The notes under the pieces are model-generated. The model saw nothing but the letters and a program-made list of their open reading frames with translations, searched no databases and had not been told where the DNA came from. This document shows positions 1 to 64,000 of a stretch of DNA of 64,000 bases, in pieces. Where the stretch lies: positions 62,001 to 126,000 of the forward strand of contig NW_013657673.1 of the NCBI RefSeq assembly GCF_000142905.1. The letters are read 5' to 3'. The stretch's first letter is position 1, and each line of letters begins with the position of its first letter. This DNA is from Thecamonas trahens ATCC 50062. Taxonomy: Eukaryota > Protista > Apusomonadida. The position numbers and the translations under genes are program-made.

Positions 1-965
1 CTGGATCCGGAGCGAGACCGCCTGCAGCTGTGTCCGCATCTGGTAGAACTTCTGGATGTACTTGCGCGTCCGGACGAGGTCCTTGGCCATCACCTTGGCC
101 GCGCCCATCTGGTTGTCCTTGGCTGCCTTCTTGATATCCGCAATGATCTTCTTCTCCGACCGCTGCATGCTTGTCCGCTCACGATCCAGCTCCCGCATCG
201 CCTTCTTCAGCGCCCGCTGGTTCTCTCGCAGGATCTCTGTCCGCCCCACCACCGATCCCACACCAGTCCATCACCGAGAAGAAGCGCATCCCAGAGCAGC
301 CAGCCGAGAGAGAGAAAGAGAGGGAGACAGGAGAGGAAGACAATGACCCCGATGCACATGCCCCGGACACCACCCCCACGTCGACGATCAGCATCAGCAG
401 CCAGCCCACCAGCAGCATGGGAAACAAGACAGCAACAAGTGAGTGATATTGCGCAAGGGGATGGGGAGACAGGAAGGAAGGAAAGGGAGGGGGAGGGGAG
501 GAGAGGAGAGGAGAGGAGAGGGGAGGGGAGGTTGGTGGCTTCTCCCCGTTCTCTCGCATGTGCAACTGACGTACGCTTGGGTGTCTTCTTCCTGTGGCAG
601 GCAAAGGGAAGGGAGAAAGGGGAGGAAGGGATGAGTGTAGAAGGACCGGGGGGAGGAGGAGGGGGGGGGGGGGGATGGAAGGATGAAAAGGGGGAGGGAG
701 GAGGGGAGAGGGAGGGGGAGGGGGGGGGGGAGGGAGGGGAGGGGGGTGTTGTCGTCGACGTGACGGGCGTGTTGTCGGCGGTGTTACTCGTGTCGGCGTC
801 GTCTTCATTCTGGGTATGGAAGCCATGGCCAAACCATCCACACCACCCACACCCACACCCACACACACACTCTCTCTCTCTCTCTCTAGCTCTCTCTAGC
901 TCTTTCTCTGGCTCTCTCATCCCTCTAGGTATTGCTACTACGTACTTGCCAAACAGCCACTCCAT
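1..965 (-). CDS. VPS2: ESCRT-III subunit CHMP2A/Vps2 (3' end outside window); exons 965-946, 591-575 (17-nt microexon), 236-<1
   Basis: Splicing GTACGT..CAG introns gives MEWLFGKKKTPKQILRENQRALKKAMRELDRERTSMQRSEKKIIADIKKAAKDNQMGAAKVMAKDLVRTRKY, matching the CHMP2A N-terminus; intron phases are consistent. Confidence 0.93.
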
Positions 966-1108
966 GGTTGTTGCCTCGCTTTGTCGACAAGTGTGTGCCG
1001 CTCCCCTTCATCGGTCGGCTGCACACACCCCACACACCCAATCTCATGCCCCCCATTCTCTTCCTTCGCTCCGGTGAAACAATACGATAAGTGTGTTTGT
1101 AGAACAAG

Positions 1109-2433
1109 TTAAGCGGTGACAGGCTTGCGCATGACAACAAGGTGCATCGGGGTAAAGACGTTGAGCTTGCCGCCGTGGACGAGGCCGTCGACGGCAGTGA
1201 GGAGCATCTCGTGGACGTCGGTGGTGCCCTCGGGGCGAGGCCAAAGAACTCGGTGAAGATGCAGGTCATGTGGGTGAGCTGGTACGAGAGCCACGACATG
1301 TCGAGGCGCGAGTACCACGGGCGAGTGTCGACGACGTCCTGGGCAAGGTCTGCGTCCGAGATGACCTCAAAGCCGACAGCCTCGGCCGCGGCCTTGACGT
1401 CCTCAAACGAGCGGATCGGCGGGAGCGCGTTGCCGTACTCGATGTCCTTGATGGCCTGCACATGCTCCTCGTTGTTGGAGTCGTAGTTGGGCGTCGTCAG
1501 CCACTCGTACGACGCAAACACGCCGCCGGGCTTGAGCGTCCGGAAGACCTCGCCGTAGACGAGCTCGAGCTTGGGCGCATGGCAAGTGGCCTCGATGGCG
1601 TACGCCACGTCAAACTTGTCGGCATCAAACGGCATCTCCAGAAAGTCGCCCTGCACAACGTGCACGCGCTCGGCGAGACCCATCTCCTTGGCGTAGTTGT
1701 TGGCCTTGGCCACCTGGTACTCGTTGATGGTGATGCCCTGCACGTTGCCGCCAGAGTGCGACGCAATCGCGCGCGCCGGCCCGCCCACGCCGCACCCGAC
1801 ATCGAGCGCAGTGAGTCCGGGCTTGAGCCCAATCACGTCAGCGATCCGCTCCTCGTGCCGCCGGATCGAGTCGTCGTGCGACTCGGCAGTCTTGGTGTGC
1901 GCAAAGTGGAAGCTCTGGCCCCAGCCGTACTCGTACCAGTCAGACACAATGTTGTAGAACGAAGAAATCATCGCAGGGTTCTCGTCACGGTCGTTCTTGC
2001 CCTCGGACGTGATGTCCGCATGGTACGTGTCCCACGACGCCTTGACAGCGCCGTCCTCAAACGTCGAGAACAGATCCACAAACCCAGGCTTGTCACCCTA
2101 CACACACACACACATACATTCACCATCATCACCATCATCCTCTCTGTGAGTATTTCCTCAGCAGCCAATCAAAAAATCTTATCATAACACCCCCCCCCCC
2201 TCCCCTGGCGCGTGAATACCCCCGCATCATCCGGAGAAAAAGGGCATTCGGCCGTCCATGGCTGACCCCCCGCACCAGAAAGCTGGAGAACCATCCCCAC
2301 GCTGAGGGATCAAACCCCCCCCCCCGCTCGCCACCTTCATACGTACGTTGCTGAAGATACGGAACGAGTCGTTGGGCCAGAGGAGGATGACGGCAAAGGC
2401 CACCACAGCAAGCGAAGCAAAGGTACCCTTCAT
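1109..2433 (-). CDS. ERG6: Sterol 24-C-methyltransferase; exons 2433-2347 and 2097-1109; apparent 1-nt frameshift at ~1232-1235
   Basis: SMT motifs YEYGWGQSFHF, LDVGCGVGGPAR, YAIEATCHAP, LKPGG. The conserved C-terminus (APEGTTDVHEML..GGKLNVFTPMHLVVMRKP) is in another frame. Exon 1 encodes a hydrophobic N-terminus. Confidence 0.93.
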
Positions 2434-2806
2434 GTTGGATAACTGATAGAGAGGCGTACCGTCAACTCGTGACGCCGGCCTCCAGGTCCTGTCACTGCTG
2501 TCCCGCTGCCGATCAACCACAGTCGCCATTACGAAAAATCTGAGCCGCACGAGGCGGTGTCAAATTTTTAGCTGGGCCGCAGCCGCAACCTTACCCAACG
2601 GGCCCGCTTCTCGTAGTGCAGCGCACAGCACGCCTGCGTGGCGCAAAGGGTGAGCCAAAGGCGGGTGGGCAGCAAAAAAGAGTATCTGGGGTGCCTGGAA
2701 GGAGTAAACAGCTGCAATGCCGCAGAAGCTGGTCGCGGCGTAGAGGCAGTTTCGCGGCCACGTGATTGTGACGCAGGTCTCGCAGCCGCCCTACCACTTG
2801 GTCACC

Positions 2807-3787
2807 TCACACCAACAGGGCGGCACCAGTCAGCCCTGGCTCGGCGAGTCGCGGCGGGCGAAGGTAGGCCTCGATCGAGTCGGTGATCCGCGGAACTGCG
2901 AGGTACCCGTTGAGCAGTGTGTGGACGTGGCTCCGGACCCGCGCATAGAGCGAGCGCCGCTTGAGGATGCCGCCACCGAGCACGACGGTGTGCGGCGAGA
3001 GGACAAGCGTGACGTTGATCACCAGCTGCGCGAGATACCACGCCACCGCGTCCCAACCGACATCATCGTCCGGCACAGACGCCAAATCGGCGGCTGCCAC
3101 CCCGAACCGCGCCGCAAGCCCGCCTGATGCCACATACCCTTCGACGCACCAGGCATGGAACGGGCAGACATGCAGATTGTCGATGCCGGCTGCCGCATCT
3201 GCAGGATGCATGCCCACACACATGTGCCCCGCCTCGGGATGAAGCAAGCCGTGGACTGCAGTCTCGGCATCCAGCGCCACACCCACACCAACACCCGTGC
3301 CCACAGTCACATACACAAACGCCGCATCGCCGACGTCCTCGGGCTCGGCGCCCGCGCCCGCCGCCATCCGCTCCGCAAGAGCCGCCGCATTGACGTCCGT
3401 CTCAAACGCCACCGGCACGCCAAATGCAGCTGCAAACGTGCCCACCACGTCGGTGTTGGCCCATCCGGCCTTGGGCGTCGTCGTGATGAAGCCATAGCTT
3501 GCCGAGGTCTTGTTGAGATCAACCGGGCCAAACGAGGCCACGCCGACGCCCACCAGCTCGCATCCGTCGTCATTGCCCTCGCCCAGCTCGGCTACAGTCT
3601 CACTAATCCACGCCACCACGCCATCCAGCGTCGCCTGCGCATCGCGCAACGTCGCCATCTCCGCCCGCCTCAGCGGCTCGTCCCACACGCTCGTCACAGG
3701 CGCTGCAAACACTGCCACCACAAACGTCGTCCCGCCAGCCTCGACCGCCGCTACCACTTTCTGGCTCGTCCTTCCATCCTCGGCCAT
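2807..3787 (-). CDS. ROK-family fructokinase (bacterial YdhR/ScrK type), intronless
   Basis: VEAGGTTF, GVASFGPVDL...YGFITTTPK.GW, ETDVNAAALAE, YVTVGTGVGVG, HGLLHPEAGH, and the Zn motif CPFHAWCVEG; start taken at MAEDG. Confidence 0.88.
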   Translation of the reverse strand: MAEDGRTSQKVVAAVEAGGTTFVVAVFAAPVTSVWDEPLRRAEMATLRDAQATLDGVVAWISETVAELGEGNDDGCELVGVGVASFGPVDLNKTSASYGFITTTPKAGWANTDVVGTFAAAFGVPVAFETDVNAAALAERMAAGAGAEPEDVGDAAFVYVTVGTGVGVGVALDAETAVHGLLHPEAGHMCVGMHPADAAAGIDNLHVCPFHAWCVEGYVASGGLAARFGVAAADLASVPDDDVGWDAVAWYLAQLVINVTLVLSPHTVVLGGGILKRRSLYARVRSHVHTLLNGYLAVPRITDSIEAYLRPPRLAEPGLTGAALLV

Positions 3788-4339
3788 CGTCGCAAGTGTA
3801 ACGTTGGAGACGAGTGAGGCCAACACCGGCCTGTTGTCCCTGTTCCTGTCGCCTGCCTCTTGCGCTCGCAGCGAGCGCATCCTCGTCGCGATGAACCTCG
3901 GCGAGTGCAAAATCGCACTCCATCGTCCCAGACAAGTCACTAGATCTTACTCGGCAGAGTGTGGCGCCAGTCGTTGGCCTCCATGGCTATTTGCTGTCCT
4001 CCCATCTCGGCCGCGCGCCTCAGCTCCGTGTCATCAGCTGCAGCGCGCAGCCACAGGTCGCGTCAAGGAGCCCAACAACCATCGATCCAGCACATCCACC
4101 ACACGCAACACATCCCCACTGCTGTGACTAGCCCCATTTTACCTCTACTACCGCCATGTGCTCATGCGAGCTGTGTTCCGGTCGGCATCGGCCAATATGC
4201 CCGCCGTGGCGGTGCGGCAGCGGTCGGCTGCGCGCCAAGTCAGCCAACGGTCACAGCCCCCGGTTGCAGGCGAGGACGGGCGCGACTAGGGGTGCAGCAC
4301 GGACCACCCGACTCTACCACAGGCGAGGGGGTACGCCAG

Positions 4340-6420
4340 ATGCCATTGTTTGGAAGTGGGCGGGAAAAGACGCCGAGGCGGCTGGTTGAGCGTATCAAGG
4401 CGGCACGAGCCTCGCACAAGCTCAGCCTCAGCGACGAGCGGCTGGACGAGCTCCCGCGCGAGGTCTTCAAGTCGGGCCTTCCGCTGTTCTCCGCGCTTTA
4501 GATGTGAGCATCAACAGCCTCTCCAAGATTCCGACTTCGCTAGGGAAACTGACTGCGCTCACCATACTCGACCTCTCGCGCAACGACATCAAGGTCTTGC
4601 CGGACGTCTTTGCTCCCATGGATGCTCTCACCCGGCTCAACGTCTCGAGCAACGCGCTCACCGCTCTGCCCGACTCGATCGGCAAGCTCGGCAAGCTCAA
4701 CTTTTTCAATGCCTCGGAAAACTCGCTGGCCTCGCTGCCGAGCTCGATCTCGGGCCTGACCTCGCTCAAGGAGCTCGAACTGACGCGCAATGCTCTCGCC
4801 GCCCTACCGCCAGCTATCGCCAAGCTCACCTCGTTGCGGCTGCTGGACCTCGGCCACAATGAGCTCGTCGAGCTCCCGGCATGCATTGGCGCGCTAGTCT
4901 CGCTCAAGGATCTCTCGGTCAAGCACAACAAGCTCACCGCGCTTCCGCTGGAGCTCGGCAAGCTCCGCGATCTTCGAATCCTCAACGTCAACTCAAATGA
5001 GCTCGACGAGCTCCCGCCGGAGCTGGCCAAGCTCCGCGGCACACTCGCCATCATCGACTTTCAGGGCAATCCGCTCGCTGCTATGCCGCCGCACATCCGC
5101 ACCATGCCAACCACTGGCCTGCTGCACTACCTCGACAACCCCGACTCTGACCTGTTGGTCGTCCCGGGCACGCTCCTCTCGCCCACCAACCGCATCGTCG
5201 GCCAGCCGTCGCAGGCCTCTGATGGCCCGCTTGAGACCATCGCCACGGTTCACCGTGATGGATCGACCGACCCTGATGCCACACGCTTCTTCGACAACCT
5301 CTCCAACTTTCACCTACCGGCCAACTGCAGAGCATCGTCGTCATCGTCGCGATCGCGCTCCTCCTCGCCCGAGTATGAGTACGAGTACGCCGAGCTCGAG
5401 CCCGAGCATGCTCTTGCGCTGGCCGCCGACGCCGACGCCGACGCCGACGAGTCGGGCGACTCGCTCGTCTCCGGCGACTCGACGCCTCGCACGCCGCCGC
5501 CAGAGCTGGCCTCGCGCGCTGATGTCCTCTTCTCGGTTGAATCCGAGCTGGACAACGTCCGCCCACTGGTCCTAGAGTCCGGCCAGGATCCGCCCGATCA
5601 CGTGGTGGTGAGCGCCGGTGCCGCCGGAGGCATCGACCGCGCCGAAACGCTTTCGCGCATTTCGGCCGCGTTCGAGGCTGCGCGCGTGACGCCGGACATC
5701 GGGCTTGACGTTGGCATCAACCCTGGTCCCGCGCCGCCTACAATGGCGACGTCTGTGACAGCTGCAGCCGAGCCGCGAGTTCCGCGGCCGAGCGCGTTTG
5801 GCCCGCGCCAGTCGATCCTGCGCGCTCCGCTGGCATCGCGACCGCTCCGCGGCTCCAACACGCTGCTGTCGTCGACGCTTCGCTCGCCGGGAGGGCGGCG
5901 CGGGATCCAGTCGGCGGTCCTCCCGCGCGAGACGCCCGATTTTCTTCCGTCTTTTGGCACCGGCGCACTCGTCTTTCCTACCCGCGGCTCTTCGCCGCCG
6001 CCGCGTGCATCGCCGCTGAGTCGAGCCACGCCGGCCGGTGCTGCGCCGCCAGCCGCCAGCTCGCCAGCCCGCCAGCCGCAGCTCCTCTCAGCATCGCTTG
6101 GAGCCCGGCCCGAGTACGGCCAGCGGCTGTCGATGGCCATCGAGCCGCAGGTCACTGAGTTCTTTGCCTCGGGCCGTCATCACACCCCTGCCACCGCCGA
6201 CACCCTTCGCTCGACGAACGCCTTTCTCCGCTCGGCGCCGTCGTCCGCCGCCGGGCTGAGCAAGACGGCCTCGGCCCGCGCGCCGGCCCCGTCCGCCGGT
6301 CGATGGTCCCGGCCCTCGCCTGCCACCGCCACCGCCGCCCCATCGCCTCTCTCGCGCCGTCCCACCCGCGCCGATTCCTATCTCGCCCGCTACCACGAGC
6401 TCACTCGATCCCTGTCCTAA
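4340..6420 (+). CDS. Intracellular leucine-rich-repeat protein with long disordered C-terminus; apparent frameshift at ~4497-4499
   Basis: About 9 LxxLxLxxNxLxxLP repeats ending in an FQGNPL cap. The first repeat (LSLSDERLDELPREVF) lies in the preceding frame starting at ATG 4340. Confidence 0.82.
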
Positions 6421-6570
6421 ACTACAACAGCGCCGCCGTCACCGCCGAGCCGCCAACCCAAGCTCGAACGATCGCCTCTGTCTCAGCACTCGACTCGTGG
6501 CAGGCGGTAGCTAGCGAGCCCGAGCGACGGATTGCAAGCCTTGGAGTAGGCACGGGCCGAGAGTGAGGCG

Positions 6571-7422
6571 ATGGCGGCGAGTGAGCTTATTCGTGTGGGT
6601 GGTAGTGACGCTATGTGGGTGGTGGTCTTGGTCCTGGTCGTCGTTGCTGTCGGTCTGTGGCTGGGCGTGGTGGAAGCTCGGTTCTCTCCCTCCTTGTGGT
6701 GTGGCCGGCTGATGCGGGGCTTGTCGCTCATCGGTCACCCTGGCTTGGGAGAAGAGGCCATGGACGAGGACGAGCTTGAATGGTGGGCCCATCGCATACG
6801 TCTGGATGAAGGTCTGCGGAGGGACCAGCTCGCCGAGTACGACATCGAGCCTGATGGCAACTGTCAGTTTGTGGCCCTTGGCCAGCAACTGTTTGGATCG
6901 CTCGAGTGTGGCGCATGGGTTCGTGCTACGGTCTTGGATCACATTCTGGCGCATCCCGAGGCGTTTGCGGGCTTTGTGCCTGGCGGCTCGCTGGCTGACT
7001 TGCACAAGCACGTCCGATCCATGCGGACGCGGGGCGCGTGGGGCGATCACCTAACCCTCACCGCCGCCGCCCAGGTCTGGGGTGCTCGCATCGAGGTGGT
7101 AACCTCGGCACCTGCCGACGCTGACGATCCTGACAATCCTGCGGCACCGCTGGTTATCGAGCCCCCCGGTGCTGTTGTCTGGCCGCGCACCCTTCGGCTC
7201 TCGCACATTGCGCACGAGCACTTTAACTCTGTCTTTGATCTCGCCGAGCTGCGTACGCTCCGGCTCGGCCTCGATCTTCCGGGATGGAATGATGCCAATC
7301 TTGGCCCGCGCCCGTCGTGGCTCTCACGCCCGGTTGTCTTTTGCTACAGCCCGGATCGGTTTGCGGTCCTCCCCGACCGCGACAACGGCGTCTCTCTCGA
7401 CTGCATGGAGCGGCTCGGGTAG
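6571..7422 (+). CDS. OTU-domain deubiquitinase (true start may be the ATG at ~6760)
   Basis: IEPDGNCQFVAL Cys-loop, WGDHLTLTAAAQ, EHFNSV His-loop. Confidence 0.82.
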   Translation: MAASELIRVGGSDAMWVVVLVLVVVAVGLWLGVVEARFSPSLWCGRLMRGLSLIGHPGLGEEAMDEDELEWWAHRIRLDEGLRRDQLAEYDIEPDGNCQFVALGQQLFGSLECGAWVRATVLDHILAHPEAFAGFVPGGSLADLHKHVRSMRTRGAWGDHLTLTAAAQVWGARIEVVTSAPADADDPDNPAAPLVIEPPGAVVWPRTLRLSHIAHEHFNSVFDLAELRTLRLGLDLPGWNDANLGPRPSWLSRPVVFCYSPDRFAVLPDRDNGVSLDCMERLG

Positions 7423-7623
7423 CTGATGCCGACATCCATCATTGGACGCGATGAACGGGACTCGATGGAGGAGAATCTGGCATCAGGGACCACCGCCATC
7501 ACCATCTGCCGTGAGCAGCATCCTCAGGCCAAAGCGAACCCACCAGCTTCTGTGCGAGTGTCATCAATATCTTCCGCAGAGCGACTGCTATCTGGTCACT
7601 CTAAAGTGCGAGGACTATCCGTT

Positions 7624-7978
7624 CAAGCACCGGGCGAAGCCCATCCGATCGATGGCATTGAATCCGTCAAGCGGCGAGACCCACCCGATCGATGGCATTG
7701 AAGCCGTCAAGCACCGGGCGAGGCCCATCCGATCGATGGCATTGAAGCCGTCAAGCACCGGGCGAGACCCATCCGATCGATGGCATTGAAGCCGTGAAGC
7801 ACCGGGCGAGGCCCATCCGATCGATGGCATTGAAGCCGTCAAGCACCGGGCGAGGCCCATCCGATCGATGGCATTGAAGCCGTCAAGCACCGGGCGAGGC
7901 CCATCCGATCGATGGCATTGAAGCCGTCAAGCACCGGGCGAGACCCATCCGATCGATGGCATTGAAGCCGTCAAGCAC
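7624..7978. repeat. 44-bp minisatellite, 8 copies plus a partial copy
   Basis: Unit caagcaccgggcgaggcccatccgatcgatggcattgaagccgt, head-to-tail with no spacers; the second copy is 40 bp. Confidence 0.95.
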
Positions 7979-8044
7979 AGAGCGAGTGCGTCCAGTGCGG
8001 GTGCGGTCAGAAGACCACCTGACTCCCCCACGACCGCCACCACC

Positions 8045-9547
8045 ATGTCCACCACCTTGGACGTCTGTCTCTCACAGGTCTTCTACCACTACCGCGACCG
8101 GACACGCGGGGATGTACAGACAGTCATGCGCACATACCCGGGTCTTTCTCCCGAGGTAGCCACATACAGTACGCCCCCCCCCCTCCCCCCTCCCCCCCCC
8201 CCCCCCCTTGCCCGTACCCCCCTCTTCCTCCTTCCATGAACCCTCTTATGCGACTGCCCCCCAACCCACCCACCCCTCCAAACCCCTCCCCCTCCAAACC
8301 CCTCCAAACCCCTCCTCTACCCATTCCTATGTGTTGTGTACTTGAGCACCTGAGTGCCTGGTGCCTGTGGTTGTGGCTGTACACTGACCCTTGGTGTTGC
8401 TCTGGGTGAACGAATGAACGGGTCGGCGCGGACGTCTCGCTTGGCTCGCACTCGCTGATGTCGTGTCGCGCTGTGGCTGTGGTCAACGTGGATACTATGA
8501 TCGTTGTGTGTTTGCTGGTGTTATGTTGTGATGTCGGTGTCGCGTGCGCTTGCCTTATCTTTGTCGCGGATGGGGAGCACAGCATCCAACACTGGCGCAG
8601 AGGAGACACTGCTTGCACTGACGGGTACAATTCCAATCACATACGCCGGAAACACGTACAACATCCCGGTCAAGATCTGGTTGCCGTCGGTCTATCCGTC
8701 GGAGCGGCCAATCGCGTTTGTTACTCCGACGACAACCATGTACATCAAGCCCGGGCATGACCACGTGGACCTCTCGGGCCGGTGCTACCTGCCGTACTTG
8801 ACGTCATGGACAGGGACCAACTCGTCGCTCATCGGTCTTGTGGCTGCCATGTGCTCGGCGTTTTCGGCCTGCCCGCCGGTGGCCTCGGGCCCGCCACCGA
8901 CCGCGACGCCGGTCATGGCATCGCCGCCGGCATGGGGCGCGGCGCCGGGCTACACGACACAGTCGAGCTCGTCGACAAGAGCCGCGCCGGCGTACACCGA
9001 CACATCGCCGCCGGGCTACACACCAGCACAGGATCCGGTTGTGATGGTTCGCAAGCAGCTGGCTAAGGAGCTGACCGAAAAGACACAGGCCTCGCTCCGC
9101 GAGTTCTTCCCGCAAGCCACCGCCGAGGTTGACTCGCTGTACGAGATCCAGCGGAAGCGAACCCGCGAGGCCGCCATGTACAAGCACGAAACCGCCAGGT
9201 TTGAGAGTGAGCGCGACCACCTGGCGGCGGAGCAGGAGCAGCTGATGGTCGAGTCCGCAAAGATTGAGTCGTGGGTCGAGGCCAACCAACGCGACGACCG
9301 CGACGTTGACATCGACGAGATGACCAAGCCCAAGGGAGTCCTCAACCGCCAGCTCCTTGACGCCATGGCCAAGGATCGCGCCATTGACGACCTCTTGTAC
9401 GCGCTCTCGCGCGCGCTCAATGACGGTGTCATTCTCCTCGCCGTCTACCTCAAGCAGGTCCGCAAGCTCTCCCGTGACCAGTTCCTCGCCCGTGCTCTTG
9501 CCGAGCGCATCAAGGCCAAGATCAACACCGGCATCTACCATGCCTAG
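8045..9547 (+). CDS. TSG101: ESCRT-I subunit TSG101/Vps23; exons 8045-8168 and 8583-9547
   Basis: UEV domain (LLALTGTIPITYAGNTYNIPVKIWLP, HDHVDLSGRCYLPYL), Pro-rich linker, coiled coil, steadiness box (AIDDLLYALSRAL..GVI....YLKQVRKLSRDQF). Confidence 0.95.
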
Positions 9548-9708
9548 CTCACCATCCCCTCCTTGCGCACTACATGTGCTTCCCATGTAAAAGCAGTGCA
9601 ATTCCGAGCAACACCGCTATGTCCCGCCGAGCGGTCGGCAACGCGCCTTGTGCCTCTGCTCGCAGCGCAGTCACCAGCCACTCGACTCTCGCAGTCCGCT
9701 GTCTAAAG

Positions 9709-10784
9709 ATGGCTGTGAGTCGGCTGACCATTGCGCTGTACTGGCCGCAGCTGATTTGCTATGCCCGCATTCTTCTTCTCCTCTGTGCCCTTCCCCTCTG
9801 CCACCTCGCCCCAGCCACCTTTGCCGCCCTCTACATGTACGTGACATACAGGTCTGTTTGCCCCACAGCAGTCATGGCGCCAGTCGTTCCCATATCCCAC
9901 AACCACACTCACTCCCCCGTGACGTATGCTGCTGCATCGATCCCTGCATCTGCCGCCGTCGACATGCGGCATGCTGCATGCTGTCCGCATCATGGATATC
10001 TCTGTACTGACTGGTTGTGCTGGCTGTTTCCCTCGCCCACTGTTCTGTTGCCGATCTCGTTCGCCTCGTGACGTATGCTGCTGCATCGATCCCTGCATCT
10101 GCTGCCGTCGACATGCGGCATGCTGCATACTACCCGCATCATGGATATCTCTCACCCAACGACGGCAGCCTGCAAATGAGCCTCGATATGGTTGATGGCG
10201 CCCTGGCCCGTGCCCTGGGACAGACCTCCCGCCTCGGCGCTGTGCTCGACGTCGTCGCCGACAACCTCGCCCGGAGCCATCTGTACATGGTGGTGAGCGG
10301 ACTCTACACTCACGAGGATCTGGCGCACGGCGATGGCGGCGCGTGGCGGTGGGGCGCACTCCTCGGCGGCATTGTCATTGTCGAGTGGGCCACCTTTGCC
10401 GCTTCGCATGCCTCAGCCATGGCAAGCAACATCCACTGGAAGGCTGCGCGAGAGGCTGGCGAGGCGCCGCTGCTCCTCCGCCTCATCTTTGCCAACGGCT
10501 TCAAGAACCCGCTTGGTGTGGTAGTCATTGGCGGCGTCTCACTCCTCCCGTGCTGGATGTACATCCATTACCACTTTATCCATGCCATCCAGCCGCTTGC
10601 CGAGCTCTCGGCCCTGTTCTACGCGGTCGGTGCAGTCCTGCTTGTTGGCCGAGTGCTGGGCCTTGCCGCCGAGTCATACGTCATCTCGCAGCATGTGGCC
10701 CTGCTGCTGGACATGGATGTGATTGGGACTCAGAGCCAGGCCGTGATCGACGAAGTCTCCACCCTCCATAGCAAGAGTGCTTGA
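9709..10784 (+). CDS. CDP-alcohol phosphatidyltransferase, PI-synthase-like; exons 9709-9836 and 10169-10784
   Basis: Signature LDMVDGALARALGQTSRLGAVLDVVAD; PIS-like N-terminus LYWPQLICYARI; multiple TM segments; phase-2 intron is consistent. Confidence 0.85.
9918..10152. repeat. 86-bp direct duplication (9918-10003 and 10067-10152) inside an intron
   Basis: Two copies of cgtgacgtatgctgctgcatcgatccc...catggatatctct with 4 mismatches. Confidence 0.92.
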
Positions 10785-10789
10785 AGTGC

Positions 10790-13210
10790 TCAGCTGTCGG
10801 TCTCAGACAATGGACTCCGCTCCTCGACAGCGTATCTGACCAGCAGTGGGCTCACCTCGGCCGGGACAAACGGGAGGTCCGCCGAATCAGACGACTCGCC
10901 GACGAGCTCAGGCGCACCAAGTCGGGTCAGGTACGCGGCGTACGTTGCGCGCGAGATTCGAAACTCGGTTCGGAGGTAGTGGAGCAGCCTGCGGATTGCA
11001 CGGGTCCGCCAGCCGCGTTCGACGGCCTCGCTCACAGCGCCGATGAGGATCTCGACGTCGGCGGCCGCGCCCGACGCCAGCACATCCCGGACCCACTTGA
11101 TAAGCGCGGCATGCGACGGCGAGAACACTCCGCCGTCGGCAGTCACAAACTCCACAAGGCGCTGGTAGAACTTGCGTCGCGCAGGCGCAGAGCTGAGATC
11201 ATCCAGCATTCTCTCTTCCGCCGCCTCCCACGGCGACAGCGATGGCACGAGCTTGGTGGCCAGTGGAATGGCACACGCCTGTGCTCGAATCTCTGCCTCG
11301 GCGTCCTCGGCCCCATACCCGCCCGAGTGGTGGGTAGACTTGTCTGCCGAGTGGTGGCTGGGAATGGGAGGCAAGTCGACCGACTGTGCGCCGAATGCCT
11401 CCAATAGCTCGGCTTTGCGTCGCGCCGCTGCCGACTTGCGCCCGAGCTTGATGGCCTCGCTCGAATGAGTCAGCGCTAGCGCGTGCGCGTCTTCCATCGA
11501 CACTTCATACAGCTTGGCAAGTCGCCCGGGTGAGGTAAAGGTAAGCTGGCGCGAGACGTTGCGAACGTTGAGCTCGGCCATGAGCCACCGGTCGCGCGTG
11601 TGCTTTGTCGCCTTGAGCCCGTCGCGGAGCCGCTTGACTAGCGCGTCGTCATCGGCGTGATCGGCCTGGATGATGGCATCCGGATTGGTCTCATACATGA
11701 GCTCGGTCTCGAGCTCGCTCAGTGGATGCGCCAGCTCGTAGTCGAGGAGGGAGACTGGGGCGTGGACGTCGACCTGTGAGTACGAGAGGAGCTGCGCCCG
11801 CGATGACGAGACCCGCTCGAGCTTGAACCGCTCCCCGGCGGTGCGCGGCGTCGTGTGGCTGTCTCGGTCCTCAGCCCCGGTCTCCGGCACGTAGCGGAGG
11901 ACCGGAAAGAAGTCGCCGGCGGTCGGAGGGCGCTGGGAGACGACGGTCTGGCCCATGTTGGCGCCCTTGGTCCGAAACTCGGACTCGTTGACATCAGCGA
12001 TCAGGTGGCGCGAGGCCGTGAGTGGCCGCAGCCGCCTCGGCGGAGATCGCTTCGGCGCGCGATGGCGCGGCTTGGTGGTGTGCCGCCGCCGCGGCAGCCG
12101 CCGGCGCACTGCAGGCGTCGACAGCCGAGATGAGGCCAGCGTCGATGGTGTTGACGGCGTCGACGGTGTCGATGCTCGCGAGCGCTGGCGAAGCCGCTGA
12201 CGCGCAAATGAGACTCGCGAGCCCGGTCGGTGCAAGTTGGCCATCGACGCCTCGGCAACCACCTCCGCAGCGCGCTCGTGGATGACATTTGTCGCCCGAG
12301 ATAGCGCTCGCTTGCGCATCTCAAGTTGCTTGCTCTCCGACGGCGAGAGCAGGTTGGCCGAGTGCGAGACCGACGACAAGTAAGACATCTCGCGCCCCGA
12401 TGCCGAGACCTTGGCCGAGAACTGCGTCTCGGTCGAAGGCAGCCACTTTGCGTCGCGGATAGCGCGCCGCCGCTTGGCACCGTTGCGAAAGGTGGGCGCC
12501 GGAATCTTCGACATCTTGGTCAGCGCTGCTGCCGCCTCGGCCACGTTGTCCACCAGATCACCGACGCTGTCCGAGAGCGAGAGCCTCCCGGTGGCTTTGG
12601 CGAGGTGGTGGCCGAGCCCGCCGGTGTCCTCGGCAGCAACAACTGCCTTGCCTGACGCCGCGACGCCGCTGCCAGCCTCGCCCTTCTCCCGCTTGCCCTT
12701 GCCCGAGAGCGAGGCGGCGATACGGCGGCGGTGCTCGCGGAGCGCTTGCTTGCGGGCGGCACGGATGCGGGTCCGCAGAGTGGTGCGGAAGCCGGGTGAA
12801 TCGATGTACGCCTTGATCTTGCCCCATCTTGTGCGAGCCATGATGGAGGCCGAGCCCTTGGGCGCCAGACGTCGTGGATCGAGCTCGCCCTCGAGAGCGG
12901 CCTCGTGCTGGGCGAGGACAAAGTTGGCCTCGGAGACAAAGGTCCTCCGATTGGCGGTGATCGACCGCGACTCGAGCGGATAGAGAGGGAACGCCGCAGA
13001 TGGAGTCGACCATTGCGGATCATAGACAGAGGCGTTTGTCTTGGCCGACTTGCGACTCCGTCGGATTTCAGCTGAGGACAGAGCGCTCGAGGGTGGTTCG
13101 GGCAAGCTCGGCACCGGCATGTGCTCGGTGATGAACGAGAGCACGTCCTCAGGTCGGGTTGGCGTAGCAAGCGAGCCCTGCAGGACATGTTTCCGTAGAT
13201 TGGCCGACAT
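10790..13210 (-). CDS. Hypothetical protein, 806 aa, basic/disordered with helical C-terminal domain
   Basis: Long ATG-initiated ORF with host-like codon usage; no family recognised. Confidence 0.7.
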   Translation of the reverse strand: MSANLRKHVLQGSLATPTRPEDVLSFITEHMPVPSLPEPPSSALSSAEIRRSRKSAKTNASVYDPQWSTPSAAFPLYPLESRSITANRRTFVSEANFVLAQHEAALEGELDPRRLAPKGSASIMARTRWGKIKAYIDSPGFRTTLRTRIRAARKQALREHRRRIAASLSGKGKREKGEAGSGVAASGKAVVAAEDTGGLGHHLAKATGRLSLSDSVGDLVDNVAEAAAALTKMSKIPAPTFRNGAKRRRAIRDAKWLPSTETQFSAKVSASGREMSYLSSVSHSANLLSPSESKQLEMRKRALSRATNVIHERAAEVVAEASMANLHRPGSRVSFARQRLRQRSRASTPSTPSTPSTLASSRLSTPAVRRRLPRRRHTTKPRHRAPKRSPPRRLRPLTASRHLIADVNESEFRTKGANMGQTVVSQRPPTAGDFFPVLRYVPETGAEDRDSHTTPRTAGERFKLERVSSSRAQLLSYSQVDVHAPVSLLDYELAHPLSELETELMYETNPDAIIQADHADDDALVKRLRDGLKATKHTRDRWLMAELNVRNVSRQLTFTSPGRLAKLYEVSMEDAHALALTHSSEAIKLGRKSAAARRKAELLEAFGAQSVDLPPIPSHHSADKSTHHSGGYGAEDAEAEIRAQACAIPLATKLVPSLSPWEAAEERMLDDLSSAPARRKFYQRLVEFVTADGGVFSPSHAALIKWVRDVLASGAAADVEILIGAVSEAVERGWRTRAIRRLLHYLRTEFRISRATYAAYLTRLGAPELVGESSDSADLPFVPAEVSPLLVRYAVEERSPLSETDS

Positions 13211-13460
13211 GCCACTATGCTCCCTCTCTCCCTACAACCGTACCGTCCCTCTGCCTGCGTTCTTGACTGAGCCAAGTACCTCTACTCCCCTCCCCTCAGG
13301 CTCCTCGCTGTCTGTCGCTCCCCGCAGTTCCGCAGAGTCGCTCCCCAACCGACTCGCTCGGCAACTCGGCTGGCCGACTCGCTCAACGACGTGACCTGTG
13401 CGGGGAGACAGTGGCAGAGGCAGACGTACCTGACTGTGCTCCTCTGACGGGCCAGTAGGT

Positions 13461-14555
13461 ATGGAGAGAGAGAGGCAAGAGCTGCTTACGGTAGGAGGGG
13501 CGGTGGCACAGCTGGTGGCAACGGGTGAGGATGCGCTTGTGGCGGCCGACTCGCTGGAGTGGCATCTGCCGCTGCCGTTGCTGGCAGTGACGGCCGCAGG
13601 CAAGAGGATGCTGGATGTGGTGGATCTGCTGCCACACATCGCAGCAGTTCATGATCCTACCTTGACAACTGCGGCAGAGGCTCAATCTCACTTTGCTCGC
13701 CTTCGACCGGCCCGGGAGGAGCTGGCACGTGCCATCGACGCGCTTGTGCCGCTCGTTGCCAGCGAGCAGGCGCCTGTTGAGGATCTGGCTCGTCTGCGAG
13801 TAGCGGTGCAGAGGAAGGCACGAAAGACTGTATTGCTTGCTGCTCGTGCTGCAGGGCTGCCGCCCCCGGATTCGTTTGATCGCGTCCGGCCAGAGCAGTC
13901 GATCCCGCTCGCGAGTCCAGAGTGCAGCCCGGTGGCGCCGCCAGAGATTGAGCCGGACAGTGGCGACAACCCCGATGTGACCCGGGATGCGGGAGATGGC
14001 TTGCTTGACGAAGCCTCCACGTCGAGCTGTGTGGGCAGAGTTGAGAGCACATCGTCACTGCTGGCGACGGTGGCACTCCTGCAGAACGAGCTGCGGCGCA
14101 AGGAGAACGCAGTGGCCGAGGTGCGGGCGCAGGCTGCCCTCGACTGTCGTGCGTTGACCAAGAGAGTGGCAGCGGCAGAAGCGACGCTAGCGGCGGAGCG
14201 CAGTTCTCACGCCGAGGCATTGGCTGCTGCCAAAGCCGAAGCCGCGCGGTACAAGACGATGGCGGTCGATCTGCTGTCGGAGATGGCCACGACGTCGGAC
14301 GAACTAGATTCTCTCGCTGCCATCAACGCGTCGCTGCAGGCTCAGGTGTGCGAGCTCGAGGCGACCCGGATCCGGACCGATGCGGTCGTTGAGCAGGCGG
14401 CTGCGCTCAACACCTCGCTTTTGCGGTCACATCACGCGGTGGTCCGCGAGACGAACGAGGCAATCACGTCAGTTGTCGAAGCGGCGGCGGCGCATGTGCC
14501 GCGACGAAATGCATCGAGCGGCACGTTTGCAACCTGTCTGCTGCCGGACGTGTGA
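13461..14555 (+). CDS. Hypothetical coiled-coil protein
   Basis: 364-aa ORF with Ala/Glu/Leu heptads in the C-terminal half. Confidence 0.6.
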   Translation: MERERQELLTVGGAVAQLVATGEDALVAADSLEWHLPLPLLAVTAAGKRMLDVVDLLPHIAAVHDPTLTTAAEAQSHFARLRPAREELARAIDALVPLVASEQAPVEDLARLRVAVQRKARKTVLLAARAAGLPPPDSFDRVRPEQSIPLASPECSPVAPPEIEPDSGDNPDVTRDAGDGLLDEASTSSCVGRVESTSSLLATVALLQNELRRKENAVAEVRAQAALDCRALTKRVAAAEATLAAERSSHAEALAAAKAEAARYKTMAVDLLSEMATTSDELDSLAAINASLQAQVCELEATRIRTDAVVEQAAALNTSLLRSHHAVVRETNEAITSVVEAAAAHVPRRNASSGTFATCLLPDV

Positions 14556-14569
14556 AGCTTGGCAGCGGG

Positions 14570-15795
14570 TCAGACCGGACCGTAAAACGCAAGCCGGTCG
14601 ATGACTGAGACCTCACCCTCCGCCTGGTTGGAAGCGACAAAGAGGGTGAGGTGATCGACGCGGAGGAACGCGGCGTTGTCGAGCATGATGAGCTCGTGGC
14701 CAAAGGCCTGGCGCTCGCTAAGATCGAGCTCGAGCGCCGGAATGGCGTCCTCGGCGTCGTCAAAGTCCATGTCCGGCGAGTTGATGAACAGCCGCAGGCT
14801 CTTGGGTGCCGAGCCGGCCGGACCACGGAGGAGAAGCGCGCCGAGCTTGACCATCTTGGTAAATGGAATGGAGAGCAGCAACTGCTCGTCACAGTCAGAG
14901 ACGACGCCGGCCGACGAGTTATTGAACAGCGCCCGGAGCGAGCGTGCCGAGTTGGACTCGTCCATGTTGAGGCAGATCATGGCGTCCTTGGCCACCACCT
15001 TGTCGAGCGACGACTGGCCGGAAGGGACGAGGCCGACTGCCGCAGCGCCGGCCTTGGACGCTAGATGGGCGGCTGCCGACGACGACGCGCCACCGGCTTG
15101 CCCGCTCGCGCTTGCGCACCCGTGGTCAAACTCGTGGCGGTGCTTAAGGCAGTGATGCTTGCGGCAGCCAAAGCACAGGTTCTGGACCACGCCTCGCTTG
15201 CTGCATCCGTCCATCGAGCACTTGTACTTGGCCTTGACCTTGACCGCATCCTGCGGGCACTCGCCCGACTCGACATGCCTCGCAAATGCCACAGATACTG
15301 TCTCGCCGTTGCCGACACCGACTGCTACAGTGCACATTGGACAGTTGAGGATCTGGCTCGATCCACCCGCAGCCGCCCGTGATGGACAGCTGTGTGCCTC
15401 GTGGCTAAAGTGTTGCAGGCAAAACACGCCCGAGCACGCATGGCACTTGAAGGGCAGGAAGTCTGTCCCCGCCCAGTCCAGTCCACCGCCCAGAGACCGC
15501 CATCGCCCAGAGACCGCCACCGCCCAGAGACCGCCACCACCATCGCCATCGCCATCGCCATCGCCATCGCCATCGCCATCGCCATCGCCATCGCCATCGT
15601 CATTGCCATCGCCGCCGCCATCGCCATCGCCATCGCCATCGTAAGTCCATTGCCATCGCCATCGCCATCGCCATCGTAAGTCCATTGAAATCACCACCAC
15701 CCACCCCCCTCCTCTTCCTCCACCTCTTCCTCCAACCTACCCAGCTGCCCACATCCCGGCTGACTGCAATGCGCACCCACGTCAGGGAACTCCAT
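14570..15795 (-). CDS. ZFAND2: ZFAND2/AIRAP-like AN1 zinc-finger protein fused to a C-terminal PITH domain; exons 15795-15741 and 15462-14570
   Basis: Spliced N-terminus MEFPDVGAHCSQPGCGQLDFLPFKCHACSGVFCLQH..H.C; CPMC..H....C finger; second AN1 (C....C...C..C...HCLKHR...DH.C); PITH motifs CLN, SDCDEQLLLSIPF, APKSLRLFIN, MDFDDAE, F..VDHLTLFVASNQ. Confidence 0.88.
15540..15676. repeat. (GCCATC)n microsatellite in the ZFAND2-PITH intron
   Basis: Direct hexamer run; it produces spurious DG/MA/SP repeat ORFs. Confidence 0.9.
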
Positions 15796-15959
15796 GGCAA
15801 CTGGCTCTGACACACGCCGAGAGAGAGAGCGCGCGCGAGGGTCAGAGTGGGGAGACGAGTCTGTACCTCTGTGCGCCGTATCCGTCCCTCTCCTCTCCTC
15901 GACCCTCCACTCGGCCAGAGTGCTGTGCCATGGCTGCGCGGCACTCGCCGCTGTGGAGG

Positions 15960-16420
15960 AGATCGCTTAAAAAGATCACGCGCATACACCTGCACAATGG
16001 CCAGTTTAAAGCGTTGCGGCATTCGTCTCCAGGTTGTAGATGTGGGTGCTTGGATTACAGCATAGACGCGCCCATAGTGGGTGGGCGACTCGAGGACGGT
16101 ATGCGGCACGGCCTGTGCCTCGTCGCGATCCACGACATTGAGCTCTACTCTGTTTTCAGCTAGATCCTGAACGCCGTTGTTGGTGTACATGGTATGGGCT
16201 TGAAAGAAATCGTCGTCGGTCTCGTTCGCTGACCGCGTCATTCGCCACATGTCGATGCCGTTGCCCGCAGCGATCGCCACCCATGTCGACCACAACCACA
16301 GATTGCATGTCGAAGGCTTTCGAGTTCACCATCTGCTTCAAGCCAGCCGCCCCGCTTCCGTCTATGCGTTCTCGTACCGGGAATTTGCACCAGCGCCTCT
16401 CACCGCCGTAATCAGGTCCA
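15960..16420 (-). pseudogene. Possible degenerate DNA-transposon (Plavaka/CACTA-like) coding fragment
   Basis: Lower-GC segment with stops. The peptide DFFQAHTMY..G...NRVEL...HYGRVYAVI...LAIVQVY loosely recalls transposase C-terminal regions; no TIRs seen. Confidence 0.25.
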
Positions 16421-16548
16421 AATCGACATTGCTGTCCTCGCGGCCGTGAGCACAGCCTCCACGCCACCTGCTGTCACACTCACCAGCTGCTTGGGACAAA
16501 GGTCGCGGTGTACCCATCGCCATGGCACTACAGCGCAAGCATCTCCCC

Positions 16549-18729
16549 TTACTCATCCAGCCATCGCTGCGCCTTGGCCCAAAGCGCCTGCCGCCGCTGC
16601 TTGGCCGCCGTCACCCGGGTCTTGGCCCGCCGCGCTCGCTTCCACGTCGCCCAGCTGCTAGCCACGAGCCGTACTTCGATGGCACGAGTGATGCTGGCCT
16701 CGGCGGTATCACGGGCCTGGCTCCGACTCGCTGCCATCTGCATCCACGCGAAAAAGTGCGAGCTGAGCCTGGTCTTGCGCCGGCGGCTTGTCACGGCGGC
16801 TTCAGCGCGACGAAGTGCCGCAACGCGCTGTGCCCGCATCGCCCACGAAGCAAGCGCCGATTTGAGGAGCGAGTGCGCCCGGAAGCCGTCGGCCGCCCGC
16901 GCATGCCGTGCCACCAGCTGGCGCCACGGTCCCAGCCCGCGGTATCGCAGTGCGGCTCGCGCGGCGAAAGCATCGGCTTTGGCCGCAAGCGCCTTGAACC
17001 GGGCCGCTGCTGCAGCACGTGCCGCCGCCGCCTCCTCGGCCTCAATCACTGCCGCTCGCTCAGCCGCAGCCCTGGCTGCAGCTGCAGCCGCAGCCTCAGC
17101 CGCCGCAACACGCACTGCGCCGAGCGCAGCTGCCTCGGCCGCAACAGCCCTGCCCAGCTTCCGCACCGCCCGCGCCCGCGCCCGCGCCTCCATCTTTCGC
17201 GCCCGTGCCTCCATTGCCGGAAAGCCAACTGCCTGCGCCACCGGACGGACCTTGCGATTCCGTCGCACCCGCTGTGGTGGAGCGGATGCAGTAGCAACCG
17301 GATCAGGCTCTACAACCCTAGTCGATGCGGCTGCGCTCGAGAGAACAGATTCCATCAGCGCCTTCCGCCGCTCGTGCCCTGCGCGGGCAACTGCGTCTGC
17401 GCGCTGGACTGCGGCGGCCGCTCGCCATCCAAGCAGTGCACGCGACATCAACTGCTGGCGTGCAAATGACAGAGCGGCCTGGGCCTTGATCTTCTCGGCC
17501 CGAAGTGCCTCGATGGTGCGCAGCCGCTCAGACACTGCCCGTGCCTTGGCTGCAGCCCGGACCCACGCGCCAAACCACCGCCCGCGCCGCTTCCACAGCA
17601 CCACGTCTTCGGCAGCTGCCCGAGACTGGACGAGTGTCACTGCCCGCGCATGCCAACGCCGCAGCATCCGTCGTCCTGCGGCGGCACGTGCAGCGTGGAA
17701 CTTGTCGTCGGCCGCCATCCGCGCCGCATGCAGTGCCTTCTCACGCGCTGCTTTTGCCGCAGCCTCGATCTTGGTGCGTTCGCGGGCGGCTGCCTCGCGC
17801 CGCGCCGCTTCGGCCGCGGCCGCCGCCTTGCGCGCTTTCTCGATCCGTGCCTTTCGAGCTCGCCGATCTTTCTCCAGCGCTTGGTTCCGCAGTCGCTCGG
17901 CCTGGGCCTCCTTCTTTCGGCGGGCTTCCAGGACCCGACCCCGCCGCTCGACCTCGGCCTTCTCGGCCGCGGCCTTGCGGGCAAGCACGGCTGCTCGTCG
18001 GGCAATTCGCCGCTGGGCTTTAGCCTCAGCAACGGCCTTGGCAGCCTCAGCCAGCTTGACGGGATCAGCTGCTGTCGCCTCCTTCTCCACCGCCCGCGCC
18101 CGCGCCCGCTTGGACATGGAATCGCGTTTGGCCGCGGCCTTGACCTCGCTCGGATCATCGTATGCAGGTGCCGCAGTTCCAACTACCTGTTGTCGCCATG
18201 CATCCAGCAATCCGCGTGCCTCGCACGCCACTGCGTCGGCAGCATCCGCATCCAGCAAAGTGCCCACAATCGTCGCCGCCGGCTCCTTCTGCGTACTCGC
18301 CCGATCCGCCTCGTCTTCCACTGCAACATTGCCATCCAGTCGCGCCAGCGGTGTCCGCGCCCGAGGCGAGCCTCTCGCCGGCTGCATCCGAACCAGTCCT
18401 CTGTTCAGCTCGGTCAGGCGCTTCTGGATCTCGCTCCCGCCCCAGAGCCCTGTCCGGCCACTCTGCTGGCCAGCACGAAAGGCAGCAGTCGCATCCACCG
18501 CTGCAAGCCGCCGCACCCGAGGCACGGCATTGCTCCCTCCAGCATCAGCGCTCGCATCAGCGCTCGCATCAGCGCTCGCATCAGCGCAAGCCATTGAACG
18601 GCGAGCAGCCGCAAGCACAGCATCGACATCGACATCGGTCTCGTCGAGCTGCGAGTATGCGTCAGCGAGGGCGTCGCGCTTGACGCAAGCAATCCAATGC
18701 TCAATGTCCCCCATACCCGCACGACGCAA
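16549..18729 (-). CDS. CCDC191: CCDC191-like coiled-coil protein with Sfi1-type (centrin-binding-like) repeats
   Basis: DIEHWIACVKR and AVACEARGLLDAW recall CCDC191 N-terminal motifs; regularly spaced L...F/L..W repeats; AMEARARK motif. Confidence 0.6.
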   Translation of the reverse strand: MRRAGMGDIEHWIACVKRDALADAYSQLDETDVDVDAVLAAARRSMACADASADASADASADAGGSNAVPRVRRLAAVDATAAFRAGQQSGRTGLWGGSEIQKRLTELNRGLVRMQPARGSPRARTPLARLDGNVAVEDEADRASTQKEPAATIVGTLLDADAADAVACEARGLLDAWRQQVVGTAAPAYDDPSEVKAAAKRDSMSKRARARAVEKEATAADPVKLAEAAKAVAEAKAQRRIARRAAVLARKAAAEKAEVERRGRVLEARRKKEAQAERLRNQALEKDRRARKARIEKARKAAAAAEAARREAAARERTKIEAAAKAAREKALHAARMAADDKFHAARAAAGRRMLRRWHARAVTLVQSRAAAEDVVLWKRRGRWFGAWVRAAAKARAVSERLRTIEALRAEKIKAQAALSFARQQLMSRALLGWRAAAAVQRADAVARAGHERRKALMESVLSSAAASTRVVEPDPVATASAPPQRVRRNRKVRPVAQAVGFPAMEARARKMEARARARAVRKLGRAVAAEAAALGAVRVAAAEAAAAAAARAAAERAAVIEAEEAAAARAAAAARFKALAAKADAFAARAALRYRGLGPWRQLVARHARAADGFRAHSLLKSALASWAMRAQRVAALRRAEAAVTSRRRKTRLSSHFFAWMQMAASRSQARDTAEASITRAIEVRLVASSWATWKRARRAKTRVTAAKQRRQALWAKAQRWLDE

Positions 18730-20089
18730 GATGATTACTAGCTGCTATCTCTTTCTCTGTCGTCTGCTCAAGACCTGGCGCCGTAAGTACAGAAGCTACG
18801 CAGGGAGTGGCGCAGGGAAAGGTGGTTGCCGTGGTTGGCGGACAGAGGTGGTGGCCGTGTTCGCAAATTTTGAATGGAATTTGGGTTCATCCGCGTCGAT
18901 CGGACGGGCGCAGAAAGAGGGGAGGGGGGGGGGGGAGGAGGCAAACATGCATGCATGCGTACGCATGTACAGTTTCAGGTATGTACAATGCGATGCGATG
19001 CGATGGGAGGCGATGTCGGATCAATGATGTCCGGCCAGCAAGGCGAGGGTGATGGTGACCATGATGATCGTCAGAAGAGTAAAAACGCTAACCCTTAACG
19101 GCACGGTCGTTCGGATGCGTTGTTGCGCGTCTCAAAGTGAACAACTCGGTGACGCTTGACCTCCAGGTCACCGGCCGATACGTAGACGCCGATCCGGAGG
19201 AGCGGTGGGCGCGGACGGTGCGGAGCTTGTCGTTGACGACCCCGACGACCGGGAAGGAGAGCATGACAGAGCTGACCACAGCGGTCGGACGGGAGAGCGC
19301 GAGGATGTTGTGGATCTTCTTGCGACGGACGACCTTGCCGGTCGGCGTGGCCGCGCAAGTGGTGGCACGCCATCGTGTACTGGATTCTGGACGCTGCGTA
19401 CGTGCTCTCTGCTGACACGAGCCCACGCCCCGCCACGACTCGCGTGGCTTTATCTACGACATCATCGACGCCCTCGCCGCCAGCGCCGATGCCGTCAGCT
19501 CTGCACTGTCGCGCAAGCGGAAGCGTCCCCTGCAGCGGCTGCTCGTCATCACCACTTTTCCCAGCAAGCCGCTCTGCGACGCGACTGCCTCGCCTGCCCG
19601 GAGGCTTCATGGTAAGCGATCGCGGCCGCGGACCTTTTGCGCTGCGTGCGGCGTCCATCTCTGCATCGCCGACTGTTTTCTGTTGTGGCAGCCAATAACA
19701 CATTGTACTACTCTTTCACAACAATCCATGGACGTTGTGACGTCTGTGGAGCGTCGCGGAGCGCGGCTTGCGCGACGGACGAGTTTGTCCATTCCGTACC
19801 GTAAAAATGTTAAAGTTTGTCGAGTTTGTCGAGTTTGTCGAGTTTGCGGCGGTTGGACGGAAGGAGGGACAAGCTTCTCTGGGTTCGAGTCCAGGCAAGC
19901 AGGATGTCTGGAGGGCGGCGAATGCATGGAGGTGGAAGTGGATGGTCTGTGTATCCGGGAATGGTGGCCAGCTCGCGGGGAGTTGCTGGAGGTGGAAGTG
20001 GAAGGCTGCGCGAGAGGCCGCGGGCTCGAGTGCCGTCGCCTGTCGGCTCGCCGGTTCGTGCCGAGGGTGGTGATCAGTGGGGTCGGGTC

Positions 20090-20917
20090 ATGGGCATGAT
20101 GTCGCCTGGCACCCGCGAGCTGGCTGCTAACACCTACGCCAACAAGCACGCCAAGTGGGTTGAGGCCAAGGCTGCTGTGCTGGTTGTGGAGGAATCGGCC
20201 GCCGCCCGCAAGCACCGTGTCCTCTCCCAGGCGGCACTTTCCGATCCCCCGCACCCTGCCGAGGCCAAGCCCCGGGCGCTGGCCTTTGCTGACGAGGTCA
20301 ATCTTCCACTCTGCCATGTTCTCCTCATTGATCCCCGTCCCAACAGGCCGTCTTCGATTCAGGTTACTGTCGCAGCTGCTGCTGCAGCGCCAAAGCCCGG
20401 CGATCTTGCCCTGGAGGAGCTTGCATCGCCCGCGCGCTCAGCCTTTGCCAACATCACCAACGCGACTGTAGCAGAGTCGAACATGGCGATGCGCAATGGC
20501 GGCGGCCGTAGCCGAGCGCACGCTGCCAAGGCTAAGCACGGCCCACGGGCGCCCCGCAGCAGCGGATCAGGCTCGACCGCCCGGGCCATGGCCCTGCACG
20601 AGCGCGAAATGCGCCAGATGCAGCTCAAGCTCGCCGCTATGCCGCTGCATCCGCTGCAGATGTTTGGCGTACCGCCACCTGGCCCGCACAGCATCCATCC
20701 TGCCAGAGTCCGCTCCGGCGGCTACCCTTCCAGCCATAGACCACCGGGCTCCAACTCTCGCGGACCGAGCCGATCGGCCGTCCCCCATGCTAACCCCAAC
20801 CCCAACCCCAACCCTAACCCCAACTCCAGTCTTGGCCACAAGCCCAAGTTGCGCTCTGGCTCCATCTCCGTGCCGATGTCCGGACCGATGCCGTCGTACC
20901 CGTCGCTCCTGCGCTGA
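20090..20917 (+). CDS. Hypothetical disordered protein with RVxF-like segment
   Basis: ORF from ATG 20090 with coding-like codon usage; contains KPRALAFADEVNLPLCHVLLI. Confidence 0.6.
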   Translation: MGMMSPGTRELAANTYANKHAKWVEAKAAVLVVEESAAARKHRVLSQAALSDPPHPAEAKPRALAFADEVNLPLCHVLLIDPRPNRPSSIQVTVAAAAAAPKPGDLALEELASPARSAFANITNATVAESNMAMRNGGGRSRAHAAKAKHGPRAPRSSGSGSTARAMALHEREMRQMQLKLAAMPLHPLQMFGVPPPGPHSIHPARVRSGGYPSSHRPPGSNSRGPSRSAVPHANPNPNPNPNPNSSLGHKPKLRSGSISVPMSGPMPSYPSLLR

Positions 20918-21436
20918 GCCCAATCCCAGGAGAGCGATCCTCATGTAATTACAATCTCTGTACCTTCTCCCCTTCCCCCTTCCCCCCCCCCCACCCACAC
21001 ACACACTTCACCCAAACCCACACTTTCATCCCCATCCCCGCCTCCCCAATCTACCCCATCACCCCACCCAGCACGACAGGCAGACTCGCTTCTCTCACCA
21101 GCCAAGTCACGCAAGCCCCAACACCTCTGCAGAGCCGGCATTCGACTCCAAATTTGAACACAAACCTCAAGGTATGCCCCTCCCCATGCAGCTAGTCACC
21201 GTCCTCCTCCATTCCCTGCCTGTCCTGCCTGTCCTGCCTGCCCTGCCCTGCACTCCCCTGCACTCCCCCCCCCCCTCCCCCGCCTTGCTTCGAACTCTGT
21301 TTTTTGTCACAGACGCTCTTCTCAAACCACTGACCTCACGAGCCGTGTGCCGCCCGCCCACCCGCACGCTGCCCCGCGCACGCTGCACACCATTACGCAC
21401 CACTTACCGAAACGGAGGAGGGGGGCAGTGATACAG

Positions 21437-23053
21437 ATGCGGAACATGAAGATGACGATGGGCGTATTGCTTGGCGTCCTGGTGATGGCGATGGTGGTGG
21501 TGAACGTTGTGGCTGGACATCCGTCGTACATGGGGGCGACGCCGCGGTGCCAGGAGATCATGACGCGGATGCGCGGAGCAGACTGGCCGTCCGAGGTGCT
21601 TGACCTCAAGGACTGCTACCTGAAGTACCTGCCTGCCGAGGTCGGGCTCCTCACCCACCTGACCAAGCTGGATCTGACCGGCAACGATCTGGACGAGCTC
21701 CCGTTCAACTTTGGCAACCTAGTGAACTTGCGCGAGCTCTCGCTGTGGGCCAACGAGTGGGAGCATGTGCCTGAGGAGCTCAAGGGCCTCAAGAGCCTGG
21801 AGGTGCTTGATCTCTCGTACATGAAGCTCAAGGTCCTGCCCGAGTGGCTGGCCACCGAGTTCCCCAAGCTCAAGCGATTCTCGGCGCACGGCAACGGCAT
21901 CACCAAGATGCCGGACTCGTTTGCGTCGCTGCAGCTCGAGTACCTCAACCTGTACAACAACTCGCTGCACGAGCTTCCGTCGTGGATCTGCGAGATGACG
22001 TCGCTCAAGGAGCTGCACATTTCGCACAACGAGATTGCCACCATTCCCGACTGCATCGACAACCTGGTCGACCTTGAGGTCCTTGGTCTGTGGGACAACG
22101 ACATCCACACCATTCCCGAGTCTGTGGGCAACCTGCGCAACGTGCGGCTGGTCTCGTTTGCCGGCAACGCGCTGCACTCGCTCCCGGACAACTTGTATAA
22201 CCACTGGACCCACATCGATGACCTCGACCTCTCCAACAACGAGTTCTCGTCCATCCCAGCCGTCGTCCTCTCCATGTCGCACATCAAGGAGCTGCACCTT
22301 CACGGCAACTACCTGACGAGCGATAAGCTGCCGGCCGACCTCCGCTCGCTGCCCAACCTCGAGTACCTTTCGCTCGGTCACAACCGGCTCAACAGCCTCC
22401 CGCCCAACTTTCTAGCTGGCCTCTCCAAGCTCCGCCGCCTTGACCTCTCGCACAACTCGTTCACCGAGTTCCCGGCTGCTGTTGCCGCCGTCGCACCGCA
22501 GCTCGAGCTCTTCAACATCCACGTCAACGACATCAAGTCGATTCCCGACAACGTCCTCAGTTCCATGACCTCGATGCAGAAGCTCGACCTGCGCGAGACT
22601 GGCCTCACCTCGCTCCCGACCTCGCTCGGCACCCTGACCCAGCTCGAAGTCCTCGACATCGGCAACAACAAGATCGGCCCGCGGCTGCCCAACTTTTTGG
22701 CCTCGCTCGTCAACCTGCGCAAGCTCGCCATCTGGTCGTGTGGCCTCACTGAGCTCCCGTCGTGGATCGGCAACCTGCGCAATCTGGAGGAGATTGACTT
22801 TTCGTCCAACGACATCACCTCGTTCCCCAAGTCGTTTGAGCTCTGCTCCAAGCTCAAGGTCCTCCACATGCACTACAATCAAGTCTCCCACTTTCCCGAG
22901 TACCTCGGCACCTTTTCCGACCTCGAGGTCATCGACATCTACGACAACCCCATCCAGCACCTGCCCACTGGCTTCTGCGACGGCTCGCACCCGGTCTCGG
23001 AGCGCATGGCCTACTGGTGCTTTGCCCTCGCCGGCGGCCATGACGAGCTGTAG
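21437..23053 (+). CDS. LRR-only protein with signal peptide and C-terminal HDEL (predicted ER-luminal)
   Basis: Hydrophobic leader MKMTMGVLLGVLVMAMVVVNVVAG, about 20 consecutive 23-24 aa LRRs, no TM segment, ends GGHDEL-stop. Confidence 0.9.
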   Translation: MRNMKMTMGVLLGVLVMAMVVVNVVAGHPSYMGATPRCQEIMTRMRGADWPSEVLDLKDCYLKYLPAEVGLLTHLTKLDLTGNDLDELPFNFGNLVNLRELSLWANEWEHVPEELKGLKSLEVLDLSYMKLKVLPEWLATEFPKLKRFSAHGNGITKMPDSFASLQLEYLNLYNNSLHELPSWICEMTSLKELHISHNEIATIPDCIDNLVDLEVLGLWDNDIHTIPESVGNLRNVRLVSFAGNALHSLPDNLYNHWTHIDDLDLSNNEFSSIPAVVLSMSHIKELHLHGNYLTSDKLPADLRSLPNLEYLSLGHNRLNSLPPNFLAGLSKLRRLDLSHNSFTEFPAAVAAVAPQLELFNIHVNDIKSIPDNVLSSMTSMQKLDLRETGLTSLPTSLGTLTQLEVLDIGNNKIGPRLPNFLASLVNLRKLAIWSCGLTELPSWIGNLRNLEEIDFSSNDITSFPKSFELCSKLKVLHMHYNQVSHFPEYLGTFSDLEVIDIYDNPIQHLPTGFCDGSHPVSERMAYWCFALAGGHDEL

Positions 23054-23099
23054 ATGGCAGCGCGACTTGTAAAGCCATCCTTCCCCCCTACCTGAATGT

Positions 23100-23999
23100 T
23101 TACTCCTCCATGGCCTTCGGGTCGACCACGTACGACGGCGCAGGCTCTGTGTGTGCCGGGTACAGCTTGCCGCCCGTCGCCTCGACCGCCGCCATCAGTG
23201 CCGCGAGCGAGACGCAGCCGGCCACCGACGCGCCCAGCGACCGCGACCGGACACCAAGCGTCGACCCAGCCGCGCACCCGGCGATGACCGCGTTCCATGC
23301 ATCGTTCTTGTTCCGCACAGACCGCACAACGCACTCGGACGCCGCAAACACCGCACTCACGGATGCAAACAGCAGCGCTTGCGACCTATCCACTCCACGG
23401 AGCCCAGAACCGTCCAGCGTCCGCGGCCCAGACAGAGAGTGCCCACAGCCGAGTGCCCACAGCCCACGCCCCGTCCGCAACGTTCCGCCGCCAGCCACAC
23501 CACAACCACACAACCACACACACACATACACACATACATACATACATACATACATACATACATAAACACACACCCCAACCATAAGTCGTCCAGTCAGCCC
23601 TTCCTCCCCACACACACACACCCTCCCGCCGCATGCCTGCAAAACCTACCGAATGACGCCAAACGAGTTGCGCAGCGCCGCCGAAGACTGGCCACGCAGC
23701 ACGGGCGCGTCGTTCCATGCAGCCTACAACACACAAGGGAACAGCCACACAAATGCATAACGTTGGTGAGTGTGGACAGAGTACAGCATATGCGCCCCTC
23801 GCTCCCTTCCATGCCAGGTCACGACCTGCCCTCCCGCCAGCCGCGCATCCGAATTTTACGGGCCTTTCTCGGCCGCCACTCCCCACCCCACCGGCAACAG
23901 CTCCGCCCCACGTACACTAATAGCACCAAACATGCCGCCACCCACAAGACCAGCCGCTGCTGCCGTCCCGGTCCGCCCCACGCACGAGTCCGAAGCCAT
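23100..23999 (-). CDS. NDUFA11: Complex I subunit NDUFA11/B14.7 (Tim17/22/23 family); exons 23999-23916, 23723-23650, 23385-23100
   Basis: Spliced product MASDSC...GLVGGGMFGAISAAWNDAPVL...LLFASVSAVFAASECVVRSVRNKNDAWNAVIAGCAAGSTLGVRSRS; GT-AG introns with consistent phases. Confidence 0.8.
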
Positions 24000-24464
24000 G
24001 GCTCTCCTTGTACGAGTCGAGTTGCTCTCACCGCCGCACAGCCGCTGCCCGCCTCCCCTTCCCCCTCTCCCCCCCCCTTCCCCCCCCATTCCCAACCACC
24101 GCCCGCCGAACCACCTACCCGTTTCCGAACACAAACACGATCACGATCATGATCAAGCACCGGCCAAGGTCACCGTCCTCCACCACCACACCCACCATGA
24201 CTCGCACCACCCCACCCACCACACCCACACCCACACTTTCCCTCTCGCCCTCCTCCTTTATTCTTCCCCCCCTCCCCTCCTTCCCTGCCCTTCCTCCTCC
24301 TTTCCCACACTCCGTGCCACACACACACCGCCCGTGCTACCCCGTGGCAAGTGAAGCCCTTCCGTCGCACGCGTTCCTGGCCACACCCCGCCACACCCTT
24401 ACCCCCCCCCCCCCCTACTCCCAACCCACCCCCAACCCACCCCTTTCCCAACTCGACACCCACC

Positions 24465-25528
24465 ATGCGGTACGCAAGCTGTTGTCCTCCCCTCCCTCCC
24501 TCCCTCCCCCCCCTCCCTTCTCCCTCCTCCCTCCTCACTCTCACACCTCCCTTGCCTTGAAACGCTACAGTGCTGGCCGCAGACGTGGGCAATCTGTCTC
24601 AGGCCCTCCGCCGTTTGTCGACCTCGGCCCGCCGCCTACGGCAGACGCAGCAAACTCGCAGGAGAAACTGCAGGAGAGCACAGAGCAGGCACCACCTGCG
24701 CGTCCGAAGAGACCATCTCGCCCGGCTTCCCGGCCCAAGCCGACGGCACTTGCGCCTTCAGGCAATCCAGCAGCGGCGGCGCTGGCGGCAGGCCCACCGC
24801 CGCCGAGTGCCACGACAGAAGAGGCGCCGGTCCGTCGCGGGCGCCGGCGATCGGTGTCGCGCCGGTCGGGTGGGCCGCCGGTTGATCTGACCATGTCGGA
24901 AGAGGAGATTGCGGCTTTCAAAGCGCAAGAGGCGGCCGGCGGCAGCGCCTTTGGTGCCAACGGCGGCGGCAGCGGCGGGGCGGCGGCCGCAACAGACGTT
25001 GTCCTCGTCAATGGGCACGTAATTCAGACCGACGTGGCCATGCTGACGCGGCCGCGGTCGGACACCGGGTTCCAGGCGCGGTGGCGCAAGCGGGTCGACT
25101 TGCGCGAGATGTGCACCCGCAAGCTCGCCGAGCTGGAGCGTGAGAAGGAGAGCAAGTATGACGAAGACCAGATGGACGAGTCGGACTTTGAGGACATTGC
25201 CAACGTCATCCTCGAGTTTGACAAGAGCACGCTCAAGCACATGAAGCAGTGCACCGATGAAGAGTGTCCGGACGGGTGCATGCCGCTCCTGCAGCCGGTC
25301 ATTCGCAAAGCGCTCAAGCTGTATGCCAAGTTTAACCAGCTCGAGTCCCGCGAGACCGTCTGCAACGAGCTCGTCCGCAAAACCACGGCGTCACAGCGGG
25401 TGGCGCCCAAGAAGAAGCGCATGTCGATGAACGTGCAGAACTTTGCGCTCAAGGCTCTTGTCGACTCTTTCCTTGTCGAGATGTTCTCGGACATTGCGCC
25501 TGAGGACGACGCCGAAGCGCCGCATTGA
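24465..25528 (+). CDS. Hypothetical protein; exons 24465-24469 and 24571-25528
   Basis: ATGCG|GTACGC..TACAG splice is in frame; disordered N-half and helical C-half with strong codon bias. Confidence 0.7.
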
Positions 25529-25553
25529 ACGCTGGCTTGCGAGCCTCCCACAC

Positions 25554-26573
25554 CTACGGAGCACCGAGCTCTTCGACCGCATTCATGCGCGAGCGGAGAT
25601 AGCCGCCAAAGACGCCCAGCGCGTGGTTGACGTCCGACACCACCCACTTGGGCTCGTCGGCCGGAAGCTCGAGCGAAAGCACAATCTCGTGGCGGAGCCG
25701 GGTCCCGAGCCCGCCCGAGCCGCCCATTCCCTTGGCAGTCATGACCTTAAACGGCCCAAAGCTCTTTGCCTCGCGCATCATCGCCTCAAAGTCCGGGCCC
25801 TCGGCCGCAAACGAGCCGATGCCCGGCCCGCCGAGTGCGAGCATGACCGGCATGTCGATGCGGACAAGGACGTCGAACCTCGCGTACTCCGCCATGCACT
25901 CCTCCACAACGCTCGCAAGCGTCGTCGGCGCGTACCCATGCTCAGACGCAAACTCACCGATGGTCTGCGTCGGCATTCGAAGGCCCCACACGTTAGTGTG
26001 GCTCCCATCGTCATCGGCGGCCCCAAACGCCGCGCCCACCGCACGGACCTTGACCTTTGGCCGGATCATTTCCACCAGCGGCGCAGAGAGAAGGACCGGC
26101 GGGACGGTCTCGTTCCGCGCACCGGGCGCGACAACCTCGGACAGAAACTCGACGTCAAACATGTGCGGCTTGGCCGACCAGCTCTTGAGCGCAGGGTCGG
26201 CGAGGAGCGCCCGGAACGCCGCCAGCGCTCCAGCCTCGAGCGCGCCGGGTGTCCAGAACGGCGGCGGCAGGAGCCGCTTCATCGAGCTTGAGCAGAGCAG
26301 TGACATGACTCGCGCCATGATCGGCACACGCGTTAGCGCATTGCCCGGAATAGCCAGCGGATGGACTCGTGCGCTGCCCTCGGCCCCTCCATCGCTGTCG
26401 CCGCCAAAGTGGCCAAACCCGGACGCCCGCGGGCCGGTCGCCGTGCTCAGCGCCCGCGCCGCCAGCCCTCCGCCCGCCACTCCAGCCGCCGGCACCATAC
26501 GCGGCACTGCACGCGGCACAGCTCCCCAGTACACCGCCCCTCGCATCATCGTCCGTCCCAGACTCGCCGCCAT
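25554..26573 (-). CDS. Predicted mitochondrial protein, possibly Tim44/MAIP1-like fold
   Basis: Arg/Ala-rich presequence ending RALST; GALAAFRALL helix and terminal PKWVVSDVNH strand; family call is tentative. Confidence 0.55.
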   Translation of the reverse strand: MAASLGRTMMRGAVYWGAVPRAVPRMVPAAGVAGGGLAARALSTATGPRASGFGHFGGDSDGGAEGSARVHPLAIPGNALTRVPIMARVMSLLCSSSMKRLLPPPFWTPGALEAGALAAFRALLADPALKSWSAKPHMFDVEFLSEVVAPGARNETVPPVLLSAPLVEMIRPKVKVRAVGAAFGAADDDGSHTNVWGLRMPTQTIGEFASEHGYAPTTLASVVEECMAEYARFDVLVRIDMPVMLALGGPGIGSFAAEGPDFEAMMREAKSFGPFKVMTAKGMGGSGGLGTRLRHEIVLSLELPADEPKWVVSDVNHALGVFGGYLRSRMNAVEELGAP

Positions 26574-27121
26574 CGTCCCCCTCGAGAGTCACGTGTGCTA
26601 CTCTGCTCGCGCCTCAGCTGTGTCGCGTCCGCCCGTTTGTCTCCTCGTTGTGACGACAGAGACGGGCCCATAACAATGGGAATAAAGCGCTTTTCACCGA
26701 TCAGAATCGTTGACGCAATTGTCCACAATCTTCCTTTGCTTATGATGTGTGTGATGGTGAGTGTGCACACAGCATACCGATTGTCGTCCCCAGCGTCGGC
26801 ACGGTTGTGATGCCAACAACCAATCCTGATCATCGTGATCCATGGGACGTTCACTTTGCGCTTGCTATGGGAAACCGCATCCGCCACCATCGGCGTCATT
26901 GTCTATCCTGCAGAGGAGGTAGACGTTGGTAGGGGAAGAGGAGAGGGTAGGCGAGCCAGCAAACCGCATCTTGCAATCAAGACATCATCGCATCTTTCTA
27001 TGGATAAGTTCCGGCCGGGATCGAGCCGGTTCCCCGTCGCTGCTGCCAATCGGCCAGTGACCGCCAGCGACCAGCCGTGGCGCCGCCCTCCCCCGTCCCC
27101 ACCCACTCGACTCTCACCGCC

Positions 27122-28762
27122 ATGGCTGACTACCGACGCGGGCGCAGACGGCAGCTGGATGCCAGTGCCTCCAGCGTAGTCATGCGGAACGTCATGGAGC
27201 GCCAGCTGATGCGTGATGCAGCTCGGCGGATCAAGAAGACGTCCAAGGGTGCGGCGTTCTCGGGCTTCTCCTTGCAGGGCGCCTTGGACACGTACGACCC
27301 GGAGACGTCCAAGATCAAGCTCTCCTTCCTCCGCAAACGCTCTCGGGTGGCAGAGATTATTGCTGCGGGCGAGCTCATTTTCGCCCTTACCCGCCATGGT
27401 GTCTGCGCCGCTTTCAACAGAGGTACGTGCCGTCTTCCTGGGCCCCCCCCCTCCCTGGCCGGTCGGTTCGTCGTGTCGCGCCCGCGCCCGCGCCCACCTC
27501 CCCCCACCCCCCAGCCGCCCTACGGCGGGCGCTGTGGGGTTGAAGAGGAAGACGAGAGGAGGGAAACTGGGGAAGGGGGTATGCCTATGGGCTGTTTGAC
27601 CCGTATGATGGTGGGGAGTCGCTAGGGTGGGCAGGGGAGGAGGGTAGGCTGGTTTGTAGGAACAAGGGCAGGGAGGGGAGGCGCCGAGTAGAAAGTGCGC
27701 GAAATGTCTCATTGGAGTTTCGCGCCAAATTGTGGGGCAGACACGATGACGCGGGTGTGCTACCTCAACATCACGCCTGCCGAGGTTGTGCGGTCGCTGT
27801 TTTACAACAAGGTCAACAAGTCGATCATTACTGTGTCTGTGTATCGGACGGACAACTTTTCGTCGCTGCGGTGCCGGACGACGCCGTTGGAGCACATTGC
27901 GCGCGGGCAGCCCGACGCCGGCTTTGCGCTCTTTGAGTCCGAGTCGCTGCGGTGGCCCGGGTTTGTGGAGTTTGACGACGTCAACGCCAAGGTGCTGACG
28001 TACTCTGCGGCGTCCAAAACGTACAAGGTGTGGGACCTGTCGAATTACACGCTGCTGTACGAGGTGCAGGATACGCGGATTCAGGAGATCAAGATCTCGC
28101 CGGGCATCATGCTGCTCATCTACCCGCGGACCACCTCGCACGTCCCGCTCAAGATCCTCAACATCGAGACTGGCGAGGTGCTGAAGGAGTTCAAGCATCT
28201 ACTCCACCGGAACAAGCGGGTCGACTTTATCGAGCAGTTCAACGAGAAGCTGCTCATCAAGCAGGAGAACGAGAACTTGCAGATCGTCGACGTGGAGTCG
28301 TCCAAGATCCTGGAGGTCTCCCAGACCGAGTTTGTCACGCCCAAGGCCTTTATCTTCCTCTACGACTGCCACCTCTTCCTCACTTTTCTCCAGTCGTCCA
28401 TTGCAGTGTGGAACTTCCGCGGCGAGCTGGTGACCAAGTTTGACGACCACCGGCTGCAGTTCCTCGACACGCACACCAACAACATCTACATCAACTCGCG
28501 GCAGGACACCATCATCTCGTACTGCAAGCAGCACGGAAACGCCAAGGGCTCCATCAACGTCTCGGACATCTTCACCGGCGCCTCGATCGGCAAGATTGCG
28601 CCCGAGGATGGCCTCTCGCCCGCTGCAGAGTCTGACGACCGCGCCGGGCCCGCCGCCCAGGCGGCCGCCCTCGACGATGTCACTGCCCTCTTCTATAACG
28701 AGGAGCGCAACGAGATTGTGACCGGCGACAACAGTGGCCGTATCCACATCTGGAGCAATTGA
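27122..28762 (+). CDS. Conserved WD40/beta-propeller protein of a plant/protist uncharacterised family; exons 27122-27422 and 27741-28762
   Basis: FLRKRSRVAEII, VRSLFYNK, LFESESLRWPGFVEFDDVNAKVLTYSA, VDFIEQFNEKLLIKQE, VTALFYNEERNEIVTG..G.IHIWSN. Confidence 0.88.
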
Positions 28763-28889
28763 GCTAGCGGCCGTGCAGGGCGGAGGCGCGGTCCGCTGCG
28801 GCCCGCGCCCGTCCCGGCACGCTCGGCATTAAACTGTTTGCGCCTCGCTCAGAAGAGGAAGATGAAGCGGTGGAGCGGGCTCTTGAGCC

Positions 28890-30583
28890 TCAGAGCGGTG
28901 GCCCGTCGCGGTGGATGAGCGCCCGGTACTCGCCAGCAACGTCGGCGTCGGCAAAAGTGGCGGCGTCATGGAAGAACGGGTGGTTGATAAGATCGACGAG
29001 CCGCGGGCGGCGGGCGGTGTGAAGGCAGCACCGGAGGATGCCGCGGAGGAACGGCTCGAGCGGGATTGAGGGCATGGCATGCGGGTCGGCGGCGTTGATG
29101 GGGTCGGTAGCGGTGAGCATGTAGAAGACCATGCGGCCAAAGGCCTTGACCAGCTCGTCCTCGAGCGACGTGTGGTAGCTCTTGCCTTGGGGCCGGTCCG
29201 AGAGCCACTCGAGGTCAAACAGCAGGATGCGGAGGCCATCGTCAGCGATGTGGACGTTGTGGACGGTGGGGACGGCAGCGAGGCGGAGGGTGCACATGTA
29301 GAGAATGTCCATCAGTGCAGTGAGCAGCGAGCGGCACCAGACCCGCATCACGTACTGCGTTCCTGAGAGCGTGCCGTACTTGGCTACGAGCTCGGTCAGC
29401 CGCATGGCCACCGGGACGTGCTCGAAAAAGTGCAGGACAGCGCCCTGTGGGCCAAACGGCTCCTCGCCGGGCGCTGGCTCGGCGATGCCGTCTTCGTCGG
29501 CGCCGCGATAGTCGATAAAGTGTGGCGAGAAAGCGAGCTGACGCAGGGCCTCGACGCGGTTGCAGAGCTTGCGAATCAGGCTCGACGACCTGCACGGGAG
29601 CCGGATGGTGAGGACGTGGACCTCAAAGTCCTTGTTGAGGTCGTAGCCGAGAGTCTCGCGGCCGAGCGCCGAGCGCCCGAGCTCGACCACCTTTTCGTAG
29701 TTGGGATAGTACACTCGCTTGACTGCAATGGAGTGCAGGTACTTGTCGATCTCGCGCCGGTGCGCCAGCTGATAGTCGTAGGCGGTGGCGCCATGGCGGC
29801 GGGCGCGGGCGGCGCCTGATGCGCCGGCCTCACCGGCCTCGTCGCCATCACCAGCAAGCCACCACGAACTCCCACCGGCATCGACAAGACCAAGCCTGTG
29901 GGCCCCACCGTGGCGGTCGTACTCGTCGTCGTCGAGCTTGTCCCAGAACAGGGTGGCCAGATCCTCCTCTCCGTGCTCGCCGACAAGGCGATCCTTCCAC
30001 TCTTGCATCGAGGCGACGACCGAGGCGTTCTCTGCGCAGAGCTGTTCGAGGAGTCTCAGAAGTTGTCTGGTCTCGTTCTTGGAGAACGCCTCTGTCTCCC
30101 AAAACTCAAACAGCTCGGTAATGTCGGCCACGTTGGCAAAGAGATGCCGGAGGGTGGCGTCGACCTCGACGGAGCGAGCCGAGGAGAACCTCAGGAGCAG
30201 CCGAGCCACAAAGCCCTGGTACGACAACGGGAGCTCACAGAGTTCGCTCAGCACGGCCTCATCCTCATCCAACACATGGCCATGTTCCACAAGCGCAGCC
30301 GCAAACGCTCGCCTAGTTCCCGCCCTCCCCGTCCCCGGTCACGTCACCTCGATGAGTCGCTCTCTGTCCGGCGCCAACGGACGCGGTCACGGCCGACGGC
30401 CGACGGCCATAGCCATAGCCATGGCCATAGCCATAGCCATAGCCGTATCCATATCCATGACCTGCACATCACTATTCATCATCACCTTCATCGCAAGGAA
30501 GCGTACCATTCCCCGATGGACGAAATCCGCTCACCGTCTGCTGCAGAGACTGCAAAGCAGCCACGGATCGAGGTGGCGTCCAT
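28890..30583 (-). CDS. Protein with C-terminal kinase-like (pseudokinase) domain; exons 30583-30507 and 30312-28890
   Basis: Kinase scaffold elements (YEKVVELGR, hinge FFEHVP..L..LV...G.L, W...LL.AL..I, AFG..V..ML, CL....RP....L..HPFF) without VAIK, HRD or DFG. Confidence 0.7.
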
Positions 30584-30863
30584 GTCACTCGCGAGTGAGG
30601 TGAGAGCTGCGTAGTCAAGTCGGGGCAGGGGGCAGGGAGGGGGGGGGGGGGGCACCAAATAGAATGACACTAGCCCAGCCCATGCACCCCGCGGAAGTCT
30701 CGGCCGACGCCAGGCCAACCCCATGCCGACCCCCAGGGTCCCGCAGCCTATTAACCAGGCAGCCGACCCTCCCCATGGCTCTCTGCCGCAACTAACATCG
30801 CCTAGCCCCCCCCCCCCCCCCCCCCTTGTGGTCCGGCATAATGCCTCGGCGATCGATCACACC

Positions 30864-30913
30864 ACCTGATCAAGCTACCTGATCAAGCTACCTGATCAAG
30901 CGACCTGATCAGG
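30864..30913. repeat. 13-bp unit x4 (acctgatcaagct) in the divergent promoter region upstream of the SAMHD1-like gene
   Basis: Direct tandem repeat; each unit carries the palindrome TGATCA. Confidence 0.85.
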
Positions 30914-31012
30914 CGAAGTGATAAAACTCGCGCGCGCGCGAAGCACCTCACCCTCACGGCCCCACCTTGCGGCGAGCACCCCTCCACTCTCCCCACCTGT
31001 ACAACAACAGCC

Positions 31013-32620
31013 ATGTCGCAGCCTGTGGACGCCCGGGGCAAGGCCGGGAAGATTCTCAATGACCCCATTCATGGACATATGCACTTTTCAGCCAAGCTCA
31101 TGGCCGTGGTCGACACGCCGCAGTTTCAGCGACTGCGCGAGTTGAAGCAGCTCGGCTCGACGTACTTTGTCTTTCCTGGCGCCAGTCACAACCGCTTCGA
31201 GCACTCTCTTGGTGTCTCACACTTGGCTGGCAAGCTAGTGCGGACGCTGGCGAGCAAGCAGCCGGAGCTGGGCATTGATGATCGGGATATCTTTCTCGTC
31301 GAGCTCTCCGGCCTCTGCCATGATCTCGGTCACGGTCCCTTCTCCCACGCCTTTGAGAAGATCATCAACAACCTCGAGCCGGACCTCGGCTTCCACCACG
31401 AAAACATGTCGCAGGCCATCTTTCGTGACATCATGGACGAGCACGATCTGTATGACGAGCTCGACATGACCGACGAGGACGTGGCCTCGGTCCTGCAGCT
31501 CATCTCGGGCGTCAAGGACGAGGCTGCCAAGCGCGAGAAGCCGTTCCTCTACGACATTGTGGCCAACGCTCGCAACGGCATCGATGTCGACAAGCTTGAC
31601 TACCTCGCACGCGACGCATACAACGTCGGCGTCAAGTCGACGTACGACTTTGAGCGGCTGTTCTCGTTCTGCAAGGTCATCGACGGCGAGATCTGCTTCT
31701 ACGTCAAGGAGGCGTTCAACCTCTACCAGATGTTCCACACCCGCTACTCGCTGCACAAGCAGGTCTACACACACAAGACCTCGTGCGCTATCGAGTTTAT
31801 GATCCAGGACATCCTCAAGGGCGCGTACTCGTACCTCAAGCTCGCCGACGCCATCGCCGACGGCGGCGTCAAGGCCTACCTCCGCCTCACCGACTCGATC
31901 CTGCGGACGGTGGAGAACGCGACCGAGGCCGAGCGGGCGGCAGACAAGGGCCTCGCTACCGCGCACGCCATCCTCACCCGCCTCCACTGCCGCCAGCTCT
32001 ACGCCTTTGTCGACCAGATCGTCCTCCCGCCCCACGCCACCTCAACCATCCCTACCGTCGATGACATCATGGCCCACCACTCGACCTCGTTCATCAATCT
32101 CGATCCGGCAGACGTCATTGTCGACGTCTTCAAGCTCAACTACTCCAAGAAGGATGAGAACCCGGTCGACTTTGTCCACTTTTACACCCACTTTGAGTCC
32201 GAGGACAAGATCACCATCGCCGCCGACAAGGTCTCGCAGCTCATCCCGTCGTCGTTCCAGGAAGTCGGCATCCGCATCTTCCTCCGCACTCGCGCCTCAG
32301 ATTCCATGTACGCCGCTCGCACTGCCTTCCGCTCCTGGTGCCGTGCCATGAAGACGACCTCGCCGTTCCCCTCTGGCCCAGTCCTCACCCGCCAGCCCTC
32401 TGCCGCAGCCTCGTCCTCTACCGCCACCGCTGTCGCCGCCGCCCGCGCCTCGCAAGCCTCGTCCATCACCTCAACCCTCTCATCGTCCATCCTCTCTCTC
32501 GATGATGACGACGATGACGACGACGACACCTTCCCCACCTCGCCGTCCACCCGGCGCGATCCACCGTCTGCCTTTGGCAAGTTTGCCCCGGGGCCTCTCA
32601 AGCGGCAAAAAACGTTGTGA
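31013..32620 (+). CDS. SAMHD1: SAMHD1-like HD-domain dNTP triphosphohydrolase (no SAM domain)
   Basis: NDPIHGH, DTPQFQRLRELKQLG..YFVFPGASHNRFEHSLGV, LCHDLGHGPFSH, FLYDIVANARNGIDVDKLDYLARD, LHKQVYTHK. Confidence 0.93.
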   Translation: MSQPVDARGKAGKILNDPIHGHMHFSAKLMAVVDTPQFQRLRELKQLGSTYFVFPGASHNRFEHSLGVSHLAGKLVRTLASKQPELGIDDRDIFLVELSGLCHDLGHGPFSHAFEKIINNLEPDLGFHHENMSQAIFRDIMDEHDLYDELDMTDEDVASVLQLISGVKDEAAKREKPFLYDIVANARNGIDVDKLDYLARDAYNVGVKSTYDFERLFSFCKVIDGEICFYVKEAFNLYQMFHTRYSLHKQVYTHKTSCAIEFMIQDILKGAYSYLKLADAIADGGVKAYLRLTDSILRTVENATEAERAADKGLATAHAILTRLHCRQLYAFVDQIVLPPHATSTIPTVDDIMAHHSTSFINLDPADVIVDVFKLNYSKKDENPVDFVHFYTHFESEDKITIAADKVSQLIPSSFQEVGIRIFLRTRASDSMYAARTAFRSWCRAMKTTSPFPSGPVLTRQPSAAASSSTATAVAAARASQASSITSTLSSSILSLDDDDDDDDDTFPTSPSTRRDPPSAFGKFAPGPLKRQKTL

Positions 32621-33003
32621 TGCAAGAGGAGAGAGCGAAGAGGAACGAGGGAGGAGGGTGGAAGAAGAATCAGAGGAAGAAGAGAAAGAGGCTGAGACAG
32701 AACATAAGAAGAGGAGAAAATAATCAATATCTCCATCGATTAACATGTGATGTGCTGCCTTCCCCCCCCCCCCCCCCCCCTCCCCTCCCCAGCAGCTGCC
32801 TCGACTGGCATATGCCGCTACCAAGTCACCCCACGACGAACGCCTTCGGCAACCACTCCCCCACGCCACCACCACCACCACCACCACCACCACCACCACC
32901 ACCACCACCACCACCACCACCACCACCACGTCACCCCCCTCCTCCCCCCACACCAAACCCCACCCCTACCCCACCCCTACCCCCACCCCCTCCACCCCTT
33001 CAC

Positions 33004-36000
33004 ATGGCCAAGGGTGTCCGCGGGTGGCTGCGTCGGTCAGGCAAGGGTCGTGTGACTCTGGCCTTTGTGGCCTGTACCTTCCGCCTCACCCGACATGACG
33101 GACCATCGGTGAGCCAAGGGACAGGCGCTGTCTCACTCTGGCCCATCTCATGGAGGACGTTGGAGAACGGGAATCGGGCGGTGACCATCGGCTCGGCAAG
33201 AAAGGTCAACTGGCCATCATGTGTCGAGTTTGAGGACAAGGACATGGCCAACGTGGCTGGTATCGAGTTTGAAGTCGAGCCGCATGGCGCCTTTGTGGCC
33301 CTCCTCAACGTCAATGATGTTGTTCGTTCTCGTCATGGTGATGCTTTGGGAGTGATGGAGTCGTTTGAAGGTCATGGCCTCGAGGGCTCCGTCTACCGCA
33401 CCGCTGCAAGACCCATCGAGATGGCCGCTCACGCTGCTGCTGACCGCATCTGCAAGTACTTTCTCGAGCTCTCGTGGGCGTCCAAGGACTCGGACCTGGT
33501 CTCAGTCTCCGAGCTCCCGCTCGACCCGCTGCTCTCGATTGCCCACGCTTCGCAGAATGAGGCCCGCGCCCGCCAGATTCCGCCGGCGCCGCCGGCCGAC
33601 GCAGCTCTCGCCCGCTGCCATGTTTTTGCCTACGAAGCGCCGGCGCTACCGGGCAACGTGGCGGCAAACGCATCGTCACTAGTCCGTGACGAGCTCAACG
33701 AGCTACACGCCACCATTGTGTCCCTCGGCGTCAACACCGCCGGCTTGCCGGCTGACGCGCGCCCGGCCACTTCGTCGCTCGACATTGTCTCCATCCAGCG
33801 CCAGGATGAGGCATCGGCCTTTCAGTTCTCGACCATGCCACACAGCCATCCGTTTCTGGTCACGTCGGACAAGGTGGTGACGGTGACGTACACGCTCGAC
33901 GCGTCGCTGATGCAGGCGCCGAGCGCGGCGCAGGCGTCCAACGCGCGGCTCTCGAACCGGACTCTCAACAAGGCTAGGCTTGCGCGTCGGTTCTCCTCGC
34001 CATCGCTGACCTTGCTGGAAGAGTCTGCCCGGCGCGACGGGCCCGAGTCGTCGCTGGCGTCGCAGGCGCGTCCATGCGCCCGGGCGCGGATGTCGGCAGC
34101 TCCAGACTCGCCGCTGGGTGGCATCTCGCCGTCCAAGACCACGCCGCTCGTCCACCGCCTCGGCGCAGCGAGCAACGTCTCGCCGAACCACGCGGCGTCT
34201 GGCCTCGATCCGGTGCCGCACCTGCGACTCCCGCCGGCAAGGTCGGCGTCGTCCGACCGGCGGCGGCGGATGGCGGCAACCGATGACTCGGCCTCGATCT
34301 CAGGCGGCGAGTCTGGCTCGGCGTCGTTTGGCGACTCGGGCTCGGCCTCTTCGTCGTCGCAATGTCCAGACGAGGCCGGCGTCTTCACTTCGGTCTTTGC
34401 CGAATTCGTGCAGGCACACGTCCTTCCACCGGATCTTCCGGCGTCGCTCACTCCGCGCGACCTCGCGCCCATCGGCGAGTACCGCGCCAACTTTACCTCT
34501 CGCATGCAAACGCTGTTCCAGTACTACACCGGCGAGTCTGCGACGCTCACCAGCGACTCGGCGCGGCACCTCGCCAACTTGTTTGACGCCGAGGCCGAGC
34601 GAACGCCGCAGCGACGGCTCGACTTTGGCTCGATGATGTTTGGTCTCGGCTCGGTCGATGACGGCTCGGACGCCGACTCGTCGCTGGGCACGGTAACGGC
34701 CTCGCCGCCGTCGGGTGACCACCTTGCCTCGCCGCGGCGGATGCCGCTGGCACAGCCGGGTGGCATCGAGGGCACATCGCCTAACTCGATAGCCGGCTCA
34801 CCGTCGTCGGCATCATCGCCACCGCTCTTCCGGCGGGCAGAATCGCTCGCCTTTGACGCCCTCCTCTCCCCACGGGTTACGCCGTCGGCGCCGCTGCCGA
34901 GCATGTCGCAGCCGCGGAGCAAGCGGCGGAGAGCGCGGCGCGGATCCGACAATGCTAGCTCACGGCAGCAGACGTCGCGGACGTCGCGGACGTCGCGGAC
35001 GTCGCGCTCGCTCTGGTCGTCGTCGCGACGGTCATCGGCGAGCAAGGCCACACTTGGGCTCGCCGGCCTCACCGCGCTCTTTACGCGGCTCTCGACGTCG
35101 AACCCGCACGGCTTTGCCCGGATGGTGCTCGAGGAGGCGGACCCAACGCAGTCGGGCGTCGTGACTTGGCCGCTAATGCTCGAGTGGATTTCGCGGCTCC
35201 CGCTGGCATCGATTGCTTCCGAGCGCGCCCGCGAGCTCCACACGGTTGTCGCTGAAGACAAGCACACCAAGCGCGGAACGCTCTTCAAAAAAGTCGGCTT
35301 CCTTAAGCGATGGAAGGCGCGATACTACAAGCTCAACCTCGTTGACGCGGTGCTCTCGCAGTACCTTACACCCGAGTTTGAACACGCATCGGCCGAGACC
35401 AATGTCAAGACCTACTCGCTGGTCGGCTACTCGATGGCGGTCCTCACGCCCATGTCCGGTATGGAGGCAGCGTTCACGCTCGTCCCGCGCGAGGCCGGTG
35501 TCAAGCCGTTTGTTTTTGGCACGCAGTCGGAGGAGGAGGCACGCGCGTGGATGGCGACGCTCAACACGCTCTTCTCCACCCACTCGCTCTTCAACGCGCA
35601 CACTTTTCACTCGGCAGTGGAGGCTGTCTCGCTGCGGCTCGCTGCTCTGCCCGCTGAGGGCAGTAGCGGCGGCGGCGCCGAAGACACCCGTGCCGCTTCG
35701 CCGTCGGCGCTGTCGTCCGGCAAGCCGTCGCCGACCGTGCCACACTTTCCTGCGCTCGATCCGGACGTACCGGTCCACGTCTCGCACGACGACGGGCTCC
35801 TCCTCCTCGCGCCCGGCTCGGACGAATCGTCGCTCTCGGCCTCGCTCTCGTCGTCGGCGAGGTCGTCGAAGCGCAACTCGATGTCATTCGCTGCCTCCTT
35901 TGGCTCGACCCAGCACTCGCCGCACCGAGACAACGCGATCGAGCGGTCGACGATTGCCGATGTGCTGGTGACGGCGCAGGCGTCAGTCGTCGCCTCGCCA

Positions 36001-36282
36001 CCGGCGGCGGCCGACCCGCGCCGAATCCGATCTGCGGCGTCGTCACCGACTATGGGCAGCCCGGGAGGGATGGCACCCATTGCCGATGCGACCGAGCGCA
36101 GCCTGCTTCCGATTGCCGCCCAGCCAGGCCCATCACAGCTTACGGCCGACGGCAGCGATGGCAGCGGGCTGGGTGCGAGCTCGTCGTCGTCGATCACGTT
36201 TATGGGAGGGCGGACGAACGAGGTGCACTCTGTAGAGGAGAACGACCTCGACGCGTTGCTCGAGCTCATGTTCTGCCTGTAG
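33004..36282 (+). CDS. Large protein with EF-hand-like motif and PH domain (start uncertain)
   Basis: PH: KRGTLFKKVGFLKRWKARYYKL...FTLV....PFVF....EEEARAWMATL; EF-like ADPTQSGVVTWP; Ser-rich linkers. Confidence 0.75.
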   Translation: MAKGVRGWLRRSGKGRVTLAFVACTFRLTRHDGPSVSQGTGAVSLWPISWRTLENGNRAVTIGSARKVNWPSCVEFEDKDMANVAGIEFEVEPHGAFVALLNVNDVVRSRHGDALGVMESFEGHGLEGSVYRTAARPIEMAAHAAADRICKYFLELSWASKDSDLVSVSELPLDPLLSIAHASQNEARARQIPPAPPADAALARCHVFAYEAPALPGNVAANASSLVRDELNELHATIVSLGVNTAGLPADARPATSSLDIVSIQRQDEASAFQFSTMPHSHPFLVTSDKVVTVTYTLDASLMQAPSAAQASNARLSNRTLNKARLARRFSSPSLTLLEESARRDGPESSLASQARPCARARMSAAPDSPLGGISPSKTTPLVHRLGAASNVSPNHAASGLDPVPHLRLPPARSASSDRRRRMAATDDSASISGGESGSASFGDSGSASSSSQCPDEAGVFTSVFAEFVQAHVLPPDLPASLTPRDLAPIGEYRANFTSRMQTLFQYYTGESATLTSDSARHLANLFDAEAERTPQRRLDFGSMMFGLGSVDDGSDADSSLGTVTASPPSGDHLASPRRMPLAQPGGIEGTSPNSIAGSPSSASSPPLFRRAESLAFDALLSPRVTPSAPLPSMSQPRSKRRRARRGSDNASSRQQTSRTSRTSRTSRSLWSSSRRSSASKATLGLAGLTALFTRLSTSNPHGFARMVLEEADPTQSGVVTWPLMLEWISRLPLASIASERARELHTVVAEDKHTKRGTLFKKVGFLKRWKARYYKLNLVDAVLSQYLTPEFEHASAETNVKTYSLVGYSMAVLTPMSGMEAAFTLVPREAGVKPFVFGTQSEEEARAWMATLNTLFSTHSLFNAHTFHSAVEAVSLRLAALPAEGSSGGGAEDTRAASPSALSSGKPSPTVPHFPALDPDVPVHVSHDDGLLLLAPGSDESSLSASLSSSARSSKRNSMSFAASFGSTQHSPHRDNAIERSTIADVLVTAQASVVASPPAAADPRRIRSAASSPTMGSPGGMAPIADATERSLLPIAAQPGPSQLTADGSDGSGLGASSSSSITFMGGRTNEVHSVEENDLDALLELMFCL

Positions 36283-36295
36283 TAGCCGGCGGCGG

Positions 36296-39176
36296 TCACG
36301 AGCGCCAGTACATAGCGACGCGGTGAAAGGTTTCAGCAATCTGTGGAGCGAGAGCCGAGACCGAGTCGGCGATGAGGTTCTGGAAGTACTGGATGGCTTC
36401 CTCGTCGGTGAGGTCGAGGCGGAAGTTCTGCTCGACGCGGCGGAGGGCGCGCTCCGGCTGTGACGACAAGTCTGGGATGTTGGCGTCGATCATGAGGCGG
36501 AGGAGGTTGAGGATGAGGTGGGCAGACTTGCGGAAGATGTTGAACGACTCGCAGCAGTACGAGATGAACCGCGAGTAGTGCTCCGAGTCCGAGCCGCCGA
36601 GTGCCTCGACCATCTCCTTGCACAGCTTCATGGGCGGCGGCAGCGGCTTGGGTCCTTGCCGAGGATGTAGCCAAAGTCGATGTGGAAGAGCTGGCCCGAG
36701 TCGGTGAGAAGAAGGTTGTCGAGATGGCGGTCGCCGACGGCGAGGATGTATGTGATGACCGAGTATCCTGCGCACGACCGGGCAAAGGTGTCGAGGACGG
36801 CCTCGGAGATCTGGTACGGCCCGTTAGGGTCGGGCGCGACCTTGCGGAAGAAGCCGAGGATGCCGGCCTTGTGCTCTTTGATCACGCGCGAGACGTTGTG
36901 CGAGCCATCGACAAACTCGATGAGCCCGTCGTTGGATGACGCCGCGAGGACAGAGTACGGCATGAGCTTGAGGTCGAGCGCCTCTTTGAGGAGCAGCGAG
37001 TCCATGAGCCGGATGAGCTGAATGACGAGCTGGTCCTGGCGCGGGTCGTCGCCGGCCTTGAACAGAACCTTGTACCTACCGCCAGCGGCGGTGATAAAGG
37101 TGAGGAGGAGCGGGGTGAGCGCCGACTTGAGCATGGTGCACTCGGCGCCGTCGAGGCCGACGACAACTATGTCCGGATTGAGCGGGAGCTCGACCGGCTT
37201 GAAGCTTGCCAGCTCCGAGAACTCGCCGCGCGAGGAGAGACCCTGCTGCAGCCGGGTGATGTTCTTCTTGCGATCGCGCTGCTTGCGGAGCTCCGAGTAG
37301 AGTGCGTTGAGGTGGGCGAGCAAGTTGCGCTGGCGGACAATCATGTCGTAGCGCGGAGCGAGCGGTGTGGCGGATGCCGAGCCGCTCAGCGAAGCCGAGC
37401 CGCCGGTCGACGAGCCTGGCGACGACGTAGCGTGGGCGTCGCCGGCTGGCATGGAGCTCGACTCGCCGGTGACAAACGCGAGTGCCGAAGAGAAGAGGCC
37501 CATGGTCGAGTCTGCCACCGACGTTGCCAGCGCCGATGCGCCCGAGACCTTGCTTGTTGGCAGGGGGAGGGTGGTGCCGGCAGAGAGCGGGTCGGCACTG
37601 CCACCGCCGGTTGCCGGCAGCGTTAGCTGCGAGTGGGCGTCGTTGACCGAGGCCTCGAACGAGACGATAAAGTTGTGGAACATCTTGCCGTACGCCTTGT
37701 CCTCGCACTCGACCTGCAGGTACCAGACAAGGAAGTTGCCGACGCGGGCGTTGGCGAGGGCGCGGGTGAGGAGAAAACGGCCGAGTGGCGAGTCCGGGCC
37801 AGGAGCAGGCGAGTAGCGGAGGCACTGGACGAGCTGCAGCAGGTACATGAGAATTTTCTCGTCCGAGGCCGACTGGAGCACGTCGAGGGCGAGAAGGCGG
37901 ACCGAGGGATTGCGGAACAGCAGCAGCTCAAGCGCCTGCTCAACCGAGATGGGCGCCCAAGAGGGGAGGAGCGAGGCGACGAGGTCGACCTCGCCGGGAT
38001 CGGACCACTCGATGGTGCGGAGGAACGGACCGAGGGCGCGCGGATTGGAGACGAGCGCGTAGCGGAACTTCCACAACAGCTCCGAGTGCTCATCGGAGAT
38101 GGGTGCGGTAGGCGGAGCGGTGATGATGGCATGCAGTGCGCGGCGCTCGGCCGAGTTGGGCTTGAGGTTGTGGTCGAGGAAGCCCTTGCGATGCGAGCGA
38201 GCCAGTCGGCGATGCTTGGCTTCAACCGGGTTGGAGTCAACGCCGACAAACGGATCGCAGACGGTGACGAGGGCGTTGGTGGCAAAGTTCGGAAATGGTG
38301 GCGGGCCGCCGGCGAGCTCGACAACCTCCTCGAGCGGAGTGGCGAGGACCGGGTAGTCAAAGGTGACGAGCTCGATGACGAGGGTGTCACCAGCTGCGGA
38401 CGCACCGGCCACATGCTGCGCGCGGGCCTTGAGCGCGTGGACATGCTCAAAGGCAAGAGCATCCAGCCACTCGACCCGTGGCACGTCGCCCTGGTCGTAC
38501 GCCCGCATGCCAGCCGCCACATTGGCGTACGTGGCCTCGAGCGATCCAGGCTCTGGTGGCGGCGGCTGGGCCATCCGCGGCACGTCTCGCCCAGAACCAA
38601 AGCCTGCGTCCAACCCGTGCAGCGGCGAGGCAATCTGCGCCGGGCTCAGCGCCAGCGAGTGCTTGCCCTTGGCCAGGACGCCGTTTGAGCGGAAGAGCGG
38701 AAAGACGGCCGATCCGAGTGGTGATGCCGCTTCTGGCGCAGCTACATTCCACAACGTGGCCACAAGCACGGCCGACCGTGGTAAATCGGCGTAGCGGACC
38801 GGAAACTCGAGCCACTGATCCCATCCCGAGTCTGGGGGGGCGATGACAGCCGTTCTGGTCTTCAGGGGGAGGCCGAGCGGGCGGCCATCAGCCCAAAGCT
38901 GAGCCTCGACAAAGGCATAGGCATAGGGATGATTGAGAGCATCATGACGAGCCGGACACGATGTATGTCCGAGTGCAGCAGGCGTTTTGTGTTTGCGGGC
39001 ACAGCCGTGGCAGCCGTAGCAGCAGGGTTGGTGTTGGGGGGCGCAGCCGTGGCAGCAGGCTGGCCGGTCACCGCCGGCACAAGGCCCACCATGCGGACAC
39101 GGACGTTAAGGGCGGCGACCTCGGCAGAGTAGATGTAGTGGAAGGTTTTGTTGGTGGTGGTGGACGGCGTGGGCAT
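36296..39176 (-). CDS. VPS34: Class III PI3-kinase Vps34; two apparent 1-nt frameshifts (~38985 and ~36651)
   Basis: FHYIYS and C2 (VEAQLWADGRPLGLP, WDQWLEFPVRYADLPR); NPVEAKHRRLARS; helical LLWKFRY, YLLQLVQCLRY; kinase FKAGDD.RQDQL, VGDRHLDNLL, HIDFGYILG, PPPMKLCKEMVE, C-terminal YWRS. Confidence 0.96.
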
Positions 39177-39384
39177 ACCCAGCATCCGTTTGCGTGCCCC
39201 ATACATGGGGTGTGTGCGTGTGTGGGTGTGTGGGTGGAGTGGTATGAGAGTGAGGTGTCGGCCTGTGGGTGGTTCGGCTGTTGCCGGTGTGGCACAGAGT
39301 CCGTGTTCCGTGTTGGGAGAAGGGGGGGGGGGGGGTGGGGTGGGGTAGGTGGATCGGAGGGCTGGGGGTGATGCGGTGGTGGGT

Positions 39385-41682
39385 TCACATGAGCGAGACC
39401 TCGCCGTTGAGCGAGGCCAGCTGCGACTTGAGCGACAACGAGTCGGAGATGGTGATGTAGACGAGGGCGGCGGTGCCGAGGATGGCGATGGCCGCGTCGA
39501 GGAGGCGGATCGCGGGGGTGAGCTTGTTGTAGAAGAGTGCGAGGTGAAAGGCAGCTGGAAAGACAATCGAGGTGAGAATGGAGCAGATGCCGCCGAGGAG
39601 CGACTCGAGGTAGTCGAGGACGTAGTAGGCGTTGAGGGCGAGGACGACGAGGCCGGCAAAGACCAGAATGCGGACGGCGGTGGCAAGGACCACAAAGTGC
39701 CACGACGACGTGGTGATTGCTGGAGCCGCCAGCGAGCCGATGGCGTCGAGCGCAAGCATGTGCCGCGGCGGCGCGCCGCCGCCGCCGCCTTGGATGTGGA
39801 CGGGGCTCGTCGGAGCGACAACCCGCGGGAGGTGTGCGCGGCGGCGCGCGGCGGCACGCCTTTTGAGGAAGCGCAGCAAGTAGTCCTCGGGCACCTCGGC
39901 GAGAACGGTGAGGATGGTCGGGACGGTGGTGAGCGAGTTGAGCGCCACAAAGCCGACGCAGAACTTGCCGATGATTTGCGCCACCGTCGACGCTGTGTCG
40001 ACGGTGATGAGGTTGGTGGTGATGAGCACGTCCGCACCGTCGCCAAACCGCAGGTAGCCAAGCACGCCCATAGCGGCGTAGATGAGAAACATGACCACAA
40101 AGGTGGCGTCGAGCATGCGTTCGTACGCCTTGGGATTAAGCATGTTCTTGCGGATCGACGGGAGCGCGGCGTGGCCAGACTGCGAGACTAGGAGCATGCC
40201 CGTGATGAGCGGAAACGAACCAAACTCGACAACCTTGGTCTCGCCCGTCGCCAGCTCGTCGGTCGCCAGCCCCTGCACAAACCACCCAGTCACCACCGCC
40301 GTCACCAGAGCCGAGCATAGCATGCCAATGAGGTTGATGAACGAGAGCTTGGCAAACGACCGAATGCACACAATTGGCGCAAGGAGGCCGACCGAGCCCG
40401 CAACCACGTACCAGATCGAGACGTGCGGGAGGAGGGCATGAACCGACTGCCAAATGATGATGAGGCACATGCACGCGGCGCCCGAGAACTCGAGCGAGAT
40501 GATGACCTCGACAAGCACCTTGCCAAAGCGCCCCATGACCGCCGCGCCGAGGTTCGGATACGAGGCATCGCCAGCGGCATCGCCACGCCAGTCGGCGTGC
40601 ATGAAGCAACGGACAATGATCTTGCCGGTGTAGTTGCACACGATACAGATGAGCGCCATGAGCGCGACAGAGACAACACCGCCGCGCCGGAGCACGTATG
40701 CGTTCGAGAGCAGGCCGAGACCCACGTACACGTTGAGAACATTGAACGCCGTCTGGAGCGTGGACGTCTTGCTACTCTTGTCCACCGCCACGTCGATGCC
40801 GAGCTTTGTCAGGTAGTTGGCGCGCACATCGCGCGAGTTGAACCGCTTGGGCGGCGAGCTCCGCTTCGGTCCGCGCGACGAGAGCAGTTGCGGCCCGCGC
40901 GCACTCCCCACTTGCTTCTTGTGCTGCGGCGAGGCCCGCGCCAAGTGCGGCGCCTGCTGTGGCGACGGCGCCGGCGTTGCCGGTGGGGTAAATGCGAGTG
41001 GCGAGATCGGCGAGAGCGGCGCCGGCGAGGCCCGCGCAGAGCGCGGCGGTGAGAGAAAACCCGACGCCGACGCCGACGCCGACCCAACAGCGGGAAACGG
41101 CGAGGCGAGTGGCGGTCGGGCTGGAATGGGCCGACGGGCTGAAGCGGACAGGCCTGGACCGTAACCGGGCGTGCCCGAGGCGGTCCCGGTCCCGGTGCCA
41201 GTGTCTGTGGCCGAGCCCGAGAGTGATCCGCGCCCATCGCCGACCGCATCGTTCGGAGGCGACATAAAGATGGCTCTCCGTGCCTGTGCAGCATACTTGC
41301 GCGCCGGCGAGGTGTTCGGCGGCGGATGCCGGGCCTTGCGCTGCTTGCGGCTGGCGCCGTCAGCCGACTCGCTGACTGGGTTGTGGTAGAACGACGAGGC
41401 GACGACAACAGTCGGCTGCTTGGCTCTCCCGCGAGCACGCCTGCTCCCCAAACCCGAGCCATATTCCGAGCTCCGATCCCAGCCGTTCCGATTCCCCTTG
41501 GCGCCTCGGCCGTGCCGCTCCTGTCCAGCTCGGTCACGTGAGGGGGCCTTTCTTGGCGACGGCCGGAAGAGGCCACGGGCAGCACGAGGCTGGCCCGAAG
41601 ACGGCCCTGCCCCACTCTCCAAGAGTGGCGTAGTCTCGGAGACTAGCGGGAACGGCGGTGGGGTCAACGGTGGCGACGCCAT
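39385..41682 (-). CDS. Amino-acid transporter (Aa_trans, AVT1/SLC32-like) with long disordered N-terminus
   Basis: STLQTAFNVLNVYVGLGLLS..Y....GG, YTGKIIVRC, SYPNLG...G, SGHAALPSI..NM.NPK, GYLRFG, about 11 TM helices; ETTPLL dileucine-type motif near the N-terminus. Confidence 0.9.
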   Translation of the reverse strand: MASPPLTPPPFPLVSETTPLLESGAGPSSGQPRAARGLFRPSPRKAPSRDRAGQERHGRGAKGNRNGWDRSSEYGSGLGSRRARGRAKQPTVVVASSFYHNPVSESADGASRKQRKARHPPPNTSPARKYAAQARRAIFMSPPNDAVGDGRGSLSGSATDTGTGTGTASGTPGYGPGLSASARRPIPARPPLASPFPAVGSASASASGFLSPPRSARASPAPLSPISPLAFTPPATPAPSPQQAPHLARASPQHKKQVGSARGPQLLSSRGPKRSSPPKRFNSRDVRANYLTKLGIDVAVDKSSKTSTLQTAFNVLNVYVGLGLLSNAYVLRRGGVVSVALMALICIVCNYTGKIIVRCFMHADWRGDAAGDASYPNLGAAVMGRFGKVLVEVIISLEFSGAACMCLIIIWQSVHALLPHVSIWYVVAGSVGLLAPIVCIRSFAKLSFINLIGMLCSALVTAVVTGWFVQGLATDELATGETKVVEFGSFPLITGMLLVSQSGHAALPSIRKNMLNPKAYERMLDATFVVMFLIYAAMGVLGYLRFGDGADVLITTNLITVDTASTVAQIIGKFCVGFVALNSLTTVPTILTVLAEVPEDYLLRFLKRRAAARRRAHLPRVVAPTSPVHIQGGGGGAPPRHMLALDAIGSLAAPAITTSSWHFVVLATAVRILVFAGLVVLALNAYYVLDYLESLLGGICSILTSIVFPAAFHLALFYNKLTPAIRLLDAAIAILGTAALVYITISDSLSLKSQLASLNGEVSLM

Positions 41683-42006
41683 GGCCCTCGCTCTTGCTCC
41701 AACCAGGGGAGGGGGGAGGGGGGAGGGGGCGACGAGTGTGCGAGCGCTATGGGTTGACCTGACGCACGGGCTGCCCCCCCCCCCCCCCCCCGGCGCGATT
41801 GATCGGAGGGCCCATGGGTTGGGAGTCGGCGGTTGGCTCGGTCAAAGGGCCTAGATGGGCAGAGGAAGAGTATGCGCGTGTATGTAGGGCGTGTGCGCAT
41901 GTACTGTATCGGGACAGGAAGGGCGTACGGGCTAGAGAGTGTGCTTCGCTGTCGAGCGTTCGATTGGAAGCGCAGGAATTGTCACGGCGCAAGCCACAGT
42001 GGCTGG

Positions 42007-42720
42007 CTACTGGCTGCGACGGCAGCGCTGGTAGGAGAGCCATGTAGCATGGGCAGAGATGGCAAAGTAGAGCAGGTAGATAGCCATGAGCAGCGGCGGA
42101 GAGGACGGGGCAAAGGACGCAGACTGGTCAGCGACGGCCAGGGTGCGGGCGCCATCGAGAGAGAGGGCGATGATCGGCGAGACATCGATAGAGAGGAGGT
42201 AGAGGAGCGAGTTGACAAGCGAGAAGAGCCGGCGGTGGGCAAGAATCATCAACAGGCGCCAGCATGGCGAGTCTGTGCTCGAGTCTCCGGCCGGGCCGAG
42301 GACAAACAGGCCGGCGAGGGCGAGCGCCTCGAGGGCCATGGTGGGGATCGATCGGAGGTTGAAGCTAAAGGTGCCAGCCGCAAACGACTTGCCGACGATC
42401 ACCATGCGGGCAACGAGGTAGCCGAGGTTGAGAGCGAGGGCGAGCGAGAGTGCCGGCGAGGCCACCGGCAGCGGCACGCCGAGGAGCAGCGAGGCGAGCG
42501 AGGTGTTGGCCACGTCTGCGTAGGCCACAAGTAGGTAGATGGCAAAGCCGGCAGCAATCTCCGCCAGCGACCACCTGCGCTCAATCTCGTAGTCCCACTC
42601 GCCGTAGACCGATGGCTGGATGGCGTTGCGGAGGGCGGCAAAGGCCGGAGTGAGGCCGAGCTCAAAGCCGGCCATGGCCACGCTGGCAGCCCAAGGGACC
42701 ATGCCCGATACACACGACAT
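42007..42720 (-). CDS. Hypothetical multi-pass membrane protein
   Basis: 237-aa hydrophobic ORF from MSCVSG with host codon usage; the upstream ORF extension is a (CA)n repeat. Confidence 0.65.
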   Translation of the reverse strand: MSCVSGMVPWAASVAMAGFELGLTPAFAALRNAIQPSVYGEWDYEIERRWSLAEIAAGFAIYLLVAYADVANTSLASLLLGVPLPVASPALSLALALNLGYLVARMVIVGKSFAAGTFSFNLRSIPTMALEALALAGLFVLGPAGDSSTDSPCWRLLMILAHRRLFSLVNSLLYLLSIDVSPIIALSLDGARTLAVADQSASFAPSSPPLLMAIYLLYFAISAHATWLSYQRCRRSQ

Positions 42721-42825
42721 GGTTGTTTGAGTTTGGGGAGGGAAGGGGTTGGGGGCTGGGGACGGGGAGGGGTTGGGAGAAGGGTAGAGTGGTGTGGTTG
42801 TGGTTGTGGTTGTGGTTGTGGAGTG

Positions 42826-42874
<49 letters not shown>

Positions 42875-43261
42875 CTGTGTCGCAATGCAGGTGTGTTCCT
42901 TCCACGACCTTTTTCGCCCCATCGCCTACCCCCTGCCAAGGCCATGTCGCCATGCTGTTGCCCCCCCCCCCGCTCTAATCTCGACAGGCAAGAATGTTTG
43001 CGTCTACGCAGATCCTCCCGCCCACCCATGACTTACCATACTTGCCCCACGTGTCAACGTGACGGTGGTCCACGCAAGTCCACGACATAGTCCACAACCT
43101 GGCACTGTCACTCGCTTGTCTGCCAAGCCAGTCTCTGGCCTGGTCTGATTGTCTGCCATTTGGCTGACGAACGAACACACCACAGGACGGCCGCGACCGA
43201 CCCAAAGCCAGCGGCACGCGTAACCACCAGCCGGACATCACCACTCTGCCCACCTCCCACC

Positions 43262-43271
43262 TATATATATA
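43262..43271 (+). promoter_or_regulatory. TATA-like element
   Basis: TATATATATA in a GC-rich context about 45 nt upstream of ATG 43315. Confidence 0.35.
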
Positions 43272-43314
43272 CCACCTCTCTCTCTCTCTCTCGCCACCCA
43301 CCCACCACCTTTCT

Positions 43315-44731
43315 ATGGCGTGGCATTCAAGTGGGTCAGCCTCGGCCTCGCTGTCGCACGCGGCTCCTCCTTGTCCTGCCGCACGGCCTCCTCCCGACGT
43401 CGCCTTGGGTGATGGTGAGCCCGTGGACGCTCCTGAGCCTTCCCGCTCACCCTCGCCCTCCTTCACCGCCGCTTGGCCACCTGCGCCCTCGGTTCCGGAC
43501 ACGCAGCTTGCCGACGAGGCTCCTCCTCCTCCTCCCCTCCTCCTCATCGTCGTCGTCGCCGTCGTCGCCGTTCGCAGGCAGAGCAGCCGCTAGACGGGCC
43601 CCAATCGCAGTCGGGTTCACACTCGCAGTCGCAGTCGCAGTCGCTGGTGCGTGGAGCATCAGCAGCTTCCGAGGCAGAGACCGATGTCGCCAGATCTGGC
43701 TCCCCCGCCGGCTCGGACAGCTCTGGGTCGGGGTCGTCGTCGGCGGCAGCAGCGGTGGCGGCCGTCGCCGCCATGCAAGAGCGGAGGCGGAACCAGCAGG
43801 CATCGCTGCGGCTGTGGCAGGTCATCAACGGCGGGTTTTTGGCTACGAGCTGGGACTGATGATTGCGCTGAGCGTGGCCGTGGCCGACGGGACGGGTAAG
43901 GCCTGCGACGTGCCGCTCATCCGGTGGGCGGTGGCACAGCTCGTGCTTGCTGTCCTCTTTGTGCTCAACACCACCGCCATGCAGGTTGCCCTGCATCTCT
44001 TCCCGATCGAGCGCGTCGATGAGGGCGAGACTGACGAGCCGGACACAGCCTCGATGCGGCTGCTTTCGGCATCGTATTCGTTCGGGCGGATGCTCAACCT
44101 TGTCTTTGTGGTCCTCTTCTTTATTCAGCTTGCGTGGGTCATCCGCGCCTCGTCGTGCCACACCACCGCCCCGGTCATGTACCGGGTGGCGTACGTCACG
44201 CTCTTCATTCACGGATCGTTCCTCGGCCTCCTCGTCCTCGCCTGGTGCTGCGGTATGGGCATCCTCACTGTTTACGTCATGCTCCAGCCCGATGCACAGT
44301 TTGGCTACGGGCCCGACGCCGCGCCGCGGCTCGATCCACGGACAGGCACCATGATGGGCTGGCTCGGCGGGAGCAGGGTCAAGGTCACCTCGCCGGCCAT
44401 CGTTGACGCTCTTGCCGTCGAACGCTACACCGAGGGCATGTTTGACGACCCCGAGGATGCGCAGTGTGTCATCTGCCTCTGCGAGTACGAGCCTCACGAC
44501 GAGCTCATCCGACTCGCCACTTGCGTCCATCACTTTCATGCCCCCTGCATCCGCGAGTGGCTCACAAAGTCCTCGCGCCGCTGTCCGCTCTGCAACCAGC
44601 CAGTCGAGGACTCGGCCGCCTCCTCCTCGTCCTCCTCGTCGTCGTCGAATCTCACCGCTTCCTCCGTCTCGTCGTCGTCATCGGGCCCGAGCGCCTTGCT
44701 CCGCCCGGCTCGCCGCACATCACTCCCATAA
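43315..44731 (+). CDS. Multi-TM RING-H2 E3 ubiquitin ligase; two apparent 1-nt frameshifts (~43535, ~43838)
   Basis: CVICLCEYE....L..L..CVHHFHAPCIREWL.....CPLC; TM region with CDVPLIRW and SSCHTTAPVMY; the N-terminus is split over three frames. Confidence 0.88.
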
Positions 44732-44740
44732 CCATGTCTT

Positions 44741-47700
44741 TTACCGGTGCAGCCGCCGCCGCGACAAGATGTCGCGAGTAAAGGCCGACTCTTCACGGCG
44801 AACGAGGTCCTTCATCGAGTCGAGCCATGTCGCGTGCTTGGCCAGCGAGCGGGCAGTCGCGTTGGCCTTGTCGGTCCACGCGGTGACGTGCCGGAGGAAC
44901 GAGGCAAGGCGATTGCGGTCGGCGTAGCCCGAGGCCAGCGCAGACTCGAGCCGCGAGCTCCACTTGAGCTCGAGTGTCGAGCCGCCAGGCGTGTGGAGGC
45001 GGAGCGCACCGGGCGTGTCGTACCGCTTGTACCGCTTGCGGCGCGACTTGCGCGCCGGTGTGGCCGAAGCCACCGGCGGCTGAGCGTTCTCGTCGCCCGG
45101 CGGCGCCGCGGCGCCGCGGCGCAGTACTTGGGCCAGCTCGTCGAGCTGACTCGAAATCCGCTCCAGGTCCGGCACCACTCGCGACGCGTCCACATCGTCC
45201 CCGTCCGCCATGCTCTCATCGAGAAGTACCCGCGAGTCGTTGAGCTGCGAATCCATCAGCGAGACGCGCTCTTCAGAGAGACGCACCCACGCCTTGGACG
45301 CCTTGACGTATCCAGCGTCGCGGTTGAGGTCGGCTGCCAGCGCCTCGAGCCGCGCCTTGACTTGCGCTAGCACTTGCGGCTGCGAGTTTGCCTTGGCGTC
45401 GGCCTTCCACGCTTTGCGCTGCGACTCGAGCCAGCTCTGCTTGTTCCTCAATTTGGCGTTCTGCGCCTTGACCTCGGCCTTTGCCTTGGCCAGCGCCCGC
45501 TTTTCTTCGGCCACGGCCGCCTCGAGCGTCGTCAGCTCTTCGCGGAGAAGCTCACCGGCAGTCTCGGCCTCGGACCTTGAGTTGCTGCCGTGGCTCTCTG
45601 CATCGGCCACCTGGCCGCTCGCCCGCGGCTCCTCCGAGTCCGAGTCGTGGAAGCCGTGCGAGAGGTAGTGCTCAAACTGCGCGTCCGAGGCCGCCAGCGT
45701 TGCCGCACCCGGACCGGCCGACATCATGCCTGACGCTGCCGCGGATCGGGCAGGAACCTTTGGCCGGGCGCTGCGGGTCGAAGCCTGAGCCTCGAGGCTA
45801 GATATCTGGTCCTGCAGCTGCGACTGGTACGCCAGCGACGCGCGCTGCGACGCCAGCGCTTCCTCGCGGCGGCGAGCCTCGGCCGCCTGGGTCTCCTTCA
45901 ACTCTGCCTCGAGCGTGTTGATCCGCGCCTTGAGCGAGGCGACAGCGGCGGCCGACTCGGCAGATGCCGTCCCCGCATTTGCCGAGCTCTTGGCCTCGTT
46001 GGCCTCGGCTGCCGTCAACTTAGCCTCCAGCTCCTGGAGCTGCGCCTGCAGCCGTGACTCGGTCTCCGAGTACTGCACCTTGGCGAGCGTGGCCGCCGCC
46101 CGCGCGGACGACGCCTCGCCTCGGGCCTCGCTCAGCGCGTTCATCAGTTCCTCAAGCTGCTTGTTGAGCTCGGCTGCCGAGGCGTCATACTGCGCCTTGG
46201 CCCGATCGTACGCTGACTTGAGCGAGGCTACTTGCGACTTGGACGCCTCGAGCTGCGCCGCGAGGCTCTCCTTCTCGGCCTCGAGTGCCATGACCTCTGG
46301 CGGCGGCGCGCTCGACGGCGAGTTAGCAGCGGTGGCGCGGGCCCGGGCAAGCTCCGACTCGAGCCCAGCTACGCGAGAGGCAAGTTCGTCGCGGAGCGCG
46401 CGTTCGCGGGCCAGTGCCTCGGCTCGCTCGGCCTCGTGGCCGGCAGCGGCGCGGGCAGCGGCGGCGGCTGTCGCTGACGCGCGCTCCGACTCGGCAGCGA
46501 GCTCGGCGTGTGCTACCTGCAGCTTGCTCTCCAGTGACGCGACGCGGTCGCGCAGCTGAGTCACCTGGGCATCCGCCTCGGCCGACGACGGGGAAGCCGA
46601 GGTGGGAGCGGGCGCGGCGGCGGCTGCGGCTGCGGCGGCGGAGCGGGCGGTGGCGAGCTCATTGGCCAGGGCCGCCTTTTCGGCCTCGAGCTCGGCAACC
46701 CGCGACTTGGCATCGGCGACCGTGGCGGCACCAGAAGCAAGTGAAGCGAGTTCGTCCTGCAGCTGCTTGTCGAGCTTAGCCTTTTCGGCAGCGAGCGCTT
46801 CCTCCTTCTCGCGCTGCAGTCGCTCGAGCTCTGCGGCACGGAGCTGGGCCTGCTCGTTCTGCCACTTGGTCTTGAGCTTGGCCAGCTCCTGCTCGTGCTT
46901 GAGCTGGGCGAGGCGCGCCTGCTGCGAAGCCTCTTGCTCGCGCTCGGCAGCGGCGGCGGCAGCCTTGGCCTCGAGCGCCTCCAGCTCGGACTCGAGCTTG
47001 GCGTCGAGCGCTTTGGTCTGCTCGGCGATGCGGGCCTCCAACTCGGCCTCCTGGGCAGCAAGCTTGGCGGCGGTCTCCTTGCGGGCAGCCTCGAGTTTGG
47101 CGTACTCTTCGCGGAGCTTCGATTCCTTGGATGCTTCGAGCTCCTTGAGCTTGGCCGCCGTTTCGGCGGCCAGCGCCGCTTTTTTGGCCTCGAGGTCAGC
47201 GGTGAGTGTGGCTTTGTAGGCTGCAAGCTCAGCATCTGCCTCTGCCTCTGCTTTGACCTTGGCCTCCTTGGCGCGCATATCAGCCCGCCACGCGTCCTCG
47301 CGCTCCTGCTCCGAGCTCACGACAGCAGGTGCCGGGCTTGCACGGCACGTGGACGGGAGGATCAGCGCATCCTTGAGCGAGGCGAGCGACTCAACCGACG
47401 ACGTGGCCGACGAGATCGACGAAGGCATATCATCGCGCGTCATCGAGTGCATGCCCATGCGGGCCGTCGGGCGCTCTGGCAGCGGGTCACGACCCAACGG
47501 GCCGGCCGAGCCCGAGCCCGAGCTGGCGCCGATGGGCTCGAGTCGGGCCCGTCCCGCTGCAGATGACCCGCCGGAGCTCGCGCCAATGGGCGCCAGAGCC
47601 GATCCGCGGAGCGGGGCGCCAAACTTGAGGTTTCCGCTCGGCGCCGAGCCTGCCGACAGCGGGGCAGTAGTTCCGTTCGAGCGCGGCTGCGGCGGCTTGC

Positions 47701-48588
47701 GCGAGGGCTGCGAGGCCGACGGTGGCGCGCCACCTCGTGCCAGCCGCTCGGCCTTTTTCGCCTTTTCCTTGGCAAACAGCTCCTTGTAGTACTGGTCGCA
47801 CGGATGGTCCCAGATGGACTCACCGCTGGAAAAGTTAAAGTAGTAGATCTCGCCGGTCTGCGTTGAGCACGGCTTCCACTCTGCCGGCAGCGGAGCCTTG
47901 AGGCCCTCCTGGGCAATCCACATCAGATCAGCATCGGCCTCTAGGTCCATGCCCAGCCAGTTGGCATACTCGACAATCTCTGTTCTCCATCACAGTGGTG
48001 AGCAGGGGGGGGGGCGAGGGGGTGGGGAGTGGGTGGTGAGTGTGGCTGTCTTTGGCTGCCTGTGTTGGCGCCAAAGTGGTGTTTGGCGCTTCCGAGCGCA
48101 GGCGGGGTGGAGACCGCCAAGGGGGAAGGGGGGGGNNNNNNNNNNNNNNNNNNNNNNNNNNNNNNNNNNNNNNNNNNNNNNNNNNNNNNNNNNNNNNNNN
48201 NNNNNNNNNNNNNNNNNNNNNNNNNNNNNNNNNNNTGGTTCTGCATTCTGATCGGGTCCAGGGCAGGAGGCGGCCAGTGAGCTGGTATTGCACATCCAGT
48301 TTGCGCCTCCCGTGGCAACTACGCTGGGTTCCCAACCGCCTGCCCGCAGCCTCCTGAGGTGGTGTTTTTCCCTATCCTTCTTCTTGCTCCCACCAGTATG
48401 TTGTGGGCTTCCGTACCTCCCGGTCGTAGAACAAGCTCAATGTAGAAGCCTGGGGCGGGGGGGGGGGGGGGAAAGGGGGGGTAAGGGCCTGGGCATGCGT
48501 GCGTACCCTCTTTGGTAGGCTGGTAGTTCTCGTCATACTCTTCCTCAAGAATGATGGACTCGCCTGCGGATGCGCTTGCGTTGGCCAT
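44741..48588 (-). CDS. CEP164: Centriolar distal-appendage protein CEP164; exons 48588-48507 and 47979-44741
   Basis: ILEEEYDENYQPTKEEIVEYANWLGMD....LMWIAQEGLKAPLPAEWKPC....GEIYYFNF..GESIWDHPCD (WW domain) followed by long coiled coils. Confidence 0.93.
48136..48235. other. Assembly gap (100 N) within the CEP164 intron
   Basis: Run of 100 n next to a poly-G tract. Confidence 0.99.
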
Positions 48589-48683
48589 GGGAGGGAGGGC
48601 GAGGGGTGTGGACAAGTGGCGGGCGGCCAAGGAGGCGCGGGCAAGAGCTGTTGAGCAACGAGTTGTCAAGAGAAACGAGCCAT

Positions 48684-50583
48684 TTACTTCTTGGACTTCT
48701 TCTTGTCCTTGGACTTGGACTTCTTCTTGTCCTTGTCCTTGCCCTTGTCCTTCGACTTGTCCTTCGACTTGTCCTTCGACTTGTCCTTGGACTTGGACTT
48801 GTCCTTGTCCTTGCCCTTGTCCTTCTTCTTGCGCGGCGGCTCGTCGTCGTCGTCGTCCGAGTCCTCGAGCTTGCGCTTCTTCTTGGACTTGTCCTTGCCG
48901 GACTCGACGTCCATGTCGGCGAGGGTCGAGTCGGTGGCGGCGTTGTACGAGACAGTGTTGTTCGAGCGGGAGACGGCGGCGTTGTTGGAGCGGGAGACGC
49001 CGGTGGCGGCGGCGATCTCGGCCATGGAGCGGCCCTCCATCTGCATGAGGCGAGCCTCGAGGGTGACGCGATAGTCGGGGCCGACAGACGGGGTGTCCTC
49101 GTCGCCGAGGGCGTCGCAGCGGATGGCGAGGGCCGACTTGGCGGCCAACATACGGGAGATCTTACCCTTGTTCTTGGACGAGGCCTGTCCGACGAGCGAG
49201 GCGTGGTAGATGAGGCCGTACTTGGGCGTGGCGTGCTTGGTCTTGAGAGCACGGAAGAGGGCCTTCTCGGCGCCGAGGATCTGGATGGTCGACGCCGGCT
49301 GCTTGGAGAGGTTGATGAGCGAGCCGGTGTGCGCGATGAGGCGGGCGCCGACAAGCTCGCCGACGAGGGCGGTGAGGTTGGGCGCGATGGCGTTCATGCG
49401 GTTCTTGAGGTACTCAAAGAGCTCGGAGCGGTACTGGGTGATCGAGACGACCTGCTCGCAGAGGAACTTGATGTTGGCCAGATCGTGGTCCGAAATCTCA
49501 GTACCCATCGAGACCTGGGCCGCGTTGCGGAGCGGCTCGATGAGCGACTCGTCGAGGACCGAGGTGAGGTCGGTGTCCTTGGCGTTGGCGCGGTTGCCCA
49601 TGGTGAGGACGACCGAGCAGTACTCCATGTGCTCGGCAATGAGCTTGGACATCTCCGGGAAGTGCCAGCCGTACCACTCGCGCGCACGCATCGCGTACGT
49701 GTTGAGCTCCTTGTCGAGCTCGTCGAGCAGGGCAATGGCCTGGATGATCATGGTATCGACCTTGTCGGGCGAGAACTTGAGCTTGTAGCGGCCGAGCGAA
49801 TGGGCAACACCCAGGCGCATGCTCCGCACATCCTTGGCAGACACGTCCTCGAGGAGGCCATCGAGCTGCGAGCGGATGCAGCGCGAGAGCTCAAAGATCG
49901 ACGAGTCGGCAACGCACGGAATGGAGAGCGACTCCTTGATGATTCCGCCGAGCTTGGCATCGACCACCGCAAGCGTGTCGTCGAGCCCGGCCTTGACCAC
50001 GTTCTTCTTGAGGAACTTCTTCAGCGGCTTGGACAGCTCGCCGTCGACAATACCGGTGGCCGCCGACAGCGCGAGCGCAATGTCCTGGAACGGCTGGAAG
50101 GCATGGAGCGAGACGACCGACTTGGCAGTGTCCACGTCCTTGAACGACTTGTACAGGTCGTCCACCTTGGACAGCTTGCCCTCATCCAGCACCTTGAACA
50201 GCGCAAAGCCTGCAGCAGTCTCGAACAGAACAAGCTGACCACGTGCCCCGTCTCCTGTGAGTTGTGCTTGCCTACCCTGAGCGGGCGCTTCCTGTCATAC
50301 ACACTCTTCGCGCAAATCTCCCACACCACCCGCCCACCCGCACCCCGACAAGACACTCACAGCCACGAACTGCTGCTCCAAACTGTCCCCAACTCTACAG
50401 AAACCATGCCCACAGTACGCACCCCACCCCACCACCATGCTTGCCTCGACATCCCCTCTACGCTCTGCACCATAGCCCGGCTCCCCCCCCTCCCCCGTCC
50501 TGGCCCGCCATCTCCCATCCACCGAATCACCCGCTGTGCCTTTTGGCCAATGTCGGCCAAATCAATTAAATTTCACGTACCAT
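48684..50583 (-). CDS. NOP58: Box C/D snoRNP protein NOP58; exons 50583-50581 (ATG only) and 50234-48684
   Basis: MLVLFETAAGFALFKV, LGVAHSLGRYKLKFSPDKVDTMIIQAI, REWYGWHFPE, ASTIQILGAEKALFRALKTKHATPKYGLIYH, K/D-rich tail. Confidence 0.97.
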
Positions 50584-51032
50584 TGGTTTTGTTCGTCGAC
50601 GAGTGTGGCCGGCCAATGATTATTTGACCGAAGAAACCTGCCGGTCGAGCCGCCCCCCCCCCGGCCCGGCCAGCCAGCCAGCCACCAGCCACCCCCGGCT
50701 GCCCGTCGGTCGGCAGCTTGCCTGCTAGCGGTGCAGGTTGTCACACTCCACCCCAGAAACGGTACGAGTTGCCCCCCCCCCCCCCCCCTCCCCCATCTAT
50801 CTCTTTCTCTCTCTCTCTCCCCTCCCCCCTTCCACCCCCCAGCATCTTCCCCATTCCTTGTTGTCCATCCCCCCCTCCCCCGCACGCGGGTCTTGTGCTT
50901 CTGTTCGCGACCTTTTTCTTCGCCCCGCCTTGGCCTCGCCTCTCGCTCTCTCTCCTCCCCTTCGCATGCACACACACATGCATATCACCAACATCATACT
51001 CACAGTGGACATGATGGGTGCTGCAGTTGATC

Positions 51033-52691
51033 ATGGCCTTCAATTTTAGCCGTGGCGGAGGTCGTGGTAGGCGCGCGGCTCGAGGAGGCTTTGGAAACAG
51101 GGGAGGCCGTGGTGGGTTTGGATCGGCTGCTGGCGGCAGTTCAGGCGGCGTGTTTGGTTCTGGAGGAGGAGGCTTTGGATCGACTGCCGGTGGCGGGTTT
51201 GGCTCGGGTGGCGGTAGTGGAGGAGGAGGTAGTGGCGGGTTTGGGTCATCTGCTGGCAGCGGGTTTGGATCAGCTGCCGGCGGCGGAACTGGCTCGAATG
51301 CTGGAGGAGGAGGAGGAGGAGGTAGTGGCGGCTTTGGATCGGCTGCCGGCGGTGGGTTTGGCTCGGGTGGCGGGGGTGGAGGTGGCGGTGGAGGTGGAGG
51401 CTTTGGATCGTCTGCCAGCGGCGGGTTTGGTTCGGGAGGAGGAGGTGGTGGTGGATTTGGGTCATCTGCTGGCGGCGGGTTTGGATCATCTGCTGGCGGC
51501 GGGTTTGGATCAGCTACTGACAGCGGAAACGGTGGCAGGCTTGGCAGTACCGCTGACAAGGATAGAGGCAAGGGCAAGTCTGATGCAAGACCTTCCGATG
51601 AACCCTTCTCGGAAGGCGGCAGCTCTCTCCCGGTCTCAAACGATCGCCTCGTCAACATCCTCGGCAATCTGCTGAGCTTGGTGGCGTCGGCCCAAAAGGC
51701 CAAGCAACTGACGCCGAAGGAAAAGTCAGTGCTCAAGAACCTCATTCTGGTCAAGGATGAGGTCATCATCGGCGCGTACGAGTGCTACGCCGTCACGCGC
51801 GACAAGAGCGACTTTCTCGACACCCTTCGCCGTATTGCAGAGGTTATGGAGTCGTCGGCGCAGCTGGACCTAACCAAGGAGATCGACTCGCGACTCTCTA
51901 ACAGCTCCACAAATGTTGAGGGCACCGCAGAAGCAAAGGACAACGCTGCATCGTCGTCTGATGCCCCGGCGTCTGTCTTCTCTACGCCCAAGCCGTCGGC
52001 AAAGCAAGTCTTCTCCACACCAAGCTCGACATCGCCTCCGGCCTCGGGCGGCGGGAGCCTCTTCAACAGCATCCCTGCGCCCCCGCTTCCTCCCGACTTT
52101 GCTCGTTCCGTCACCTCGTCGGCTGCGGGCAACAACAGCTCGGGGAGTGGACTCTCGTTGGGCGGCGGCAACAACTCGTCGCCTGCGCCTGCGGGCAACA
52201 ACAGTTCAGGCGGCGGATTCTCGTTTGGTGGCGGCAACAACTCGTCGGCCGCGCCTGCGGGCAACAACAGCTCAGGCGGCGGATTCTCGTTTGGCGGCGG
52301 CAACAACTCGTCGGCCGCGCCTGCGGGCAACAACAGCTCAGGCGGCGGATTCTCGTTTGGCGGCGGCAACAACTCGTCGGCCGCGCCTGCGGGCAACAAC
52401 AGCTCAGGCGGCGGATTCTCGTTTGGCGGCGGCAACAACTCGTCGCCCACGCCTGCGGGCAACAACAGCTCAGGCGGCGGATTCTCGTTTGGCGGCGGCA
52501 GCAACTCGTCGCCTGCGGGCAACACCAGCTCGGGCGGCGGATTCTCGTTTGGCGGCGGCAACAACTCGTCGGCCGCGCCTGCGGGCAACACCAGCTCGGG
52601 CGGCGGATTCTCGTTTGGCGGCGGCAACAACTCGTCGCCTGCGGGCAACACCAGCTCGGGGAGTGGTCTCTTTGGCAACAGGTCGCGCTAA
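51033..52691 (+). CDS. FG-repeat (nucleoporin-like) protein: RGG/GFGS N-terminus, small helical domain, FSFG-repeat C-terminus
   Basis: Many GGFGS repeats; central LKNLILVKDEVIIGAYECY...DKSDFLDTLRRIA; tandem GGGFSFGGGNNSSAAPAGNNSS. Confidence 0.75.
   Translation: MAFNFSRGGGRGRRAARGGFGNRGGRGGFGSAAGGSSGGVFGSGGGGFGSTAGGGFGSGGGSGGGGSGGFGSSAGSGFGSAAGGGTGSNAGGGGGGGSGGFGSAAGGGFGSGGGGGGGGGGGGFGSSASGGFGSGGGGGGGFGSSAGGGFGSSAGGGFGSATDSGNGGRLGSTADKDRGKGKSDARPSDEPFSEGGSSLPVSNDRLVNILGNLLSLVASAQKAKQLTPKEKSVLKNLILVKDEVIIGAYECYAVTRDKSDFLDTLRRIAEVMESSAQLDLTKEIDSRLSNSSTNVEGTAEAKDNAASSSDAPASVFSTPKPSAKQVFSTPSSTSPPASGGGSLFNSIPAPPLPPDFARSVTSSAAGNNSSGSGLSLGGGNNSSPAPAGNNSSGGGFSFGGGNNSSAAPAGNNSSGGGFSFGGGNNSSAAPAGNNSSGGGFSFGGGNNSSAAPAGNNSSGGGFSFGGGNNSSPTPAGNNSSGGGFSFGGGSNSSPAGNTSSGGGFSFGGGNNSSAAPAGNTSSGGGFSFGGGNNSSPAGNTSSGSGLFGNRSR
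52123..52665 (+). repeat. Coding 60-66 bp tandem repeat, about 8 copies
   Basis: Unit gcctgcgggcaacaacagctcaggcggcggattctcgtttggcggcggcaacaactcgtcggccgc. Confidence 0.92.
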
Positions 52692-52855
52692 GCAGCAACG
52701 ACAACTCGTCGCCAGCTCGGGTGGCGGCGCGGCTCGAACGCCGACAGGTGGAGTGATGGCTGCATCACAGAACACGAGGCGTTTATTCGCTCGTTGCACG
52801 GCCGGCCAAGGTGGCGGCGTGCCGCGGCACAAGCAAGTGAACATCGGGTGCGGGT

Positions 52856-54630
52856 TTACGCCGAAAGGGGGTGGCGGTTGACGTCCGAGGGCAGAAGGCA
52901 GAACGACGGTGCAACGGGGCCGCACATGATGCCGCGGCGCTGCATGCGGCACGACTGGGCATTAAGCCGCGGGGTGGCAGCGACCGGGTCGTTGACCAGC
53001 GGCGACGACCAGAGCCGCTCGGCCACAGCCGAGTTGCGCGGCCAGACCCGCGAGTCAAAGTTGGTGTCCATGACCTGCTCGGCCCACATCGCGCCCTCGC
53101 CGCCAAGCAGCAGCTTGGCCTCGGCCGACGTGAGGTTGGCGGTCATATCGACACCGTAGAACGACTTCCACGTATCGACCCACTCATACGACGTCGTCGG
53201 CACGTTCTCGCCCTGTCCGAGTCCCGGAATCTGCTTGTCGAGATAGAATGGCGCAGCGAGGAGGCCGCGGTAGCCAGCGCCGAGCACGTCTTTGAGCACC
53301 GACGCCGACTTCCACACCTCGACGATGGTGTTCATCGGAATGTGCAGAGCGTTGTCAAACACCTCCTCCCACACAACCACAGACTTGTTGACTGCCGGCG
53401 TGCGCGCGATGGCGTGCATCGCGTTCTCAAACAGCTGGTAGACTTGGATGGTGTTGAGGTTATGCTCCCGCATCCACGCTGCAATCGTCGGGTCGTCGGT
53501 CCAGCAGCCCTGCACCACTTCGTCGCCGCCGATGTGCAGAAAGTCGTCGGTGAAGACCTTGGCTGCCGCCTGGTACACGGCCGCGAGGACGTCAAACGTC
53601 ACGTTCGACGCCGGGTTGAGCGGAATGTTGTTGATGTTGTGTTCGTACGCCGGGCAATGCGCCACAACGTCGAACAGGTCCGGCGCCGCTCCCCATGCCG
53701 CCGCGTGGCCGGGCCCGTCAAACTCGGGCACCACACGAATGCCGAGACTCTTGCCGTGCGCCACCACAGCCGCGATCTCGGCCTGGGTAAAGATGGCCGT
53801 CGGGTGCCATGCGCCGTACTTGGAGAGCTCCGGGTACTCGGCGACAACAAAGCCAAACGACTGCGCGTCCACAATGTGCCAGTGCAGGACGTTGAGCTTG
53901 TTGGCTGCCATCGCGTCGAGAACGTGGAGCAGAAAGTCGGCAGGCATGTAGTGCCGCGCCGTGTCCACCAGCAGGCCGCGCCAAGGGTAAGCCGGCGAGT
54001 CGCCGATGGTAATCGGCGTCGCCGCGATGGCATAGCTATCGTTGGTGTATCCGTACTCCACCAGCTGCGCAAAGGTTTCCAGCCCACGCATGGCTCCGTA
54101 CACGCTCTCAGCTTGCAGACTCGCCGTGGCCGACCCATCGATCTCGAGCTTGTACGTCTCGTCTGTCTCCAGCCCGAGGCTCTCATCCGACGACGCCACG
54201 CACACCTCCAGCACGCTGAGGGTACTAAAGTCAGAACCCGGCGCCTCAGCGCCAACAGCAGCAGCACCACCAGCACCAAAGTCGAACACAATGTCCATGT
54301 ATCGCTCCATGGCTCCCGACAGCAGAGCCGACGACACGCACCCGGGCGCCGCCACCATCTTGAACGACTCCTTGGCCAGCGTCACTCCAGAATCCGTCCC
54401 TGACCTCACGTTTTGCGGCTGTGCATGTGTGTGTGCGTGAGATTGTGAGTGAGTGTGAGTGAGTGAGTACGGGTATGGGTATGGGTATGGGTGTGGGTGT
54501 GGGGGAAGAGGGACAGGTCACGCACCTGTGGCCAGAGGGTGGTCACCGAGGCCATGGACGGTGGCGCAAGGAGGGCTACAGTAGCTGCTAGCACGACAAC
54601 AACAAGTCCAGTGGTGGACATGGGCGTCAT
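52856..54630 (-). CDS. Beta-hexosaminidase (GH20), secreted/lysosomal; exons 54630-54526 and 54418-52856
   Basis: Signal peptide plus LWPQP, GAMRGLETFAQL, WRGLLVDTARHY, KLNVLHWHIVD, catalytic HIGGDEV, GGEGAMWAE, WPR.SAVAERLWS. Confidence 0.95.
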
Positions 54631-54766
54631 GGATGGAAAGAGTCGAGTGTGTTGGGTGAGTGGGTAGGGCGGGTAGGGTGGGTAGGGAGGGGATGGCGGT
54701 GGTGCCGAGGGAGGTCACCGTGTTGGTGTTGACGGTTCAAAAAAATGGCGTTGGCGTGCGTGCACT

Positions 54767-55030
54767 GCAGAGGTGCGCTGATGCGATGCGGAGGTGCGCT
54801 AGAGGTGCGCTGATGCAGAGGTGCGCTGATGCGGAGGTGCGCTGATGCAGAGGTGCGGAGGTGCAGAGGTGCGCTGATGCAGAGGTGCGGAGGTGCAGAG
54901 GTGCGGAGGTGCAGAGGTGCGGAGGTGCAGAGGTGCGGAGGTGCAGAGGTGCGCTGATGCAGAGGTGCGCTGATGCAGAGGTGCGGAGGTGCAGAGGTGC
55001 GCTGATGCAGAGGTGCGCTGATACGGAGGC
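54767..55030. repeat. Compound 8-mer minisatellite (gcagaggt / gcggaggt / gcgctgat)
   Basis: About 260 bp made of interleaved 8-nt units, upstream of the hexosaminidase gene. Confidence 0.9.
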
Positions 55031-55080
55031 GCGTGCTGCGCAAGGTGGTTGTATTTCACTTGGGAGGGGAAAACAGGAGG

Positions 55081-56532
55081 CTACAGTTTCCAGAGGGCGC
55101 GCGGCGCGGGGTGGTCGGGGAGGCCAGAATCAGTCAGAGGCTCCGGGCTGGAGACATGCCGGGGTGTGTCCATCGAGACATAGAGCGAGTCCGAGGTGAT
55201 GTCTGCGGCCGATGGCGGCGAAGGGAGGTCGGCCTCGGCTGAGCCTGACATTGCTCGTTTTGTGGCAGAGTACAGTGCCATGAGCTTGCGCTCGAGGGTG
55301 GCGATGTAGGCGTCCTTGCGCGCGGCGGCGGCGCGGGCCTTATCGGCAGCAGCATCGTGGGCCTGGAAGCGCGCGGCAGCAGCGCGGAGCTGGCGCTCAA
55401 GCGCAGCAACCCGCTTGCGGAGCACGGTCGGAGCATCAGCGTCGAGGCGGGCACGTAGCCGCTGAATGGTCTTGTCGCGCTTGGCCACCAGCTTCTGGAG
55501 CCGCTCAGTGCGGTGCTCCAGCTCGGCGAGCTGCGACTTGGGCGGCGGAGGCTGCGGAGGCGCCGAGAGTGCGCGGCCGCTGCCAGTCTCGTCGTACAAT
55601 TCGATCCACGCGTCCCACTGCAGTGCAGAGTGGGTCTTGGTCCGCTGCTCCCGGCGCGAGGCATCAACGGCCTCGCGCAGCGCCTGGGACAGCACAGCAT
55701 GCCCGCGCGCCCGCGCTTGCCGCTCCAGCCGCAGCGCGGCGTGTGCCACCTCCAGCTGGCGGCGCAGGACCACGACTCGGTTGGCTAGCAGCGCCTCGTC
55801 GGCTGCAGGTGGTGCACTCTCCACCGACGCCTGTACGGCATCTCCGACGGCTGCGGCGAGCTCAGCAGCGTCTGGTCGCGGCGCCAGCGACGCCTGAACG
55901 GCATCCTCCAGCGCACCCTCGAGATCGGCGATGCGGGCATCACGCTCGGCCAGCGCGTTGCGTGCTTCGGCAAGAGCCAGATCGCGCTTGTGTCCGGCGG
56001 CCAGCTTGGCGCGGACCGCTGCAGCGTCTGCTCGGGCGGTATCCGCTGCTGCTGTGAGAGTTGCGATCTTGCGGTCACGCGCCGCAAGCGCCACTCGCAG
56101 ACGTGCAATCTCGGCCGACGGCAATCGCGGGCTGACCTCCTGCTCATCTGCGGTCTCCGTCGCGGGATCAGCCGAGCCAAGCTCTGGTCGTTGGGCAGCG
56201 CGCTCGAGCACCGCCGCCACAACTGGATGCGTCGGTTCCGGCTCGGGCTCCGGTGGCGGCGGCGACGGTCTCAGATCGTTCTCGCGGTCGACTTCGCCCA
56301 TCGAGCTGGAGCCATCACTCGAGATGGAGAACACGTCTGGCGATGCGAGCGAGTCAGAGCTGGTGTCGTAGAGCCAAGCGCTCACGCCGCTGTGGGGCGG
56401 AGGCGAGGGACGGAACTGTCGCGGCGCGCGGCGGCTGATGGAGCGATCATGGTCAGATTGGCGGGCATGGTCTTTCCTTGTCTTTCTCTTCTTCCGTCGC
56501 CCGCCTGGCATGCGTGTCGTGTCGCCTGGCAT
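55081..56532 (-). CDS. Hypothetical coiled-coil protein (start uncertain; frame stays open ~140 nt further upstream)
   Basis: Long ORF with repeated A.RD..I..LE heptads. Confidence 0.65.
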   Translation of the reverse strand: MPGDTTRMPGGRRKKRKTRKDHARQSDHDRSISRRAPRQFRPSPPPHSGVSAWLYDTSSDSLASPDVFSISSDGSSSMGEVDRENDLRPSPPPPEPEPEPTHPVVAAVLERAAQRPELGSADPATETADEQEVSPRLPSAEIARLRVALAARDRKIATLTAAADTARADAAAVRAKLAAGHKRDLALAEARNALAERDARIADLEGALEDAVQASLAPRPDAAELAAAVGDAVQASVESAPPAADEALLANRVVVLRRQLEVAHAALRLERQARARGHAVLSQALREAVDASRREQRTKTHSALQWDAWIELYDETGSGRALSAPPQPPPPKSQLAELEHRTERLQKLVAKRDKTIQRLRARLDADAPTVLRKRVAALERQLRAAAARFQAHDAAADKARAAAARKDAYIATLERKLMALYSATKRAMSGSAEADLPSPPSAADITSDSLYVSMDTPRHVSSPEPLTDSGLPDHPAPRALWKL

Positions 56533-56954
56533 GGCCTCTGTCACCGGCTTGCGCAGCCTGTCGGCGTTGCGACTCCGCAGGCGAGCGGCAATGCGCGACT
56601 GCAGCTGGGCTTGCTGGTGGTGCAGGTGGGCCAGAAGAGGGGAGTCACGACCTCCAGGCAGCTCTACCTCTCCACGCCCCCTACCACCACTCTCTCCTGC
56701 TGACTCCTGTATGGCTGTGCTGGCAGCGAGAGACCCTCGCCTGTCCCGTCGGTGGCTTTGTCGTCGCGTCGAGTGTCGAGTCTCCGTCTGTCCGCCGAAT
56801 CGGTAGAAATGGCGCGAAGGCCGGCGCCCAAACCACGGCTCTGATGCCGAGACGATACGACCGAGAAGATGTGTATGATAGATGATGGGAGGCTACTACG
56901 GTTATCGCTGCTCTACGATGGCGGCACTACGATGACGGGGTTGCACTGCGGTTA

Positions 56955-58895
56955 CTACGATGAGAGGCTGGAAGAGATGGCTACCTCGAGTGCGTCGATG
57001 AATGACAGGATGCGGGCGGCGTCGGCGTCGGAGACATCCCACTTGTCCCGTCCGCTCGCCTCAAACCACTCGCGAGGACTGGTTGTGGTCTCGCCACTTT
57101 GCTCTTGGGCAATGGCCGCCCAGTCAGCAACCATCTCGGCGAGATCAAGGTCGCTCATGCCTGCGAAACCTGCCGCGCCGTGGAACTCGACATGGTGGCG
57201 GTTGCAGGCCTTGTGATGGGTGATGGCGGCGGCAACAGCAGCGGCAACACCAGCAGGATACTCGAGCGGCTCATCGCGTGCCGCTGCTGCGTACCACGCC
57301 GTGAGCCAGACGTACGGAGTCCGCTCCGGCTCGTCCCACTTGGAGGCATCGTGCACATCAGCGCGGAGTCTGAGGTCTTCCGCCAGATCTGGGAGAGTTT
57401 GGGAGATGAGATCGAGGTTGCGAGCCACAGCAGCAATGTGGGCAACCGTCCGCTCCTCAAACGCCGCCTCCATCACCGGCGTAGGCGGAGCGCACTCTGG
57501 CACCTGGCACGGAACGCAAAGCGCGGCCACTTCTTCGTGGCCAGCCGCAGCCGCAGCTTGCCGTGGAGTGAGGCCATCACAGTCGAGCGCATCAAAGTCA
57601 ACACCCGGAACCCCAGCCAGCAGCCGCGCCGCGTCGGCCTGGCCGTACCGGGCTGCCTTGTGCAATGGCGTGTCGCCGTGGATGGTGACCGCATTGAGCG
57701 GGACGACGCCGGCAAGGTCGCCAGTGGTCAACATCTCGAGCACATCCATGACACCCGAAGCCGCAGCCATGTGCAGGATGGTCCAGCCCTCGGCATCGGT
57801 AGCCGCCGGCTCGGCCCCTTCCTGCTCGAGGAGCCACCGCAGCGTCGCTGTCTGCGTCCCGCGGACCGCAAAGTGGATCGGGAGCATGCCGTCCTCGTTG
57901 CCGATATGGAGCGCGCCAGGCGTGACCGCTATCAGCGCGTCAATCGCTGCCCCGGCCTCGGCTGCCATGTGCACCGCGTTGGTCTCGCGTGGGCCGGGAA
58001 TGAGCACATCGACCCCGTCCACCTCAGCCAGGACACGGACGCTGGCCGCGTTCCCAAGGCCAGCCGCGAGAAACATCGCTGTCCGCTGGCTGTTGTCGAC
58101 GACGTTGATCGTTGCCGGCGTCGCGAGCAGTGACACAACCTCAACGAGGTTGTTCGCGGCAGCAAGGTGCAGAGCGGTGATTCCTTTTGCATTGCTTGCT
58201 GCGGCATCGGCACCGGCGGCCAACAGCGCCGGCACCAGCCCGACATGTCCGCGCTCGACCGCCTCAAGGAGCGGCGTCTTGCCGCTCGCCCCGGGCAAGT
58301 TGACTGCTTCGGCCGCTGCGTCCAACAGGACTGATACAGTACGGGGCTCGCCGCGGATGCATGCGTACATCAGCGGAGTGCAGCCCGATGAGTCACACAC
58401 GGTGGCGGTGGCGGCGACGATGCCTTCGCTTGCGAGGACGCCGAGGGCCTCGACCGCGCCCTGGGCAGCGGCAGCATGTACCGCCGTCCACCCGGCGTCA
58501 TCAGCGGCCTCAGGCTCGGCGCGGTCGGTAGCTAGCAGGGCGACTACTGCACCATCCCTGTTGCGTGCCGCCGCGGCCATCAGCGGTGTCATGCCCTCAC
58601 GACCGCGGACAGCGGGATCGACGCGGGCGTCGGCGAGCAGCGGCCCGTACAGCGCCGGATCGCCGACATCCACCGCCAGCATGAGCGCAGTAAATCCCTT
58701 GGGTGTCACCACATTTGGATCGAGCTCTTCCAGCGCCAACAAGGCGGCGACAGCACCGGCGTTGCCCGTGACCACTGCCAGGGTCAGCGGTGTCAGGCCG
58801 CCGTCCCCAGCCTCGTTGAGCCCTTCGACGCCACCCGCCACCATCGCCGCAAGAGCTTCGCCGTCGTTAGCCCGAATGGCCTCAAGCAGTGCCAT
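56955..58895 (-). CDS. Ankyrin-repeat protein with C-terminal DUF5662-like HD-superfamily domain
   Basis: About 13 ANK repeats (G.TPL..A...G); C-terminal T..H...V, HDASK...E, AI.HH...NRHH.E.H, M...DLAEMVADWAA. Confidence 0.88.
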   Translation of the reverse strand: MALLEAIRANDGEALAAMVAGGVEGLNEAGDGGLTPLTLAVVTGNAGAVAALLALEELDPNVVTPKGFTALMLAVDVGDPALYGPLLADARVDPAVRGREGMTPLMAAAARNRDGAVVALLATDRAEPEAADDAGWTAVHAAAAQGAVEALGVLASEGIVAATATVCDSSGCTPLMYACIRGEPRTVSVLLDAAAEAVNLPGASGKTPLLEAVERGHVGLVPALLAAGADAAASNAKGITALHLAAANNLVEVVSLLATPATINVVDNSQRTAMFLAAGLGNAASVRVLAEVDGVDVLIPGPRETNAVHMAAEAGAAIDALIAVTPGALHIGNEDGMLPIHFAVRGTQTATLRWLLEQEGAEPAATDAEGWTILHMAAASGVMDVLEMLTTGDLAGVVPLNAVTIHGDTPLHKAARYGQADAARLLAGVPGVDFDALDCDGLTPRQAAAAAGHEEVAALCVPCQVPECAPPTPVMEAAFEERTVAHIAAVARNLDLISQTLPDLAEDLRLRADVHDASKWDEPERTPYVWLTAWYAAAARDEPLEYPAGVAAAVAAAITHHKACNRHHVEFHGAAGFAGMSDLDLAEMVADWAAIAQEQSGETTTSPREWFEASGRDKWDVSDADAARILSFIDALEVAISSSLSS

Positions 58896-59162
58896 ACCCC
58901 CTCACTAGTCACTCGTCGACCTGTATGTGAGCCAAGTGTGGGCGAGGACTCTCCCCGCTGTCCGCACTGCCAGCCATCTCTATGTCTGCCTCGCGTGACA
59001 GCGATAGCCCCCCAAAGGGCAAAGAACGATGGAAGGAGAGCATTCCTTCCATTCCTTCTCACCACCCTTCCCCATTCCCTCCCACCTCCCCAGCACACCA
59101 CTCCTCCCCTCCCCCCCCCCCCCCCTCCCCTCCCCCTCCTCCTCCTCCCCATCCACCTGATC

Positions 59163-61316
59163 ATGGCCGATGATACACACCGCCCACTCTCGTCGTCGTC
59201 GTCGTCGTCGTCGTCATCGTCGTCAGTGCTTTCGCCCTCGTCGTCGAGGCCCATGACGCCGCAGTCGAGGCCGATCTCGCCGCCGTCGAGGCCGATCTCG
59301 CCCAATGGCGATGCGCAGGACGGAATCAGGGTGCTGTGCCGGATTCGTCCGATGAACGATGACGAGCTGGCTATGGGTGCAGACGAGGCCATCGAGGTGA
59401 GCGGGAACACCGTGGCGCTGACGGTCACATCGTACACGGCCGACGAGACCGGGACGCTGCGGCGAAGCAGGGATCTTCGGCGCGATGGGCGAACGTATCC
59501 GTTCAAGTTCCACCACGTCTTCCGGCCGACCGCCACCCAGCACGATGTGTATGCGCTTGCTGGCGAGCCGCTCATTGACGACGTGCTGGAGGGCATCAAT
59601 GGCGCCATCATCGCGTACGGACAGACCGGCTCAGGCAAGACCCACACCATGTTTGGGCCCGATGGCGACGATCCGCGGGCGGCCTACGAGTCGCTTGATG
59701 AGTACCACAAGGGCATTGTGCCGCGGTTGATGGCGGATCTCTTCCGCAGAGTCGACCTCGCCAGCGACAGCTATTCCTTTGACGTCACAGCATCATACAT
59801 CGAGATCTACATGGAGGCGCTCTGCGACCTCCTCCATCCGGACACCGACGGCAAGCCGTGGGAGGGCGCGGCGAGCCGGCCGAAGCTCGAGATCCGGCAG
59901 ACATCCGAGAACGCGATCTGGATCAAGGGCGTAACCCAGGTCGAGGTTCGCTCTGCCGCCGATGTCTTTGCCCTTCTCCGAGACGGCAATCGGAACCGGC
60001 ATGTTGCGGCAACCAAGATGAATCGCACTTCGTCGCGCTCGCACGCCGTCTTTGTTCTCACCGTCCACAAATCTGAGGCTGTCTCGGGCGAGCACACCAT
60101 GGCTCAGCTTTATCTTGTCGATCTGGCCGGCTCGGAAAAGGTCTCCAAGGCCAAGACCGACGGCATGCGGCTGCAGGAGGCCAAGCGGATCAACTTTTCA
60201 CTCCACACCCTGGGCCGCGTCATCGATGCCCTCACCACCCACGCCCGCTCCAAGCGCTCGTCTCGATCCACCCGATCCTCGCGCCACATCCCGTATCGCG
60301 ACTCGCAGCTCACGCGGCTTCTCTCAAATTGCTTTGGCGGCAACGCGCGAACAAGCCTCATCGTCAACGTCTCGCCGTCGGATTGGAACTCGGTTGAGTC
60401 ACTCTCCACCCTCATGTTTGGTGCCCGGTCGTCGCTCATCAGCAACGCGCCAACCGCAAACAGATATCACACCGTCGAGGAGTTGTCTGCCCAGCTCAAG
60501 GCCGCCAAGACACTCATCGCAACGCTCACTGCCGAGAACGCGGCCCTCCACCATGCACTCGCCTCCACTTCGCTCGCCCCGCGACCCCTCACTGAAGCCA
60601 TCGAGCCCGCCCGGCACCACGCCTGCCCGCCCGTCAACTCGCCAGTCGCCAGCCCATCGTCGTCAGTTCCCAGTCATCACGTAGCGGTAGTCGTCGCCGG
60701 CTCGCGGCAGCTCTACTTTTCGCCAGAGCAGCGCCGGCGACAGGAGTTCTTTACCTTTCTCTGCCCGCTCACCAACCAGGTCATGACCGATCCGGTTGTC
60801 GCCGCCGATGGCATCTCGTACGACCGGCTCGCGCTCGGACGCTGGCTCGAGAGCCATACCACGTCGCCGGCCACCGGAAACGAGCTGCTGCACACCCACA
60901 TGCTGCCCAACTCCACGCTCGCCCGACTTATCAAACTCCGGTACCCGGGCACACTCGCCCCGGCCATCGACGCCATCAACTGGCTACCGGCCGAGCTCAT
61001 CGATGCCATCATGCGCTTTCTCGACCCGGCCTCACTCTGCGCCGCCGCCCGAGTCTCCCGCCGATGGTACCACATTTCATCGGCGCATCCAGTCTGGCGC
61101 GCACTCCTCGCGGCTGACCACGGCATCACCCGCGACGCCGAATACGTCTACCGCACCCGAGCCGGAGCCGCGGTCGCGCCGCGGTCACCGCCGCCGGCCG
61201 CCGGCATGCTCGCCAAGTGGCTGTACCACGACGCGCACGTCGACGCGCTCATCGCCGCCGGCCGGCGCGACCCGAGCACCCGCGCCCGCAACTGCGGTAT
61301 CATGCTCCGCCGCTGA
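59163..61316 (+). CDS. Kinesin motor - coiled coil - U-box - F-box fusion protein
   Basis: IRVLCRIRP, AYGQTGSGKTHTM, NRTSSRSH, LVDLAGSE, HIPYRDSQLTRLL, GGNART; U-box FLCPLTNQVMTDPVVAADGISYDR..L..WL....TSP.T...L....LPN..L; F-box LPAELIDAIMRFLDPASLCAAARVSRRW.......VW. Confidence 0.92.
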   Translation: MADDTHRPLSSSSSSSSSSSSVLSPSSSRPMTPQSRPISPPSRPISPNGDAQDGIRVLCRIRPMNDDELAMGADEAIEVSGNTVALTVTSYTADETGTLRRSRDLRRDGRTYPFKFHHVFRPTATQHDVYALAGEPLIDDVLEGINGAIIAYGQTGSGKTHTMFGPDGDDPRAAYESLDEYHKGIVPRLMADLFRRVDLASDSYSFDVTASYIEIYMEALCDLLHPDTDGKPWEGAASRPKLEIRQTSENAIWIKGVTQVEVRSAADVFALLRDGNRNRHVAATKMNRTSSRSHAVFVLTVHKSEAVSGEHTMAQLYLVDLAGSEKVSKAKTDGMRLQEAKRINFSLHTLGRVIDALTTHARSKRSSRSTRSSRHIPYRDSQLTRLLSNCFGGNARTSLIVNVSPSDWNSVESLSTLMFGARSSLISNAPTANRYHTVEELSAQLKAAKTLIATLTAENAALHHALASTSLAPRPLTEAIEPARHHACPPVNSPVASPSSSVPSHHVAVVVAGSRQLYFSPEQRRRQEFFTFLCPLTNQVMTDPVVAADGISYDRLALGRWLESHTTSPATGNELLHTHMLPNSTLARLIKLRYPGTLAPAIDAINWLPAELIDAIMRFLDPASLCAAARVSRRWYHISSAHPVWRALLAADHGITRDAEYVYRTRAGAAVAPRSPPPAAGMLAKWLYHDAHVDALIAAGRRDPSTRARNCGIMLRR

Positions 61317-61323
61317 ACTTCGC

Positions 61324-62253
61324 TCATTCACCGAGCAGCTCCACCAGCTGGCGCGCAAAGCCCGGATTCGGACGCGCAATCGGACGCGCTGCGCGCACCC
61401 GCGCAAGCGCTTTCGCGTATCCGCTCTCCATCTTGGACCGAACCAGAAACGCAATGAGGACCGACGACGAGCGCGAGATGCCCTGCGCGCAGTGGACGAG
61501 TGCTGGCTGGTCAGGCGAGGCTCGGGCCAGAAACTCGCATGCGGCGTCAAGTGCACCACCGGCATCCAGATCCTGGCCAACCTCGTCATCCAGCGGGAGG
61601 TGAAGGACTGTGATGCCCACAGCCGCAAGCGCAGCTACTGGCTTGCACTCCCGCGCAACGTTCAGAACAAACTTGATTCCGCACGCCTCGAGAATTTCCA
61701 CTCGCGACGCGACGTACTGCGACGAGAGGAAGAGACCAGGCGCAACGTGTGACGGGAAGGCCGGCATGACGGCCGCCACCGGCGACAACGCCGCCATAAA
61801 CGGATACGTCTCCAGCAGCTCAGCGGCAGCAGCGACGACTAACTTGGTCACGCTCTCGCGCAGCGCCCACTCGCGCCCGATGTACTCAGCAGCAGCGCCG
61901 GCCCATCGCACCGCCTCGTCGTCCTCGTCTGCTCCTGCCAGGGCTTCCGCCACTGCCAGAGCCTCGGCCGCCACCCCATCTAGCCGCGCCTCAAGCCCGG
62001 TCCGATCCCCGCCGCAGAGGACGACAACAAGGCCAGGCAGATCGGGCGTCGACGGTGGATACCACTCGGGATCATTCGCCCGGAGCTTGGCCGGCGGGAG
62101 CCACTCGGTGAAGACCACCCTCTCGGGCTCCTGCATCCACGCCTCGAACGAGTCCACTACCCGGGCGTCGACCACTAGCGCTCCGTTGTTGAGTGCGTTG
62201 TAGACCTCGCGCGGAGAGGTAACGGCAGGCACAGTCTCGTTTCCACTCGCCAT
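61324..62253 (-). CDS. Dual-specificity protein phosphatase with degenerate rhodanese-like N-terminus (MKP-like)
   Basis: PSHVAPGLFLS, GIKFVLNV, LPLDD, ALVHCAQGISRS, VR.ARPIARPNPGF..QL; N-terminal LVVDAR. Confidence 0.88.
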   Translation of the reverse strand: MASGNETVPAVTSPREVYNALNNGALVVDARVVDSFEAWMQEPERVVFTEWLPPAKLRANDPEWYPPSTPDLPGLVVVLCGGDRTGLEARLDGVAAEALAVAEALAGADEDDEAVRWAGAAAEYIGREWALRESVTKLVVAAAAELLETYPFMAALSPVAAVMPAFPSHVAPGLFLSSQYVASRVEILEACGIKFVLNVARECKPVAALAAVGITVLHLPLDDEVGQDLDAGGALDAACEFLARASPDQPALVHCAQGISRSSSVLIAFLVRSKMESGYAKALARVRAARPIARPNPGFARQLVELLGE

Positions 62254-62544
62254 CTCGACCGCCCAGTTGACCAAGCGGCGTGTGTCGCTCGTCGTGCCCG
62301 TCGGCCATGAGGTCAGCCAGCCAGCTGCACGTCGGCAAGTCAGAGTCGCACTAACAGTGGCGCCATCGTCCACATTGGCTGACGAGTCGCAGCAGGTCAA
62401 AACCGCGACCTCTTTTTGCGTACCACCATTGAATCGGGTCTTCCGCTGCCTGCCATCCCATGACTGGTGGACAGCACGACAACCAAGCCACCTCCCTCCA
62501 GGGCACGTACATCAGGCGAAACGTCTTTGTAGAAGTGATTTTGT

Positions 62545-64000
62545 ATGGCCATGGATATGTCGTCTGAGTCGACCATCGACTCGTATACCTATTCATTTGA
62601 AGAGTACTCGGCAGAGGTCGCGCTTGATGCCGTCAACAGTGGCACCGCGGCTTCTGGCAGAGGTGCCAGTCACGGCAGCCATCCGCATCGGCGGAAGGCC
62701 TCCCACGCGCACATCGGCTCGCAGAGCACTGTCTCACATGGCCTCAAGGTGGATGTGGCTGGAACCAAGGGCTCGCATCCCGAGCGGGCATTGGACTCGC
62801 CAGCCGAGTCGCCGTGGTGGCGGAGAGCCGGGGCCAAGTCGACCGGGGCCTTTGTGCCTGAGCCTGCGGCCAAGCCGGACATCCCGTCGCTGCCGATGGT
62901 CGAGGCCGGAGCCGGTGCGGGTGAGAACAACCTGACATGGCGCAATGTCCAATACTCGGTCGTCTCCAACGAGAACGGTGAGCAGCTGCCGATCTTGCAC
63001 GGGCTGTCCGGGACGGTGGCGGCTGGACAGACGCTGGCCATCCTCGGCCCGTCGGGCTCGGGCAAGACCTCGCTGCTCAACATCCTTGGCGGGCGCGTGA
63101 CCGAGAACGTGATCGGAGACGTGGCGCTCTCGGGCACACCGGTGACCAAGGTCTCCCGGCGCAAGGTTGGGTACGTCCTGCAGGAGGACTACCTGTTCTC
63201 GGAGCTGAGCGTGAGCGAGACACTCGAGTTTGCGGCCGCGCTTTCGCTCCCGGGCTCCCTCACCGACGCGGAGCGGAGCGCGCGGGTGGAGGCGCTGGTG
63301 GCAGACTTGCGGCTCTCGGCCTGCATCAACACCCGCATCGGCTCCCAGTTCAAGAAGGGCGTGTCTGGCGGCGAGAAGAAGCGGACCAACATTGCGGTCG
63401 AACTGCTGAACAACCCGGCCGTGCTTCTTCTCGACGAGCCGACGTCGGGCCTCGACGCGGCGACAGCGCTTCTACTCATCAAGCTGCTGCAGCGGCTGGC
63501 GGTCTCGCGCTCGCAGGCCGTCATCACCACCATCCACCAGCCGTCGTCGCAGATCTGGGCGCTCTTCGACTATGTACTTGTGCTTGACAAGGGGCACACG
63601 GCATACTTTGGCCCGGCGGCCGACATGATCGACACCTTTTCCACCATCGGCATCACCTTTCCGCACCACTATAACCCGGCCGATTTTGTGCTCGAGGTTG
63701 TCTCGCACGCCACCGACGAGGCGAGGACCAAGGTTCGTGCGCTCGGCCAGTCGTGCATTCCGCACGCCAGCATTGACATGCGGCTCGCTGCCATCGACAC
63801 TGGTAGGTCGGGCTCGTCGTCGCCGCGCAACCGCTCGAGCAGCGACCAGTACGAGGCATCGTGGCTGCGGCAGATGTGGCTCCTCGCCAAGCGGGCGTTC
63901 AAGCAGAACCGCGGCGACGTGCTCTCGCCGGTCAACTTTGGCCAGATCCTGACCCTCGCTGTTGTCTCGGCAGTCATCTGGTGGCAGATCGACGACACCG
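62545..64000 (+). CDS. ABCG (White-family) transporter, 3' end outside window
   Basis: Open frame from ATG 62545: LTWRNVQY, AILGPSGSGKTSLLN, GYVLQED, GVSGGEKKR, LLLDEPTSGLD, TTIHQPS, NPADF, start of TM domain. Confidence 0.93.
   Translation, partial: MAMDMSSESTIDSYTYSFEEYSAEVALDAVNSGTAASGRGASHGSHPHRRKASHAHIGSQSTVSHGLKVDVAGTKGSHPERALDSPAESPWWRRAGAKSTGAFVPEPAAKPDIPSLPMVEAGAGAGENNLTWRNVQYSVVSNENGEQLPILHGLSGTVAAGQTLAILGPSGSGKTSLLNILGGRVTENVIGDVALSGTPVTKVSRRKVGYVLQEDYLFSELSVSETLEFAAALSLPGSLTDAERSARVEALVADLRLSACINTRIGSQFKKGVSGGEKKRTNIAVELLNNPAVLLLDEPTSGLDAATALLLIKLLQRLAVSRSQAVITTIHQPSSQIWALFDYVLVLDKGHTAYFGPAADMIDTFSTIGITFPHHYNPADFVLEVVSHATDEARTKVRALGQSCIPHASIDMRLAAIDTGRSGSSSPRNRSSSDQYEASWLRQMWLLAKRAFKQNRGDVLSPVNFGQILTLAVVSAVIWWQIDDT

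Follow-up and report, generated by a model that had tools for sequence, protein, structure and literature searches.

A kinesin-1-like protein with a U-box and F-box tail from Thecamonas trahens, a candidate motor-borne ubiquitin ligase

The window analyzed here, a stretch of 64,000 nucleotides of Thecamonas trahens ATCC 50062 (contig NW_013657673.1, positions 62,001 to 126,000), contains at its positions 59163-61316 a genuine single-exon gene for a kinesin-1-like motor with a tail that consists of a U-box and an F-box. Sequence comparison shows that this gene is not singular, but one member of an old, widespread and unnamed protist family that forms a strongly supported clade, probably the sister group of kinesin-1; the first-pass annotation of this DNA overlooked this wide family, members of which are found in many eukaryotic supergroups. 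Under the interpretation that we favor and consider probable, the product is a ubiquitin ligase that its own kinesin motor places on, or carries along, microtubules, with the U-box as the catalytic module and the F-box binding Skp1.

The forward-strand reading frame is uninterrupted from 58938 to 61316, and its first ATG, at 59163, yields a protein of 717 amino acids in which the kinesin motor is followed in the same frame by a short coiled-coil neck, then by the U-box and finally by the F-box. In a Pfam profile search, the motor (PF00225), the U-box (PF04564) and the F-box each scored above the curated cut-off, in agreement with the first-pass annotation, the proposed domain positions of which coincide with the Pfam bounds to within about 20 bases. 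Its description of the ORF as intronless and uninterrupted holds as well, no credible splice joint being present within the frame in contigs from RNA libraries. The features of the gene are the following.

59163..61316, + strand: whole coding sequence, 717 amino acids and stop codon, without intron (ORF list, Pfam architecture, RNA-library contigs without a credible splice joint)
59163..59312, + strand: low-complexity N-terminus, residues 1-50, with Ser/Thr-Pro sites after a poly-Ser run (translation)
59340..60434, + strand: kinesin motor, residues 60-424 (PF00225, E 1.7e-101, model positions 1-325 of 327)
60240..60290, + strand: basic Ser/Arg-rich insert in loop L12, at the K-loop position, residues 360-376 (sequence)
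60435..60572, + strand: neck linker (residues 425-436) and predicted neck coiled coil (residues 438-470) (alignment, AlphaFold model)
60573..60722, + strand: Pro/Ser-rich tether predicted to be disordered, residues 471-520 (AlphaFold pLDDT below 50)
60723..60947, + strand: lead-in helix and U-box, residues 521-595 (PF04564, phmmer, predicted fold)
60972..61121, + strand: F-box with helical extension, residues 604-653 (PF12937, PF00646, Foldseek)
61122..61295, + strand: short C-terminal region with a conserved RxxY helix, residues 654-711 (family alignment, model)
61296..61307, + strand: conserved C-terminal peptide G-I-M-L, family consensus K-G-L-x-L-F (family motif count)

Around the low-complexity N-terminus, the interval 59088-59229 was flagged as a repeat when the RNA-library contigs were placed on the sequence.

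The motor retains the P-loop GQTGSGKT (residue 153, DNA 59619-59642), the switch I motif SSRSH (residue 290, DNA 60030-60044) and the switch II motif DLAGSE (residue 320, DNA 60120-60137), all three of which had been called intact from the sequence; these positions are invariant in the alignment of 46 family sequences, and the neck-linker asparagines N428 and N433 are nearly so. The best relatives of known structure are kinesin-1 heavy chains (E 1e-71). Identity of the motor to canonical heavy chains is 45-48%, compared with 51-58% for the two canonical kinesin-1 paralogues encoded elsewhere in this genome. The L12 insert is similar in kind in the closest relative, P0001, and short in the remaining family members. 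Given that all catalytic motifs and a kinesin-1-type neck linker are present, the motor should hydrolyze ATP and move along microtubules in the plus-end direction. The short coiled coil expected after the motor is modeled with confidence as a helix spanning residues 438-470 (pLDDT 92-97, model residues 9-41). This coil of 33 residues would pair two chains, and the flexible tether of about 50 residues that follows would hold the compact tail. For a truncated 'ThTr' kinesin-1 homologue of T. trahens, which may derive from this gene or from another, gliding at 0.60 um/s is reported in a preprint (bioRxiv 10.1101/2025.09.10.674348).

The U-box is canonical, as had been proposed. The PF04564 match spans residues 532-590 (DNA 60756-60932) and scores 48.2 bits, the cut-off being 21.4, and phmmer matched the U-boxes of OsCIE1/PUB12 and AtPUB14 at E 1e-9. 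Just one cysteine, C534, lies within the Pfam match, consistent with a scaffold free of zinc ligands. The predicted fold superimposes on the E2-bound plant U-box 7xed_C with an rmsd of 0.7 A over 65 columns (TM 0.80, Foldseek E 9e-7). Conservation extends to the D-P-V, D-G-x-x-Y-x-R and S-P positions, and C534, P544, D549, G550, Y553, S568 and P569 show no variation within the family. U-boxes recruit ubiquitin-charged E2 enzymes, whereas F-boxes dock on Skp1; the U-box of this protein would be the constant catalytic element that recruits the charged E2.

The F-box starts about 15 residues past the U-box and is likewise canonical, with 39.3 bits against a cut-off of 24.3 for the F-box-like model PF12937 (residues 608-648, DNA 60984-61106) and 32.6 bits against 20.5 for PF00646. 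It has the LPxE start, the hydrophobic core and a tryptophan, W645, that is nearly invariant family-wide. Its helices are modeled with pLDDT 85-92, and structural comparison supports the assignment qualitatively: the top Foldseek matches of the F-box-plus-tail model are nearly all Skp1-bound F-box proteins, at weak E-values (best 0.11), including Fbw7 (2ovq, TMq 0.51), with other F-box folds matched at 1.4-1.9 A rmsd over about 40 columns. The F-box would link the dimer to Skp1 and, possibly via Skp1, to Cul1-Rbx1; Skp1 is encoded once in the genome, alongside at least four cullin loci and at least 80 F-box loci. The extension of about 70 residues after the F-box is modeled as a hairpin and a helix (pLDDT 75-86) and ends in the conserved hydrophobic-basic peptide. 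A G-[LIVM]-x-[LIVMFY] pattern occurs within the last 25 residues in 36 of the 46 family members, against 5-6 estimated by chance, and Leu715 of the peptide is nearly invariant in the 46-member alignment. The F-box region, its tryptophan, the RxxY helix and the C-terminal peptide can be aligned in nearly all members.

Kinesins with a U-box/F-box-type tail are present in independent transcriptomes and genomes from Amoebozoa, CRuMs, malawimonads, Discoba, Hemimastigophora, Rhizaria and dinoflagellates, many of the sequences being complete ORFs from transcriptome assemblies. All three domains occur together in Nematostelium, Mantamonas, Gefionella, Apiculatamorpha, Acrasis and uncultured marine organisms. 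The U-box, detected in all 46 family members, is the constant element across the family; the F-box passes the Pfam threshold in 19 of the 46. In Hemimastix and the diplonemid Namystynia, only the motor and the U-box are present; Amorphochlora and dinoflagellates have a degenerate F-box, which in dinoflagellates lacks both the LP start and C-R-W. Because of this degeneration in dinoflagellates and the lack of an F-box in P0004 and Hemimastix among the sequences sampled, Skp1 docking may not be the core function of the family. The first-pass annotation had also tentatively placed the protein at microtubule ends, the basal body or the flagellar roots, a suggestion that finds no support, and a flagellar or basal-body role is accordingly set aside; the holders of the family include amoeboid lineages.

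An IQ-TREE phylogeny of motor domains, of the kind that the first-pass annotation had called for, places 39 tips in a single clade (bootstrap 100, SH-aLRT 99), with a U-box in 33 of the 39. This clade adjoins the canonical kinesin-1 clade (90/91), which includes the two paralogues from this genome, and the two clades join at 100/99 relative to 23 other kinesins of the genome; the position beside kinesin-1 is obtained with other kinesin families represented solely by the paralogues of this genome, and the clade may be either a subfamily of kinesin-1 or a separate family. The gene at 59163-61316 is the sole kinesin of the genome with a U-box. The earlier claim that none of the described kinesin families has both modules is borne out within the literature searched: a kinesin with a U-box and an F-box is described neither in the full texts covered nor in the 2010 kinesin census (Wickstead 2010), the 45 genomes of which did not sample this clade.

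A homologue search with residues 500-717 returned one protein because of the word index, and a protein atlas yielded low-score F-box and U-box clusters and nothing further. When 1.84 billion representatives were scanned by HMMER with the tail as query, 338 proteins matched at E up to 1e-10; most of them were generic U-box proteins, and the number is therefore no measure of the family size. Four short proteins (P0174, P0198, P0261 and P0190) had the appearance of stand-alone cassettes of a U-box and an F-box; one of them lies on a 988-base contig with the frame open upstream, and is therefore a fragment, and another, on a 958-base contig, has upstream stops and may be either a cassette or a fragment.

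The RNA evidence bears on whether an assembly or annotation artefact has joined a kinesin gene to a separate gene for the U-box and F-box. The underlying RNA libraries are metatranscriptomes in which DNA may be present, and their contigs are short; within these bounds, contigs align to parts of the frame with no mismatches. Of the expected RNA continuity from motor to F-box, the distal part is borne out by a contig that bridges the U-box and the F-box; among the runs examined, no contig links the motor to the U-box, and the stretch 60672-60874 lacks a single spanning contig, which is the one point in favor of an artefact. The only skip inside the frame, 58 bases at 60053-60112, comes from one low-depth, poorly matching contig, and the two apparent splice joints in the contig placement both come from poorly matching contigs. 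Against an artefact stand the continuous frame, free of stops over 2.15 kb, the same domain order in an independent marine metagenome relative with 54% identity and in complete transcript ORFs from at least six cultured protists, and the agreement of the motor tree with the tail architecture. With the architecture conserved in independent genomes and transcriptomes, we reject misassembly, which is effectively refuted.

How the tail works can be read in several ways. We regard it as probable that a plus-end-directed motor carries a U-box ligase with Skp1 at its F-box; such a mechanism is plausible. A more far-reaching version, for which we see a limited chance, is a double E3 as old as LECA in which the U-box and an F-box-recruited Skp1-Cul1-Rbx1 module jointly act on proteins along microtubules, one arm priming and the other extending ubiquitin chains, with the motor as the targeting device and with loss towards animals, fungi and plants. 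The first-pass annotation had offered the motor in place of the usual WD40 or LRR repeats, and Pfam detects no WD40, LRR, Kelch or other known substrate-binding domain in the approximately 70 residues that remain after the F-box. The same finding fits a different role for the F-box, as a Skp1 adaptor outside an SCF complex, with Skp1 serving as a light-chain-like partner or cargo link and only the U-box being catalytic. Yeast has such non-SCF Skp1 complexes, namely, Rcy1, RAVE and CBF3, and both the universal U-box with variable F-box signatures in the family and the single Skp1 of the genome would suit this role. Yet this protein has a fully canonical F-box, several cullins are encoded, and nothing argues against Cul1 recruitment; we consider an adaptor-only F-box unlikely.

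The two remaining alternatives dispense with external substrates or with ligase function. The tail could govern the fate of the motor itself, by autoubiquitination or SCF-dependent turnover, and the C-terminal peptide could autoinhibit the heads as the IAK motif does in kinesin-1. F-box proteins are commonly unstable through autoubiquitination, and the short terminal peptide recurs across the family at a position comparable to that of R-I-A-K-P-L-R-G-G or a close variant, which lies near the C-terminus in 11 of the 27 canonical kinesin-1 tails checked; but the peptide cannot be aligned with IAK, and an IAK-type motif of the form [ILV]-A-[KR]-P is absent from the whole protein, which makes pure self-control improbable in our view. 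Alternatively, the U-box and F-box might be structural or interaction modules devoid of ligase function, dimerizers in an otherwise ordinary transport or organizing kinesin. U-boxes often dimerize, and the one found here takes the position, immediately before the F-box, that the D domain holds in Fbw7 and beta-TrCP; the degenerate F-boxes of dinoflagellates point the same way. The E2-binding-loop residues (C-P 534-535, D-P-V and S-P 568-569) are nevertheless invariant across supergroups, and the fold closely matches E2-bound U-boxes, so that we give a lost ligase very little credence. We retain the transported U-box ligase as the working interpretation.

A kinesin is defined by the cargo that its tail carries and a ubiquitin ligase by its way of finding substrates, and here both are joined in one chain. 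That the fusion is kept in many supergroups argues for a real, selected function that is invisible in the standard model organisms. The family adds a well-supported clade to the kinesin-1 neighborhood and provides a test case for delivery of a ligase by its own motor, for cooperation of a U-box with an SCF arm in cis, and for ubiquitin-dependent control of microtubules or cargo in early eukaryotes.

Among known proteins, kinesin-1 (KIF5/kinesin heavy chain) shares the N-terminal motor, the neck-linker asparagines and the subsequent neck coiled coil. Unlike kinesin-1, the present family forms its own clade (100/99), with a stalk of about 33 residues here instead of hundreds, and the protein has the U-box and F-box in place of the light-chain-binding region and of the RIAKPLRGGG-type tail motif. 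With CHIP/STUB1 and the plant PUBs, it shares a canonical zinc-free U-box (38% identity to that of OsCIE1/PUB12) and, with CHIP, a dimerizing coiled coil upstream of the U-box, here predicted; targeting in those proteins relies on TPR repeats (CHIP) or ARM repeats (PUBs) rather than on a motor, and no F-box follows their U-box. SCF F-box proteins of the FBXO class, Fbw7, beta-TrCP and Cdc4 have the same canonical F-box with the LPxE start, and the model aligns best with the F-box and linker of Fbw7, whereas a receptor such as WD40 or LRR is missing here and the U-box occupies the place of the D domain. The closest counterparts in concept are MID1/TRIM18 and TRIM46, ubiquitin ligases localized on microtubules; these RING proteins bind microtubules passively through COS-box regions, in contrast to the predicted ATP-driven motor combined here with a U-box and an F-box. 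Finally, the SCF-ARIH1 E3-E3 assembly (PDB 7b5l, itself among the fold matches of the F-box model) brings two E2/E3 routes to one substrate receptor, as might putatively be the case here; its second E3 is a separate RBR protein on a neddylated cullin, whereas in the T. trahens protein the second E3 would form part of the F-box protein itself, in cis, where the U-box and an SCF could, quite speculatively, cooperate.

The window kinesin is a member of an undescribed, ancient group of kinesins with a ligase tail. Its gene occupies a + strand open frame (58938-61316) in which, according to the ORF listing, the first ATG at 59163 gives a 717-residue product. As the first-pass annotation had proposed, a kinesin motor, a U-box and an F-box lie in one frame, at coordinates that are correct to about 20 bases by Pfam; the Kinesin, U-box and F-box-like matches all exceed the Pfam curated cut-offs, which were used as the threshold, and the PF00646 F-box model also matches (32.6 bits against a cut-off of 20.5). 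The catalytic motifs it described as intact are all present: P-loop GQTGSGKT at residue 153, switch I SSRSH at 290 and switch II DLAGSE at 320.

Parts of the window kinesin in order along the chain
Residues 1-50, + strand: N-terminal stretch, poly-Ser and Ser/Thr-Pro
Residues 60-424, + strand: Kinesin domain, Pfam E 1.7e-101, model positions 1-325 of 327
Residues 360-376 (window 60240-60290), + strand: basic, Ser/Arg-rich insert of ~17 residues in loop L12, at the K-loop position
Asn 428 and Asn 433, + strand: kinesin-1-type neck linker, past helix alpha-6
Residues 438-470, + strand: single neck helix, pLDDT 92-97 in the predicted structure
About 50 residues between neck helix and lead-in helix, + strand: tether, predicted disordered
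Past the tether, + strand: lead-in helix and U-box, pLDDT 91-97
Residues 532-590, + strand: U-box, Pfam 48.2 bits against a cut-off of 21.4
15 residues, + strand: linker from U-box to F-box in the structure models
Residues 608-648, + strand: F-box-like, Pfam 39.3 bits against a cut-off of 24.3
Short post-F-box region, + strand: predicted hairpin and helix
Chain end, + strand: C-terminal peptide G-I-M-L, from the sequence

The nearest relative among the 120 matches listed by a word-indexed homologue search, P0001, is a marine-metagenome protein of identical architecture and 54% identity. It shares an L12 insert of this kind, which is absent from the other family members and could raise microtubule affinity or serve as a phosphorylation target. 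Kinesin and U-box occur together in 61 of these 120 matches. Holder species, named from cluster look-ups and Pfam scans, comprise Nematostelium gracile (Amoebozoa), Mantamonas plastica (CRuMs), Gefionella okellyi (Malawimonadida), Acrasis kona and the diplonemid Namystynia karyoxenos (Discoba), Hemimastix kukwesjijk, Apiculatamorpha spiralis and Amorphochlora amoebiformis (Rhizaria), and many dinoflagellates (Polarella, Effrenium, Symbiodinium, Amphidinium, Polykrikos, Yihiella). Pfam detects the motor and the U-box in every member of the 46-sequence family alignment; 19 members match the F-box-like model and 13 match the F-box model. By alignment more is conserved: nearly all 46 share the F-box block with a W-x-x-L-L-x-x-D-F turn, the RxxY helix, the C-terminal K-G-L-x-L-F peptide and Trp W645, which is nearly invariant, as are the two neck-linker Asn residues. 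The homologue P0004 and the Hemimastix protein are without an F-box, and in the dinoflagellate subgroup its LP start and C-R-W signature have been lost.

Motor domains were excised with the family HMM from all matches and from 29 kinesin loci of the source genome. A quick tree of 156 rows placed all 69 U-box-bearing rows inside one clade of 79 (SH-aLRT 98). In the careful tree (IQ-TREE, LG+C20+F+G4 by PMSF, 87 rows, 337 columns), the U-box clade has 39 tips (ultrafast bootstrap 100, SH-aLRT 99), 33 of which carry the U-box, the tail of the other six being lost or replaced. Beside it stands a canonical kinesin-1 clade (90/91) of fungal heavy chains, Dictyostelium kif3, the Andalucia heavy chain and two canonical kinesin-1-type paralogues from the source genome, L003 and L005; the window kinesin is therefore not a canonical kinesin-1 and belongs to a distinct group next to it. 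The two clades unite at 100/99 against 21 other source-genome kinesins, in a sample drawn by similarity to the query in which further kinesin families are represented solely by source-genome paralogues. L003 (C18:65127-66071) and L005 (C18:225041-226000) lie ~160 kb apart on one contig and group together inside the kinesin-1 clade (SH-aLRT 98, quick tree).

Five marine-metagenome kinesins of 850-1070 residues inside the U-box clade (P0052, P0059, P0060, P0064, P0074) lack a U-box; at the end of the tail they have a run of Gly and then Cys-Cys, e.g. G-G-G-C-C-A-R-P-T, resembling a lipidation signal, and by sequence this subgroup appears to have a membrane anchor in place of the ligase tail. Short motor-less metagenomic ORFs combine U-box, F-box and the family's C-terminal G-[LIV]-x-L peptide (loci L042, 268-894, and L043, 90-926; homologues P0174, P0198, P0261, P0190). 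L043 is a fragment, its frame being open at the upstream end; L042, on a 958-base contig, has stops upstream and may be a motor-less version or contain an intron.

The source assembly (28.7 Mb, 131 contigs) holds ~50 kinesin loci, mostly intronless, and only the window kinesin carries a U-box. Public sequencing runs containing the stretch are marine or estuarine. Upstream, 268 bases away, lies a divergent ankyrin-repeat gene with a C-terminal DUF5662 (PF18907, 118 bits; 56955-58895, - strand); downstream is a convergent dual-specificity phosphatase (61324-62400, - strand). Seven bases separate the kinesin stop codon (61314-61316) from that of the phosphatase, so the 3' UTRs must overlap.

In the full-text literature searched, which leaves most subscription journals outside, no description was found of a kinesin that carries a U-box, whether or not an F-box accompanies it; for the two modules together this agrees with the first-pass annotation. 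A 45-genome census names no kinesin of this kind, and the supplementary tables searched have no U-box entry and F-box entries only as N-terminal models in Batrachochytrium and Monosiga (PMC2867816). A preprint describes ThTr, a truncated T. trahens kinesin-1 homologue that was expressed and is the most divergent of twelve; it glides with Vmax 0.60 um/s and half-maximal ATP of 81 uM, and in vitro its microtubule networks pass from nematic to rotating to contracting, an unusual sequence (bioRxiv 10.1101/2025.09.10.674348). The window motor shares 45-48% identity with canonical heavy chains, compared with 51-58% for the canonical paralogues L003 and L005, and ThTr may therefore be the window gene; if it is, the basic insert in L12 might account for that sequence.

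The domain architecture of the proposed motorised ligase is confirmed and the interpretation is supported in part; its mode of action is our favoured reading, held with moderate confidence: a dimeric motor would move toward microtubule plus ends, carrying a U-box ligase at the end of a flexible tether, with the adjacent F-box tying the ligase to Skp1 and the motor acting as its targeting device. The genome has a single Skp1, at least four cullin genes and a minimum of 80 F-box-like loci, so the partners required by an SCF reading exist. No WD40, LRR or other receptor-type domain was found downstream of the F-box, and that the F-box is instead a non-SCF Skp1 adaptor is a lesser possibility. In a model of residues 598-717 (mean pLDDT 79.5), about 20 of the first 23 matches listed are Skp1-bound structures of F-box proteins, among them Fbw7, FBXO4, FBXL5, Cdc4, Skp2, FBXO3 and FBXO31 (rmsd 1.4-1.9 A, ~40 columns), at weak Foldseek E-values (best 0.11); the F-box fold is supported by profile scores, and by structure only qualitatively. 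The C-terminal peptide falls within the last 25 residues in 36 of 46 members, against an estimated 5-6 by chance; that the tail serves self-regulation, with this peptide as the counterpart, by position, of the IAK motif, seems doubtful.

It is quite improbable that U-box and F-box are non-catalytic dimerisation devices; the model of residues 430-717 best matches 7xed_C, the OsCIE1 U-box complexed with its E2 (Foldseek E 9e-7, rmsd 0.7 A over 65 columns, TM-score 0.80), followed by GmPUB13, AtPUB14, CHIP, E4B and LubX. An artefactual fusion of motor and tail we consider extremely unlikely. Many holder sequences are complete ORFs from transcriptome assemblies, and the fusion is therefore on one mRNA in those species. 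For the window gene, RNA support consists of metatranscriptome contigs only, placed with the repeat 59088-59229 left out, and is weak because such libraries can hold DNA.

RNA-library pieces placed on the gene
59321-59726: one mismatch
60416-60566: mismatch-free
60435-60672: mismatch-free
60874-61033: mismatch-free, joins U-box and F-box
61033-61287: mismatch-free
61057-61538: mismatch-free, crosses the stop codon into the convergent phosphatase

None of the metatranscriptome pieces placed spans 60672-60874.

Compared with known ligases, the U-box is 38% identical to plant PUB U-boxes. Judged from known structures, its position is exactly that of the dimerisation domain in Fbw7 and beta-TrCP, and a putative dimeric SCF-like assembly of the window kinesin would therefore be geometrically natural.
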